Source: Anaeramoeba ignava BMAN
Lineage: Eukaryota; Protista; Anaeramoebae
Direction of reading: 5' to 3'
Length of the DNA stretch: 64,000 nt
Assembly (NCBI GenBank): GCA_028826165.1
Contig: JAPDFW010000083.1
Span: 186,001-250,000, forward strand
Shown: positions 1 to 64,000 of the stretch, in pieces
Layout of the letters: each line of letters starts with the position of its first letter
Position numbering within the stretch: the first letter of the stretch is position 1
Program-made: the position numbers and the translations under genes
Notes under the pieces: generated by a model
Databases searched by the model: none
The model's input: only the letters and a program-made list of their open reading frames with translations
Told to the model about the DNA's origin: nothing

Positions 1-2646
1 TTTTTATTATTAGAAAAAATCAAATTTTCCAGTTGGAAAAATTCATATTTCTATCTCTAAAATTTATCCAAATGAAGAACCAAATATTGAAGAATATCCA
101 ATTCAACTTAAAAATGAAAAAGTATATCAACCAACTCTTGTGATTGCAACTCGACTTACAACAAATAACAAATTTAAAATTCGACCAAATTTATTAACAA
201 TACCAATCATTCTTGAAAAAATTGATTATTTTGAAGCCAAAAGAAAAGGAGAAGAAAGAGAAATTTATTCATCTCAAAAATATTCAGAATTCACTAATTT
301 AACAAGTTTAGTTTCAATAACAGAATATGGTTCAGAAAGTGAAAAACAAAGTGATTTAGACAGTAAAGAAATTGATAACGAAAATTTTCCTGCTCTTTTA
401 GAAGATCTCCAAAAACTTCAAAAACATTATGAAGATCTTAAACTTCATGGAGCAAATACAAAAAACGGTGAACAAATAACTGAAACAACACAACCCAAAA
501 AAATAATAAAAGAAAAATCAGTTCCAGTAATCATATCATCTCCATCTTCAAAAGAATTAAGTTCTTTTAGTGATGATTTACTTCCTAAGGATGATAATAA
601 TAATGAAAATAATAACAATAATAATAATAATGAAAATAATGAAAATAATGAAAATAATAATGATGATTTACAACAAAATCAATTTGAAATATCACAAGAA
701 AAAAATCAAAATCAAAATCAAAATCAAAATGAAAATCTTGACAAAATTCATAAAATAAATGATTTCAAAATTGAAAATAAGCCACCAGTAAACATCAATA
801 ACATTTATTCAGATATTGATTTAGTTTTTGAGTCTGTTGACGAATCTCAAAATTTTGATCAATTACAATCACAATTTGAACAGAAACAAAGTTCATTAAG
901 TAGAGAAGTAGAAAGCATACAAACATCTCAAAGAACTGAATCAGCTAAAAGAAGAAGGTTGATTGAAGAACAAAGAGATGGAATTGAAAAAAATAAATTG
1001 AAGATTATCCGTCTTAATGGACAATTACGTTTAATAGAGCTTTTAAGAAAAGAACGTTTTTTAATTGAAAACACCCTTTATTTTAATGAATATGGTTTTT
1101 CAAATGGATTTCCTATTTCAGTTTGTTTGATTATTAAGTTTTTAATTAAGTTTCAAGCTTTTTCCTTTCAAAATCAAATTTTATCTTCTGAAATTGCAAA
1201 TTCATTTAAATTACTTATTCGTGTTTCCAGAAAAAGTGAAGAAGAAATTGTTAAATTCACTTCTTTTTTGTTTTTTTTTCTAAATTGGGTATATCAAGAA
1301 ATTAAAGAAGGAATTGATTCAAAACAAAATCAAAATCAAAATCAAAGTGAAAAACAAAATCAAAATGAAAATCAAAATCAAAATCAAAATCAAAATCAAA
1401 ATCAAAAGTGAAAATCAAAGTGAAAATGAAAATCAAAATCAAAATCAAAATCAAAATCAAAATGAAAATGAAAATGAAAATGAAAATGAAAATGAAAATG
1501 AAAATAAAAATGAAAATCAAAATAAAAATGAAAATGAAAATGAAAATCAAAATGAAAATGAAAATGAAAATCAATTTGAAAAACAAAAACAAAATATTAT
1601 ATATCAATTTAAAGAAGAAATAATAGATCTATTTTCTGAAGTATTAAGTTATTACCTTGTAGTAATCTCAAACCAAACAAAATTTTTTATTCGAAGGATA
1701 TTTTTCGGAACATTAAATCGAAAAAGCAAATCTCAAAAATCAAGATATGAAAATCCCAAAGAAAGAGAAAACCTTTTAGATTACTTTTCAGTTGAAGAAT
1801 TAATCAATCATTTAGAAGAAATAATTTATACACTGAGTTCAAATTTTATTCCAAATGAAATAATTAATATATTTCTTGATTATCTTTTTGAAATTGTTGA
1901 TGATGCAATTATTTCTAAATTATTAATTTTCTCAAGATATTGCAACAAAGAAAGAGGAGAACATATTGATTTATGTATTTCAAAAATAGATGATTGGTGT
2001 AATAAAAATGGACATTCTAATTTAGTGTATTTTTTATTGATAATTTTTTCAAATCAAATAATTGTTTTTGTTTTTTGAATTAATTATAATTATTATTATT
2101 TACTTTAATATTAATAGTCAAAAATTATCTCAATCACGTGAAATTTCACAATTATTTATACAAAATTTTCAATCGTTACTTTCTCCAAATTCAATTAAAA
2201 CATCTTCTATTTCTCAAGATAAATTTGCTCAATTAAAAGAAAATTTTGGAATTATTGAGTAAATAAAAAAAAATCAAAATAATATTTTAATAATATTTAT
2301 TTATTTATTTATTTACTAACTAATTAATTTCAAAAAAAAACTATAAATAAATTCATAAATATAACAAAATTCAAAAAATAATTAAAGAAATACTCCTAAA
2401 CCAAAAACATTAGTTGATCAAATTGAGACTCAAAAAAAAGTTGAACCTGAAATCAAGCTCAGTTTAACTAAAAAAAGTTTTAATTATTTTAAACAACAAA
2501 TAAAATCTATGAATTTTTCAATTTATTCAATTGAAGGTTGGGATAGAACTCCAATTCCAAAAAAATTAAGTGATCATCAAGAATTTGGATTTTTAAGTGA
2601 AACTGATGAAATATTAAGAATGCATTTCAGAGATTCAAAAAAATAA
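1..2646 (+). CDS. Coiled-coil + Dilute (DIL) domain protein, possibly with N-terminal C2-NT; 5' partial, multi-exon
   Basis: ORFs 140-1411 and 1314-2078 join across a frameshift in the NQ repeat (~1405). The C-terminal part IINIFLDYLF...SKLL...YC...GEHI...ISKIDDWC...KLSQSREISQLF resembles a DIL domain. Short GT-AG introns near 2025-2118 and 2259-2340; stop TAA at 2644-2646. Confidence 0.55.
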
Positions 2647-2868
2647 TTCAGGAAAAAAAAACAAAGAATCTTTTTTAAAAATAATATTTTGGAATAATCT
2701 CCTTTTTTTTTTTTTACTTTTTTTTAATCTTTTTTTAATCTTTTTTTAATCTTTTTTTCCTTTCTAAATCAAAAATGAAATCAAAATTAATTTTTTTCAT
2801 TTTTCATTTTTCATTTTTCTTTTTTCATTTTTCATTTTTCATTTTTCTTTTTTCATTTTTCTTTTTTC

Positions 2869-5800
2869 ATGTAAAAAAATAAAAATAACAAAAATAAAAG
2901 CTTAATTTATTTTGATTTATTAAATTTTCTTACTTAAAATTATTTTCTAATACTTTTTTCTAAATTAATTAGGAGATCTATTTATTTTTATCAAAAAGAG
3001 AATTTAAACCATTTAAATCAAAATACAAACCAAAATTTAAATCAAAATTCAAACCAAAATTTAAACCAAAATACAAACCAAAATTCAAATCAAAAATTAA
3101 ATGAAAATTTAAATGAAAATTTAAATCAAAATTTAAACCAAAATTCAAATGAAAATTCAAATGAAAATTCAAATGATAAATTAAATCAAAATACAAACCG
3201 AAATTTAAATCAAAATTCAAATCAAAATTTAAATGAAAATTTAAATGATAAATTAAATCAAAACTCAAACCAAAATTTAAACCAAAATACAAACCAAAAT
3301 TTAAATCAAAACTCAAATCAAAATTTAAATGAAAATTCAAATGAAAATTTAAACCAAAATTCAAATCAAAATTCAAATCAAAATTTAAACCAAAATTCAA
3401 ATCAAAATTTAAACCAAAATTCAAATGATAAATTAAATCAAAATTTAAACCAAAATTCAAATCAAAATTTAAACCAAAATTCAAATCAAAATTTAAATCA
3501 AAATTTAAATCAAAATTCAAATCAAAATTCAAATGATAAATTAAATCAAAATTCAAATCAAAATTCAAATGATAATTTAAATCAAAATTCAAATGAAAAT
3601 TCAAATGAAAATTTAAATCAAAATTTAAATGAAAATTCAAATCAAAATTCAAACCAAAATTCAAAATCAAAATTTAAATCAAAATTCAAATGATAATTTA
3701 AATCAAAATTCAAATGAAAATTCAAATGAAAATTTAAATCAAAATTTAAATGAAAATTCAAATCAAAATTTAAATGAAAATTTAAATGAAAATTCAAATG
3801 AAAATTCAAATGAAAATTCAAATCAAAATTCAAATGAAAATTTAAATGAAAAAAAAGAATTCAAATTAATTCGAGAACAAAATAAATTAAATTTTCCTGG
3901 TGAAGAAATATATTTATTAAGTAAAAACTGGTATCAAAAATGGAAAAATTTTGTTTCATCAAAAAATTTCCGAAAAGAAAATTCACCAGGACCAATCGAT
4001 AATTCTGATTTAATAGAAAATCATAATAAATTAAGAGAAGGACTTTCAGAGGATGAATATTTAAAATTATCAAAACAAGAATGGGATTTTCTTTATTTAA
4101 GGTAGAAAGAAAAATTGATTTAAAAAAATTGATTTAAAAAAATTGATTTAAAAAAATTGATTTAAAAAAATTGATTTAAAAAAATTGATTTAAAAAAATT
4201 GATTTAAAAAAATTGATAAAGATATCCTGGTGGTATAGAAATAATAAAGAAATCTCATTTTTTAATAGATGATCCAAATTATGTTGAAATTTATCCTTTA
4301 AAAATTCAAGTTTATTTCGACAATAGCAATTTCCAATCAAAATATATCAATTTTAATAATAAAGATAAAATTATTGATGTCAAAGAAAAAATTAGACAAC
4401 TTTTTGGAATCAACAAAAAATGTATTTATATTTATATTTATATTTATATATTTATATTTATATATTTATATTTATATTATTTAGTTACTTTAACACACAA
4501 AGCATTTCTCTCAAGTGAATTAATAGATAATGAAAAAACTCTTGAGGATAATGGAGTAGATAATTTTTCGAAATTATTAATCCATATCAAAAAAAAAAAA
4601 AAAAAGTTAGTGATTCAAATTAAATTCATTTATTTATTTTAGTAATTTACACAAAAATTGTTTTAATGAATAGAATACAAACTTATAAAGAGATTAGTCA
4701 AAAATTAGATGATGATCCAAATTCAGATCTTAAATTACCTGATTTATTTTATTCTCAACATACAAGTCAAGAATATGATTACGATTACAATTACAATAAC
4801 AATAACAATAACAATAACAATAACAATAACAATAACAATAACAATAATGGTATTGATAATGATAACTATCTCTATAATTATTTTAATTCAAATAGCCAAT
4901 ATGATTATGAAGCAAAATATACAAAATGTGGATTAACAGGATTATTAAATTCTCAAAATAATTGTTTCTTAAATTCGACTTTACAAGCTCTTTTTAATAC
5001 AACACCATTAACTGATTATTTTCTCTCAGAATTATATAAGGATGAAATTAATACACAAAATCCGATTGGAATGAAAGGAGAAATTGCAGAGGAATTTGCA
5101 TATCTAGTTAGAAATGTAAAATATCAAGGAAAAAAAATATTGATATTTATATTTATATTTATATTTATATTGATATTTATATAATTTGCATTTTCAGATT
5201 TGGACAGGATTACATGAATCTCTTAGTACAATTAAATTAAAAGATCTTATCGGAAAATATGCACCACAATTTGCAGGAGAATCACAACAAGATGCACAAG
5301 AATTATGTGCATTTTTATTAGATGGATTGCATGAAGATTTAAATAGAATTTTAAAAAAGCCAACAACAGAACCAATCAAAGGATATGATCGACCTGACGA
5401 AGAAATTGCAAAAGAGTCTTGGGAAAAATACAAATCAAGGAATTCATCAATTATTGTGGATTTATTCCAAGGATTGTTAAAATCAACTCTTGTTTGTCCT
5501 GAATGTAAAATTTACTCAAAATCATTTGATCCAGTTATGTATATATCACTTCCTATTCCACAAACCAAGACTTGGGATTTTGATGTTACTTTTGCATTCC
5601 AAGATCCACAAAAAGTCCCAAGAAGGTATTCACTTCATTTTGAAAATAAATTATCATTAGATATTCTTAATCAAAAATTATCCGAATTAACTGGAGTTTC
5701 AAAGGATTCAATTTTAATTGTTGAAATTGAATATGGAAAAATTTGGCAGAAAATTACAACATCAAAGAAGATTAAGGAGATATTACCATTTGACAAAATA

Positions 5801-7568
5801 TTTGCATATGAGATTGGAAATTCAAATTTAAATGAAAATGTCAACAATTCAAAAATGATCCAAATTTTTGTTTCTCAATCAAAATTGCATTTTAATAAGA
5901 CAAACTTCATTAATCCTATTGAGAGGGAAAAAATTTCATATCCATTAGTTCTTTCATTGAAAAAAGGACTTATTCACAAAGAAGAATTTAATAACCAAAT
6001 TCTCAAATTAGCATCAAGATTCATTCCTTATGATATAAATTTAATTGATGAAATCCAATCAAAATTTAAAGAGAAGGAAAATTTAGCACAAAAAAAAGAA
6101 ATTACAAAACAACAAAAGAACGAAAAACGCAGAAAAGAAAGAGAACTCAAAAGAAAGAAAAGAGAATTAAAAAGGAAATCAATTTATGATATCGAAGGAG
6201 ATTTATCATCTTCACAAAAGAAAAGCCGAACCAATCTAGTGGATTCAAATGATGGACAAGGATATATCTTTTCTGATTCTAAAAATGATTATGGATTGAA
6301 TATTTCATCTCCAAAAAACATATTAAATCAAAATGCAATTGAAGAAACAATAATTCAGGCAATAGACAAATATGAAAACAGTAACAACAATAACAACAAG
6401 AGCAACCAAGAAGGTAGAGCAAAAATACTATCATTTTTTATGAGAATAGCATTTAAAAAGTTTATTAACAAACACACAAATACTTTAAATTTTGAATTTC
6501 TTTAAAAAAAAAAAAAAAACTAATTAGTTAATCGAATTTTAGAAACAAATAATGTTGATGAGAATAATCTTTTTCCAGATTCTTTTTCAGATTCTTTTTC
6601 GGATTCTTTTTCAGATGTCGATTATAATTATCAATTTCTTTCAAACCAAGAAATTCTCACTAAATTATGTGAAGAATCAGGATTTAAATATGGAGTTTGT
6701 CAACCCTTTTACAATATTTTCAAAAAAAGTGGAAATGGATTAAAAAATGAACTTGAAACAACTTTTGAAGTCAATGATGGAGATGAATTTGAAATTGAAT
6801 GGAATCCAAATTTAACCAAATATTTAATTTCAGATGAAATGTTTGAAAAAGAAGAAAAGGATATATCTTATAATTATGCATCTAATTTTACCAAGAAAAT
6901 CGATGAAAGCCAAGAAATCAATCTTCAAGTGTGTTTCAATAATTTTTTAAAGGAAGAAAAGCTTGGGAAAAACGATCCTTGGTTTTGTCCCATTTGTAAA
7001 AAAAATGTTCGAGCATCAAAGAAAATTGATTTGTGGAATTTACCCAAAATTTTAATAATTCATTTGAAAAGATTTTCTTTTGAATCAAATATTCGCTCGA
7101 AAATTAATGATTATATTGATTTTCCGCTTGATTTGGATCTCAATGAATTTTTAAAAAATCCACAAGAATTTCCTCCAAAATATCATTTATATGCTGTTGT
7201 AAATCATTTTGAATTCTCAAATGGTGGACATTATACAACATTTGCAAAAAATAAGATCCAGAATCGTTGGTATTGCTTTTAACGATAGTGTTGTTTATGA
7301 AATTGATGAAAATCAAATTAAATCTTCAACTGCTTACATATTATTTTATGAGAGAGAAGAACCAAATCATTTCAATTTTGAAAGAAAAAAACCGACAAAA
7401 GTTGATTTTGATTTACATTTCGATATTAACAATCCATTAGAAAAAGAATTAAATCAATTTGATGAAGAAAATGGAAATGGAAATGAAAATGAAATTGATA
7501 TTGATATTGATATCGATAATCAATATAATTTTAATGATGATTCAGATTTTCTTAATGATTCTCAATGA
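2869..7568 (+). CDS. Ubiquitin carboxyl-terminal hydrolase, USP4/11/15-like (DUSP-UBL-UCH), multi-exon
   Basis: DUSP ([15 protein letters not shown]...PGPIDNSDL), Cys box [32 protein letters not shown] Zn pairs and His box LYAVVNHF...GGHY. Several GT-AG introns; homopolymer frameshifts near 3663 and 7278. The start is inferred as AT|G split by intron 2871-2972. Confidence 0.9.
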
Positions 7569-7657
7569 AGAAAATTCAAAAATTTTCATTTTATTAAATT
7601 ATTTATTTTTCGTTTTTTGGTGTAAAAATGGAAATCTTTTCCAAAATGAATTTTTTT

Positions 7658-10600
7658 TTAGAAAAAATTTTTAAACGGTTCTTCTTCTTGGAGTGCATTT
7701 TGAACATCTTCTGGATCAACATTTAAAGAAATTTTTTGAAATAGGAAAGTTTTTCCTTCAATTAAAATTAATCGAGAATTAGCTATTTCGAATAAAAAAA
7801 TTAATTAAAATAAATTTAATATTTTTAAAGAAATTCTTTAGTTTATTTGAATTATTTTACATAAATTATTCAATATAATTGCAAAAGAAGGAATCAAAAC
7901 ACTTTCAATTTGATACAATCTGCAAAAACCCAAATAACGTTGAAACAAAATAGAAGTTTCAACAAAAACACCACCATTAACATTTAACTCTTTAACGATT
8001 GAAGAAATTGCAATTTTTTCATGAAGCGACAGATTTTGTATTGCCAAAACATAACCAGAAACAAGCATTTCTTGGATAGCTTTTGATACGTGGCACATTA
8101 AGACTTGATCCTTTTGATTTATTTCTTTATTTATTTTTTGATCCACTTTTTGATCCACTTTTTGATTTATTTCTTTATTTATTTTTTGATTAATTTTTTG
8201 ATTAATTTTTGATCCACTTTTTGATCCATTTGAGCAATTTCAATTGCACGACGGAAAACCTCAAGAGCTCTTCGAGCGTCACCTGAAACAGCAGCAATCT
8301 TTCGAGAACCAAGCTCGATTGCATCTGGAGAGAAGATATTAAGAGAAGCTAAACGGGAAGATACAATTTGAGTAATTTGTTCACGAGAATAAGGTTGGAA
8401 AGAGACATGAACTAATCCAAGTCTACTTTGTATTTTTGGAAGTAATTTTTCAGGAAGATCCATTGTGTTTGATATCCCAATTACGCTTAGCCTTGAGTTT
8501 TTAATTCTTGGCCAATCAAATAAATTGTAAACAACCTTTTGGTTTCTTGTTACTAAAAGATCTAATTCATCTATTATTAAGATCATATACTGTTTTTTTT
8601 CTTTTTGATTTTTGGATCCAAAAAAATTTGCTAAAGCATCTGGTGCTTTTGTTAGTGGAATTTTTTTGTTTTTGATTTTTTCATAAAGAGTTGTGTATAA
8701 ATGTTGTGGTGTTTGTAATTTTGCTGCGTTGATTTGAATCAAAAGAAATTTTGGGAATTTTGACTTTTTTTGGAGTCTTGTTGTTGCTTCATGAACAGTA
8801 GCTGTTTTGCCTGTTCCTGGCATTCCAGAAATGTCTAATATTTTTTGGATAAATTATTTTTTGAATAAATTATTTTTTGAATTTAATATTTTTTGGAATT
8901 AATTATTTTTTGAATTAATTATTTTTTGAATAAATTATTTTTTTAATTTAATATTTTTGGAATTATTTATTTTTGGAATTAAATATTTTTTGGAATTAAA
9001 TATTTTTTGAATTAAATATTTTTTGAATAAATTATTTTTGGAATAAATTATTTTTGGAATTAATTATTTTTTGAATTAATTTATTTTTGGAATTAATTAT
9101 TTTTGAATTAAATATTTTTTGGAATAAATTATTTTTGAATTAAATATTTTTTGAATAAATTATTTTTGAATTTATTATTTTTTGAATAAATTATTTTTGG
9201 AATTAATTATTTTTGAATTAATTATTTTTTGAATTAATTATTTTTGGAATTAATTATTTTTGAATAAATTATTTTTGGAATGAATTATTTTTGGAATTAT
9301 TTATTTTTTGAATAAATTATTTTTTGAATTATTTATTTTTTGGAATGAATTATTTTTTGAATTAAATATTTTTTGAATTAATTATTTTTGGAATTAATTA
9401 TTTTTGAATTATTTTTGAATTAAATTATTTTTGGAATTATTTATTTTTTGGAATAAATTATTTTTGAATTAATTATTTTTGGAATAAATTTATTTTTGAA
9501 TTTATAAATTCTAACATAAACATCTTCCATCTAAATTTTCACCAACTGATTTTTTAATAAATGAATATATTTGTTTCATTTCAGATTCTCTACAAGGTAG
9601 AGTTTCTGGAATTGAAGATATCTAAACGAATAAAAATCGGATAAATTTAAATTTTTTTAAAATGAATAAAATGAATAAATTTAAATTTATTTTTTACTTG
9701 TAATTTTTCTCGTGCAAGTTCAAAAGAATTAACTTCATTTTGTGATTTTATTTTTCGGTTTTTTTCTTGAAATAAAACTTTTGCTTTTCTCTTTTTTGAA
9801 TTTTTATTTGTTTGAGAATTAGTTTTTTTTGGAACTTCATTAAACAAACGAATTCTTGCATTTTTATTTGATTGTGATCTTGTTTGGATTCCTTGATGAA
9901 GAAGATATCTTGGTGAATTTGCTGTTGGTGTTTTTTGTGTTTCAAGAATTGATATTGCAATTTGTTGAGGTGTTTCTAATATTTCATGTAATAAAATTTG
10001 ATTTGATTCTAAAAGAAATCGAAAACGTGAAATGTAATGATTTTTATGTTTTAGAAATTTTTTTTCTGAAAAATGTAATTTGCATTTTTTGTCAAGTTTT
10101 TCAGTTTTAAAAATTTGAAGTGTTGCTAAATTTGAAGATTCTTTGATTTCTATTAATTCTATTTTAATCAATATTAAAATAATAAAATATAAAAATATTA
10201 AATATTAAATATTAAATATAAAATAATGAAATAATAAATATTAAATATTAAATATTAAATATAAAAATATTCAATATTTAATATTAAATATTAAATATTA
10301 AAATATTAAATATTAAAATATTAAAATATTTAATATTCAATATAAAATATTCAATATAAAATATTAAATATTAAATATTAAAATATTAAAATAATGAATA
10401 TTAAATATTAAATATTAAATATTAAATATTAAATATTAAATATTAAATATTAAAATATAAAAATATTAAATATAAAATATTAAAATATTAAATATTAAAT
10501 ATAAAATATAAAATATTAAAATATTAAATATTAAAATATTAAATATTAAATATAAAATATTAAATATTAAAATATTAAATATAAAAATATTAAATATTAA

Positions 10601-10962
10601 ATATAAAATATTAAAATATTAAATATTAAATATTAAATCAATTATTAACCATTCTGATATTTTGATTTGATTTTTGGAGCATTAGGATAAATCTTTTTGA
10701 AAAGATTAAAAGCAATGAAATATCTTCCTGAAACAAAATTTTGTTTTTCTTCTTTTATAATTTGAGTAATTTGAATAACTTGAGTTTTATGAGATTTTAA
10801 AAGAGCAAAATCTCCAATTTGAAACGTTAATTTTATTTTTGTTGTTTCTTTTTTCTTTTCTTTTTTCTTTTCTTTAATTAAAACAGAAGAATAATATTTT
10901 TTATTTCCTTTAATTTGATTAGGTTTTTGTTTATATTTAATTTGAACTGTTTGTTTTTTCAT
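7658..10962 (-). CDS. ORC1: Origin recognition complex subunit 1 (BAH-like N-terminus + AAA+ ATPase + winged helix)
   Basis: LPCRESE, spliced Walker A YISGMPGTGKT, Walker B IIDELDLL, YNLFDWP and sensor SGDARRAL; N-terminal FQIGDFALL BAH-like segment. Four GT-AG introns; the last exon reads ISLNVDPEDVQNAL...FF* with the stop at 7660-7658. Confidence 0.9.
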
Positions 10963-11055
10963 TTTAAAATGTTTTTTATTAAAGGCAGTTTGAAAATCAA
11001 AAAAAACAACAAAAAAAATTGAAAAAAAAAAAAGAATTTTGATTTAATTTTGTAA

Positions 11056-13446
11056 TTATTTCTTCTTATTTAATCTTGAAAAACGTTCTTCCTCTAAATT
11101 TTTTGTTTCTTGCCAAATGTTTCCATTTATTTTAATAGAACCATAACTTAAACTCATTAATTCAGTTAAATTTAACCATTGATGAAGATTATCAATTCTA
11201 ATCTCTTTTTGTTTTCTGTTTTCAACAAAATAATCTTCAATTTGATTTTTAATTTCTTTTTCTTGGAAAGAATTACCGAGATCAAAATTAAGGGAATGAA
11301 TATATTTTATGAAAGAACGAAAATGATTCAACAATTGATTTAATTCATTTTCATTTTGATTTAATTGATTTAATTGATTTAATTGATTTAATTGATCTAA
11401 TTCATTTTCATTTTGATTTAATTGATTTAATTGATTTAATTGATTTTCATTTTGATTTAATTGATTTTGATTTTGATTTTGATTTTCTTTTTTTTGATTT
11501 AATTGATTTTGATTTTGATTTTCTTTTTCATTTTCATTTTCATTTTCTTGATTTAATTGATTTAATTGATTTAATTGATTTAATTGATTTAATTCATTTT
11601 CATTTTGATTTAGATTTTGATTTTGATTTTGATTTTGATTTTGATTTTGATTTTGATTTTGATTTTGATTTTGATTTTGATTTTGATTTTGATTTTGATT
11701 TTGATTTTGATTTTGATTTAATTGATTTAATTGATTTTGATTTTGATTTTCATTTTGATTTTGATTTTGATTTTGATTTTGATTTTGATTTTGATTTTGA
11801 TTTTGATTTAATTGATTTTGATTTTGATTTTCTTTTTCATTTTCATTTTCATTTTCATTTTCATTTTCATTTTCATTTTCATTTTTATTTTCATTTTCTT
11901 GATTTAATTGATTTAATTGATTTTGATTTTGATTTTCATTTTGATTTAATTGATTTAATTGATCTAATTGATCTAATTGATTTAATTGATTTTCATTTTC
12001 TTGATTTAATTGATTTAATTGATTTAATTGATTTTCATTTTCTTGATTTGATTCATTTATCATTTCAACAATATAATCAGTTGAAAAAATTGATTTAGTT
12101 TCTGATAATATAATAACAGGATTTTCTAACTGAAATTCTAAAGAATGAAACTGAAAATCATATTCAATGACTTGATTTGAGATGATTTGTTTTATAACAT
12201 TAATATTTTTAACACCTTTTTCATTTAGTTTTCCTGGTGAAAGTTTTGTTTCATCAATTATTATAAAACTTCCTGGAGGTATCTGAAATACTCCTCCAAC
12301 AAGCTCATTGTTGGTATAATTTTTAAAAGGAATAAAATATTGAGAATTAAGGTCTTCTTTACTTGCTGAAATATTAATAATTGATGGAACTAATTTTTGA
12401 TAAATTTGGATTATTTTTTCAGGATTTGAAACATTTTTTAAATTTAAACTAAGCATCCCAATAACTAATGAATTATATCTTTTGCGAACACGCGATAACA
12501 TGTTCAATAAAATGTAAGTTGCTGGTAATTTATCTCCATAACAACATTCTTTTGCAATAAAATCTATGAGAAGATTTCTGGTGATATTTAAATCTGTTTG
12601 AGAATTTATAAATGTTTTATCAAATAAAGTAACTGAATAAACATCTTTCAATTCACAGAAATCAATGCAATGGAGACGAGGATAATAATTTTGTGAAGCT
12701 AACAAGAATTCATCATCTTCATAAAACTTGTATGAATCATCTTCTGTTTGATCAATTGGAGAAGAAATATTCAAAATTCCAGTTAATTTATAAATAGTGT
12801 TAATTTTGAAATTGTGCTCTTCATTATGGTTAGGATAAATTTTAACAAGTAACGCTTGATTTTCTTTTTCTTCTTTCTTTTCTTTTTTATCAATTTTTTT
12901 TTCTTCAATATCCATTTTTTCATTATAAATTTTGTAAGAATTTTTAATCCATTTTGATAGACCTGGAATTTCAACACATTTTAAAATGTTTCTTTGGAAA
13001 GTTCTCTTTTCGATTTTTTGATAAATTTGATTTAAATATTCTGAAGAAACTCCCTAAAATTATTTATAAAAAAACAATTTCAAAATTTAAATTTAAAAAA
13101 ATTTTTTGTAAATTTTTTATACTTTAGAATCGAAAAGAGGGAAATCACAATAAAAACCAGAAACAAAATAATTTGGATCATCTTCCTTTTGAATAATTGA
13201 TGAAAAATATTCAGGTTCAAGAACATTTTGAATCATTAAAATAAAAGAAACTAATTGAGATTCTTTAAATTGATATTTTTTTGAAAATTTAAAATGAATA
13301 GGAATTTTAATATTTTGTTTTAAATCATTTTCAAAATTTAATTTGACTAATTGAGGAAATTTTTCAATTTGAAAGTTATTTTGATTTTGGAAAGATTTTT
13401 CGAATAAGTTTTGAATAGTGATTAAAAAATTATTATTTTTTAACAT
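11056..13446 (-). CDS. MCMBP: Mini-chromosome maintenance complex-binding protein (MCMBP/ETG1)
   Basis: MIQNVLEPEYF, CVEIPG, PRLHC, GDKLPATYILLNMLSRV, IDETKLSPGKLNEKGVKN and YDFQF motifs. One GT-AG intron (~13054-13122) and a long in-frame N/Q/E insert. Confidence 0.88.
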
Positions 13447-13690
13447 TTTTTTTTTTAAAAATGAAAAAAATGAAAAATGAAAAAAATGAAAAAAATTTTT
13501 TCCGATTTTTTTTATTTTTAATTTTAATTTTAGTTTCAATTTTAATTTCAATTTTAATTATTATTTTTAACATTTTTTTTTTTAAAAATGAAAAAAATGA
13601 AAAATGAAAAAAATGAAAAAAATTTTTTCCGATTTTTTTTATTTTTAATTTTAATTTTAGTTTCAATTTTAATTTCAATTTTAATTTCAA
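13433..13690. repeat. ~127-bp direct duplication of the MCMBP 5' end / upstream region
   Basis: The segment ttattttttaacattttttttttaaaaatgaaaaaaatg...tccgatttttttatttttaattttaattttagtttcaatttt occurs at ~13433 and again at ~13560. Confidence 0.8.
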
Positions 13691-13827
13691 TTTTAATTTC
13701 AGTTTCAATTTTAGTTTTAATTTTAATTTCAATTTTAATTTTAATTTTAATTTTAATTTCAGTTTCAATTTCAATTTTAGTTTCAATTTTAATTTTAATT
13801 TTAATTTTAATTTTAATTAAAAAAAAA

Positions 13828-14496
13828 TCAATCAACTTTTTTATCAGAAATATTTCTCATTTTCAAAAATAATCTTGAAGACATATTCAAAATCAATCTA
13901 GAAAAAAGAACGAAAATAACTCCAGCAAAAGAACCACTTGAAGCAGTAATAATTAAATAAGGAAAAGGTAAAGCTTTAACAAAAGGATAAGTTGGCAAAT
14001 TCCAAAATTTTGATAAAACAGAAAGTGAACCATAAGAAGAACTAATTAAAAGAATTGAAATCAAGTCAAATTTAAGTAAAGATTTTTTTCTTAAATAATT
14101 CGGAAAAAATAGAAGTTCAAAAAAAAGATAAAAAATTGGAAAAGAATGAAGAATATGATTCAAAATCATTGGAATTCTTGTTTCATAATCATCAACAACA
14201 ACAAGTTGAGGATTTTGAAAATAAAGAAACCAAAAAGAAGCAACTGTAAAAATTGATGTTGAAAATGCTATTGAATAAAAAGTTGATAATGAAATTGTTT
14301 TTTTGCTTTGAAATGATTGGATTTTATTGTAACTTGCAATTGTGAAATATAAAGTTATTATTGCTTGATTCCAAAAAGTAAAAAAAAATAAAAGATCTTT
14401 TGCGAGATAATCTATTAAATACATCCATAAATATGCCCCAAAACAAGCTATTGTTACTCCAAAAATGTAAATGTTATGAATAACTTTTAAAAACAT
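13828..14496 (-). CDS. FAR-17a/AIG1/ADTRP-like membrane protein
   Basis: Multi-pass protein with FFTFWN (catalytic Thr position), FWFLY...P.LV, NHILHSFP (His position) and YPFV motifs. Confidence 0.8.
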   Translation of the reverse strand: MFLKVIHNIYIFGVTIACFGAYLWMYLIDYLAKDLLFFFTFWNQAIITLYFTIASYNKIQSFQSKKTISLSTFYSIAFSTSIFTVASFWFLYFQNPQLVVVDDYETRIPMILNHILHSFPIFYLFFELLFFPNYLRKKSLLKFDLISILLISSSYGSLSVLSKFWNLPTYPFVKALPFPYLIITASSGSFAGVIFVLFSRLILNMSSRLFLKMRNISDKKVD

Positions 14497-14661
14497 TTTA
14501 GATCTAAGTTTTTAAAAAAGAAAAAGAAAAATGAAAAATGAAAAAAAAATGAAAAAAATTATTTTTTTTTGCCTGAATAAAAAACAAAACAAAAACAAAA
14601 ACAAAAACAAAAACAAAAACAAAAACAAAAACAAAAACAAAAACAAAAACAAAAACAAAAA

Positions 14662-14703
14662 CATTTTTCATTTTTTTCATTTTTTTCATTTTTTTTTTCA
14701 TTA
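14662..14703 (+). promoter_or_regulatory. Tandem TTTTCATT initiator-like motifs upstream of the FIG4 ATG, in a ~207-bp bidirectional promoter shared with the AIG1-like gene
   Basis: Repeated ttttcatt directly before the ATG at 14704. Mirror-image aatgaaaa copies at 14530-14555 serve the minus-strand gene, and the two sets are separated by (AAAAAC)n. Confidence 0.45.
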
Positions 14704-17700
14704 ATGTTAAATTATTCTTTACCTCCTGTTCCAAATTCTCTCACAAAATTCGATTTATATTCAACATCAGAAAAATTTTATATTGTTGGTTATGATAAAT
14801 CTAAAACTAAATATCAATTTTTAAAGATTGATAGACAAAAAAATTCTGAAGATCCTTTAAATATTGTTGAAGATAAAACTCTTTATACAAAACAAGAAGC
14901 TTATACTGTTTTATCATGGGTTTCTCAAGGAAATAAATCTTCATTTAAAAAAGTGATGGATTTTTGCGCAATTATTGGTGATTTTCCTTTTTATTTATTT
15001 AAATGAAAAAAAAAAGAATAAAAAATTTTTTTATAATTTTTTGGATAATTTTTTTTACAGGTTTTATAAGTTTATTAGAAGGTTATTATCTCATGGTTAT
15101 TAGAAAGTAAATTTAATTATTAAAATTAAAATTCATTTATAAAATTAAAATTAAAATTAAAATTAAAATTAAAATTAAAATTCATTTAAAATTAAAATTA
15201 AAATTAAAATTAAAATTAAAATTAAAATTAAAATTAAAATTAAAATCAAAAATTAAAATTAAAATTAAAATTAAAATTAAAATTAAAATTAAAATTAAAA
15301 TTAAAATTAAAATTAAAATTAAAATTAAAATTAAAATTAAATTTAAAATTAAAATTAAAATTCAAAATTCTTAGACGTAAAAAAGTTGGTTCTATTGGTG
15401 GACATAATATCTATACAATTAAAGAAATAGCAGATATACCACTTTTTCCAGACAATTTACCAACAATTAATAAAAATGAATCAAAATACAAATCAATACT
15501 TGCGATGCTTGATTTAACAAAAGGATTTTTCTTTTCATATTCATTTGATCTTTCAAACACACTCCAATTTAATATGAATAAAAATAATCACGTTAAAGAA
15601 GAACAAGAAGAACAAAATAATCAAGAATATTCAGGATTTCAAGAATCAAAAAAATGTGAAATGTTTATTTGGAATAGCTTTTTATTAAAGCCTTATTTTA
15701 AATTTGTTAAAAATTGGAAATGGGTTGTTCCATTAATTTATGGTTCTTTTCAACATCATCATATCCTTTATTCAAAATGATTATTTATATTTTTTAATTT
15801 TATTTGGTTTTTTATTTATTTATTTATTTAATTAATTTTCTTTGACTTTTTGATTTTCTTTATTTTTATTTTTATTTTTACGTCTTTCTTTTGTTGGAAG
15901 ACCAATTGATTTGATTTTAATTGCGAGAAGATCTCAATTTTATGCTGGAACTAGATTTTTGAAAAGAGGTGCAAATGAATTAGGACATGCAGCAAATCAT
16001 GTTGAAGTTGAACAAATTGTTTTAGATGCCTCTTCTATTTCTCAATTAACTGGTTTGAATATTGAATTGAATTGAATTAAATATTAAATTGAATATTAAA
16101 TTGAATATTAAATTAAATATTAAATTGAATATTGAATATTGAATATTAAATTGAATATTGAATTGAATATTGAATTGAATTAAATTGAACATTGAATTGA
16201 TTTGATTAAATTGAATATTGAATTGAATTGAATATTAAATTGAATATTAAATTAAATATTGAATTGAATTGAATATTAAATTGAATATTGAATATTAATT
16301 TGAATATTTAATTGGATTTGATATATTTTTTTTATTAGGTGATTTTACTTCGGTTGTTCAAATAAGAGGTTCTATTCCTTTATTTTGGTCACAAGATTTT
16401 AGTGTTTTATCACCAAAACCTGCAATTTTTGGTAATAAAATAAAAATAAAAGATAAAAATAAAAAATTAAATTAAAATAAAAATAAAAAATAATTAGTTA
16501 CAAGATGGGATCCATATTATTTAGCAGCAAAAAGACATTTCGCAAATTTATTTACTCGGCATGGAGAACCAGTTGTAGTTCTAAATTTAATTAAACAACA
16601 AGAAAAAAATCCAAGAGAATCCATTTTAGGAAAAGAATTTGAGAAAGCAATAGAACATTTAAATCAGTCACTAACCAAAGAATTTGAAATTGATTATATT
16701 GCAAAAGATATTTCAAATTTTCAGAAAAATAACAAATCAGGTATCCGAAAAATTTTAGCTGAAATTTCAGATCAAGTTGTTCAAAAAATTGGATTTTTTC
16801 ACAGTGCAAAACAATTACAAAATGATGAACAATATGATTGCAGATTGCAAACAGGTGTTCTTAGGAGTAATTGTATTGATAGTTTAGATAGGACTAATGT
16901 TGCTCAATTTTTTTATGGTTGGGTTGCACTTGGTTATCAATTACATTCATTAAGTACACTAATAATTTTTGAAAACTCAAAATATTCAAAAATATTTAAA
17001 AAATAATATTTAAAAAAATATTTAAAATAATATTTAAAAAAATATTTAAAATAATATTCAAAATAATATTTAAAATAATATTTAAAATAATATTTAAAAA
17101 TATTTAAAAATAATATTTAAAAAAATATTCAAAATAATATTTAAAATAATATTCAAAATAATATTCAAAAATAATATTTAAAAAATATTTCAAAAATATT
17201 TAAAATAATATTTAAAAAAAATATTTAAAAATATTTAAAAAATATTTAAAAATAATATTTAAAATAATATTTAAAAAAATATTTAAAAAATATTTAAAAA
17301 TATTCAAAAATATTTAAAAATAATATTTAAAAATATTTAAAAAAATATTCAAAAAAATATTAAAAATATTTAAAAATATTTTAAAAAATATTTAAAATAA
17401 TATTCAAAAATATCCAAAAATATTTAAAAAAAATATTTAAAAATATTTAAAAATATTTAAAAATATTCAAAAATATTTAAAAATATTCAAAAATATTCAA
17501 AAAAATATTCAAAAATATTTAAAAAATAATATTTAAAAATAATATTTAAAAAAATATTTAAAAATATTTAAAATAATATTTAAAATAATATTTAAAATAA
17601 TATTTAAAAATATTTAAAATAATATTTAAAAATATTTAAAAATAAAAATATTTAAAAATATTCAAAAATATTTAAAAATATTTCAAAAATATTCAAAAAA

Positions 17701-19501
17701 TTTAAAAATTTCAAAAAAAATATTCAAAAATATTTAAAAAAATATTCAAAATAATATTTAAAATAATATTTAAAATAATATTCAAAATAATATTCAAAAT
17801 AATATTTAAAAAATATTTAAAAAAATATTCAAAATAAAAAGAGGTTTCAAATTCAACCTATGTCGCTTTGGATACATATATAGTTAAATTATTAACAGAA
17901 ATGTATGGAAAACTTGGTGATGAACTTTCACTTCAATATGGAGGTTCTTCTGCTTTAAAAAGAATTGAAACTTACACAAAAGTAATCAAAACATTTTATA
18001 ATCAAAACAAATTTTTTATTTAAAAAAGATTTCATTATTTTTAAATTTATTTAAATTTATTTAAATTTAGGGAAAAGTAATTTATTTTCTTTTATTGAAT
18101 TGATTTAAATTTTGATCAATTTAGAATGAAAACAATAAAAACGAATAAACAATATAAATTTTAGGGAAAATCTAAAGAACTTATTAAATTGATTAAAAGA
18201 TATTATAACAATAATTTTACAGATTTTACAAAACAAAATGCAATCAATTTATTTTTGGGAAATTTTCATCCTAAAACTTCCAAAACTGAAATTTGGAATT
18301 TACCAACAGATTATTCTTTACATCATCGAGTTCAATCTGTAGAAGAATCATTAATTCAAGAGTAGATTAAAAAAAATTTCCAAATTTTCTAAAATTAAAA
18401 ATTAAATTAAATTAAATTAAAAAATCAAAAAAAAAAATAATTTTAATATTAAATGAAAGTCCACCAGATTTATGGGAAAGTTCAATTAAAAAATTTATCG
18501 AAAATAACTATAATGGTCGTTGTTTAACAGCCAATTCTTTTACTCAAGATCTTCGAGATCAAGAAAATTGGAAACCGTTATACATAATTGAAGAAAAAGA
18601 TAGATTTGATAAATTATATGAAAGATTACATGAAAAATCAAATCAAAATTCAAATGAAAAATTAAATGAAAAATTAAATGAAAATCCAAATGAAAATTCA
18701 AATGAAAATTCAAATGAAAATTCAAATGAAAAATTAAATGAAAATTCAAATGAAAATTCAAATGAAAATTTAAATCAAAATCCAAATCAAAATCCAAATC
18801 AAAATCCAAATCAAAATTCAAATCAAAATCCAAAAAGTGATAATGAAATTGAAATTGATTTGAAATCAGACAAATTTGAAGAACCATTACAAACAAATAA
18901 CGATTGTTATTGGAATGAAAACTATTCAACTCATCGACTTAGTTCATTTTCCAAAATTCTTCAAGAACCTTTTTATTTTGCAAAAGAAGACAGAATTGAT
19001 AGAAGTTCTGAAGAAAAATCATCCAATGTTGTTGATTATTTAATGACTTTTTCAAGAAAAGCTCAACAAGATCCACTTGATGGGAAAAAAAAAATTGCAA
19101 ATGAAATGAAAGTTGGAAAAGGAAATTTAACAAAGAATCGGTCATTGATAAGAGAACCATCAGAAATTGGACCATCTTTAAGTAAATCAACATCACTTTC
19201 TTCAGTTAGTCATCAACCATCTTTAAATCTTTCTCAAATTCCTATTGAAAATCCTCTTCAAGAATATGACAATTCAAATATTCAAATTTCTCAAATTGAA
19301 CAGAATCCTTATGGAATTAACTTGAAAATTCCTGAAAGTGATATGAAATTATATAATGATTATTCTCATATTGATATGTTTGTTGATACAAAAATCAATA
19401 AACCGAGTTTTGACCAAAAGAGATTAAATCCTCCTATTATTCTTCCAAATGATCGAAATTTAAAAATTTATCAAAAATATGCTTTTACTGAAAAAAATTG
19501 A
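14704..19501 (+). CDS. FIG4: Polyphosphoinositide phosphatase FIG4/SAC3, multi-exon
   Basis: Spliced exons give [54 protein letters not shown], the catalytic [26 protein letters not shown] and [21 protein letters not shown]. Confidence 0.93.
15761..15881 (+). other. U12-type (minor spliceosome) AT-AC intron in FIG4
   Basis: The 5' end is ATATCCTTT, there is a branch-like TTTCTTTGAC at ~15837-15846, and the 3' end is TTTTAC. Removal restores the frame [24 protein letters not shown]. Confidence 0.9.
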
Positions 19502-19622
19502 AGAACAGAAAAAAAAAAAGAGAAAGCAATTTATTTTCAATTTTTTTTTTCATTTTAAAAGAAAATTTCTTATCATTTCAATTTTCAATTTTCAATTTTC
19601 AATTTTCAATTTGATTTTATTT

Positions 19623-22023
19623 TTATTTTTGATTTTTTAATGGTAAGTGAATTTTATTTATATTTTTATTTAGATTATTATTTATATTTTTATTTATATC
19701 ATTATTTAGATTTTTATTTATATTTTTATTTATATTTTTATTTAGATTTTTATTTATATTTTTATTTAGATTTTTATTTAGATTTTTATTTACATTTTTA
19801 TTTATATTTTTATTTATATTTTTATTTATATTTTTATTTATATTTTTATTTATATTTTTATTTAGATTTTTATTTATATTTTTATTTAGATTTTTATTTA
19901 GATTTTTATTTAGATTTTTATTTAGATTTTTATTTAGATTTTTATTTATATCTTTATTTGTATTTTTATTTATATTTTTATTTATATTTTTATTTATATT
20001 TTTATTTATATTTTTATTTGTATTTTTATTTATATTTTTATTTAGATCTTTATTTGGATTTTTATTTATATTTTTATTTAGATTTTTATTTATATTTTTA
20101 TTTAGATTTTTATTTAGATTTTTATTTACATTTTTATTTGGATTTTTATTTACATTTTTAATTGGATTTTTATTTACATTTTTAATTGGATTTGGAACTG
20201 ATTGATTTTCTCTTTCTTTCAATTTTTCAATCTCTTCTTTATTTTGGATTTCAAAAATTTGATTTTCTACAATTTTATCTCTTAACTGATGATTAAGATT
20301 CTCAATTTTTTTTCTTTCTCTTTCTAATCTTGAAGTGATTGAACGAATTTTGAAATCAAAAGAAATTTTTGTTTCGGTAAATTTTTGCAAAAAATTGTTA
20401 TAATTCTCTTCTTGATTTCCCAATTTTTTTGATTTGGATAAAAATCTTTCTTTGAGATTTGATTCAAGAACCAATTTTTCTTTTGAAAGAGAAGAAATTT
20501 TTTGATTTAAAAGATTAAGAGAATTTTTTTTGGAAATGAGTTCTTTTTTTGCTTGATCAAGTTGATTAAGAGAATCCAAAAAATCTTGTTCGACATTTTG
20601 AAAATTTTGAATATGATTTTCTAAACGAGAAAGTGTTTGAGATTGAAATAAATTGGAATTTCTTGAAATAAAAAATTGGCAAGATTTCAAAGTTTGGAAA
20701 GAAATGGAATTCAATGATAAATCAAGAAACAAAAGGGAATAATTCAACATCAACTCAGTTGCAATTTTAGAAGCAGTTGAATTGGAGAGAAGATTATTTT
20801 TCAAATTCAAATATTTGATATTAGAATTATAAGCGATTAAATCAGATAAATTACAATTTTGATCAGTGATTTTGCAGTTTGCAATATTTAGATGAATAAT
20901 TGAAGTATTTTCAAGTAATCCATTTACTAAGAAATTGGCTCCTTTCATTTCAAGATGATTTCCTTCAAGATCCAATAATTGGAGAGTTTGGTTTGTTTTT
21001 AAGGATTTGCAAAAATTAAGGAAAGAAGAATTTGGATGAATATTATTATTTTTCAAAATCAATGATTTAACATGAATCGAAGCCAAATTTGAAATGCAAG
21101 AATCAAGGATTTTTGAGGAAGAAAAATCAATCATTTTCAACGTTTTATTTTGAGCCAAAGCGCTTGATATCTCCTTGATATCTCCAAGGTTATTTCTGCC
21201 TATTTTGAGCACTTGAAGTGAATTTACTTCGCGGATTAGATTTGCAATAAAAGGGTTTGCATTTGAAGAAATGAAATTTTGTTCCACATTTAAATTCTCC
21301 AACAAAATATTTGCTTTTTGGAAAGCTTGAATGATTCCTTTTGCTAACGAAATGAATCCTTTTGACTGCATTTTGTTGTTTGAAAGATCAATTTGAATTA
21401 AAGGGGAATTCCATTTTCGTTTTTTAAAAGTAGAAGAAATGAGTTTGATTGCTTTTTCATTTAAAGAAGATCGAGTCAATTCAAGTGAAACTAAAACGGA
21501 ATTTTTTTTCAATAACAATTTTTTCAAGGATAATAAAGATTGAGGAGTAAAAATATTTGAGGAAATGTTTAAAAAAGTGATTGAATTGTTTTTGATTATT
21601 GATTCAATTATTTCTTTCATTTCTTTTCTAAATTCGCAATTGCTTAAATTTAAACTATTTATTTTGCTTGATTTCTCGATTAATTTGCAAATTGATTTGG
21701 ATTTCTTAATTGGATTTGTTGAAAAATTGACAGCATAAAAATTCTCTTTTTCAAGAAGAAATTCTGTCACTTTTTCAATTGCTTTTTCTCCAAATAAACA
21801 ATCTTTAATGTTAAAAATCCCATTTTTTGTTCTATTTTGAATGTTTTTGAAAAATTGAGGAAAACGTGGATCATTTTTCAATGTTTTTAGTCCCAAATCC
21901 TTATTCAAAAAAAAAGAGAGAAAACAATTTTATTCCAATTTTTAATTTCAATTTTTAATTTGGATTTGTTTTTACTTCATTTTTTGCTAAAAAAAATGTT
22001 TTTGCTTCTTCTTGTGTAATCAT
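19623..22023 (-). CDS. Leucine-rich repeat (RNI-like) protein with coiled coil and NKN(L/I) repeat tail
   Basis: Repeated LxxLxLxxNxI motifs. Exon 1 MITQEEAKTFFLAKNE is joined by a GT-AG intron to the ORF ending at 19623. Confidence 0.8.
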
Positions 22024-22142
22024 TTTTGAAAAGAAAAAAATGAAAAAGAAAAATTTGGATTTAAAACAAAAAAAGATCACAAAGAAAAGAAAAGAAAAGA
22101 AAAAAAATAAATGACTTTGATTTAAAAAAAATTTTAACAATA

Positions 22143-22307
22143 AAAATTTGAGTTGATGTATTTCGAACCCCTTTTAACCAAGATTAAAAGGAATTTTAAT
22201 TTAAAAATTCCTCAATTTTATCAATAATGAGCATAACCCACTATTTAATAAAATTTTGAATGAGGATTTTCAAATTAAAAATTACAAAATACATCAACTC
22301 AAATTTT
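22143..22307 (-). other. Structured element with a perfect 21-bp terminal inverted repeat (candidate ncRNA or MITE-like element)
   Basis: aaaatttgagttgatgtattt (22143-22163) pairs with aaatacatcaactcaaatttt (22287-22307). Internal hairpin ccttttaa/ttaaaagg (22170-22191) plus further nested stems. Confidence 0.55.
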
Positions 22308-22345
22308 ATTTTTAAAATAATTTTCTATTTATATATACTTTTTTA

Positions 22346-24250
22346 AATAATAAATTTAATTAAATTTTTATTAATAATTTTAAATAGTTTTAATTTATAA
22401 TTTATTTATAATTTATTTTTAAATTTAATTTTATTAATTATTTTATTATTTAATATAAATTAATATTATTAAAAAATTAGATAAAAAATTAATAATAAAT
22501 TTAATCAAATTTTTATTAATAATTTTAAATAGTTTTAATTTATAATTTATTTATAATTTATTTTTAAATTTAATTTATTAATTATTTTATTATTTAGTAT
22601 AAATTAATATTATTAAAAATTAGATAAAAATTAATAATAAATTTAATCAAATTTTTAATAATAATTTTAAATAATTTTAATTTATAATTTATTTATAATT
22701 TATTTTTAAATTTAATTTTATTAAGTATTTTATTATTTAGTATAAATTAATATTATTAAAAATTAGATAAAAATTAATAATAAATTTAATTAAATTTTAA
22801 TAATAATTTTAATTTATAATTTATTTATAATTTATTTATAATTTATTTATAAATTTAATTTTATTAATTATTTTATTATTTAGTATAAATTAATATTATT
22901 AAAAAATTAGATAAAAAATAAATAATAAATTTAATTAAATTTTTAATAATAATTTTAAATAGTTTTAATTTATAATTTATTTATAATTTATTTTTAAATT
23001 TAATTTTATTAATTATTTTATTATTTAAATATAAATTAATATTATTAAAAATTAGATAAAAATTAATAATAAATTTAATTAAATTTTTAATAATAATTTT
23101 AAATAATTTTAATTTATAATTTATTTATAATTTATTTATAATTTATTTATAAATTTAATTTTATTAATTATTTTATTATTTAATATAAATTAATATTATT
23201 AAAAATTAGATAAAAAATTAATAATAAATTTAATTAAATTTTTAATAATAATTTTAAATAGTTTTAATTTATAATTTATTTATAATTTATTTTTAAATTT
23301 AATTTTATTAATTATTTTATTATTTAGTATAAATTAATATTATTAAAAAATTAGATAAAAATTAATAATAAATTTAACCAAATTTTTATTAATAATTTTA
23401 AATAGTTTTAATTTATAATTTATTTATAATTTATTTTTAAATTTAATATTATTAATTATTTTATTATTTAATATAAATTATTATTATTAAAAATTAGATA
23501 AAAAATTAAATAATAAATTTAATCAAATTTTTAATAATAATTTTAAATAGTTTTAATTTATAATTTATTTATAATTTATTTATAAATTTAATTTTATTAA
23601 TTATTTTATTATTTAGTATAAATTAATATTATTAAAAATTAAATAAAAATTAATAATAAATTTAATTAAATTTTTATTAATAATTTTAAATAATTTTAAT
23701 TTATAATTTATTTATAATTTATTTTTAAATTTAATTTTATTAATTATTTTATTATTTAATATAAATTAATATTATTAAAAAATTTGATAAAAAATTAAAT
23801 AATAAATTTAATTAAATTTTTAATAATAATTTTAAATAGTTTTAATTTATAATTTATTTATAATTTATTTTTAAATTTAATTTTATTAATTATTTTATTG
23901 TTTAAATATAAATTAATATTATTAAAAATTAGATAAAAAAATTAATAATAAATTTAATTAAATTTTTAATAATAATTTTAAATAGTTTTAATTTATAATT
24001 TATTTATAATTTTATTTTTAAATTTAATTTATTAAGTATTTTATTATTTAATATAAATTAATATTATTAAAAAATTTGATAAAAAATCAATAATAAATTT
24101 AATTAAATTTTTAATAATAATTTTAAATAGTTTTAATTTATAATTTATTTATAATTTATTTTTAAATTTAATTTTATTAAGTATTTTATTATTAAATATA
24201 AATTATTATTATTAAAAAATTTGATAAAAAATAAATAATAAATTTAATTA
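22346..24250. repeat. Tandem satellite, ~143-bp almost pure-AT unit (block 1, ~13 copies)
   Basis: The marker tagataaaaa recurs at 22478, 22621, 22764, 22908 and onward. Confidence 0.92.
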
Positions 24251-24270
24251 AAGAAAAATAAAATAAACAA

Positions 24271-24384
24271 AAAATTGAGCTAATATATTTGAACATTCTT
24301 TAATTATAAGATAATCCTTCTAGACGAACCCAATTTGAGTTAAAGAGATATAAGGAAATAAGTAAAAATATATTAATAATTTTT
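24271..24384. other. Diverged second copy of the structured element interrupting the satellite
   Basis: aaaattgagctaatatatttgaacattctttaa resembles aaaatttgagttgatgtatttcgaaccccttttaa. taatatattt (24281-24290) pairs with aaatatatta (24366-24375), and there is an inner tctttaa/ttaaaga stem. Confidence 0.45.
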
Positions 24385-24419
24385 AAAATTTTTCTTTATT
24401 TATATTTTGAAATATTTAT

Positions 24420-26160
24420 TTATAATTTATTTTTAAATTTAATTTTATTAATTATTTTATTATTTAATATAAATTAATATTATTAAAAATTAGATAAAAA
24501 TTAATAATAAATTTAATTAAATTTTTATTAATAATTTTAAATAGTTTTTAATTTATAATTTATTTATAATTTATTTTTAAATTTAATTTTATTAATTATT
24601 TTATTATTTAATATAAATTAATATTATTAAAAATTAGATAAAAATTAAATAATAAATTTAATTAAATTTTTATTAATAATTTTAAATAGTTTTAATTTAT
24701 AATTTATTTATAATTTATTTTTAAATTTAATTTTATTAATTATTTTATTATTTAATATAAATTAATATTATTAAAAATTTGATAAAAAATTAATAATAAA
24801 TTTAATTAAATTTTTAATAATAATTTTAAATAATTTTTAATTTATAATTTATTTATAATTTATTTTTAAATTTAATTTTATTAATTATTTTATTATTTAA
24901 TATAAATTAATATTATTAAAAATTTGATAAAAATTAATAATAAATTTAATTAAATTTTTAATAATAATTTTAAATAGTTTTAATTTATAATTTATTTATA
25001 ATTTATTTTTAAATTTAATTTTATTAAGTATTTTATTATTTAATATAAATTAATATTATTAAAAATTAGATAAAAAATTAATAATAAATTTAATTAAATT
25101 TTTATTAATAATTTTAAATAGTTTTAATTTATAATTTATTTATAATTTATTTTTAAATTTAATTTTATTAATTATTTTATTATTTAATATAAATTAATAT
25201 TATTAAAAATTAGATAAAAATTAATAATAAATTTTAATTAAATTTTTAATAATAATTTTAAATAATTTTAATTTATAATTTATTTATAATTTATTTTTAA
25301 ATTTAATTTTATTAATTATTTTATTATTTAATATAAATTAATATTATTAAAAATTTGATAAAAATAAATAATAAATTTAATTAAATTTTTAATAATAATT
25401 TTAAATAGTTTTAATTTATAATTTATTTATAATTTATTTATAATTTAATTTTATTAATTATTTTATTATTTAATATAAATTAATATTATTAAAAATTTGA
25501 TAAAAATAAATAATAAATTTAATTAAATTTTTAATAATAATTTTAAATAATTTTAATTTATAATTTATTTATAATTTATTTTTAAATTTAATTTTATTAA
25601 TTATTTTATTATTTAATATAAATTAATATTATTAAAAATTTGATAAAAAATTAATAATAAATTTAATTAAATTTTTAATAATAATTTTAAATAATTTTAA
25701 TTTATAATTTATTTATAATTTATTTTTAAATTTAATTTTTATTAATTATTTTATTGTTTAGTATAAATTAATATTATTAAAAAATTAGATAAAAATTAAA
25801 TAATAAATTTAATTAAATTTTTAATAATAATTTTAAATAGTTTTAATTTATAATTTATTTATAATTTATTTTTAAATTTAATTTTATTAATTATTTTATT
25901 ATTTAATATAAATTATTATTATTAAAAATTTGATAAAAATTAATAATAATTTTAATTAAATTTTTATTAATAATTTTAAATAGTTTTAATTTATAATTTA
26001 TTTATAATTTATTTTTAAATTTAATTTTATTAATTATTTTATTATTTAATATAAATTATTATTATTAAAAAATTAGATAAAAAATTAATAATAAATTTAA
26101 TTAAATTTTTAATAATAATTTTAAATATTTTTAATTTATATTTTATTTATATTTATTTTT
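24420..26160. repeat. Tandem satellite, same ~143-bp unit (block 2, ~12 copies)
   Basis: Same monomer as block 1. Confidence 0.92.
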
Positions 26161-26331
26161 AAAAATTTAATAAATTTAATTAAATTTTATTTATTTTAAA
26201 TAGTTTTAAATTAAACCGTTAAAAATTATTTTTTTTTTCCTTTTTCATTTTTTTCTTTTTATTTGTTTATTTTATTTTTTATTTTGCTTTTTATTTTTAT
26301 TTTTATTTTTAATTAAAAAAGGAAATATTGA

Positions 26332-27878
26332 ATGACGTTCTTGATCTCAAAAAATGAATTCATTTCAAATTCACAAACCAAAAATGAAAATAATTTAATT
26401 AAAAAAGAATCAAAACAAGAACCAAAAGCAGAAAATAAAACACATATATTTCGACATTTATTACAAAATCATTTATTCAATAACAAATTTTTCAAGAATG
26501 GATTTATAAAGAAAATGTCATTCAAAAACGAACTTCACACAATTCCAAACACAACAAAAAATCCACAAAAAAAAGAAGTTCTAAATTCAAATTTTTCTGG
26601 AATTAGAGATTTAAGTCAAAATATAAATCAAAATTTAAGTCAAAATTTAAATCAAAATTTAAATCAAAATATAAATCCAAATTCAAATCAAATGAGAATA
26701 AGAAATTCCAATAGAAACTCAAATAAATTAATCAATCAAAAATCATTGAATGGGCATTTAATTTCCAAACAAAATTTCAAGAGAAATATCAAGCGTAGAT
26801 TTCAAATCATTCGGGCATTCAGTGAATTAAAGAAAATATGGAAAACAAAGCAAGAAAATGGAATCAACATTAAATCAAATATAAATCAAAATATAAATCA
26901 AAATCAAAATATAAATCAAAATATAAATTTAAATCAAAATTCGAATATAAATCAAAATATAAATTTAAATCAAAATATAAATTTAAATCAAAATATAAAT
27001 CCAAAACAAAATCAAACATTTTTCTTCGACTCTTGTGTTTCTATGAGACCACATCCTCTAAAGCCCAATGGAGGAGAAGACGCTTATTATATTTCAACAT
27101 ATTCTATTGGAATTTCTGATGGAGTTGGAGGATGGAGATTTACTCAAGGAGCTCAACCCGCAGAATATGCGCGGTTGCTTATGCATTACTCAATGAAAAT
27201 TGCAGTCAAAAAGCTTCCGCAACCACAGGCAATACTTCAATATGCATATGATAAGGTTATACAGTCACCAGTCATTGGCGGAGCTACAGCAATCATCGCC
27301 ACTTTAGTCACTGAAAAATCAAATTCTAATTTGAATGACTATCAGAAAAATCATGAAGAATCACAAGAAGATTTTGTTCAGAAAAGTCCGCGTCCGTTTA
27401 ATGCTTTGGAGAGGCCTGTTTGTAAACTGCTATTGACAAATTTGGGAGACTCAAGATTGACAGTTTTTAGAAATCAAAAGTTGTTTTTAAATCAAATGAA
27501 CAGCAACACTATTTCAACGTTCCATTCCAACTTGGAACAACAAGTCCTGACAAGCCAAGTGATGCACAAATTTATGAGGTCTTCGTTTTTGAAGACGATA
27601 TTGTTATTATGGGTTCTGATGGTGTTTTTGATAATGTCTTCGATTATGAAATTGGAGAAATTGTTTATCAAGTTTTTCGTTTTTATAACAAAGAAAAACA
27701 TCAAGCTTTGCAATTAATTGCTGATAATATCACGTCTTTGGCAATTAAACATGGAAATGATCCTGATTTTGAATCTCCTTTTAGTCTTAATGCAAGAAAT
27801 TTTGGATTTTATCATAAAGGTGGAAAATTGGATGATTGTTCTGTAATTGTTTGTCGAATTTGTTTTGAGAATATTTAA
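26332..27878 (+). CDS. Protein phosphatase 2C, PTC7/PPTC7-like
   Basis: GGEDA, DGVGGW, NLGDS, SDGVFDN and GGKLDD motifs. One frameshift near 27485 (T run) joins ORFs 26332-27717 and 27609-27878. Confidence 0.88.
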
Positions 27879-27999
27879 AATCAATCAAGAATATTATTCT
27901 GTTGATGTTTTTATTGTTGTTATTTTTATTCAAAAAATTAAAATCAAAATCAAAATTAAAATTAAAATTGAAATGAAATGAATTCAATTATTTTTTTTT

Positions 28000-30186
28000 T
28001 TATTTTTCTTTTTTTGAATTCAAAACTATTTCTGATTGAGATTTTGTAATTTTTTTTTTGTTTTGTAAAACATTTTGATTTTTCAAATTTTTCAAATTTT
28101 TTTCACTTTGACTATTATTGTTATTATTTTGGATATTTTCTTTTTCTTTTTCTTTTTCTTTTTCATTTTCATTTTGATTTTGATTTTCATTTTGATTTTC
28201 TTCTTCTTTTAAATTGAATCTTTTTTTCAAAAAATTTGCCATTTGGCTTTGGCGATGTTTGATAAAATTCTCATTCAATTTAACATGTTTCAAATATCCA
28301 TCAGCATTACAATTAATCAAGTGAGCTTTTCTACAAATCATTGCTTTAACACGATTAGCAAATTGAGTAGAAGTTTCATCAGGTAATTTATTTTGGGGAG
28401 GAAAAAAATAAACATCGGCAATAACAGCCCAAGAAGCCCATAAGGAAAGCGTGTGCATAAGGAATGATTGCTCACGACTGTTCCAGTAGGCGTTGGCAAA
28501 AAGCTTGTTGTATTTGATAGCAATTGGGATAATAGTTGCATCCAATTCAAAAGCACCTTTTTTAAACATAACACAATATTCATTGTTAACACATGTTCCT
28601 TCAGGAAATAACAACAACGGAACATTCCCTGAGTTTAAGCGGTTTTTAATCTTGCGAATAGCCGATTGTCTGTCCTTTGTTTCCCAGCGCTCGAACCATA
28701 CAGGATCCAAAGCGGCGAACACATAGTTCTGAAGAAAACCAACAAATCCCGAATGTCGCTGTCCGACAATTGAGCAAGGTTGTCTTCTGAACAAGAGAAC
28801 TACATCGTTAAGCGTGGTATGGTTTGCTACGAAAACCAGACTCTTTCCGTTGTTTGTTGTTTTTGGTGGGATTGTTCCGTGGTATCGAACTACTGCTGAC
28901 CACGAGACAAAACACAACAATGCCCATGATTTGATCATATATGTTTGGAATTTTAGTTTCTTCTGTTTGTTTTTCATCAGAATAAGTGACCCGATTATGA
29001 ATATAACTGCTATCAGAAAGAATCCTCCAACCCAAATTAATACACGAAGTGGGAATAGTACTAAATAGCGAAATAATACTCCTAATATCCATACTGGATA
29101 TAAATATTTTTCAAAATTCCATGGTTTGTAGTTTTTTTTTTTAAATGCTCGTGAGAATTGATCATCAACAATTACTTGCATTCCTTCTGAAACAAATTTT
29201 GCTGCTTCAAAAAAATCTCCATTTGTACTAAATTCAATTTTAATTTATTCAATTCAATTCAAATTCAATTCAATTTTAATTTAATTTAATTCAATTTATT
29301 TAATTTAATTCAATTTTTTAATTAATTTAATTCAATTTTAATCAATTTTAATTCAATTTTAATTCAATTCAATATTCAATTTATTTTAATTCAATTCAAT
29401 TCAATTCAATTATTTAATTCAATTCAATTCAATTTAATTCAAATATTTAATTCAATTATTTAATTCAATTTTATTCAATTCAATTTAATTCAATATTCAA
29501 TTCAATTCAATTTATTTATTTAATTTATTCAATTCAATTTTAATTTTATTAATTCAATTTAATTCAATTCAAATTCAATTCAATTTAATTCAATATTTAA
29601 TTCAATTTTATTCATTTTTATTCATTTAATTCAATTTAATTTAATTCAATTTAATTTAATTTAATTTAATTAATTCAATTCAATTCAATATTCAATTTAT
29701 TTTAATTCAATATTCAATTCAATTCAAATTCAATTTATTTATTTAATTTATTTAATTTAATTCAATTTAATTTTATTAATACAATTTAATTCAATTATTT
29801 AATTCAATTATTTTATTCAATTTAATTCAATTTTATTCATTTTTATTCAATTCAATTCAATTCAATTCAATTCAATTCAATTCAATTTTAATTTATTCAA
29901 TTCAATTTTATTAATTCAATTTAATTTATCCAATTTTTACCTTTTAATACTCAAATTTGAAATTAATTTTTCTGGCATTCTATCTTCAAATGTTTTTTGT
30001 ATCTCTTCTTTATCATCTCTTGTTAAATGTCCTATCAATGATTCTAATTTATCTCTTTATTTATTTTTTTGTAAAATTATTTTTTTTATATCAATTTTCA
30101 CAATAATTAATTTAAAAAATAATATCAAACTCTTTTGAATTTAAAGATGCATTAATTTGAGTATTTGTTAAAGGTAAATTTGTCAT
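28000..30186 (-). CDS. Glycerol-3-phosphate acyltransferase GPAT3/GPAT9-like
   Basis: VANHTTLND, FPEGTCVNN..MFKKGAF, PIAIKY and FANRVK motifs. Two upstream exons are joined by GT-AG introns to an ATG at 30186. Confidence 0.9.
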
Positions 30187-30247
30187 TCCAAAAATTTAAA
30201 AAAATGAAAAATGAAAAATGAAAAATGAAAAATTTTAATTTTGCTTT

Positions 30248-31640
30248 TTATTTTGAATTTGATTTAGATTTAGATTTATATTTAGATTTATATTTATATT
30301 TTGATTTAGATTTATATTTAGATTTATATTTATATTTTGATTTATATTTTGATTTATATTTTGATTTTGATTTTGATTTATATTTTGATTTAGATTTATA
30401 TTTTGATTTATATTTTGATTTAGATTTTGATTTTTGATTTTGATTTTGATTTTGATTTTGATTTTGATTTTGATTTTGATTTTGATTTTGATTTTGATTT
30501 TGATTTTGATTTTGATTTTGATTTTGATTTTTGATTTGATTTATATTTTGATTTTGATTTTGATTTTGATTTTGATTTTGATTTTGATTTTGATTTTGAT
30601 TTTGATTTTGATTTTGATTTTGAGTTTTGATTTTTGATTTTGAGTTTTGATTTTGATTTTGATTTATATTTTGATTTGATTTTGATTTGATTTATATTTT
30701 GATTTTTGATTTTTGATTTTGAGTTTTGATTTTGATTTTTGATTTTGATTTTGATTTTGATTTTGATTTTGATTTTGATTTTGATTTTGATTTTGATTTT
30801 GATTTTGATTTTGATTTTGATTTTGATTTTGATTTTGATTTTGATTTTGATTTTGATTTTGATTTTGATTTTGATTTTGATTTTGATTTTGATTTTGATT
30901 TTGATTTTGATTTTTATTTTAATTTTGAATTTTGATTTTGATTTTTGATTTTAATTTTGATTTTGATTTTGATTTTGATTTTGATTTTGATTTTGATTTT
31001 GATTTTGATTTTAATTTTGATTTTGATTTTGATTTTGATTTTGATTTTGATTTTGATTTTGATTTTGATTTTTGATTTTGATTTTTTGATTTATATTTTG
31101 ATTTTGATTTTGATTTTTGATTTATATTTTTTTGATTTATATTTTGATTTTGATTTAGATTTTTGAGTTTGATTTATATTTAGATTTTGATTTTGATTTA
31201 GATTTGATTTGATTTTTTTGATTTTATATTTATTTATATTTTGATTTTGATTTATATTTTTGATTTATATTTTGATTTATATTTTTGATTTTGATTTTGA
31301 TTTTTGATTTTGATTTTGAGTTTGAATTTTGATTTTGATTTTGATTTTGATTTATATTTATTTTGATTTAGATTTATATTTTGATTTAGATTTTGATTTA
31401 TATTTTGGTTTTGATTTTGATTTTGATTTAGATTTTGATTTATATTTTGATTTTGATTTTGATTTTGATTTTGATTTAGATTTATGATTTTGATTTTGAT
31501 TTGGATTGTATTTTTGGATTTTAATTTTGATTTAAATGATCCTGAATTTGAATTTGATTTTAATGATCCTGAATTTATAAAAAGGGGATAAATATTATTT
31601 GTGTGTTGAATTTTTTTGGAATTTATTGATTTTGAATTAA
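30248..31640 (-). repeat. (AAATCA)n-type hexamer repeat tract; possibly a frameshifted Lys/Ser-rich coding region
   Basis: The minus strand reads KSKSKYKS... with TCA/TCT synonymous variation and ends K-S-N-S-K-TAA at 30250-30248. Confidence 0.5.
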
Positions 31641-32199
31641 ATTTTTGACTGATTCAGTTTTTTTTTTAATAATAAAACTTAAAATAAAATTGTGATCGTT
31701 TTGATCAAGTTTAATTCAATCATATTTTTTGTGATCCTTATTAATTCCTTTGTAATATTTTCGTAATTTTTAATTCCTTTCAATTCTTTTTAATTTTTGA
31801 TTAGATTATAGATTTTTTTTTTTTTTGAAATTAATAAGATAAAAAGATAAAAGAAATTAAATAAAAAAAACAACTCAGATTTTTTCTTTTTCTTTTTTGA
31901 CTTCTCTTTTTATTAATAGTTTTATTGAGAAAATAACAAAAAGAAATCAAAAATTTGCTTTTTCTTTTTTTTTTTTTTTTATTTAAAAATTTTTTTTGAT
32001 CTTTTTTTCACTTTTTTCCTTTATAATTTTTGATATTTTCCTAATTTTAATTTTAATTTTAATTTTAATTTTAATTTTAATTTTAATTTTAATTTTAATT
32101 TTAATTTTAATTTTAATTTAAATATTAATTTTGATTTTGATTTTGATTTTAAATATTAATTTTGATTTTAATTTTGATTTTGATTTTAATTTTCTTATT

Positions 32200-32604
32200 A
32201 TGAAGAGTTTTAAACCATCTACAACAACAAAAACTGAAGAAGACAATGAGAACAATTCTTTTGAAGAAGCCAATCGATTACATCAAGAAGGATTTGAATA
32301 TTTAGATATGCAATCAATTGAACCAAACACAACAACTACAAAAGAAGAAAGAATTGGAGATTTTATTTTTAAAGATGTAATCACTCCTAGTTTTTATGAA
32401 TTAGATGTTTGTACAAGTGAATGTGAAGAAAAGATATTTTACACAATGATCGATGATAAAAAGTTGTATTTAATTGAACCTCAATCTGTAGAAGATGAAT
32501 TATTTGCTCTTCCAACAAATCATCCTTTTGTTAATATTCAAAATGTTACTTCCAAAAGATCTCAAACTATTCAATTCTTAAAGAAAATAACTCAAGATTA
32601 TTAA
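32200..32604 (+). CDS. Hypothetical acidic protein (134 aa)
   Basis: ATG at 32200 with normal coding composition; no recognised motif. Confidence 0.6.
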   Translation: MKSFKPSTTTKTEEDNENNSFEEANRLHQEGFEYLDMQSIEPNTTTTKEERIGDFIFKDVITPSFYELDVCTSECEEKIFYTMIDDKKLYLIEPQSVEDELFALPTNHPFVNIQNVTSKRSQTIQFLKKITQDY

Positions 32605-33119
32605 TTTCTTTTTGAATTTCTTTTTGAATTTCTTTTTTTGATTTCTTATTAATTCTTCTTAATTTCCTCTTTTTTTTTACTTTTTTCATTAAGTCAAAAA
32701 TAAATAAAAAGTTTTTTTTTTTCTTTTTTAAACCAAATTCTTTTTAAAAAATAAATAAAAAACTTTTTATTTCAAAAGAAAATTATTTGTTAAAAGATCT
32801 AAAATGAATTATAAGTAAATAAACTATTAATTTCATTTATTATTAAAAAAAAAGAATTTAATTTAAAAAATTTTAATTTAAAAATGATCTTTTTTCTAAT
32901 TTACAGTTATTTTAAGAAGATTTTAATTAAAATTTTCAATTAATCCTTATTAAATGAATAAGTAAATTTGAATTGAGTTTTTTTTTTTGATTTTTTTTTG
33001 ATTTTTTAAAATAAGATTCACAATTTAATTTAAATTAATGTTTCAAATGAAAATTTAATTTAAAATGATCACTTTCCAATTTTGGATCCAAAAAAAAAGT
33101 AATTTTCTAAAAGAAATTA

Positions 33120-34400
33120 AAATCAATTTTTATTAAATTTTAATCAAATTCTTATTAAATTCTAATCAAATTCTTATTAAATTCTTAATTAATTTTTTTT
33201 GGAATTTTGTCTTTAATCTAAATAAGAAAATTATTTTAAATTAAATTAATTTATATTTAATTAGAAATTTTCAAAAAGAATTTTTATTAAATTTTAATCA
33301 AATTATTATTAAATTCTTATTAAATTTTAATTAAATTTTAATTAAATTTTAATCAAATTCTTATTAAATTTTGTCTTTAATCTAAATAAGAAAATTATTT
33401 AAATTAAATTGATTTATATTTAATTAGAAATTTTCAAAAAGAATTCTTATTAAATTCTTATTAAATTTTAATCAAATTTTAATCAAATTTTAATCAAATT
33501 CTTAATTAATTTTTTTTGGAATTTTGTTATTAATCTAAATAAGAAAATTATTAAAATTAAATTAATTTATATTTAATTAGAAATTTTCAAAAAGAATTCT
33601 TATTAATTTATTATTAAATTCTTATTAAATTTTAATCAAATTTTAATCAAGTTCTTAATTAATTTTTTATTAAATTTTGTCTTTAATCTAAATAAGAAAA
33701 TTATTTAAAATTAAATTGATTTATATTTAATTAGAAATTTTCAAAAAGAATTCTTATTAAATTCTTATCAAATTCTTATTAAATTCTTATTAAATTTTAA
33801 TTAAATTCTTATTAAATTTTAATCTAATTCTTAATTAATTTGTTATTAATCTAAATAAGAAAATTATTAAAATTAAATTAATTTATATTTAATTAGAAAT
33901 TTTCAAAAAGAATTCTTATTAAATTCTTATTAAATTCTTATTAAATTTTAATTAAATTCTTATTAAATTTTAATCAAATTTTTATTAAATTTTGTTATTA
34001 ATCTAAATAAGAAAATTATTTAAAATTAAATTAATTTATATTTAATTAGAAATTTTCAAAAAGAATTCTTATTAAATTCTTATTAAATTCTTATTAAATT
34101 TTAATCAAATTCTTAATTAATTTGTTATTAAATTTTGTCTTTAATCTAAATAAGAAAATTATTTAAAATTAAATTAATTTATATTTAATTAGAAATTTTC
34201 AAAAAGAATTCTTATTAAATTTTAATCAAATTCTAATTAAATTTTAATCAAATTTTAATCAAATTCTTAATTAATTTTTTTTGGAATTTTGTCTTTAATC
34301 TAAATAAGAAAATTATTTAAAATTAAATTTTGATTTATTAAATTTAATTAGAAATTTTTTAAAAATTCTTAATTAAAATTTTAATCAAATTATTTAAATT
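33120..34400. repeat. Second tandem satellite, 143-164-bp unit with 11-bp subrepeats (~8 copies)
   Basis: taatctaaataagaaaatt occurs at 33214, 33378, 33531, 33684, 33847, 33999, 34142 and 34296. Confidence 0.9.
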
Positions 34401-34654
34401 AAATTAAATTTTTAATTAAATTTTATTAAATTTTATTTAAATTCTTATTAAAAAATTGTTTAATCAAAATTAAATTCTTTTAAATTCTTTTTAAATTGTT
34501 ATTAAAAATTTATTTAAATAGAAAATTGTTTAAAATTAAATTCTTTTTAAATTCTTTTTAAATTGTTATTAAAATTTATTTGGAAAAAAAAATTCTTATT
34601 TTAAAAATTTTTTTCATTTTTTTTTTTTCCTTTTTTTATTAAAAGAAAAAACTG

Positions 34655-36208
34655 ATGACTTCAATCCAAAAATATTTAGAACAAATTTCCCAACAAGAAA
34701 ATATTCAAAAAATATATGATTTTCTTGAACAAAAAATAAACGAATTCACAGATTTCCAACTTCAAAATAATGATTCAAATAGTTTTGTTGGATTTGGTAA
34801 TATAAAAGATAAAAAAGACGCGATAATTGTTGTTGAAATTGCCATTCCAAACATTAAAAAGGAAGAAATCGAGATCACAAAACTTGAAGAAGACGAGAAA
34901 AACAAAACATACAAAGGAAAAAACATATCAATAGTAGGCAAAATAGCAGTTTTTTTGGATATTTTGGAAAATTTCAAATCAGCCAATTGCGCGCTTTTAT
35001 TTTCGGTCATTAACGACACTTCAGACATAGCAACAACACTAAACGTGTGCAAGAGTATTCACACCAACGAGAAATACCACCTGAGTATTTATCAAGACAC
35101 AACCCTGGATCTCAATAAAGGCATTGGATTGGTGACCAATTCGACCCGACGATGGAACATGTCTCCACAACGAACAGGCAAGACTATCAAATTTATTATT
35201 GAGAAAACCTATGAGCCTGATTTCTACCAATCACAAGAAGCCGAGACAAAAGACGATTTCATGTCGCGATGTGTTGAGAAATATGAGGAACAAGAATTCG
35301 AGAATTTGGATTTCTGTTTTCCGTTGAAAAATCGGTTTGACGATCAAGAAGAGATTTCACTTGGGGATCTTGAGAAAATCTCGCGCACATTAATCCGTAC
35401 TTTAAGAAGACTCGATAACGCCCGATTAGTTCGCTTTCCAGAAAAGAGGGATGTGAAAAAATACACTGTTCAAGGATGGACTCCTCCCGAAGACTTTAAC
35501 TCGGATCTTTTAATGCAACTTCTCAGAATTCCTTCGCCTTCCGATTACGAGACAAGAGTGAGGGACTTTATAACCAACCTTCTCCATGAACACGACGTAC
35601 CGTTCATGGAATATCAAGGAAATTTATTTTGGGTTCAAGAAATGGGGCGGCCAATGCTGTGCGCACATATGGACACTGTACAGAACATCGACGACTGCAT
35701 TTACATCAGCGCAATCAAAATGGAGAACAATATTGTGTCTGGAGAGGGAATTATCGGGGCGGATGACAAATGTGGAGTTTTTGTAATTTTGGATCTTTTG
35801 GTTCGATCCAAAATCAAGTTTAATTGGCTTATTACTTGCCAAGAGGAAACTGGTTTGAATGGCTCTCGCAATTTTGTTGCCTCGGATTATGCCTATGCGC
35901 TTCTTGATTTTCCTTATTGTCTTGTTTTGGATGATATTGAATCTGGTTTGATTCGTTGTTTTGAAGTTGGTTTCGGTACTGAGGCTGTCGAGGACTTTCT
36001 TGTTAATATTGGTCGTGATTTTCAATTTTTTGGTGCTATTTCTCCTGGTATTTGTGACTCTCATATTCTCAAACAATATGTTAGTTCCCCTTCTATTTCT
36101 GTTGGTGCTTATAATATTCATACAAAAGATGAATTTGTTGATTTGAGAGCTTTGGTTAATGCAAGAGGTTTTATTGAGAAATGTCTTTTAACTGAGTTCA
36201 AAAAATAA
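34655..36208 (+). CDS. Zn-dependent peptidase (M28/M42/M20 clan) with an N-terminal degenerate peptidase-like domain; intronless
   Basis: The C-terminal half has PSPS..E, AHMDTV, GADDKCG, QEETGLNGS, LVLDD and YNIHTKDE. Confidence 0.85.
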   Translation: MTSIQKYLEQISQQENIQKIYDFLEQKINEFTDFQLQNNDSNSFVGFGNIKDKKDAIIVVEIAIPNIKKEEIEITKLEEDEKNKTYKGKNISIVGKIAVFLDILENFKSANCALLFSVINDTSDIATTLNVCKSIHTNEKYHLSIYQDTTLDLNKGIGLVTNSTRRWNMSPQRTGKTIKFIIEKTYEPDFYQSQEAETKDDFMSRCVEKYEEQEFENLDFCFPLKNRFDDQEEISLGDLEKISRTLIRTLRRLDNARLVRFPEKRDVKKYTVQGWTPPEDFNSDLLMQLLRIPSPSDYETRVRDFITNLLHEHDVPFMEYQGNLFWVQEMGRPMLCAHMDTVQNIDDCIYISAIKMENNIVSGEGIIGADDKCGVFVILDLLVRSKIKFNWLITCQEETGLNGSRNFVASDYAYALLDFPYCLVLDDIESGLIRCFEVGFGTEAVEDFLVNIGRDFQFFGAISPGICDSHILKQYVSSPSISVGAYNIHTKDEFVDLRALVNARGFIEKCLLTEFKK

Positions 36209-36319
36209 GCTTTTTTTCTTTTAATTCAATTTTCTTTTTTTTTCTTTTTTCAAATTTAAAATCAATTAGACAATACAAAACAAGAAATTTGATTTTACTT
36301 TTTGATTTTTATTTTATTT

Positions 36320-36975
36320 AAATTTGAATTAAAATTGAATTAAAATTAAATTAAAATTGATTTAAAATTGAATTAAAATTAGAATTAAAATTGAATTAAA
36401 ATTGAATTAAAATAGAATTAAAATTAAATTAAAATTGAATTAAAATTAAATTAAAATTAAATTAAAATTGAATTAAAATTGAATTAAAATTTGGATTAAA
36501 ATAAAAATTAAATTAAAATTGATTTAAAATTAAAATTAAAATTGATTTAAAATTGAATTAAAATTGAATTAAAATTGAATTAAAATTGATTTAAAATTGA
36601 TTTAAAATTAAAAAATTAAAATAAAATTAAAATTAAATTAAAATTAAATTAAATTAAAATTAAAATTGAATTAAAAATTGAATTAAAATTGAATTAAAAT
36701 TAAATTAAAATTGAATTAAAATTGAAATTAAAATTAAATTAAAATTAGAATTAAAATTAAATTAAAATTAAATTAAAATTGATTTAAAATTGAATTAAAA
36801 ATTGATTTAAAATTGATTTAAAATTGATTTAAAATTGATTTAAAATTGATTTAAAATTGATTTAAAATTGAATTAAAATTGATTTAAAATTGATTTAAAA
36901 TTGATTTAAAATTGATTTAAAATTGATTTAAAATTGATTTAAAATTAAATTAAAATTGATTTAAAATTGAAATCA
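36320..36975. repeat. Intergenic (AAAATTGAATT / AAAATTGATTT)-type minisatellite
   Basis: Visible ~11-bp tandem repeat between convergent genes. Confidence 0.85.
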
Positions 36976-36998
36976 ATTTCTTAATTCTTTTCAGAAAT

Positions 36999-39547
36999 TC
37001 ATAAAACTTTAGCCAAATTCCCTAAAGGATCATAAACTGGAAGTACTTTTGGATCCTGTTTTAAAACATCAAGTAATTCTTTCGGAAGAAGATCTTTTCT
37101 AATAGCAACTTCATAAACATGATGTTTAAACCAATTAACATTCATTGTACTAAAACCTTTTTGTTGAGTTTGATCTCCCCAACTATTTTCAACTTTGAGT
37201 TTTTGAATTTTTCCATTATCATCAACATCAACTCCACAAAAAACCATTGCATGTGTCATTGCTGATTGTCCAAATATTAATCTGTCTGCTTTTTCAAATT
37301 TCCCAATAATATCACTTCCATAAAATTCATCAATTAAAAACATTTTTTCATCAAATATTCCATTTGCTCTATCAAATTGTGGTGAAACATCACTTCCAAA
37401 CCAAACTGGTTCTTTTTGTTCGACAATAGCTTTTCTGATACATTCAAGCATAACATCAATTTCCACATTTAAATATCTAGAAAAATTATTTAATAATTAA
37501 TAATTAAAATTAAAATTAAAAATTAAAATTAAAATTAATATTAAAATTAAAATTAAAATTAAAATTAAAATTAATATTATAATTATAAATAAAATTAAAA
37601 TTAAAATTAAAATTAAAATTAAAATTAATATTAATATTAAAATTAATATAAAAATTAATATTAAAATTAATAATTAATAATTAAAATTAAAATTAAAATT
37701 AAAAATTAAAATTAAAATTAAAATTAAAATTAATATTAAAATTAAAATTAAAATTAAAATTAATATTAAAATTAAAATTAAAATTAAAATTAATATAAAA
37801 ATTAAAATTAAAATTAAAATTAAATTTAATATTAAAATTAGTAAAGTTTACCTAACAATATCACCACCATGAACATTTCCAAGATGTTCTATTGTTAACA
37901 TTTTATTATATCCTGATGTTTCTCTTGGATCATTAACAAGACAAACATAATCTTCTAATTTATGTTCAAGAGTTTTTTCCATAAATTCAATAGGAGTGAT
38001 ATTAGCCATTTTATTAAATTTTTTCTCTTTATCATAATATTCATATGTTAATAATTGAGGTGGTGTTCCAAGATGAATACAAAGAATGTTCCAAATCTCT
38101 TTTAATATCTCTTCTTTTTTTTTCCGTAATTCTTCAACGCTCTTTGTTTCTTTGTATAAATCTCTTAAAATTTTAGCTGAATATCTCAATTTAGTACATA
38201 CAACTTTATTTACTTGATAAGAAGAGGAAGAAGTAATTGTTTCTTGCATTAACTTTTCAAATAAATTTATAAATTTTAAAATTGATTTAAAATTTGATTT
38301 AAAATAAATATTACTTCTTTTGGACATAATCCGTATTTATTGCAAATTTGAGCAAACATTGTCCATTGGCCACCTTTTTTTGGATTTAATTTAAATTTAA
38401 TTCTAATTCAATTTTAATTCAAATTTTAATTTAATTTTAATTTTATTTTAATTCAATTTTAATTTAATTTTAATTTAATTTTAATTTAATTTCAATTTAA
38501 TTTAATTTTAATTTTAATTTTAATTTAATTTTAATTTAATTCTAATCCAATTTTTAATTTAATTTTAATTTAATTTTAATTCAATTTTAATTCAATTTTA
38601 TTTCAATTTTAATTTAATTTTAATTTAATTTTAATTCAAATTTAATTTTAATTCAATTTTATTTTAATTTAATTTTAATTTAATTTTAATTTTAATTTCA
38701 ATTTAATTTTAATTTAATTTTAATTTTAATTTTAATTTTAATTTTAATTTTAATTTAATTTTAATTTTAATTTTAATTTAATTTTAATTTAAATTTAATT
38801 TTAATTTAATTTTAATTTTAATTTTAATTTCAATTTTAAATCAATTTTAAATCAATTTTAAATCAATTTTAATTTTAATTTAATTTTAATTCAATTTTAA
38901 TTTAATTTTAATTTAATTTAATTTTAATCCAAATTTTAATTCAATTTTAATTCAATTTTAATTTAATTTTAATTTAATTTTAATTTAATTTTAATTTAAT
39001 TTTAATTCAATTTTAAATTAATTTTAAATTAATTTTAAATCAATTTTTATTTATAGATTTTATTACCATCATCAAGTGGTCGAGATAACAAAAATGAAAC
39101 AACTCTATCATCAGGGGATTTATCAACCATTTCAATCATTTTTTCAAGAAAAAAATTTGCTCTTTCAAATTTATCATAAAAAGCAGAAAAATTTTGAGAA
39201 AATTCAAAACCTTCAACATTTAATTTATTCATAGCTTGGTGTCTTAACATATTTAAAGAAGCAAATATCCAACACTAAAAATTAATAAAAGAAAAAAAAA
39301 AAAACGTAATTCAAATTTTAATTGTTTTAATAATATAAAAATTTACTCTTCCTGATGATTTTTGATTTGTAATTGGAACATCGGGTAATTTATTAGAAAA
39401 TGTATGCTGAGTTGTGTTTATAATTGACCAATTTCTTAAAAAATCAAGAACATTGCATGAAGTAACTGCATTTTGAAGTATTTTCTTATTCAAATTTTCT
39501 TCAAATTGTTGATGTAAATTTTGGATAAATTTTGAAGTTAAAGCCAT
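36999..39547 (-). CDS. BLMH: Bleomycin hydrolase / aminopeptidase C (peptidase C1B)
   Basis: Spliced NQKSSGRCWIF (catalytic Cys), DDGGQW, PVWFGSDV, MTHAM (His), KVENSWG (Asn) and YDPLGNLA; four GT-AG introns. Confidence 0.93.
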
Positions 39548-39634
39548 TCTTTTTTTTAATTTTTAAAAAAGAGAAAAATGAAAAAATGAAAAAGCAAAAA
39601 AGTTTTATTAATAAAAAAAATAATAAATTTTTAT

Positions 39635-40831
39635 TTAAAAATTAAAATTCATTTCTTGAGAATTTTGTGAAAAATGGTAAGCTGTCAAAACTAAAGAAAT
39701 ACCAATAAAAATACTTATCCAAACAAACAAATTGCCAAATTTGCGAGTGAAACGAGGGAAAAATATATTCAAAGAAACCAACGGGATTTGTAAAACCAAA
39801 ATCAAAGTAATCCAAGGATGAAATTTTCCCGAAATGCAAAAAATAATAAAATCATGCAAAAGTCCCGAAATGAAAAACGTTAAAAATAAACTCCAAAAAC
39901 GAGGGAAACCGACTCTTCTGAAATCTTTGTAAAGATGTTCTTTTAGCCAGTTGTTAATATACGCATTCCATTTAATCCAAAACTGTCCATGATCAATTGA
40001 TTTCCACCAATCCAAATAAAACGAATTAAGATCCAAAAATCCAACCAATTCTGCCTTCAAATTCAACCAGCAATGGAAAAGAAAATAAAACATCGGAAAC
40101 CACATCAAACATGAAAAGGGAATCAATTTCTGCCAAGTTTCAACTATGCAAATAAAAAGTGAATTTTTGCATTGATTTGCTTGTTCGAAAATGGGAAGAA
40201 ATTGGAAAACCCAAATCAAATACATCAGATTCATGCACATGATTCCTAGAACAATTTGGCTAATAATTCTTGAGAATTCTCGTCTTTTTGGTTGGAATTT
40301 TAATGTTTTGTCTGAATAAACAAGCAAAGGCGCAAACAAAAATCTCCACAAATAATTTTCCTTTTTTGAGACACTTGATCTCAAATAGAAAATTGTGAAC
40401 GAATGATATTTCATTGACAAAAGTGTTGAATGAGTGGCAATAATTGCTTTTGAAGCCAAACCAAATTGATTTGGATCGAAATGAATCACAAAAAAGTTGA
40501 AAACAATAAAAAGTAATTGAGTCACAATGTAAAAAGTTATTGACCGAATTTGCAAATTAATTTTCATCATTATTCCAAATACTAAAATCAATCCAAAATA
40601 TAAAATAACCACAAAATGTGTTCCTTTCATCATCAATAAAAAATAATCAATTTTAACTGTAAATTTTCCTGTTTTGGATTTTTCATTAAATAATATCGTT
40701 AATCCCAATATAAGGTATAAAGCTATTCCTAAATTTACAACCCAATTCATTTCTGGTTTTTCCAAATCAGGTATTTGTTTTTGAAAAATTTCTTTTATTT
40801 CTTTTATTTCTTTTGTTTGATTTTTATTCAT
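39635..40831 (-). CDS. MBOAT-family acyltransferase (sterol O-acyltransferase/DGAT1-like)
   Basis: MKYHSF, FLFAPLLVY, FHCWLN..AEL, FYLDWW, FWIKWN and FFISGLLHDF (catalytic His). Confidence 0.88.
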   Translation of the reverse strand: MNKNQTKEIKEIKEIFQKQIPDLEKPEMNWVVNLGIALYLILGLTILFNEKSKTGKFTVKIDYFLLMMKGTHFVVILYFGLILVFGIMMKINLQIRSITFYIVTQLLFIVFNFFVIHFDPNQFGLASKAIIATHSTLLSMKYHSFTIFYLRSSVSKKENYLWRFLFAPLLVYSDKTLKFQPKRREFSRIISQIVLGIMCMNLMYLIWVFQFLPIFEQANQCKNSLFICIVETWQKLIPFSCLMWFPMFYFLFHCWLNLKAELVGFLDLNSFYLDWWKSIDHGQFWIKWNAYINNWLKEHLYKDFRRVGFPRFWSLFLTFFISGLLHDFIIFCISGKFHPWITLILVLQIPLVSLNIFFPRFTRKFGNLFVWISIFIGISLVLTAYHFSQNSQEMNFNF

Positions 40832-40913
40832 TTATTCAAAACAACCAAAAAAAATGAAAAAAAAAATTTTGAAAAAATAAATCATTTTTCTTTTTTCATT
40901 TTTTTTTTTTGAA

Positions 40914-41636
40914 ATGCTTCCTCAATTTATTTCAATTACAAATTCAAAATTTCAATTACCAAAACAAACTTTCCAACTTTTCAAACAATTTTCATCAATT
41001 CCAATAAGTGGGAAAAGTCATCCAGATTTTCTTCCCAAAATCAAATCACCAGATTCACCTGAAGCCAAAAAAATACTTGCAAGAATTAATAAAGTGAATT
41101 AAAATCAAAATCGAAATTAAAATTAAAATTCATTTACAAAATTAAAATTAAAATCAAAATTAAAATTTAAATTAAAATTAAAATTAAAATTAAAATTAAA
41201 ATTAAAATTAAAATTAAAATTAAAAATAAAATTCATTTATAAAATTAAAATCAAAATTAAAATTAAAATTAAAATTCATTTACAAAATTTAAATAAAATT
41301 CATTTATAAAATCAAAATTATAAAATTTTAATAAAGATCATAAAACAAAATCCAGTCGTTTTATTTCTTAAAGGAACTCAAAAAACACCTGGACATGGTT
41401 ACAACAGAGCTTTCGTTCAAGTTTTAAATTTAGAAAAAGCAAAATTTCTTGGTATTGATGTTAGTGAAGACTCAGAAGCTCTTGATGGTGTTAGAGCAAT
41501 TACTAAAATTGATGAAATTCCTCAATTATTTATTGGAGGTAAATTCGTTGGAGTTGGAAAAGATGTTCTTGATAAATACAGGACAGGTGATTTAGAAGAT
41601 TTACTTATTGAATCTGGTGCTGAATTTGTTGATTAA
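40914..41636 (+). CDS. Organelle-targeted monothiol glutaredoxin Grx5/GRXS15-like protein lacking the active-site Cys
   Basis: Exon 1 is 40914-41093, the intron 41094-41336 and exon 2 41337-41636. It translates to ...SHPDFLPK...IIKQNPVVLFLKGTQKTPGHGYNRAFVQVL...IPQLFIGGKFVGVG...GDLEDLL; the N-terminus is presequence-like. Confidence 0.85.
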
Positions 41637-41706
41637 AAAAAAAAAATCGAAAAATTTTTTTGGATAATTTTTTTGGATAATTTTTGCTTTATTTTTTAAT
41701 TTTTCT

Positions 41707-43128
41707 TCATTTGAAATAAACTTCAATTTCTTCCACTTCCCATTTATCAAAACTTCCTGCAAAAAATTCTTTTGCTTCTTTTGATCGATATCTAATTCCT
41801 TTTGGTAATTCAAAAACAAAACCAAAATAAGTCCAACCACTTTTCAAATCACGAGTAATAGCAATATCGTGACCATGACCAAAACTAGGTCCACAACCAG
41901 TTTTATAGCAAACAGCTTGGCCTTCCTTTTTTTTCTGAACATGGAATTTTTGTGGTTCGAAATTTTTTGGATTAACAAGAGAAAAAATAAAAGCTTTTGG
42001 ATCGGCAATATCAACTTGTCCCGAATTAACCCAACCAATTTCAGTATATCCCCCAAAAATATATCCTTCTTTCGTTTTAATCAATGCCAAACTCTCGCCG
42101 TGATCATCGCATATTTCATGGAATTCTTTGCAATCGAACCCATCTCTTGTTGCTTGAAACCCAAGATTCATATTCTCATAAAATTCATCTGATTCAATCC
42201 ACTTTTTCAATAGTTCTTTGTGCTTCTCATCCTCGACAATCATCGAATCGCTAAATGGATTTCTCGCATTACTCTGCGTTTTTTCATCGCTGGGTATTTG
42301 GTTCTCATTTGTAATTTGGTCGTTCTTCTCCGAATCCAAATTTTGTTCCACTTTTTTTTCTTCACAAAATTTTGTTTTGAGGTTTTCAGATAAGACATTA
42401 AGTTTACAAACTTGGGCCAATTCTTTTTGGTTCATTTGTGAAAAATCTACATAAACAAGAAATGCTGAGATCGAATCCTTGATAAACTCTGGCTGTTTAT
42501 CTAGTAAATTTGCATATGGATCAAGCAAGTTGTGTTTTCTCGACCATTTAACAAATAACATTAATAAATCAAACTGACTTTTTGGATTAAAACTTGGATT
42601 CTGCACAATTTTCAGAAGTACATCAAAGGAGACAAAACATAAACGCTCCTGATCAGGAAGATGATCAAAATTCTTTGCTGCAAAATCACAATACAAATTG
42701 AAAAGATCAGGAACACTTGATGTTTCTGTTTCTTCTAATACAGAAACCACATTTTGTGACGAGACACTTGTTCTCAAATAACATTCTGCCAAGTCATGAA
42801 GTCCCTTCAATCCAAGCTTCTCAGACAATTTCCAGATCTCTAATACACTGTCTCGAGTCAAGTTAACATCTCCTGAGTAAATGAAATCAAGAATTTTTTC
42901 GATTGTATTTGTTGAATAATTTCCAATTTCAAATTCTGCTAATTCTGGATTGTTTTCAAAGAGTTTTTGAAAAAAAATACTTCTTGAATTGAGAATGGCT
43001 TTATGAGTTGAAAAATGTGTGTCATTTGATTCTGTTGTGATTTCAAAATCGCAAAATTGTTTGATTTTTCTACTTTCAAAAATTTGTTTTATAAAAATTT
43101 GTTGATTTAATTCTTTAATTTCTTGCAT
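41707..43128 (-). CDS. BTB/POZ-BACK-TLDc domain protein
   Basis: BTB (CDFEI...THKAILNSRS.FF, ILDFIYSG) and TLDc (FQATRDGF...FHEICD, IFGGYT, AFIFSL, GPSFG.GHDI, VEEIEVY). Confidence 0.88.
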   Translation of the reverse strand: MQEIKELNQQIFIKQIFESRKIKQFCDFEITTESNDTHFSTHKAILNSRSIFFQKLFENNPELAEFEIGNYSTNTIEKILDFIYSGDVNLTRDSVLEIWKLSEKLGLKGLHDLAECYLRTSVSSQNVVSVLEETETSSVPDLFNLYCDFAAKNFDHLPDQERLCFVSFDVLLKIVQNPSFNPKSQFDLLMLFVKWSRKHNLLDPYANLLDKQPEFIKDSISAFLVYVDFSQMNQKELAQVCKLNVLSENLKTKFCEEKKVEQNLDSEKNDQITNENQIPSDEKTQSNARNPFSDSMIVEDEKHKELLKKWIESDEFYENMNLGFQATRDGFDCKEFHEICDDHGESLALIKTKEGYIFGGYTEIGWVNSGQVDIADPKAFIFSLVNPKNFEPQKFHVQKKKEGQAVCYKTGCGPSFGHGHDIAITRDLKSGWTYFGFVFELPKGIRYRSKEAKEFFAGSFDKWEVEEIEVYFK

Positions 43129-43231
43129 TTTTTTTTTGAATTTGCTTTTTAAAAAAAAAAATGAAATGATCTTATTTTGATTTGATTTATCAAAAAAAAA
43201 AAAATGAGAAAGAAAGAAAGAAAAAAAAAAA

Positions 43232-46200
43232 TTATTTCTTTTTTAAATTCATAAAACCAAGATCTGGAATTGAAGAAAGAAATTGTTCTGAAATTTTATC
43301 AAATTTATTATCCAAAACATTTTCATTTGAATTTTCAACTTGATTTTGCTGATTAATAACTTTTTGGAAAAGATCTTGACTGAAAAGAAGAATTTGATTT
43401 AAATCGTTTTTATCAAAATTATAATTATTTGTAAGAGTGTTTTGATTCCATTTGATTTCATTAGTAAAACTTGATAAAATTTCAAGTTTTTTCTTTTTTT
43501 CTTGATTTTTGTTGAATATTTTTAAAATTTGATTTTGGATTAATGATAAATTTGTTTGTTGGTATAAATTTGTTTGGATTTGATAAATTTCTTTTGGGAT
43601 TTCATTTTCCTTTTCAATTTGATTTTGATTTTGATTTTCAAATTGATTTTGATTTTGATTTTGATTTTCATTTTCGAATTCATTTTGATTTTCAATTTCA
43701 TTTTTATTTTCAATTTCATTTTGATTTTCATTTTCGAATTGATTTTGTAAAGTTTCTTCATTTAAAGGTGGAAAATCATCAAAATTTTGTTGAAAACCTG
43801 AAAAGTCTTGGAATTCATTAAATTCAGAAAAATCTGGATTAAAATCATTTTCATTTTCATTTTCATTATATTCAGTAAATTTTATTGTAGAATCTTCAAA
43901 AGGTTTAAATGTTGTTTCAATTTGTTCATTTTCATTTTCATTTTGATTTTCTTGATTTTCATCAAAAAATGAAGTTTGAAATTGATCATTTTGATTTTCA
44001 TTTTCATTTTCATTTTGATTTTCATTTTGATTTTCAATTTGATTTTCATTTTGATTTTCAATTTGATTTTCAATTTGATTTTCAATTTGATTTTCAATTT
44101 GGGAATTTACTTGTTGAGTTTCAAATTCTTGATGACTAATTTGTTCAAAAGAGCTAAATTCTTCAAATTGCATATTTTCAGTGAAGTTTTGGAAATCATT
44201 AAATCCTGATTCATCTAAATTGAATTCTATTTGTTGCTGAGATTCGTCTGGTTCAACAGTATTTTGGTCTTGATGAATGGTATACTTTTGTTTATCATTT
44301 TCATTTTGTTCTATATTATATTCTTCAATACTTTCTTTTTGAATATTATCATTATCTTGTTGAATATTATCATTATTTTGTTGAATATTATTTTGTTGAA
44401 TATTATCACTATCATGTTCAATATTATCATGTTCAATATTATCTTTATCTTGTTGAATATTATCACTATCATGTTCAATATTATCATGTTCAATATTATC
44501 TTTATCTTGTTCAATATTATCATTATTTTGTTCAATATTATTTTGTTGGATATTATCTTTATCTTGTTGAATATTATCATTGTTTTGTTCAATATTATCT
44601 TGTTCAATATTATCATTATTTTGTTCAATATTATTTTGTTCAATATTATCTTGTTCAATATTATCTTTGTTTTGTTCAATATTATTTTGTTCAATATTAT
44701 CTTGTTCAATATTATCTTTATTTTGTTCAATATTATCTTGTTCAATATTATCATTATTTTGTTCAATATTATCATTATCTTGTTGAATATTATCTTGTTG
44801 AATATTATCTTGTTCAATATTATCTTGTTCAATATTATCTTTATCTTGTTGAATATTATCTTTATCTTGTTCAATATTATCTTTATCTTGTTGAATATTA
44901 TCTTTATTTTGTTCAATATTATCTTGTTGAATATTATCATTATCATGTTCAATATTATCTTGTTGAATATTATCTTGTTGAATATTATCTTTATCTTGTT
45001 CAATATTATCTTGTTGAATATTATCTTTTTCAATATTATCTTGTTCAATATTATAATGTTCAATATTATCTTTTTCAATATTATCTTGTTCAATATTATC
45101 TTGTTGAATATTATCTTTATTTTGTTCAATATTATCTTGTTCAATATTATCTTTATTTTGTTCAATATTATCTTTATCTTGTTCAATATTATCATGTTCA
45201 ATATTATCATGTTCAATATTATCTTTATTTTGTTCAATATTATCATGTTCAATATTATCTTTATCTTGTTGAATATTATCTTTATCTTGTTCAATATTAT
45301 CTTTATTTTGTTCAATATTATCTTGTTGAATATTATCTTTATCATGTTCAATATTATCTTTATCTTGTTCAATATTATCTTTGTTTTGTTCAATATTATC
45401 TTGTTGAATATTATCATTATTTTGTTCAATTTTATCTTGTTGAATATTATCATTTTCAATATTATTTTGTTCAATATTATCATTATTTTGTTGAATATTA
45501 TTTTTATCTTGTTGAATATTATCTTTATCTTGTTCAATATTATCATTATCTTGTTGAATATTATCTTTATTTTGTTCAATATTATCTTGTTGAATATTAT
45601 CTTTATTTTGTTCAATATTATCTTTATCAATATTATCTTTATCATTTTGTTGAATATTATCTTGTTGAATATTATCTTGTTGGATATTATCTTGTTCAAT
45701 ATTATCTTTATCTTGTTCAATATTATCTTGTTGAATATTGTCTTGTTCGATATTACCTTTATCTTGTTGAATATTATCTTTATTTTGTTCAATATTATCA
45801 TGTTCAATATTATTTTTATTTTGTTGAATATTATTTTTATTTTGTTCAATATTATCTTTTTCTTGATTGTTTTCTGTTTTATCTTGTTCTTGTTCAATAT
45901 TATCTTTATCTTGTTGAATATTATCTTTGTTTTGTTCAATATTATCTTTATCTTGTTCAATATTATCTTTATTTTGTTCAATATTATCTTGTCCAATATT
46001 ATCTTGTTCAATATTATCTTGTTCAATATTATCTTTTTCTTGATTGTTTTCTGTTTTATCTTGTTCTTGTTCAATATTATCATTTTCAATATTATTTTGT
46101 TGAATATTATCTTGTTCAATATTATCTTTTTCAATATTATTTTGTTGAATATTATCTTTATCTTGTTGAATATTATCTTTATCTTGTTCAATATTATCTT

Positions 46201-47845
46201 TATCTTGTTCAATATTATCTTTATTTTGTTCAATATTATCTTGTTGAATATTATCATTATTTTGTTCAATATTATCTTGTTCAATATTATCTTTGCCTTG
46301 TTCGATATTATCTTTTTCAATATTATTTTGTTGAATATTATCTTTATCTTGTTGAATATTATCTTTATCTTGTTCAATATTATCTTTATCTTGTTCAATA
46401 TTATCTTTATTTTGTTCAATATTATCTTGTTGAATATTATCATTATTTTGTTCAATATTATCTTGTTCAATATTATCTTTATCTTTTTCAATATTATCAT
46501 GTCCAATATTATCTTGTCCAATATTATCTTGTTGAATATTATCTTGTTCAATATTATCTTGTTCAATATTATCTTGTTGAATATTATCTTGTTCAATATT
46601 ATCTTGTTGAATATTATCTTTATCTTTTTCAATATTATTTTGTTCAATATTATCATTTTCAATATTATCTTTATCATGTCCAATATTATTTTGTTCAATA
46701 TTATCTTGTTCAATATTATTTTGTTCAATATTATCTTTATCTTGTTGAATATTATCATTTTCAATATTATCTTTATTTTGTTCAATATTATCTTGTTCAA
46801 TATTATCTTTGCCTTGTTCAATATTATCTTTTTCAATATTATTTTGTTGAATATTATCATTATCTTGTTGAATATTGTCTTGTTCGATATTATCTTTATC
46901 TTGTTGAATATTATCTTTATTTTGTTCAATATTATCATTTTCAATATTATCTTTATCATGTCCAATATTATTTTGTTCAATATTATCTTGTTCAATATTA
47001 TCTTTATTTTGTTCAATATTATCTTGTTCAATATTATCTTGTTGAATATTATCTTTATCTTGTTCAATATTATCTTTATCTTTTTCAATATTATCTTTAT
47101 CTTGTTGAATATTATCTTTATTTTGTTCAATATTATCTTGTTCAATATTATCTTGTTCAATATTATCTTTATCTTGTTGAATATTATCATGTCCAATATT
47201 ATCTTTATCTTGTTGAATATTATCTTGTTGAATATTATCTTTATCTTGTTGAATATTATCTTTATCTTGTTCAATATTATCTTTATCTTGTTCAATATTA
47301 TCTTTATTTTGTTCAATATTATCTTGTTGAATATTATCATTATTTTGTTCAATATTATCTTGTTCAATATTATCTTTATCTTTTTCAATATTATCATGTC
47401 CAATATTATCTTGTCCAATATTATCTTGTTCAATATTATCATGTTCAATATTATCTTTATCTTGTTCAATATTATCTTGTTCAATATTATCATTATCATG
47501 TTCAATATTATTTTGTTCAATATTATCTTTATCTTGTTGAATATTATCTTTATCTTGTTCAATATTATCTTTATCTTGTTCGATATTATCTTTATCATGT
47601 CCAATATTATTTTGTTCAATATTATCTTGTTCAATATTATTTTGTTCAATATTATCTTTATCTTGTTGAATATTATCATTTTCAATATTATCTTGTTCAA
47701 TATTATCTTTGTCTTGTTGAATATTATCTTTATCTTGTTCAATATTATCTTTATCTTGTTCAATATTATCTTGTTGAATATTATCTTTATCTTGATTGTT
47801 TTCTGTTTTATCTTGTTCTTGTTGTTGCTCAAAATTTTGATTCAT
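43232..47845 (-). CDS. Aftiphilin-like acidic protein with ~1,150 aa of DNI(E/Q)Q repeats
   Basis: 1537-aa ORF with FNDF/FEEF/FSEF/FQDF/FDDF acidic-Phe motifs and a C-terminal FLSSIPDLGFM resembling the aftiphilin LPDLSFM end. Confidence 0.55.
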   Translation of the reverse strand: MNQNFEQQQEQDKTENNQDKDNIQQDNIEQDKDNIEQDKDNIQQDKDNIEQDNIENDNIQQDKDNIEQNNIEQDNIEQNNIGHDKDNIEQDKDNIEQDKDNIQQDKDNIEQNNIEHDNDNIEQDNIEQDKDNIEHDNIEQDNIGQDNIGHDNIEKDKDNIEQDNIEQNNDNIQQDNIEQNKDNIEQDKDNIEQDKDNIQQDKDNIQQDNIQQDKDNIGHDNIQQDKDNIEQDNIEQDNIEQNKDNIQQDKDNIEKDKDNIEQDKDNIQQDNIEQDNIEQNKDNIEQDNIEQNNIGHDKDNIENDNIEQNKDNIQQDKDNIEQDNIQQDNDNIQQNNIEKDNIEQGKDNIEQDNIEQNKDNIENDNIQQDKDNIEQNNIEQDNIEQNNIGHDKDNIENDNIEQNNIEKDKDNIQQDNIEQDNIQQDNIEQDNIEQDNIQQDNIGQDNIGHDNIEKDKDNIEQDNIEQNNDNIQQDNIEQNKDNIEQDKDNIEQDKDNIQQDKDNIQQNNIEKDNIEQGKDNIEQDNIEQNNDNIQQDNIEQNKDNIEQDKDNIEQDKDNIQQDKDNIQQNNIEKDNIEQDNIQQNNIENDNIEQEQDKTENNQEKDNIEQDNIEQDNIGQDNIEQNKDNIEQDKDNIEQNKDNIQQDKDNIEQEQDKTENNQEKDNIEQNKNNIQQNKNNIEHDNIEQNKDNIQQDKGNIEQDNIQQDNIEQDKDNIEQDNIQQDNIQQDNIQQNDKDNIDKDNIEQNKDNIQQDNIEQNKDNIQQDNDNIEQDKDNIQQDKNNIQQNNDNIEQNNIENDNIQQDKIEQNNDNIQQDNIEQNKDNIEQDKDNIEHDKDNIQQDNIEQNKDNIEQDKDNIQQDKDNIEHDNIEQNKDNIEHDNIEHDNIEQDKDNIEQNKDNIEQDNIEQNKDNIQQDNIEQDNIEKDNIEHYNIEQDNIEKDNIQQDNIEQDKDNIQQDNIQQDNIEHDNDNIQQDNIEQNKDNIQQDKDNIEQDKDNIQQDKDNIEQDNIEQDNIQQDNIQQDNDNIEQNNDNIEQDNIEQNKDNIEQDNIEQNNIEQNKDNIEQDNIEQNNIEQNNDNIEQDNIEQNNDNIQQDKDNIQQNNIEQNNDNIEQDKDNIEHDNIEHDSDNIQQDKDNIEHDNIEHDSDNIQQNNIQQNNDNIQQDNDNIQKESIEEYNIEQNENDKQKYTIHQDQNTVEPDESQQQIEFNLDESGFNDFQNFTENMQFEEFSSFEQISHQEFETQQVNSQIENQIENQIENQIENQNENQIENQNENQNENENENQNDQFQTSFFDENQENQNENENEQIETTFKPFEDSTIKFTEYNENENENDFNPDFSEFNEFQDFSGFQQNFDDFPPLNEETLQNQFENENQNEIENKNEIENQNEFENENQNQNQNQFENQNQNQIEKENEIPKEIYQIQTNLYQQTNLSLIQNQILKIFNKNQEKKKKLEILSSFTNEIKWNQNTLTNNYNFDKNDLNQILLFSQDLFQKVINQQNQVENSNENVLDNKFDKISEQFLSSIPDLGFMNLKKK

Positions 47846-48151
47846 TTTTATTTTAAATTAATTTAATTAAAAAAAATGAAAAAAAAAAAGGAGAAAAATA
47901 AAAAATAAATAAAAAATAAAAAATAAAAATAAAAAAAGAAGAAAAAATAAAAACGTTAAAAAAGAAAAATTAAAATTTAAATTAAATTTAAATTAGATTT
48001 TATTTTAATTTTAAATTAGATTTTGGATTTGGAATTAAAAAAAAAAGAAAAAAAAAAAAAAAAAAATTTTCAAAACAAAAACAACAAAAATCATTTTTTT
48101 TCTTTTTTTAAAAAAAAAAAACAAATTTAAAAATTATTTTAATTTTTAATA

Positions 48152-51100
48152 ATGTGTTTCAACCAACCAACATCTTTAGTTTTCACAATTTTAGGTATAA
48201 TAACATCAATATTTCTACGAAAAGCAAAATTTCTGCAAAAAGATAGAAGAATTTGGAGAATTTACGTTGGACTTGATTATTTTACAGCAATGGAATTACT
48301 TCAATTTTTTCAGTATTTTTGGATTGAAGAACCAGATCGTTTTATGAATAAATTTCTGACATGGATAGCCATTTTACACATTTCATTCCAACCTTTTTTC
48401 TCGAATTTAATGGCGAGTTATGACATTAAGAAAAGTCTCCAAAAATCATTTGATGTTTTTGTTATGCCTTTAAGTATGGTAACTGGGATTTTCTTAAGTT
48501 CTCGGATGTTAATTTTCCCAGAACATATGTGCAATTCCAAAATGGATCCGTTATGCGGAAATACAACACAGACAACAATGGGTGTTGTGCATTTGAAGTG
48601 GGTCTGTAGACTTCGCGCTCCTAATTATTTCACGCCAAGTGCTTTTGCTCATTTCTTTTTTATGTTTATATCCCCCTTTCTTTCCGGCAATGCTCTTTCT
48701 GCCATTTTGCTTTTTATTACCGGTCCAACTTTCGGTTATTTGCTTTCACGAAATAAGGATGAGTGGGCTTCCATTTGGTGCTTCTATTCTATTGGTCAGT
48801 CTATTTGTGGCATCTTGTTGTCTTTGTATGGCTATTCTCGAAGAAAAACTAAATTTTATTTGGATTCAAAAATTGCTCAATTGAACGAATTTCAAGAACA
48901 GAAACAAATTGATGAAAAGTCAAAAGGAAAACCAAAAGGAAAACCAAAAGGAAAACCAAAAGGAAAACCAAAAGGAAATCAACAAAGGAAAGCAAAACGA
49001 AATCAAAGAAAAAAGAAAAAACAGACCGTTGAAAAAAAGAAAACAAAACTTGTTGTTAAGCAAACTGATGAAAAATTAAAACCAAAAGAAATTGATGAAA
49101 AATCAAAAGAAACAAAAGATAAACAATCAAAAGAAACAAAAGATGAAAAACCAAAAGAAATTAAGGATAAACAATCAAAAGAAACAAAAACAAAAACAAA
49201 AGATGAACAACCAAAAGAAATAAAAGATGAACAAACAAAAGATGAACAAACAAAAGAAATAAAAGATGAACAATCAAAAGAAACAAAAGATAAACAACCA
49301 AAAGAAACAGAAATAAAATCAAAAGAAACAAAAGATAAACAACCAAAAGAAACAAAAGATGAACAACCAAAAGAAACAAAAGATAAACAATCAAAAGAAA
49401 TAAAAGATGAACAAACAAAAGAAACAAAAGATAAACAATCAAAAGAAACAGAAACAAAAGATGAACAAACAAAAGAAATAAAAGATGAACAATCAAAAGA
49501 AATAAAAGATGAACAATCAAAAGAAATAAAAGATCAACAATCAAAAGAAACAGAAATAAAAGATGAACAAACAAAAGAAATAAAAGATGAACAATCAAAA
49601 GAAATAAAAGATCAACAATCAAAAGAAACAGAAATAAAATCAAAAGAAATAAAAGATGAACAAACAAAAGAAATAAAAGATGAAAAATCAAAAGAAACAA
49701 AAGATGAACAATCAAAAGAAATAAAAGATGAACAATCAAAAGAAACAGAAATAAAATCAAAAGAAACAAAAGATGAACAAACAAAAGAAATAAAAGATGA
49801 ACAATCAAAAGAAACAGAAATAAAATCAAAAGAAACAGAAATAAAAGATGAACAACCAAAAGAAATTAAGGATAAACAATCAAAAGAAACAGAAACAAAA
49901 GATGAACAAACAAAAGAAATAAAAGATGAACAAACAAAAGAAATAAAAGATGAACAATCAAAAGAAACAAAAGATAAACAACCAAAAGAAACAGAAATAA
50001 AATCAAAAGAAACAAAAGATGAACAACCAAAAGAAACAAAAGATGAACAAACAAAAGAAACAGAAATAAAATCAAAAGAAACAGAAATAAAATCAAAAGA
50101 AACAAAAGATGAACAAACAAAAGAAACAAAAGATGAACAACCAAAAGAAACAAAAGATAAACAATCAAAAGAAATAAAAGATGAACAATCAAAAGAAACA
50201 GAAATAAAATCAAAAGAAACAAAAGATGAACAAACAAAAGAAACAAAAGATGAACAAACAAAAGAAACAGAAATAAAATCAAAAGAAACAGAAATAAAAT
50301 CAAAAGAAACAAAAGATAAACAACCAAAAGAAATAAAAGATAAACAATCAAAAGAAACAGAAATAAAATCAAAAGAAATAAAAGATGAACAACCAAAAGA
50401 AACAAAAGATGAACAACCAAAAGAAACAAAAACAAAAGATAAACAATCAAAAGAAATAAAAGATGAACAATCAAAAGAAACAGAAATAAAATCAAAAGAA
50501 ACAGAAATAAAAGATGAACAAACAAAAGAAACAGAAATAAAATCAAAAGAAACAAAAGATAAACAAACAAAAGAAACAAAAGATGAACAAACAAAAGAAA
50601 CAGAAATAAAATCAAAAGAAACAAAAACAAAAGATGAACAAACAAAAGAAACAAAAGATGAACAAACAAAAGAAACAGAAACAAAAGATGAAAAAACAAA
50701 AGAAACAAAAGATGAAGAAATCAAAAAAAGAAAAAAAGATAAAAACAAAACAAAAGAAAACAAAAGAAACAAAAGATGAACAACAAAAAAAACAGAAATA
50801 AAAGATGAACAAACAAAAGAAACAGAAATAAAATCAAAAGAAATAAAATCAAAAGAAACAAAAGATAAACAAACAAAAGAAACAAAAGATGAACAACCAA
50901 AAGAAACAGAAATAAAATCAAAAGAAACAAAAGATGAACAAACAAAAGAAACAAAAGATGAACAAACCAAAAGAAACAAAAGATAAACAACCAAAAGAAA
51001 CAAAAGATGAAAAAACAAAAGAAACAAAAGATAAACAACCAAAAGAAACAAAAGATGAACAAACAAAAGAAACAAAAGATAAACAACCAAAAGAAACAGA

Positions 51101-54100
51101 AATAAAATCAAAAGAAACAAAAGATAAACAAACAAAAGAAACAAAAGAAATAAACAAAAAAAAAAAACAAAAGATGAACAAACAAAAGAAACAAAAGATG
51201 AACAAACAAAAGATGAACAAACAAAAGAAACAGAAATAAAATCAAAAGAAACAAAAGATAAACAAACAAAAGAAACAAAAGATAAACAAACAAAAGAAAC
51301 AAAAGATGAAAAATCAAAAGAAACAAAAGATGAACAATCAAAAGAAACAAAAGATGAACAACCAAAAGAAACAAAAACAAAAGATGAACAACCAAAAGAA
51401 ACAAAAGATGAACAAACAAAAGAAACAGAAATAAAATCAAAAGAAACAGAAACAAAAGATAAACAAACAAAAGAAACAAAAGATGAACAACCAAAAGAAA
51501 TAAAAGATAAACAATCAAAAGAAACAAAAACAAAAGATGAACAAACAAAAGAAACAGAAATAAAATCAAAAGAAACAAAAGATAAACAAACAAAAGAAAC
51601 AAAAGATGAACAACCAAAAGAAATAAAATCAAAAGAAACAAAAGATAAACAATCAAAAGAAACAAAAGATAAACAACCAAAAGAAACAAAAGAAATAAAA
51701 GATGAAAAATCAAAAGAAACAGAAATAAAATCAAAAGAAACAAAAGATGAACAAACAAAAGAAACAAAAGATAAACAAACAAAAGAAACAGAAATAAAAT
51801 CAAAAGAAATAAAAGATGAACAAACAAAAGAAATAAAAGATGAAAAATCAAAAGAAACAAAAGATGAACAAACAAAAGAAAAAAAGGATGAACAACCAAA
51901 AGAAACAAAAGATGAACAAACAAAAGAAACAGAAATAAAATCAAAAGAAACAGAAATAAAATCAAAAGAAACAAAAGATGAACAAACAAAAGAAACAAAA
52001 GATCAACAATCAAAAGAAACAGAAATAAAATCAAAAGAAATAGAAATAAAATCAAAAGAAACAAAAGATGAACAAACAAAAGAAACAAAAGATGAACAAA
52101 CAAAAGAAACAGAAACAAAAAAAAAAAAAAAACAGAAATAAAAACAAAAGAAACAAAAGATGAACAAACAAAAGAAACAAAAGATGAACAACCAAAAGAA
52201 ACAAAAGATGAACAAACAAAAGAAACAGAAATAAAATCAAAAGAAACAGAAATAAAATCAAAAGAAACAAAAGATGAACAAACAAAAGAAATAAAAGATG
52301 AAACAAAAAAAAAAAAATAAACAAAAAAAAAAAAAAAAAACAAAAAAGAAACAGAAATAAAATCAAAAGAAACAAAAGATGAACAAACAAAAGAAACAAA
52401 AGATGAACAAACAAAAGAAATAAAAGATGAACAACCAAAAGAAACAAAAGATAAACAACCAAAAGAAACAAAAGATAAACAACCAAAAGAAACAAAAGAT
52501 AAACAAACAAAAGAAACAGAAATAAAATCAAAAGAAACAGAAATAAAATCAAAAGAAACAAAAGATGAACAAACAAAAGAAACAAAAGATGAACAACCAA
52601 AAGAAATAAAAGATGAACAAACAAAAGAAACAGAAATAAAATCAAAAGAAACAAAAAACAAAAGATGAAACAAACAAAAAACAAAAAGAAACAAAAAGAT
52701 GAACAAACAAAAGAAATTAAGGATAAACAATCAAAAGAAATAAAAGATGAACAATCAAAAGAAATAAAAGATGAACAACCAAAAGAAATAAAAGATGAAC
52801 AAACAAAAGAAACAGAAATAAAATCAAAAGAAACAGAAATAAAATCAAAAGAAACAAAAGATGAACAACCAAAAGAAACAAAAGATGAACAAACAAAAGA
52901 AACAGAAATAAAATCAAAAGAAACAGAAATAAAATCAAAAGAAACAAAAGATGAACAAACAAAAGAAACAAAAGATGAACAAACCAAAAGAAACAGAAAT
53001 AAAATCAAAAGAAACAGAAATAAAATCAAAAGAAACAAAAGATGAACAAACCAAAAGAAACAAAAGATGAACAATCAAAAGAAACAGAAATAAAATCAAA
53101 AGAAACAAAAGATGAAAAACCAAAAGAAACAAAAGATCAACAAACAAAAGAAACAAAAGATAAACAATCAAAAGAAACAAAAGATGAAAAACCAAAAGAA
53201 ACAAAAAAAAAAAGATAAACAAACAAAAAAAAAAAGATAAACAAACAAAAGAAACAAAAGATGAAAAATCAAAAGAAACAAAAGATGAACAACCAAAAGA
53301 AACAAAAGATAAACAACCAAAAGAAACAGAAATAAAATCAAAAGAAACAAAAAAAAAAAAAAGAAAAACAAAAAGAAACAAAAGATGAACAACCAAAAGA
53401 AACAAAAGATAAACAACCAAAAGAAACAGAAATAAAATCAAAAGAAACAAAAGATAAACAACCAAAAGAAATAAAAGATGAACAACCAAAAGAAATAAAA
53501 GATAAACAATCAAAAGAAACAAAAGATCAACAATCAAAAGAAATAAAATCAAAAGAAACAAAAGATGAACAATCAAAAGAAACAAAAGATGAAAAACCAA
53601 AAGAAACAAAAGATCAACAAACAAAAGAAACAAAAGATAAACAAACAAAAGAAACAAAAGATGAACAACCAAAAGAAATAAAAGATAAACAATCAAAAGA
53701 AACAAAAGATCAACAAACAAAAGAAACAAAAGATAAACAAACAAAAGAAACAAAAGATGAACAATCAAAAGAAACAAAAGATAAACAACCAAAAGAAATA
53801 AAAGATGAACAATCAAAAGAAATAAAAGATGAACAAACAAAAAAAACAAAAGATAAACAATCAAAAGAAATAAAAGATGAACAATCAAAAGAAATAAAAT
53901 CAAAAGAAACAAAAGAAATAAAAGATGAACAAACAAAAGAAATTAAGGATAAACAACCAAAAGAAACAAAAGATGAACAACCAAAAGAAACAAAAACAAA
54001 AGATGAACAAACAAAAGAAATAAAAGATGAACAACCAAAAGAAATAAAAGATGAACAAACAAAAGAAACAGAAACAAAAGATGAACAACCAAAAGAAACA

Positions 54101-57100
54101 AAAACAAAAGATGAACAACCAAAAGAAATAAAAGATAAACAAACAAAAGAAACAAAAGATAAACAACCAAAAGAAACAGAAATAAAATCAAAAGAAACAG
54201 AAATAAAAGATAAACAACCAAAAGAAATAAAAGATGAACAACCAAAAGAAACAAAAGATGAACAACCAAAAGAAACAAAAGATAAACAACCAAAAGAAAC
54301 AAAAGATGAAAAATTAAAATTAAAAGAAAAAGAAAATAAAGAGGCAAATGAAAAAAACAAAAATCAAGAAAATCAACCATTCAAAAGATCGGGTCTTTTA
54401 AAAAGAGACCAGAAAAACCAAAAAATTTGGAACAAAAAACTTCACCAAATGAAAATATACCTTCATATTCACTCCCATTCAAAATTCGACAAATTCAAAC
54501 AAAAGTAAGCGTTGATACAATAGAAATCAAATGGAAAATGCCGGAGAATAAAGGAGAAATTGAAAAATATGAGATTGAATTAAATGATAAATTTTTCTGT
54601 GAAACAAAAGAAAATCACCTCATTATTGATAACTTAAATCACAGCCAAGAATATTCATTAAGAGTAAGAGTATCGATCCAAAATAAAGGGATAAGTAATT
54701 GGAGTGACATAATCACAGTTAAAACAAAAACACCAGTTCCTGGAATCATCAATGATATCCAATACAAGTTCAGAGGACATGATGTGTTGTTGACTTGGAA
54801 ACAACCAACTCATTCAGATTTAGAGGGAACAAAATATCAAGTTCAAATCAATTCTTCTGAAACTGTTGAATCAAAAATATACGAAAGAATGCAAACTAAA
54901 TATATGCATAAAGGCTTAAAAGTAGGAGTAACATACACAGCAAAGATAAGAACAATTAACAATATCACATCAAGCGATTGGTCTCCTGAGATTAAGTTCC
55001 AAATTCCAAAGAATCGTCCTGAGCAAATTGTCAATACAAAATATCAAGATTTATCCTTAACTTGGGCGCCACCTGAATCTCATGGATTACAAATCCAAAA
55101 ATATCAAATCAGAATTCCAAATCATAGAACAATTTCAACAGTTGGCAATCGTGCTTATTTAAGAAACGTTCCATCTGGGAAACATCAAGCCAAAGTTCGA
55201 GCAATTACTGAAGCAGGACCAGGACCTTGGAGTGAAGAAACAAGTAATTTGATTTGATATTTAATTTTATATTTAATTTTATATTTAATTTAATATTTAA
55301 TTTAATATTTAATTTAATTTTATATTTAATTTAATATTTAATTTAATATTTAATTTTATATTTAATTTAATATTTAATTTAATATTTAATTTAATATTTA
55401 ATTTTATATTTAATTTAATATTTAATTTTATATTTAATTTAATATTTAATTTAATATTTAATTTAATATTTAATTTAATATTTAATTTTATATTTAATTT
55501 AATATTTAATTTTATATTTAATTTTATATTTAATTTAATATTTAATTTAATATTTAATTTTATATTTAATTTAATATTTAATTTAATATTTAATTTAATA
55601 TTTAATTTTATATTTAATTTAATATTTAATTTTATATTTAATTTTATATTTAATTTAATATTTAATTTAATATTTAATATTTAATTTAATTTAATATTTA
55701 ATTTAATATTTAATTTAATATTTAATTTAATATTTAATTTAATATTTAATTTTATATTTATTTTTAATATTTAATTTAATATTTAATTTAATATTTAATT
55801 TTATATTTAATATTTATTTTAAAATAGCTTTCGATATTCCTTTAGAAAAATCTCATGTATTTACAAAAGAAAAATATCAAAGTGCTTTACAAAGAATGCA
55901 AAGCTTTTTGTTAGAAAATAACCTAGATGTTGAAATCCAAGGAGAATATACTCCAGGACAGTTTAAATGTGAAATTGATGGAAAATCTTTGAATTTTAAA
56001 ACTGTTGAAGGTTTTTTTCCAAAATTTTTTAAAAAAAAAAGAAAATTTATTAATTTTTTATTATAAAAACCAAATAATTAATTTTGATAAATAGTTACTG
56101 AATTTGTTCGAGTTGGAGGTGGTTATTTAAGATTTGAGGAATATGTGAAAAAACATTTAAAACCAAATTTAAAATTTGTTAAAACAAAAGGAGTTGGTGT
56201 TGGATTTTTATCAGGAGGAGAAAATAAAACAAAAACACTTAATCAAAAAGCTCCAAAATCAAAAACAACAGAAAAAAAACAAAAAACAACATCAACAACT
56301 TCATCACAACAATCAAAAACAACAGCAAAAAAACCAAAAACAACATCAACATCAACAACAATGAATAATCAAAGAAGAAAAAATTTAGAAAAATATTTGG
56401 TTGATGAAAAACTACAAACAAATCAAGATCTAGAAAAGGAAAGATCAAAAAGTAAAACTGAAAAAATATCAGAAGATTTAACCGATGAAAAAAATTCTGA
56501 ATCAATAAACTTAGTTGATAAACAACATTTAGAAAATGAAATAATTGATGAACAAGAAATAATCGATGAGCAAGAAATAATTGATGAAATAAGTGATGAA
56601 CAGGAAATAACAGATGAAATAAGTGATGAATTAACCGATGAATTAACCGATAATAAAGAAATTATTGAGAATCGAATTGAGGATAAAAAATCAAAAGATG
56701 AATTAAACAAAGAAGAATCAAACAAAGATAATTTAAAGAAAGATGAAATAAACAAAGATGATTTAAAGAAAGATGAAATAAAGAAAGATGAAATAAAGAA
56801 AGATCAAAAATCAAAGGATGAAAAACCAAAAGAAGAATTAAAGAAAAATGAATTAAAGAAAGAAGAATTAAACAAAGATGAATTAAACAAAGATGAAAAA
56901 CCAAAAGAAGATTTAAAGAAAAATGAAAAATCAAAAGAAGAAATAAAGAAAGATGAATTAAACAAAGATGAAAAACCAAAAGAAGATTTAAACAAAGATC
57001 AAAAACCAAAAGAAGAATTAAACAAAGATCAAAAACCAAAAGAAGAATTAAACAAAGATCAAAAACAAAAAGAAGAATTAAAGAAAGATGAATTAAACAA

Positions 57101-60057
57101 AGATGAAAAACCAAAAGATGAATTAAAGAAAGAAGAATTAAACAAAGATCAAAAACCAAAAGAAGAATTAAAGAAAGATGAATTAAACAAAGATGAAAAA
57201 CTAAAAGATGAAATAAAGAAAGATGAATTAAAGAAAGATGAAATAAACAAAGATGATTTAAAGAAAGATGAAATAAACAAAGATGAATTAAACAAAGATC
57301 AAAAACCAAAAGATGAATTAAAGAAAGATGAAAAACCAAAAAATGAATTAAAGAAAGATGATTTAAAGAAAGATGAATTAAACAAAGATGAATTAAACAA
57401 AGATGAAAAATTAAAAGAAGATTTAAAGAAAGATGAATTAAAGAAAGATGAATTAAAGAAAGAAGAATTAAAGAAAGATGAATTAAACAAAGATGAATTA
57501 AACAAAGATGAAAAACCAAAAGAAGATTTAAAGAAAAATGAAAAATCAAAAGAAGAAATAAAGAAAGATGAATTAAAGAAAGATCAAAAACCAAAAGATG
57601 AATTAAAGAAAGATCAAAAATCAAAAGATGAAATAAAGAAAGATCAAAAATCAAAGGATGAAAAACCAAAAGATGAATTAAACAAAGATGAATTAAACAA
57701 AGATGAAAAACCAAAAGAAGAATTAAAGAAAGATGAATTAAAGAAAGAAGAATTAAAGAAAGATGAAATAAAGAAAGATGAAATAAACAAAGATGAATTA
57801 AAGAAAGATGAATTAAAGAAAGAAGAATTAAAGAAAGATGAATTAAACAAAGATGAAAAACCAAAAGAAGATTTAAACAAAGATCAAAAACCAAAAGAAG
57901 AATTAAACAAAGATCAAAAACAAAAAGAAGATTTAAAGAAAGATGAATTAAACAAAGATGAAAAACCAAAAGATGAATTAAAGAAAGAAGAATTAAACAA
58001 AGATCAAAAACCAAAAGAAGAATTAAAGAAAGATGAATTAAACAAAGATGAAAAACCAAAAGATGAAATAAAGAAAGATGAATTAAAGAAAGATGAAATA
58101 AACAAAGATGATTTAAAGAAAGATGAAATAAAGAAAGATGAAATAAACAAAGATGAATTAAACAAAGATCAAAAACCAAAAGATGAATTAAAGAAAGATG
58201 AAAAACCAAAAGATGAAATAAAGAAAGATGAAAAACCAAAAGAAGAAATAAAGAAAGATGAATTAAAGAAAGATGAAAAACCAAAAGAAGAAATAAAGAA
58301 AGATCAAAAACCAAAAGATGAAATAAAGAAAGATGAAAAACCAAAAGATGAAATAAAGAAAGATCAAAAACCAAAAGATGAATTAAAGAAAGATGAAAAA
58401 CCAAAAGATGAATTAAAGAAAGATGAAAAACCAAAAGAAGAATTAAAGAAAGATCAAAAACCAAAAGAAGATTTAAAGAAAGATGAAAAACCAAAAGAAG
58501 AAATAAAGAAAGATCAAAAATCAAAAGATGAATTAAACAAAGATCAAAAACCAAAAGAAGAAATAAAGAAAGATGAATTAAAGAAAGAAGAATTAAAGAA
58601 AGATGAATTAAAGAAAAACACAACAAAAAAGCGGAAAAAATCAAAGTAGAAAACCACAACTAACAAAAGATCAAATAAATAATTTGAATAGTCAAAGAAA
58701 ACCAATTAAAAAACCAATCATAAATAAATTAACTAAAAAAAATGGACAAACTGGAAAAGAAACAAAACCAAAATTAAATAAAAAACCAATTAAAAAAGAA
58801 CAAGAACCAAAATCAACCAAAAATAATAAAGCAAATCAAGTTCTTAATAATCAAAGGAAATTAGTGAAAAAAGTATTAAAACCACAAGATCCAACAAAAA
58901 AAACTACTCGAGATATAAATGGAAAAAAGAAAACTATTCGTGTAGTAAAATCAACAGATAAAAAAGTAAAACCAATATCTGAAGATGAAAAAAAAGAAAA
59001 AGAGAAAATTTCCAAATTAGTAAAAACTAATTCAATCAAAAGAGGAAACAGTGTAAATTTAAGTTCTTCAAAAACAAAGGAATCGAATCAATTAAATAAA
59101 ACTCATCCAAAACAAACAATTAAAACAACCAAAAATAATTCAAAATCAACAAAAAATTCAAAATCAACTGAAAATGCAAATCAAAATCAAAATCAAAATC
59201 AAAATAAAAAAAAAGATACAAATGAAAAATCAACTGAAAATGAAAAAACAACTCAAAATCAAAATGATAGATTAAATAATAATAAAGAAAGACATAAAAG
59301 ATCAAAAAGTAAACATCCAAAAAAAGCAAATGAAAAATCAACTGAAAAATCAAATGAAAAATCAAATGATAAATTAAATGAAAAATCAAATGAAAAATCA
59401 AATGAAAAATCAAATGATAAATTAAATGATAAATTAAATGAAAAATCAAATGATAAATCAAATGAAAAATCAAATCAAAATGAAAAATCAAATGAAAAAG
59501 CAAATGAAAAAGCAAATGAAAAATCAAATGAAAAAACAAATCAAAATCAAAATCAAAATGAAAAATTAAATGATAGATTAAATGATAGATTAAATGAGAA
59601 TGATAAAGAAAGACGTCAAAGATCAAAAAGTAAACTTAGAGCACCTAAAATAACTACAAAACATTTAAAAGATTTAAATCAAAAAAAGAATCAAAAAAAT
59701 CAAAATGAAAAATTAAATGAAAAATCAAATCAATCACAAGATTTAAATCAAAATGATAAATTAAATGAAAAATCAAATCAATCACAAGATTTAAATCAAG
59801 ATCAAAAAAAACAAAAAGAAAAGTCAACTGAAAAAACAACTGAAAAATCAAATCAATCACAAGATTTAAATCAAGATCAAAATCAATCACAAAATGAAAA
59901 AGAAACAAAAAAAGAAAATCAAAATCAAAATCAAAAAGAAAATCAAAATCAAAATCAAAATCAAAATCAAAATCAAAATGAAAATCAAAAAGAAAATCAA
60001 AATGAAAAAGAAAAAGAAACAAAAAATGAAAAATTAAATGAAAATGATGAAAAATAA
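48152..60057 (+). CDS. Predicted giant protein: DUF5765-like multi-pass membrane domain + KETKDEQ repeats + 3 FN3 + GAR/GAS2 domain + KKDE(L/I) repeats + basic tail
   Basis: ORFs 48152-50779, 54427-55257, 56145-58649 and 58684-60057 are linked by single-base homopolymer frameshifts and by introns 55244-55827 and 56011-56094, with no intergenic-type sequence between them. GAR motif FVRVGGGYLRFEEYVKKH. Confidence 0.6.
54405..55243 (+). CDS. Fibronectin type III domains (x3) within the giant gene
   Basis: IKWKMP...YEIE...LNHSQEYSLRVR...SNWS; LTWKQP...YQVQ...LKVGVTYTAKIR...SDWS; LTWAPP...VRAITEAGPGPWS. Confidence 0.9.
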
Positions 60058-60352
60058 TTCTTGATTATTTATGATTATTTATGATTATTTTGTTGAATCT
60101 TTCAATTCTTTTATTTCTTATTTTTACTTCTTTTTTTTACTTCTTTTTACTTCTTATTTCTTATTTTTTTTCTTATTTTTTTTTCTTGATTTTGAAATGA
60201 AAAAAAATTAATTTTTTCAATTTGAATTTTATTTTATAATTTTAAAAAAAAAAAAAATATGCCAAAATTAAAATTGAAAAAATTTCATTAAAAGAAAAAA
60301 AGAAGAATTGAGAATTAAAAAAAAAAATTTTTTTTTTTGGGAATTTTTTGTT

Positions 60353-63300
60353 TCACTTTTTAATTAAAGATAATTCATTCACATTTCCATGATTATCAGC
60401 AGAAATAAGAGTTTGAAGATCAGAAGAAAGAAATAAAGCAGTAACAGGAAATTGATGAATATCCTTATGACCCAATTTAGAAATGAAGGATAAATTAAGA
60501 CAATCCCAGACAAAAATTGCGCCTGATTTCATTCCTGTGAAAATAACATTCTTGTAGAAACCAACAACACCATGAGTGAAAACAGCAGAACAAACAATAT
60601 CACGATCTTCAATCTCGACTTGAGTCACTAGTTCACCATTTATAGTCCACAAACTCAGCAAACCAGCAACTTGATTTGAAGGCGTGCCAAGTGAATTGAA
60701 AACAAGAATGTCAGCATTTGAAGGGTTGATTGCTAGACATGTGATTGTGCCTTTTTGCTGATCCAAGGAATAGCAAACAGCCAAATCATTGATATCCCAA
60801 ATGATGACAGTTGAATCTGCTGAACCAGTGACAATAATACCGTATTCTCTCGAACAGGTGATTGCTGTGATTTGGGATGAATGTCCGCTTAATGGCCGTT
60901 TGAATTTTAAACGCGGCGGTTTTTCTTCAAAATGGAAAAGTTTCCAAACAAATAAAACTCCTGATTCTCCGCCTCCAAAAACAAAATTGCCTCCTGGACA
61001 ACAAACACAACATTTGATTGAGTCGTTTTCGGGTATTTCTTCGTGGTAATGGTTCGGCGAATCCAGTGATGAGATTGTGAATTGTGATTGCAATGGTTTC
61101 CATGAAAGAACATGTGTTTTGTTTGGCAGCAATATGACTTGGTTTTCTTTTAAAAAATGCAGTTTGTTTTCTAAAGAGAAAATCAAGTGGATCGGAAATT
61201 CCACTTTTTGGATCACAACAGGAATCAAATCCGCCATATATGTTGCGATCATGCTTTTCTCTTCATCCATTCTATGTGTAAGCGCTTTTACAGAGAGCTT
61301 GTTTTGAGCCATTGAAAAACTCTTTTTTTCCTTGATTTCTTGCTTTTCCTTTTGGTGAGATTCTGATTCGCTTTCCGGATCCGAAACGCCGGTTTGTGTG
61401 ATTGAGGAGATTGTTTTTCTTTTGGGATGAGGCATTGTAAACAGCTGCTTTGGCGGGCAATAGAAGGCGTTTTTTGTATTGGTTTCCGAGATTTCGTTTG
61501 GATCTTCGGATTCAATATTTTTGGCATCTGGTCGTGAAATTCCGAAAACAAGATCGATCCAAGAATGGAGATTATCAGAGACATATTCAGACTCAAGAAT
61601 TTCGCTATTTGTTTGAACCATAAGCCTTGGGTCAATCTCGTTCTGGATAATTTGGTCAGAGAACTTTTGGTTTGATGAGAAAATTTCAGGGAGAAAAAAG
61701 AATTCTGGAATAATTTCGTGGATCGACTTGAGTGTTGGCGGACTGCGATTCTCCACAAGAAATTTGGCATACTGGAGCTTTGCGTTCCTGATATTCTCGG
61801 AAACTTCCGTGATGTTTGAGAATGCAGGAATAGCGAGAAGATGGGCCAATGCTGGGTTGAAATACTCGTCAGGAGGAGGAAAACAGTGAGTACTTGTTGA
61901 AAATGCTCTGTGGTTGATGTTTGGGAAGAGTGGATACTGCGAGTGGTCGTTAAATGTTCTTCCAGATGCTGTGTTGAGATGCATGAGATAGGCGAAGTTA
62001 CTTATTTTCCAATTCTTCCAGAGAAATCCGATCGACTTTCTGGAATTGAAATCTTGATCCGAAGAAAATATTTTATCAGTTTGACATGCTTTTGGTTTTT
62101 CCAGTAGAATTGACTTGAGAATATCGTTGCGATCCTCATTAGATCCAAACGCGAGAAGGTGTGTCTCTCTGTTTTTACAAAGGATCTCTATTGCAGCGTC
62201 CTCTCCCTTGTATTTTCGCTGATAAACCGCATTCAGATTCGAATTTTTGATCCTGTATCTTTGTTGGAAAATTTGACAAGGAATTCCCTGGAATTTACTA
62301 TTGATCTCATGTAATTGATCCAGAAAAATGTATATACACCTCTGAGTAAGGACAACTGTCGACGGAATGTCGAAATATAGAGATTTATAAAGGCAATGTT
62401 TTTTCCTTATAATTTTTTCCATTTGCGAAATTTGATATTTTTTGCTGTTTTTTTTCTCAAAGATTTGCGCAATTTCTGGAGTGCTGTATGAATATCCAAA
62501 ATTCTGGAGTTGGTGTATTAGGTTTGAGGATGAGATTTTCTGTTCGATTGAAACAGTTTCTTGTTCTTTTTCCTTGACCAAATTTTGGTTCAATAAATTG
62601 ATTTCAAGTCGGACAATTTTGTTTTGTTTTTGTTTTTTGGAAAGCATCAACCGACTAATAAAGAATATTTGCACTTTCGCCAGTTTTGTTGGTTGCTTTT
62701 CGTCTTGTGCGGAATATTGGCTATTTTGGTTATCCAGAAACTGTGGAGGTTTTGTTTCGTTGGGAAGAAATACTGTTCTAAGTCTGCATTTTTTTCGATC
62801 GGAATTTTCAATTTGATGAGGGAAATAACAAGAAAACATATTAGGGGATTGATTGCGACTCCAAACAGCGCGGATATGAGTCATTTCTTTGATGATTTTC
62901 TGCCATTCTCTTGATATTTTATGTTCTCGAAATATCCTATTTTCCCATCTTTTCTGAGTCAAATGAATCAATTTCTCGGTTTTGATTCGAATTGAACGAG
63001 TTCCTTGAATTCTTAGAAAATCCACTTTCTTTTTTATGTCAGCTTTTCTTTCTAAAATTTTATTTTCTTGATCTTTCATAAAATCACTAAAGTTTTCCAA
63101 TCCAAGATCCATTTTCTTGGCATATAATTCCAACGAGTTAACTTTGAATTGCTCGATTATTTGGTCATCAAGTTTGAATATGAATTGATCTCGAAAAGTT
63201 GGATCAATTCCCTCTTTGATGACCATCATTTGCTTTTTGAAATTTTTTGTGTTTGAAATTGAACTGAAAATATAATTCACTTTGGATTTCAACACATCTT

Positions 63301-64000
63301 TTTGTGTTAATTGATAGAATGTTGCAAGATAATATATCAACAAATGGCAAGAATATTGATCTTTAACAAAAATTCTTGTGAATCTATCGTGTCCAGCAAT
63401 ATAGTTCACAAATACAGAAATGAGCTCAGGAAAATCATGGAATTGAAGCGAAAAAATGATTATTTTCCAGATTAGTTGATAAAGAAGTGTTCTTGGTTTT
63501 AGAATAATCACTCGATTCGATGTGAATTTTGTTGTTTGATCAAAAAATGTTGTGAGAAGATAAATCACTGTTTGGATAAAATAAATATCTTCATTTTTAA
63601 ATGTTTCGATTTTCTGTTCGAAAATTAAATCTGAAATGAATTTGATCACAAAATTGGAAATGAATTTGGAAAACTCGATACAATTTACTTGTGATTGTTC
63701 GAGTAAGTCTTTTTTTGTGGAAAATATTTGGCTTATGTGAGATAATATATCAATGATAACTTTCTGATAAATTTTGACTTGATCGAGAATTTGAGGTGGA
63801 GTAAGAAGTTCGGAAATGATTAAGTTTATTGGGATACTTAACTTTTCAGATAGGTTTATGACAATATATCGAGAAACTGCAACTATAAATGACCATAATT
63901 CGTCTTCTATTTTTTGGATATTTTGAAGTGTGTTATCAAGGTGTTCTTGTTGGAAAATGGATTTAATTGATTTTGTGTTAGAATTTTCTATATTAGAAAC
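60353..64000 (-). CDS. PH-BEACH-WD40 protein (5' partial; BEACH shortened)
   Basis: W..WKISNFAYLMHLNTASGRTFND.SQYP.FP, EIIPEFF, LESEYVS.NLHSWIDLVFG, PKQLF..PHP.R and WD40 GHSSQIT...TGSADSTVIIWD. The frame appears to continue upstream of 63649. Confidence 0.9.
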   Translation of the reverse strand, partial: VSNIENSNTKSIKSIFQQEHLDNTLQNIQKIEDELWSFIVAVSRYIVINLSEKLSIPINLIISELLTPPQILDQVKIYQKVIIDILSHISQIFSTKKDLLEQSQVNCIEFSKFISNFVIKFISDLIFEQKIETFKNEDIYFIQTVIYLLTTFFDQTTKFTSNRVIILKPRTLLYQLIWKIIIFSLQFHDFPELISVFVNYIAGHDRFTRIFVKDQYSCHLLIYYLATFYQLTQKDVLKSKVNYIFSSISNTKNFKKQMMVIKEGIDPTFRDQFIFKLDDQIIEQFKVNSLELYAKKMDLGLENFSDFMKDQENKILERKADIKKKVDFLRIQGTRSIRIKTEKLIHLTQKRWENRIFREHKISREWQKIIKEMTHIRAVWSRNQSPNMFSCYFPHQIENSDRKKCRLRTVFLPNETKPPQFLDNQNSQYSAQDEKQPTKLAKVQIFFISRLMLSKKQKQNKIVRLEINLLNQNLVKEKEQETVSIEQKISSSNLIHQLQNFGYSYSTPEIAQIFEKKNSKKYQISQMEKIIRKKHCLYKSLYFDIPSTVVLTQRCIYIFLDQLHEINSKFQGIPCQIFQQRYRIKNSNLNAVYQRKYKGEDAAIEILCKNRETHLLAFGSNEDRNDILKSILLEKPKACQTDKIFSSDQDFNSRKSIGFLWKNWKISNFAYLMHLNTASGRTFNDHSQYPLFPNINHRAFSTSTHCFPPPDEYFNPALAHLLAIPAFSNITEVSENIRNAKLQYAKFLVENRSPPTLKSIHEIIPEFFFLPEIFSSNQKFSDQIIQNEIDPRLMVQTNSEILESEYVSDNLHSWIDLVFGISRPDAKNIESEDPNEISETNTKNAFYCPPKQLFTMPHPKRKTISSITQTGVSDPESESESHQKEKQEIKEKKSFSMAQNKLSVKALTHRMDEEKSMIATYMADLIPVVIQKVEFPIHLIFSLENKLHFLKENQVILLPNKTHVLSWKPLQSQFTISSLDSPNHYHEEIPENDSIKCCVCCPGGNFVFGGGESGVLFVWKLFHFEEKPPRLKFKRPLSGHSSQITAITCSREYGIIVTGSADSTVIIWDINDLAVCYSLDQQKGTITCLAINPSNADILVFNSLGTPSNQVAGLLSLWTINGELVTQVEIEDRDIVCSAVFTHGVVGFYKNVIFTGMKSGAIFVWDCLNLSFISKLGHKDIHQFPVTALFLSSDLQTLISADNHGNVNELSLIKK

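What the first reader, a model, noticed from the sequence alone, without database searches (positions are those of the whole stretch)
15761..15881. U12-type AT-AC intron in FIG4: evidence for a minor spliceosome in this protist
Seen: the FIG4 frame stops at 15780 unless 121 nt are removed. The segment begins ATATCCTTT, contains TTTCTTTGAC about 35 nt from its end and ends TTTTAC. Excision joins C(15760) to GT(15882-15883) to give ...[37 protein letters not shown], the expected SAC-domain sequence. Every other intron I traced in the window is GT-AG. Established: RTATCCTT, a TCCTTRAC-like branch site and AC are the signature of introns spliced by the U11/U12/U4atac/U6atac spliceosome; well-studied metamonads (Giardia, Trichomonas) are generally regarded as lacking that machinery. 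Inference: if this is a metamonad such as Anaeramoeba, it retains a minor-spliceosome system in a lineage where one is not expected.
Basis: partly seen in the sequence, partly recalled or inferred. Interest (0 to 1): 0.9.

Follow-up and report, generated by a model that had tools for sequence, protein, structure and literature searches.

The report
Minor-class intron in Anaeramoeba FIG4
This is a real, spliced intron of the rare 'minor' class in an anaerobic amoeba; the genome paper's supplement already reported such introns and inferred the second splicing machine, and this check adds candidate parts of that machine and a branch-site motif the paper said was absent.

Summary
Confirmed: 15761-15881 is a 121-nt AT-AC intron in FIG4. 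A spliced contig matches up to 15760 and resumes 121 nt later. The genome is Anaeramoeba ignava BMAN (size and scaffold count match exactly). The headline is already published: the supplement of PMC11550330 lists 33 AT-AC introns and infers a minor spliceosome. This scan also noted such introns on other DNA of this genome (ATG9, TOPBP1, UBE2W, ACTR10).

Added here: (1) candidate machinery: U6atac (separate from a canonical U6), a weaker U11, and Pfam hits above cut-off for PDCD7/59K, SNRNP25 and CENATAC; (2) a branch motif TTYYTTGAY in seven frame-restoring AT-AC introns, 13-43 nt from the 3' end, against the paper's 'no conserved branch point' (two further candidates lack it); (3) the same codon and phase carry a U12-type intron in pufferfish and U2-type introns in a sponge, a sea anemone and a fungus, so the intron is ancient. 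U12, U4atac, 48K, SCNM1 and CRIPT were not found; 65K was not tested. Verdict: real and ancient, mostly known.

The parts
15761..15881 (+). U12-type AT-AC intron, 121 nt, phase 1 (third intron of FIG4)
   Evidence: Sequence; 121-nt skip in spliced contig; frame check
15761..15769 (+). U12-type 5' splice site ATATCCTTT
   Evidence: predicted pairing with the AAAGGA of the U11 and U6atac candidates
15837..15846 (+). Predicted branch site TTTCTTTGAC, branch A at 15845 (-37)
   Evidence: Single copy in the intron; same motif class in six other AT-AC introns; not mapped by lariat reads
15847..15881 (+). U-rich spacer without AC or AG, then 3' splice site AC at 15880-15881
15778..15780 (+). In-frame TGA read if the intron is retained, upstream of the catalytic CX5R motif
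15375..15760 (+). FIG4 exon 3 (upstream exon, SAC domain)
   Evidence: PF02383 E 1.4e-18; best PDB hit FIG4; covered by the spliced contig from 15380
15882..16052 (+). FIG4 exon 4 (downstream exon)
   Evidence: PF02383 E 1.8e-16; best PDB hit FIG4 E 1.3e-12
14704..14977 (+). FIG4 exon 1 (predicted)
   Evidence: Open frame and GT donor
15061..15106 (+). FIG4 exon 2 (predicted)
   Evidence: Phase continuity
16339..16431 (+). FIG4 exon 5
   Evidence: Start seen as the continuation of the spliced contig
16498..16953 (+). FIG4 exon 6 with the CX5R catalytic motif; the gene continues downstream, not fully traced
   Evidence: PF02383

Best explanation
An ancestral U12-type intron removed by a separate, retained minor spliceosome. 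Shown: the intron is excised at AT and AC; the genome has a U6atac-like gene besides a canonical U6 and U4, a U11-like gene, and three minor-specific protein families. Inferred from the established pathway: U11 (AAAGGA) pairs with the 5' splice site, U12 pairs with the TTCTTTGAC branch site (one G-U wobble against the canonical TTCCTTRAC), U6atac replaces U11 and forms the catalytic centre, and the first AC at a workable distance after the branch A is used as acceptor. Retention would cut FIG4 off before its catalytic motif.
For: Spliced contig. U6atac candidate G000:C71:58882-58994, 29.9 bits, E 2.7e-4, with AAGGAGAGA box, AGC triad and an internal stem-loop with an AU bulge, intergenic. Canonical U6 elsewhere, 88 bits, and U4. 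U11 candidate C1:50977-51083 with 5' AAAGGA, a four-way junction seen in 2 of 400 shuffles and an AUCAA loop. PDCD7 49.2 bits, SNRNP25-type Ubiquitin_4 57.1 bits, CENATAC 37.7 bits, all over cut-off. ATATCCTTT before an AT run: 39 forward-strand sites against 2 for the reversed pattern. Branch motif in 7 introns against 2 of 138 proxy major 3' ends. Same position is U12-type in Takifugu. Published counts.
Against: U12 and U4atac not found by Rfam or by seven pattern searches. Both snRNA candidates score under Rfam's gathering cut-off, and U11 has E 0.21. 48K, SCNM1, CRIPT and a second DIM1 paralogue (TXNL4B) not found. 65K, 35K, 31K, 20K and ZRSR2 untested. The SNRNP25 and CENATAC loci could not be cut out and checked. 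No snRNA expression data.
Confidence: 0.88

Rival explanations
1. Hybrid or reduced machine: U11 and U6atac work with the major U2 and/or U4, or with a U12 and U4atac too changed to recognise.
For: U12 and U4atac not found in any search; several minor proteins not found; hybrid-looking snRNAs are described in Giardia (PMC6679479).
Against: The searches scored only 42-50 of thousands of candidates in an 80% AT genome, so absence is not shown. The U4 gene's 5' end has the major U4 pattern. The branch motif fits U12-type pairing and is rare at major-type 3' ends.
Confidence: 0.08
2. The minor machinery is vestigial and a tolerant major spliceosome removes these introns, as proposed for the Giardia AT-AC intron.
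For: Two candidate AT-AC introns (L052, L056) lack the branch motif; the genome paper saw no conserved branch site; A. flamelloides has no AT-AC introns on record.
Against: The full 9-nt U12 5' motif and a U12-type branch motif are kept across unrelated genes; intact-looking U6atac, U11 and proteins exist; conversion to major introns normally erases these signals, as at this position in sponge, anemone and fungus.
Confidence: 0.03
3. Artefact: assembly error, or a different junction.
For: The joint row itself was dropped by the repeat filter, and the run type is unrecorded.
Against: Exact 121-nt skip; same codon and phase in four distant genomes; dozens of like sites.
Confidence: 0.01

Closest known systems
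U12-type introns of A. ignava BMAN in the genome paper's supplement (PMC11550330, Suppl. Note 1, Table S3B)
   Same: Same genome, same class, same inference of a minor spliceosome. This intron is very likely one of the 27 AT-AC introns with the motif; the paper gives no list to confirm it.
   Different: The paper names no snRNA or protein component and states that no branch point is conserved. Here a TTYYTTGAY motif is found in seven introns.
FIG4 minor intron of vertebrates (Takifugu bimaculatus, L121; human FIG4 is listed as a minor-intron gene in PMC7507305)
   Same: Same codon and phase 1; U12-type 5' site and branch site in Takifugu.
   Different: GT-AG subtype, 795 nt, branch site about 15 nt from the end; here AT-AC, 121 nt, -37.
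Canonical U11/U12/U4atac/U6atac minor spliceosome (Rfam RF00548, RF00007, RF00618, RF00619)
   Same: U6atac and U11 functional motifs; PDCD7, SNRNP25, CENATAC families.
   Different: Candidates are AT-rich and under cut-off; U12, U4atac, 48K, SCNM1, CRIPT not found.
Blastocystis ST1 minor introns (PMC10639083)
   Same: Anaerobic protist with mostly AT-AC minor introns (77% there; 27 of 32 here).
   Different: Hundreds of introns in a stramenopile, against about 30 annotated here.
Giardia AT-AC intron and hybrid snRNAs (PMC6679479)
   Same: Metamonad with AT-AC ends.
   Different: Giardia and Spironucleus introns match U2-type consensus and no 65K or minor snRNA was found there; here U6 and U6atac are separate genes.

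Membership tests
U12-type intron | 5' splice site RTATCCTT | tested here: met
   ATATCCTTT at 15761
U12-type intron | Branch site like TTCCTTRAY | tested here: met
   TTCTTTGAC, one wobble position off; shared by six other introns. By sequence only
U12-type intron | Branch site close to the 3' end (about 10-20 nt in model species; own knowledge) | tested here: not met
   -37 here; -13, -15, -26, -37, -42, -43 in the others. A tendency, not an absolute rule
U12-type intron | Excised from mRNA at the predicted ends | tested here: met
   121-nt skip starting at 15761 in a spliced contig
U12-type intron | Orthologous position is a minor intron elsewhere | tested here: met
   Takifugu, same codon and phase
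U12-type intron | Splicing depends on minor snRNPs | not testable with these tools
   Needs knock-down or pull-down
Minor spliceosome | U6atac separate from U6 | tested here: met
   29.9 bits against a cut-off of 33, E 2.7e-4
Minor spliceosome | U11 snRNA | tested here: inconclusive
   26 bits, E 0.21; right motifs and fold. Probable
Minor spliceosome | U12 snRNA | tested here: inconclusive
   Not found; searches not exhaustive; one look-alike rejected
Minor spliceosome | U4atac snRNA | tested here: inconclusive
   Rfam hit is the major U4; pattern search negative
Minor spliceosome | PDCD7/59K, SNRNP25, CENATAC | tested here: met
   Pfam over cut-off; PDCD7 best PDB hit is PDCD7, E 0.036; the other two not checked by reciprocal search
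Minor spliceosome | SNRNP48, SCNM1, CRIPT, TXNL4B | tested here: inconclusive
   No match; short models, intron-blind search
Minor spliceosome | RNPC3/65K, SNRNP35, ZCRB1, ZMAT5, ZRSR2 | not tested
   No specific family model or referenced query was at hand
FIG4/SAC3 phosphatase | SAC domain with CX5R; FIG4 closer than SAC1 | tested here: met
   no tree built

The most novel reading that the evidence does not exclude
A. ignava runs a reduced or remodelled minor spliceosome, the first with identified components in a metamonad: U11 and U6atac are kept, U12 and U4atac are changed beyond recognition or replaced, and acceptors are chosen by scanning to the first AC from a branch site up to 43 nt away.
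Probability: 0.15. Interest if true: 0.65.

Novelty: already known. Interest (0 to 1): 0.3.

Why it matters
A minor spliceosome in Anaeramoeba means the metamonad ancestor had one and that diplomonads, and apparently other metamonads, lost it later. That conclusion already stands, though only in a supplementary note; a full-text search for 'Anaeramoeba' with 'minor spliceosome' finds no main text, and the pan-eukaryotic survey PMC10639083 does not mention metamonads. [quoted passage not shown] The genus also offers a gradient: mostly AT-AC in A. ignava, only GT-AG in A. flamelloides, 22 introns in all in A. pumila.

Tried and rejected
U4atac Rfam hit (C95:129927) is the major U4. U12 look-alike at C58:307398, minus strand (L030): 20.3 bits and an Sm site in place, but it lies antisense to a coding exon of an ankyrin-DHHC gene, its branch-pairing segment GUAAAUA cannot pair with the C of the observed motif, and its E-value scaled to the genome is about 1.5 (my scaling); rejected. 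My first U12 pattern had a spacing error, corrected. Twenty further U12 pattern hits gave nothing in Rfam. A GC-rich site at C103:128641 lacks the helix Ia partner. The branch-plus-AC genome pattern did not discriminate (201 against 135). L021 is coding and L022 has no open upstream frame. The homologue search with one exon was blank because of the length filter. No paper gave the human FIG4 exon boundary. Runs X1-X23 share only 5-6% of words, probably low-complexity matches, and were not used. No human contig was fetched.

Full report
Observation. The segment 15761-15881 is 121 nt and 10% GC, begins ATATCCTTT, carries TTTCTTTGAC at 15837-15846 and ends TTTTAC. Read through, the frame stops at TGA 15778-15780. 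The exons on either side match the SAC domain and have FIG4 as best solved-structure hit. With exons at 14704-14977, 15061-15106, 15375-15760, 15882-16052, 16339-16431 and 16498-16953 the phases run on without a stop to the CX5R motif, and the other five introns traced are GT-AG.

Transcript evidence. One public run held 44% of the words of the region, about the exon share. Its single contig matches 15380-15760 at record positions 324-704 and 15890-16054 at 713-877, a net skip of 121 nt that starts at 15761, and continues into the exon at 16341, so it is spliced. The tool dropped the joint row at a repeat and did not show the eight letters 15882-15889, and the run's type is not on record. No GT or AG nearby could give this junction.

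Organism and prior knowledge. The window's assembly has 42,843,398 bases in 147 contigs, identical to Table S1 for Anaeramoeba ignava BMAN in PMC11550330. Supplementary Note 1 of that paper reports 33 AT-AC introns among 32,108, 32 introns starting (G/A)TATCCTTT of which 27 are AT-AC, 8 and 10 GT-AG motif introns in the two A. flamelloides strains, and concludes that this strongly suggests a minor spliceosome. It also says no branch point is conserved and names no component. Other first-stage notes of this scan report AT-AC introns in ATG9, TOPBP1, UBE2W and ACTR10 of the same genome.

Machinery. A U6atac candidate lies at G000:C71:58882-58994 (29.9 bits, E 2.7e-4). It has the AAGGAGAGA box, the AGC triad, an internal stem-loop with an AU bulge, a U run at about 1635 of L001, and stops in all six frames. 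A canonical U6 (88 bits) and a U4 are separate genes, so this is not a Giardia-like hybrid U6. A U11 candidate at C1:50977-51083 is weak by score (26 bits, E 0.21) but has a 5' AAAGGA complementary to the splice site, an AUCAA loop and a four-way junction found in 2 of 400 shuffles. PDCD7 (C76:310988-311749), SNRNP25-type Ubiquitin_4 (C116:13470-13739) and CENATAC (C64:1364446-1364661) pass their Pfam cut-offs; the PDCD7 frame's best PDB hit is PDCD7. U12 and U4atac were not found by Rfam or by patterns, nor were 48K, SCNM1, CRIPT or a second DIM1. These searches score few candidates and ignore introns, so they do not show absence. 65K and the other RRM proteins were not tested.

Branch site. 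ATATCCTTT followed by a 22-nt AT run occurs 39 times on the forward strand against 2 for the reversed pattern. Of 20 sites examined, six were frame-restoring AT-AC introns with one copy each of TTYYTTGAY, in two PGAP3/Per1 paralogues, a mucolipin, TOPBP1, an ankyrin-DHHC gene and ORC3. Two more candidates with open upstream frames (L052, L056) lack the motif, and the rest did not model as introns. The motif was in 2 of 138 proxy major 3' ends. The motif was defined after seeing these introns and the ends were chosen by frame and composition without transcript data, so the P-value printed there is too small; the enrichment is still large, and the motif is the canonical TTCCTTRAY with one wobble. 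The branch A lies 13-43 nt from the end, beyond 25 nt in five of seven, which may be why the paper missed it (inference). In six of seven the acceptor is the first AC or AG after the motif; in the seventh an AC 5 nt after the motif is skipped. That suggests scanning (inference).

Ancestry. Aligning the downstream exon alone to homologues and mapping their introns, the same codon and phase 1 carry a U12-type GT-AG intron in Takifugu bimaculatus and U2-type GT-AG introns in Nematostella, Corticium and Paraglomus. Sinapis and Riccia have a U2-type intron 4 nt upstream, a different position. Human FIG4 is listed as a minor-intron gene (PMC7507305); I did not check its position. The simplest reading is an ancestral minor intron kept in Anaeramoeba and a vertebrate and converted to the major class several times.

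Verdict. The intron is real, U12-type and ancient, and is most likely removed by a retained minor spliceosome (0.88). The lineage-level claim is already in print, so novelty is 'already known' and interest 0.3. The residual value is the component genes, the branch-site correction and the open question of the missing U12 and U4atac.

Noticed in passing
L003:1509-1648 (G000:C95): Major U4 snRNA gene, 39.7 bits, with an Sm site containing a C (AAUUUCUGG); 49% GC in 7-12% GC flanks.
   Followed up: partly
G000:C70:323239-323347, minus strand: Canonical U6 snRNA gene, 88 bits; one match found.
   Followed up: no
L036 and L070: Two PGAP3/Per1 paralogues carry an AT-AC intron at the same Pfam position and phase (245 and 104 nt), so it predates their duplication.
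   Followed up: partly
L056:1501 onwards: ATATCCTTT intron candidate of about 565 nt, almost pure A/T, in a TPR gene, without the branch motif.
   Followed up: partly
L030:1426-1524, minus strand (G000:C58): U12-like 5' end and Sm site antisense to a coding exon of an ankyrin-DHHC gene; judged chance.
   Followed up: yes
G000: 39 motif-plus-AT-run sites on one strand suggest up to about 75 in all; about a third of those examined modelled as introns, close to the published 27-33.
   Followed up: partly
L116 and L117: Plant FIG4/SAC genes have an intron 4 nt upstream of the position shared by Anaeramoeba and opisthokonts: a possible shift on conversion.
   Followed up: no
window 48001-60000 and 22001-26000: Strong A-over-T skew (up to 0.84 at 50001-54000) and a 4-kb stretch under 5% GC; probably simple repeats.
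   Followed up: no
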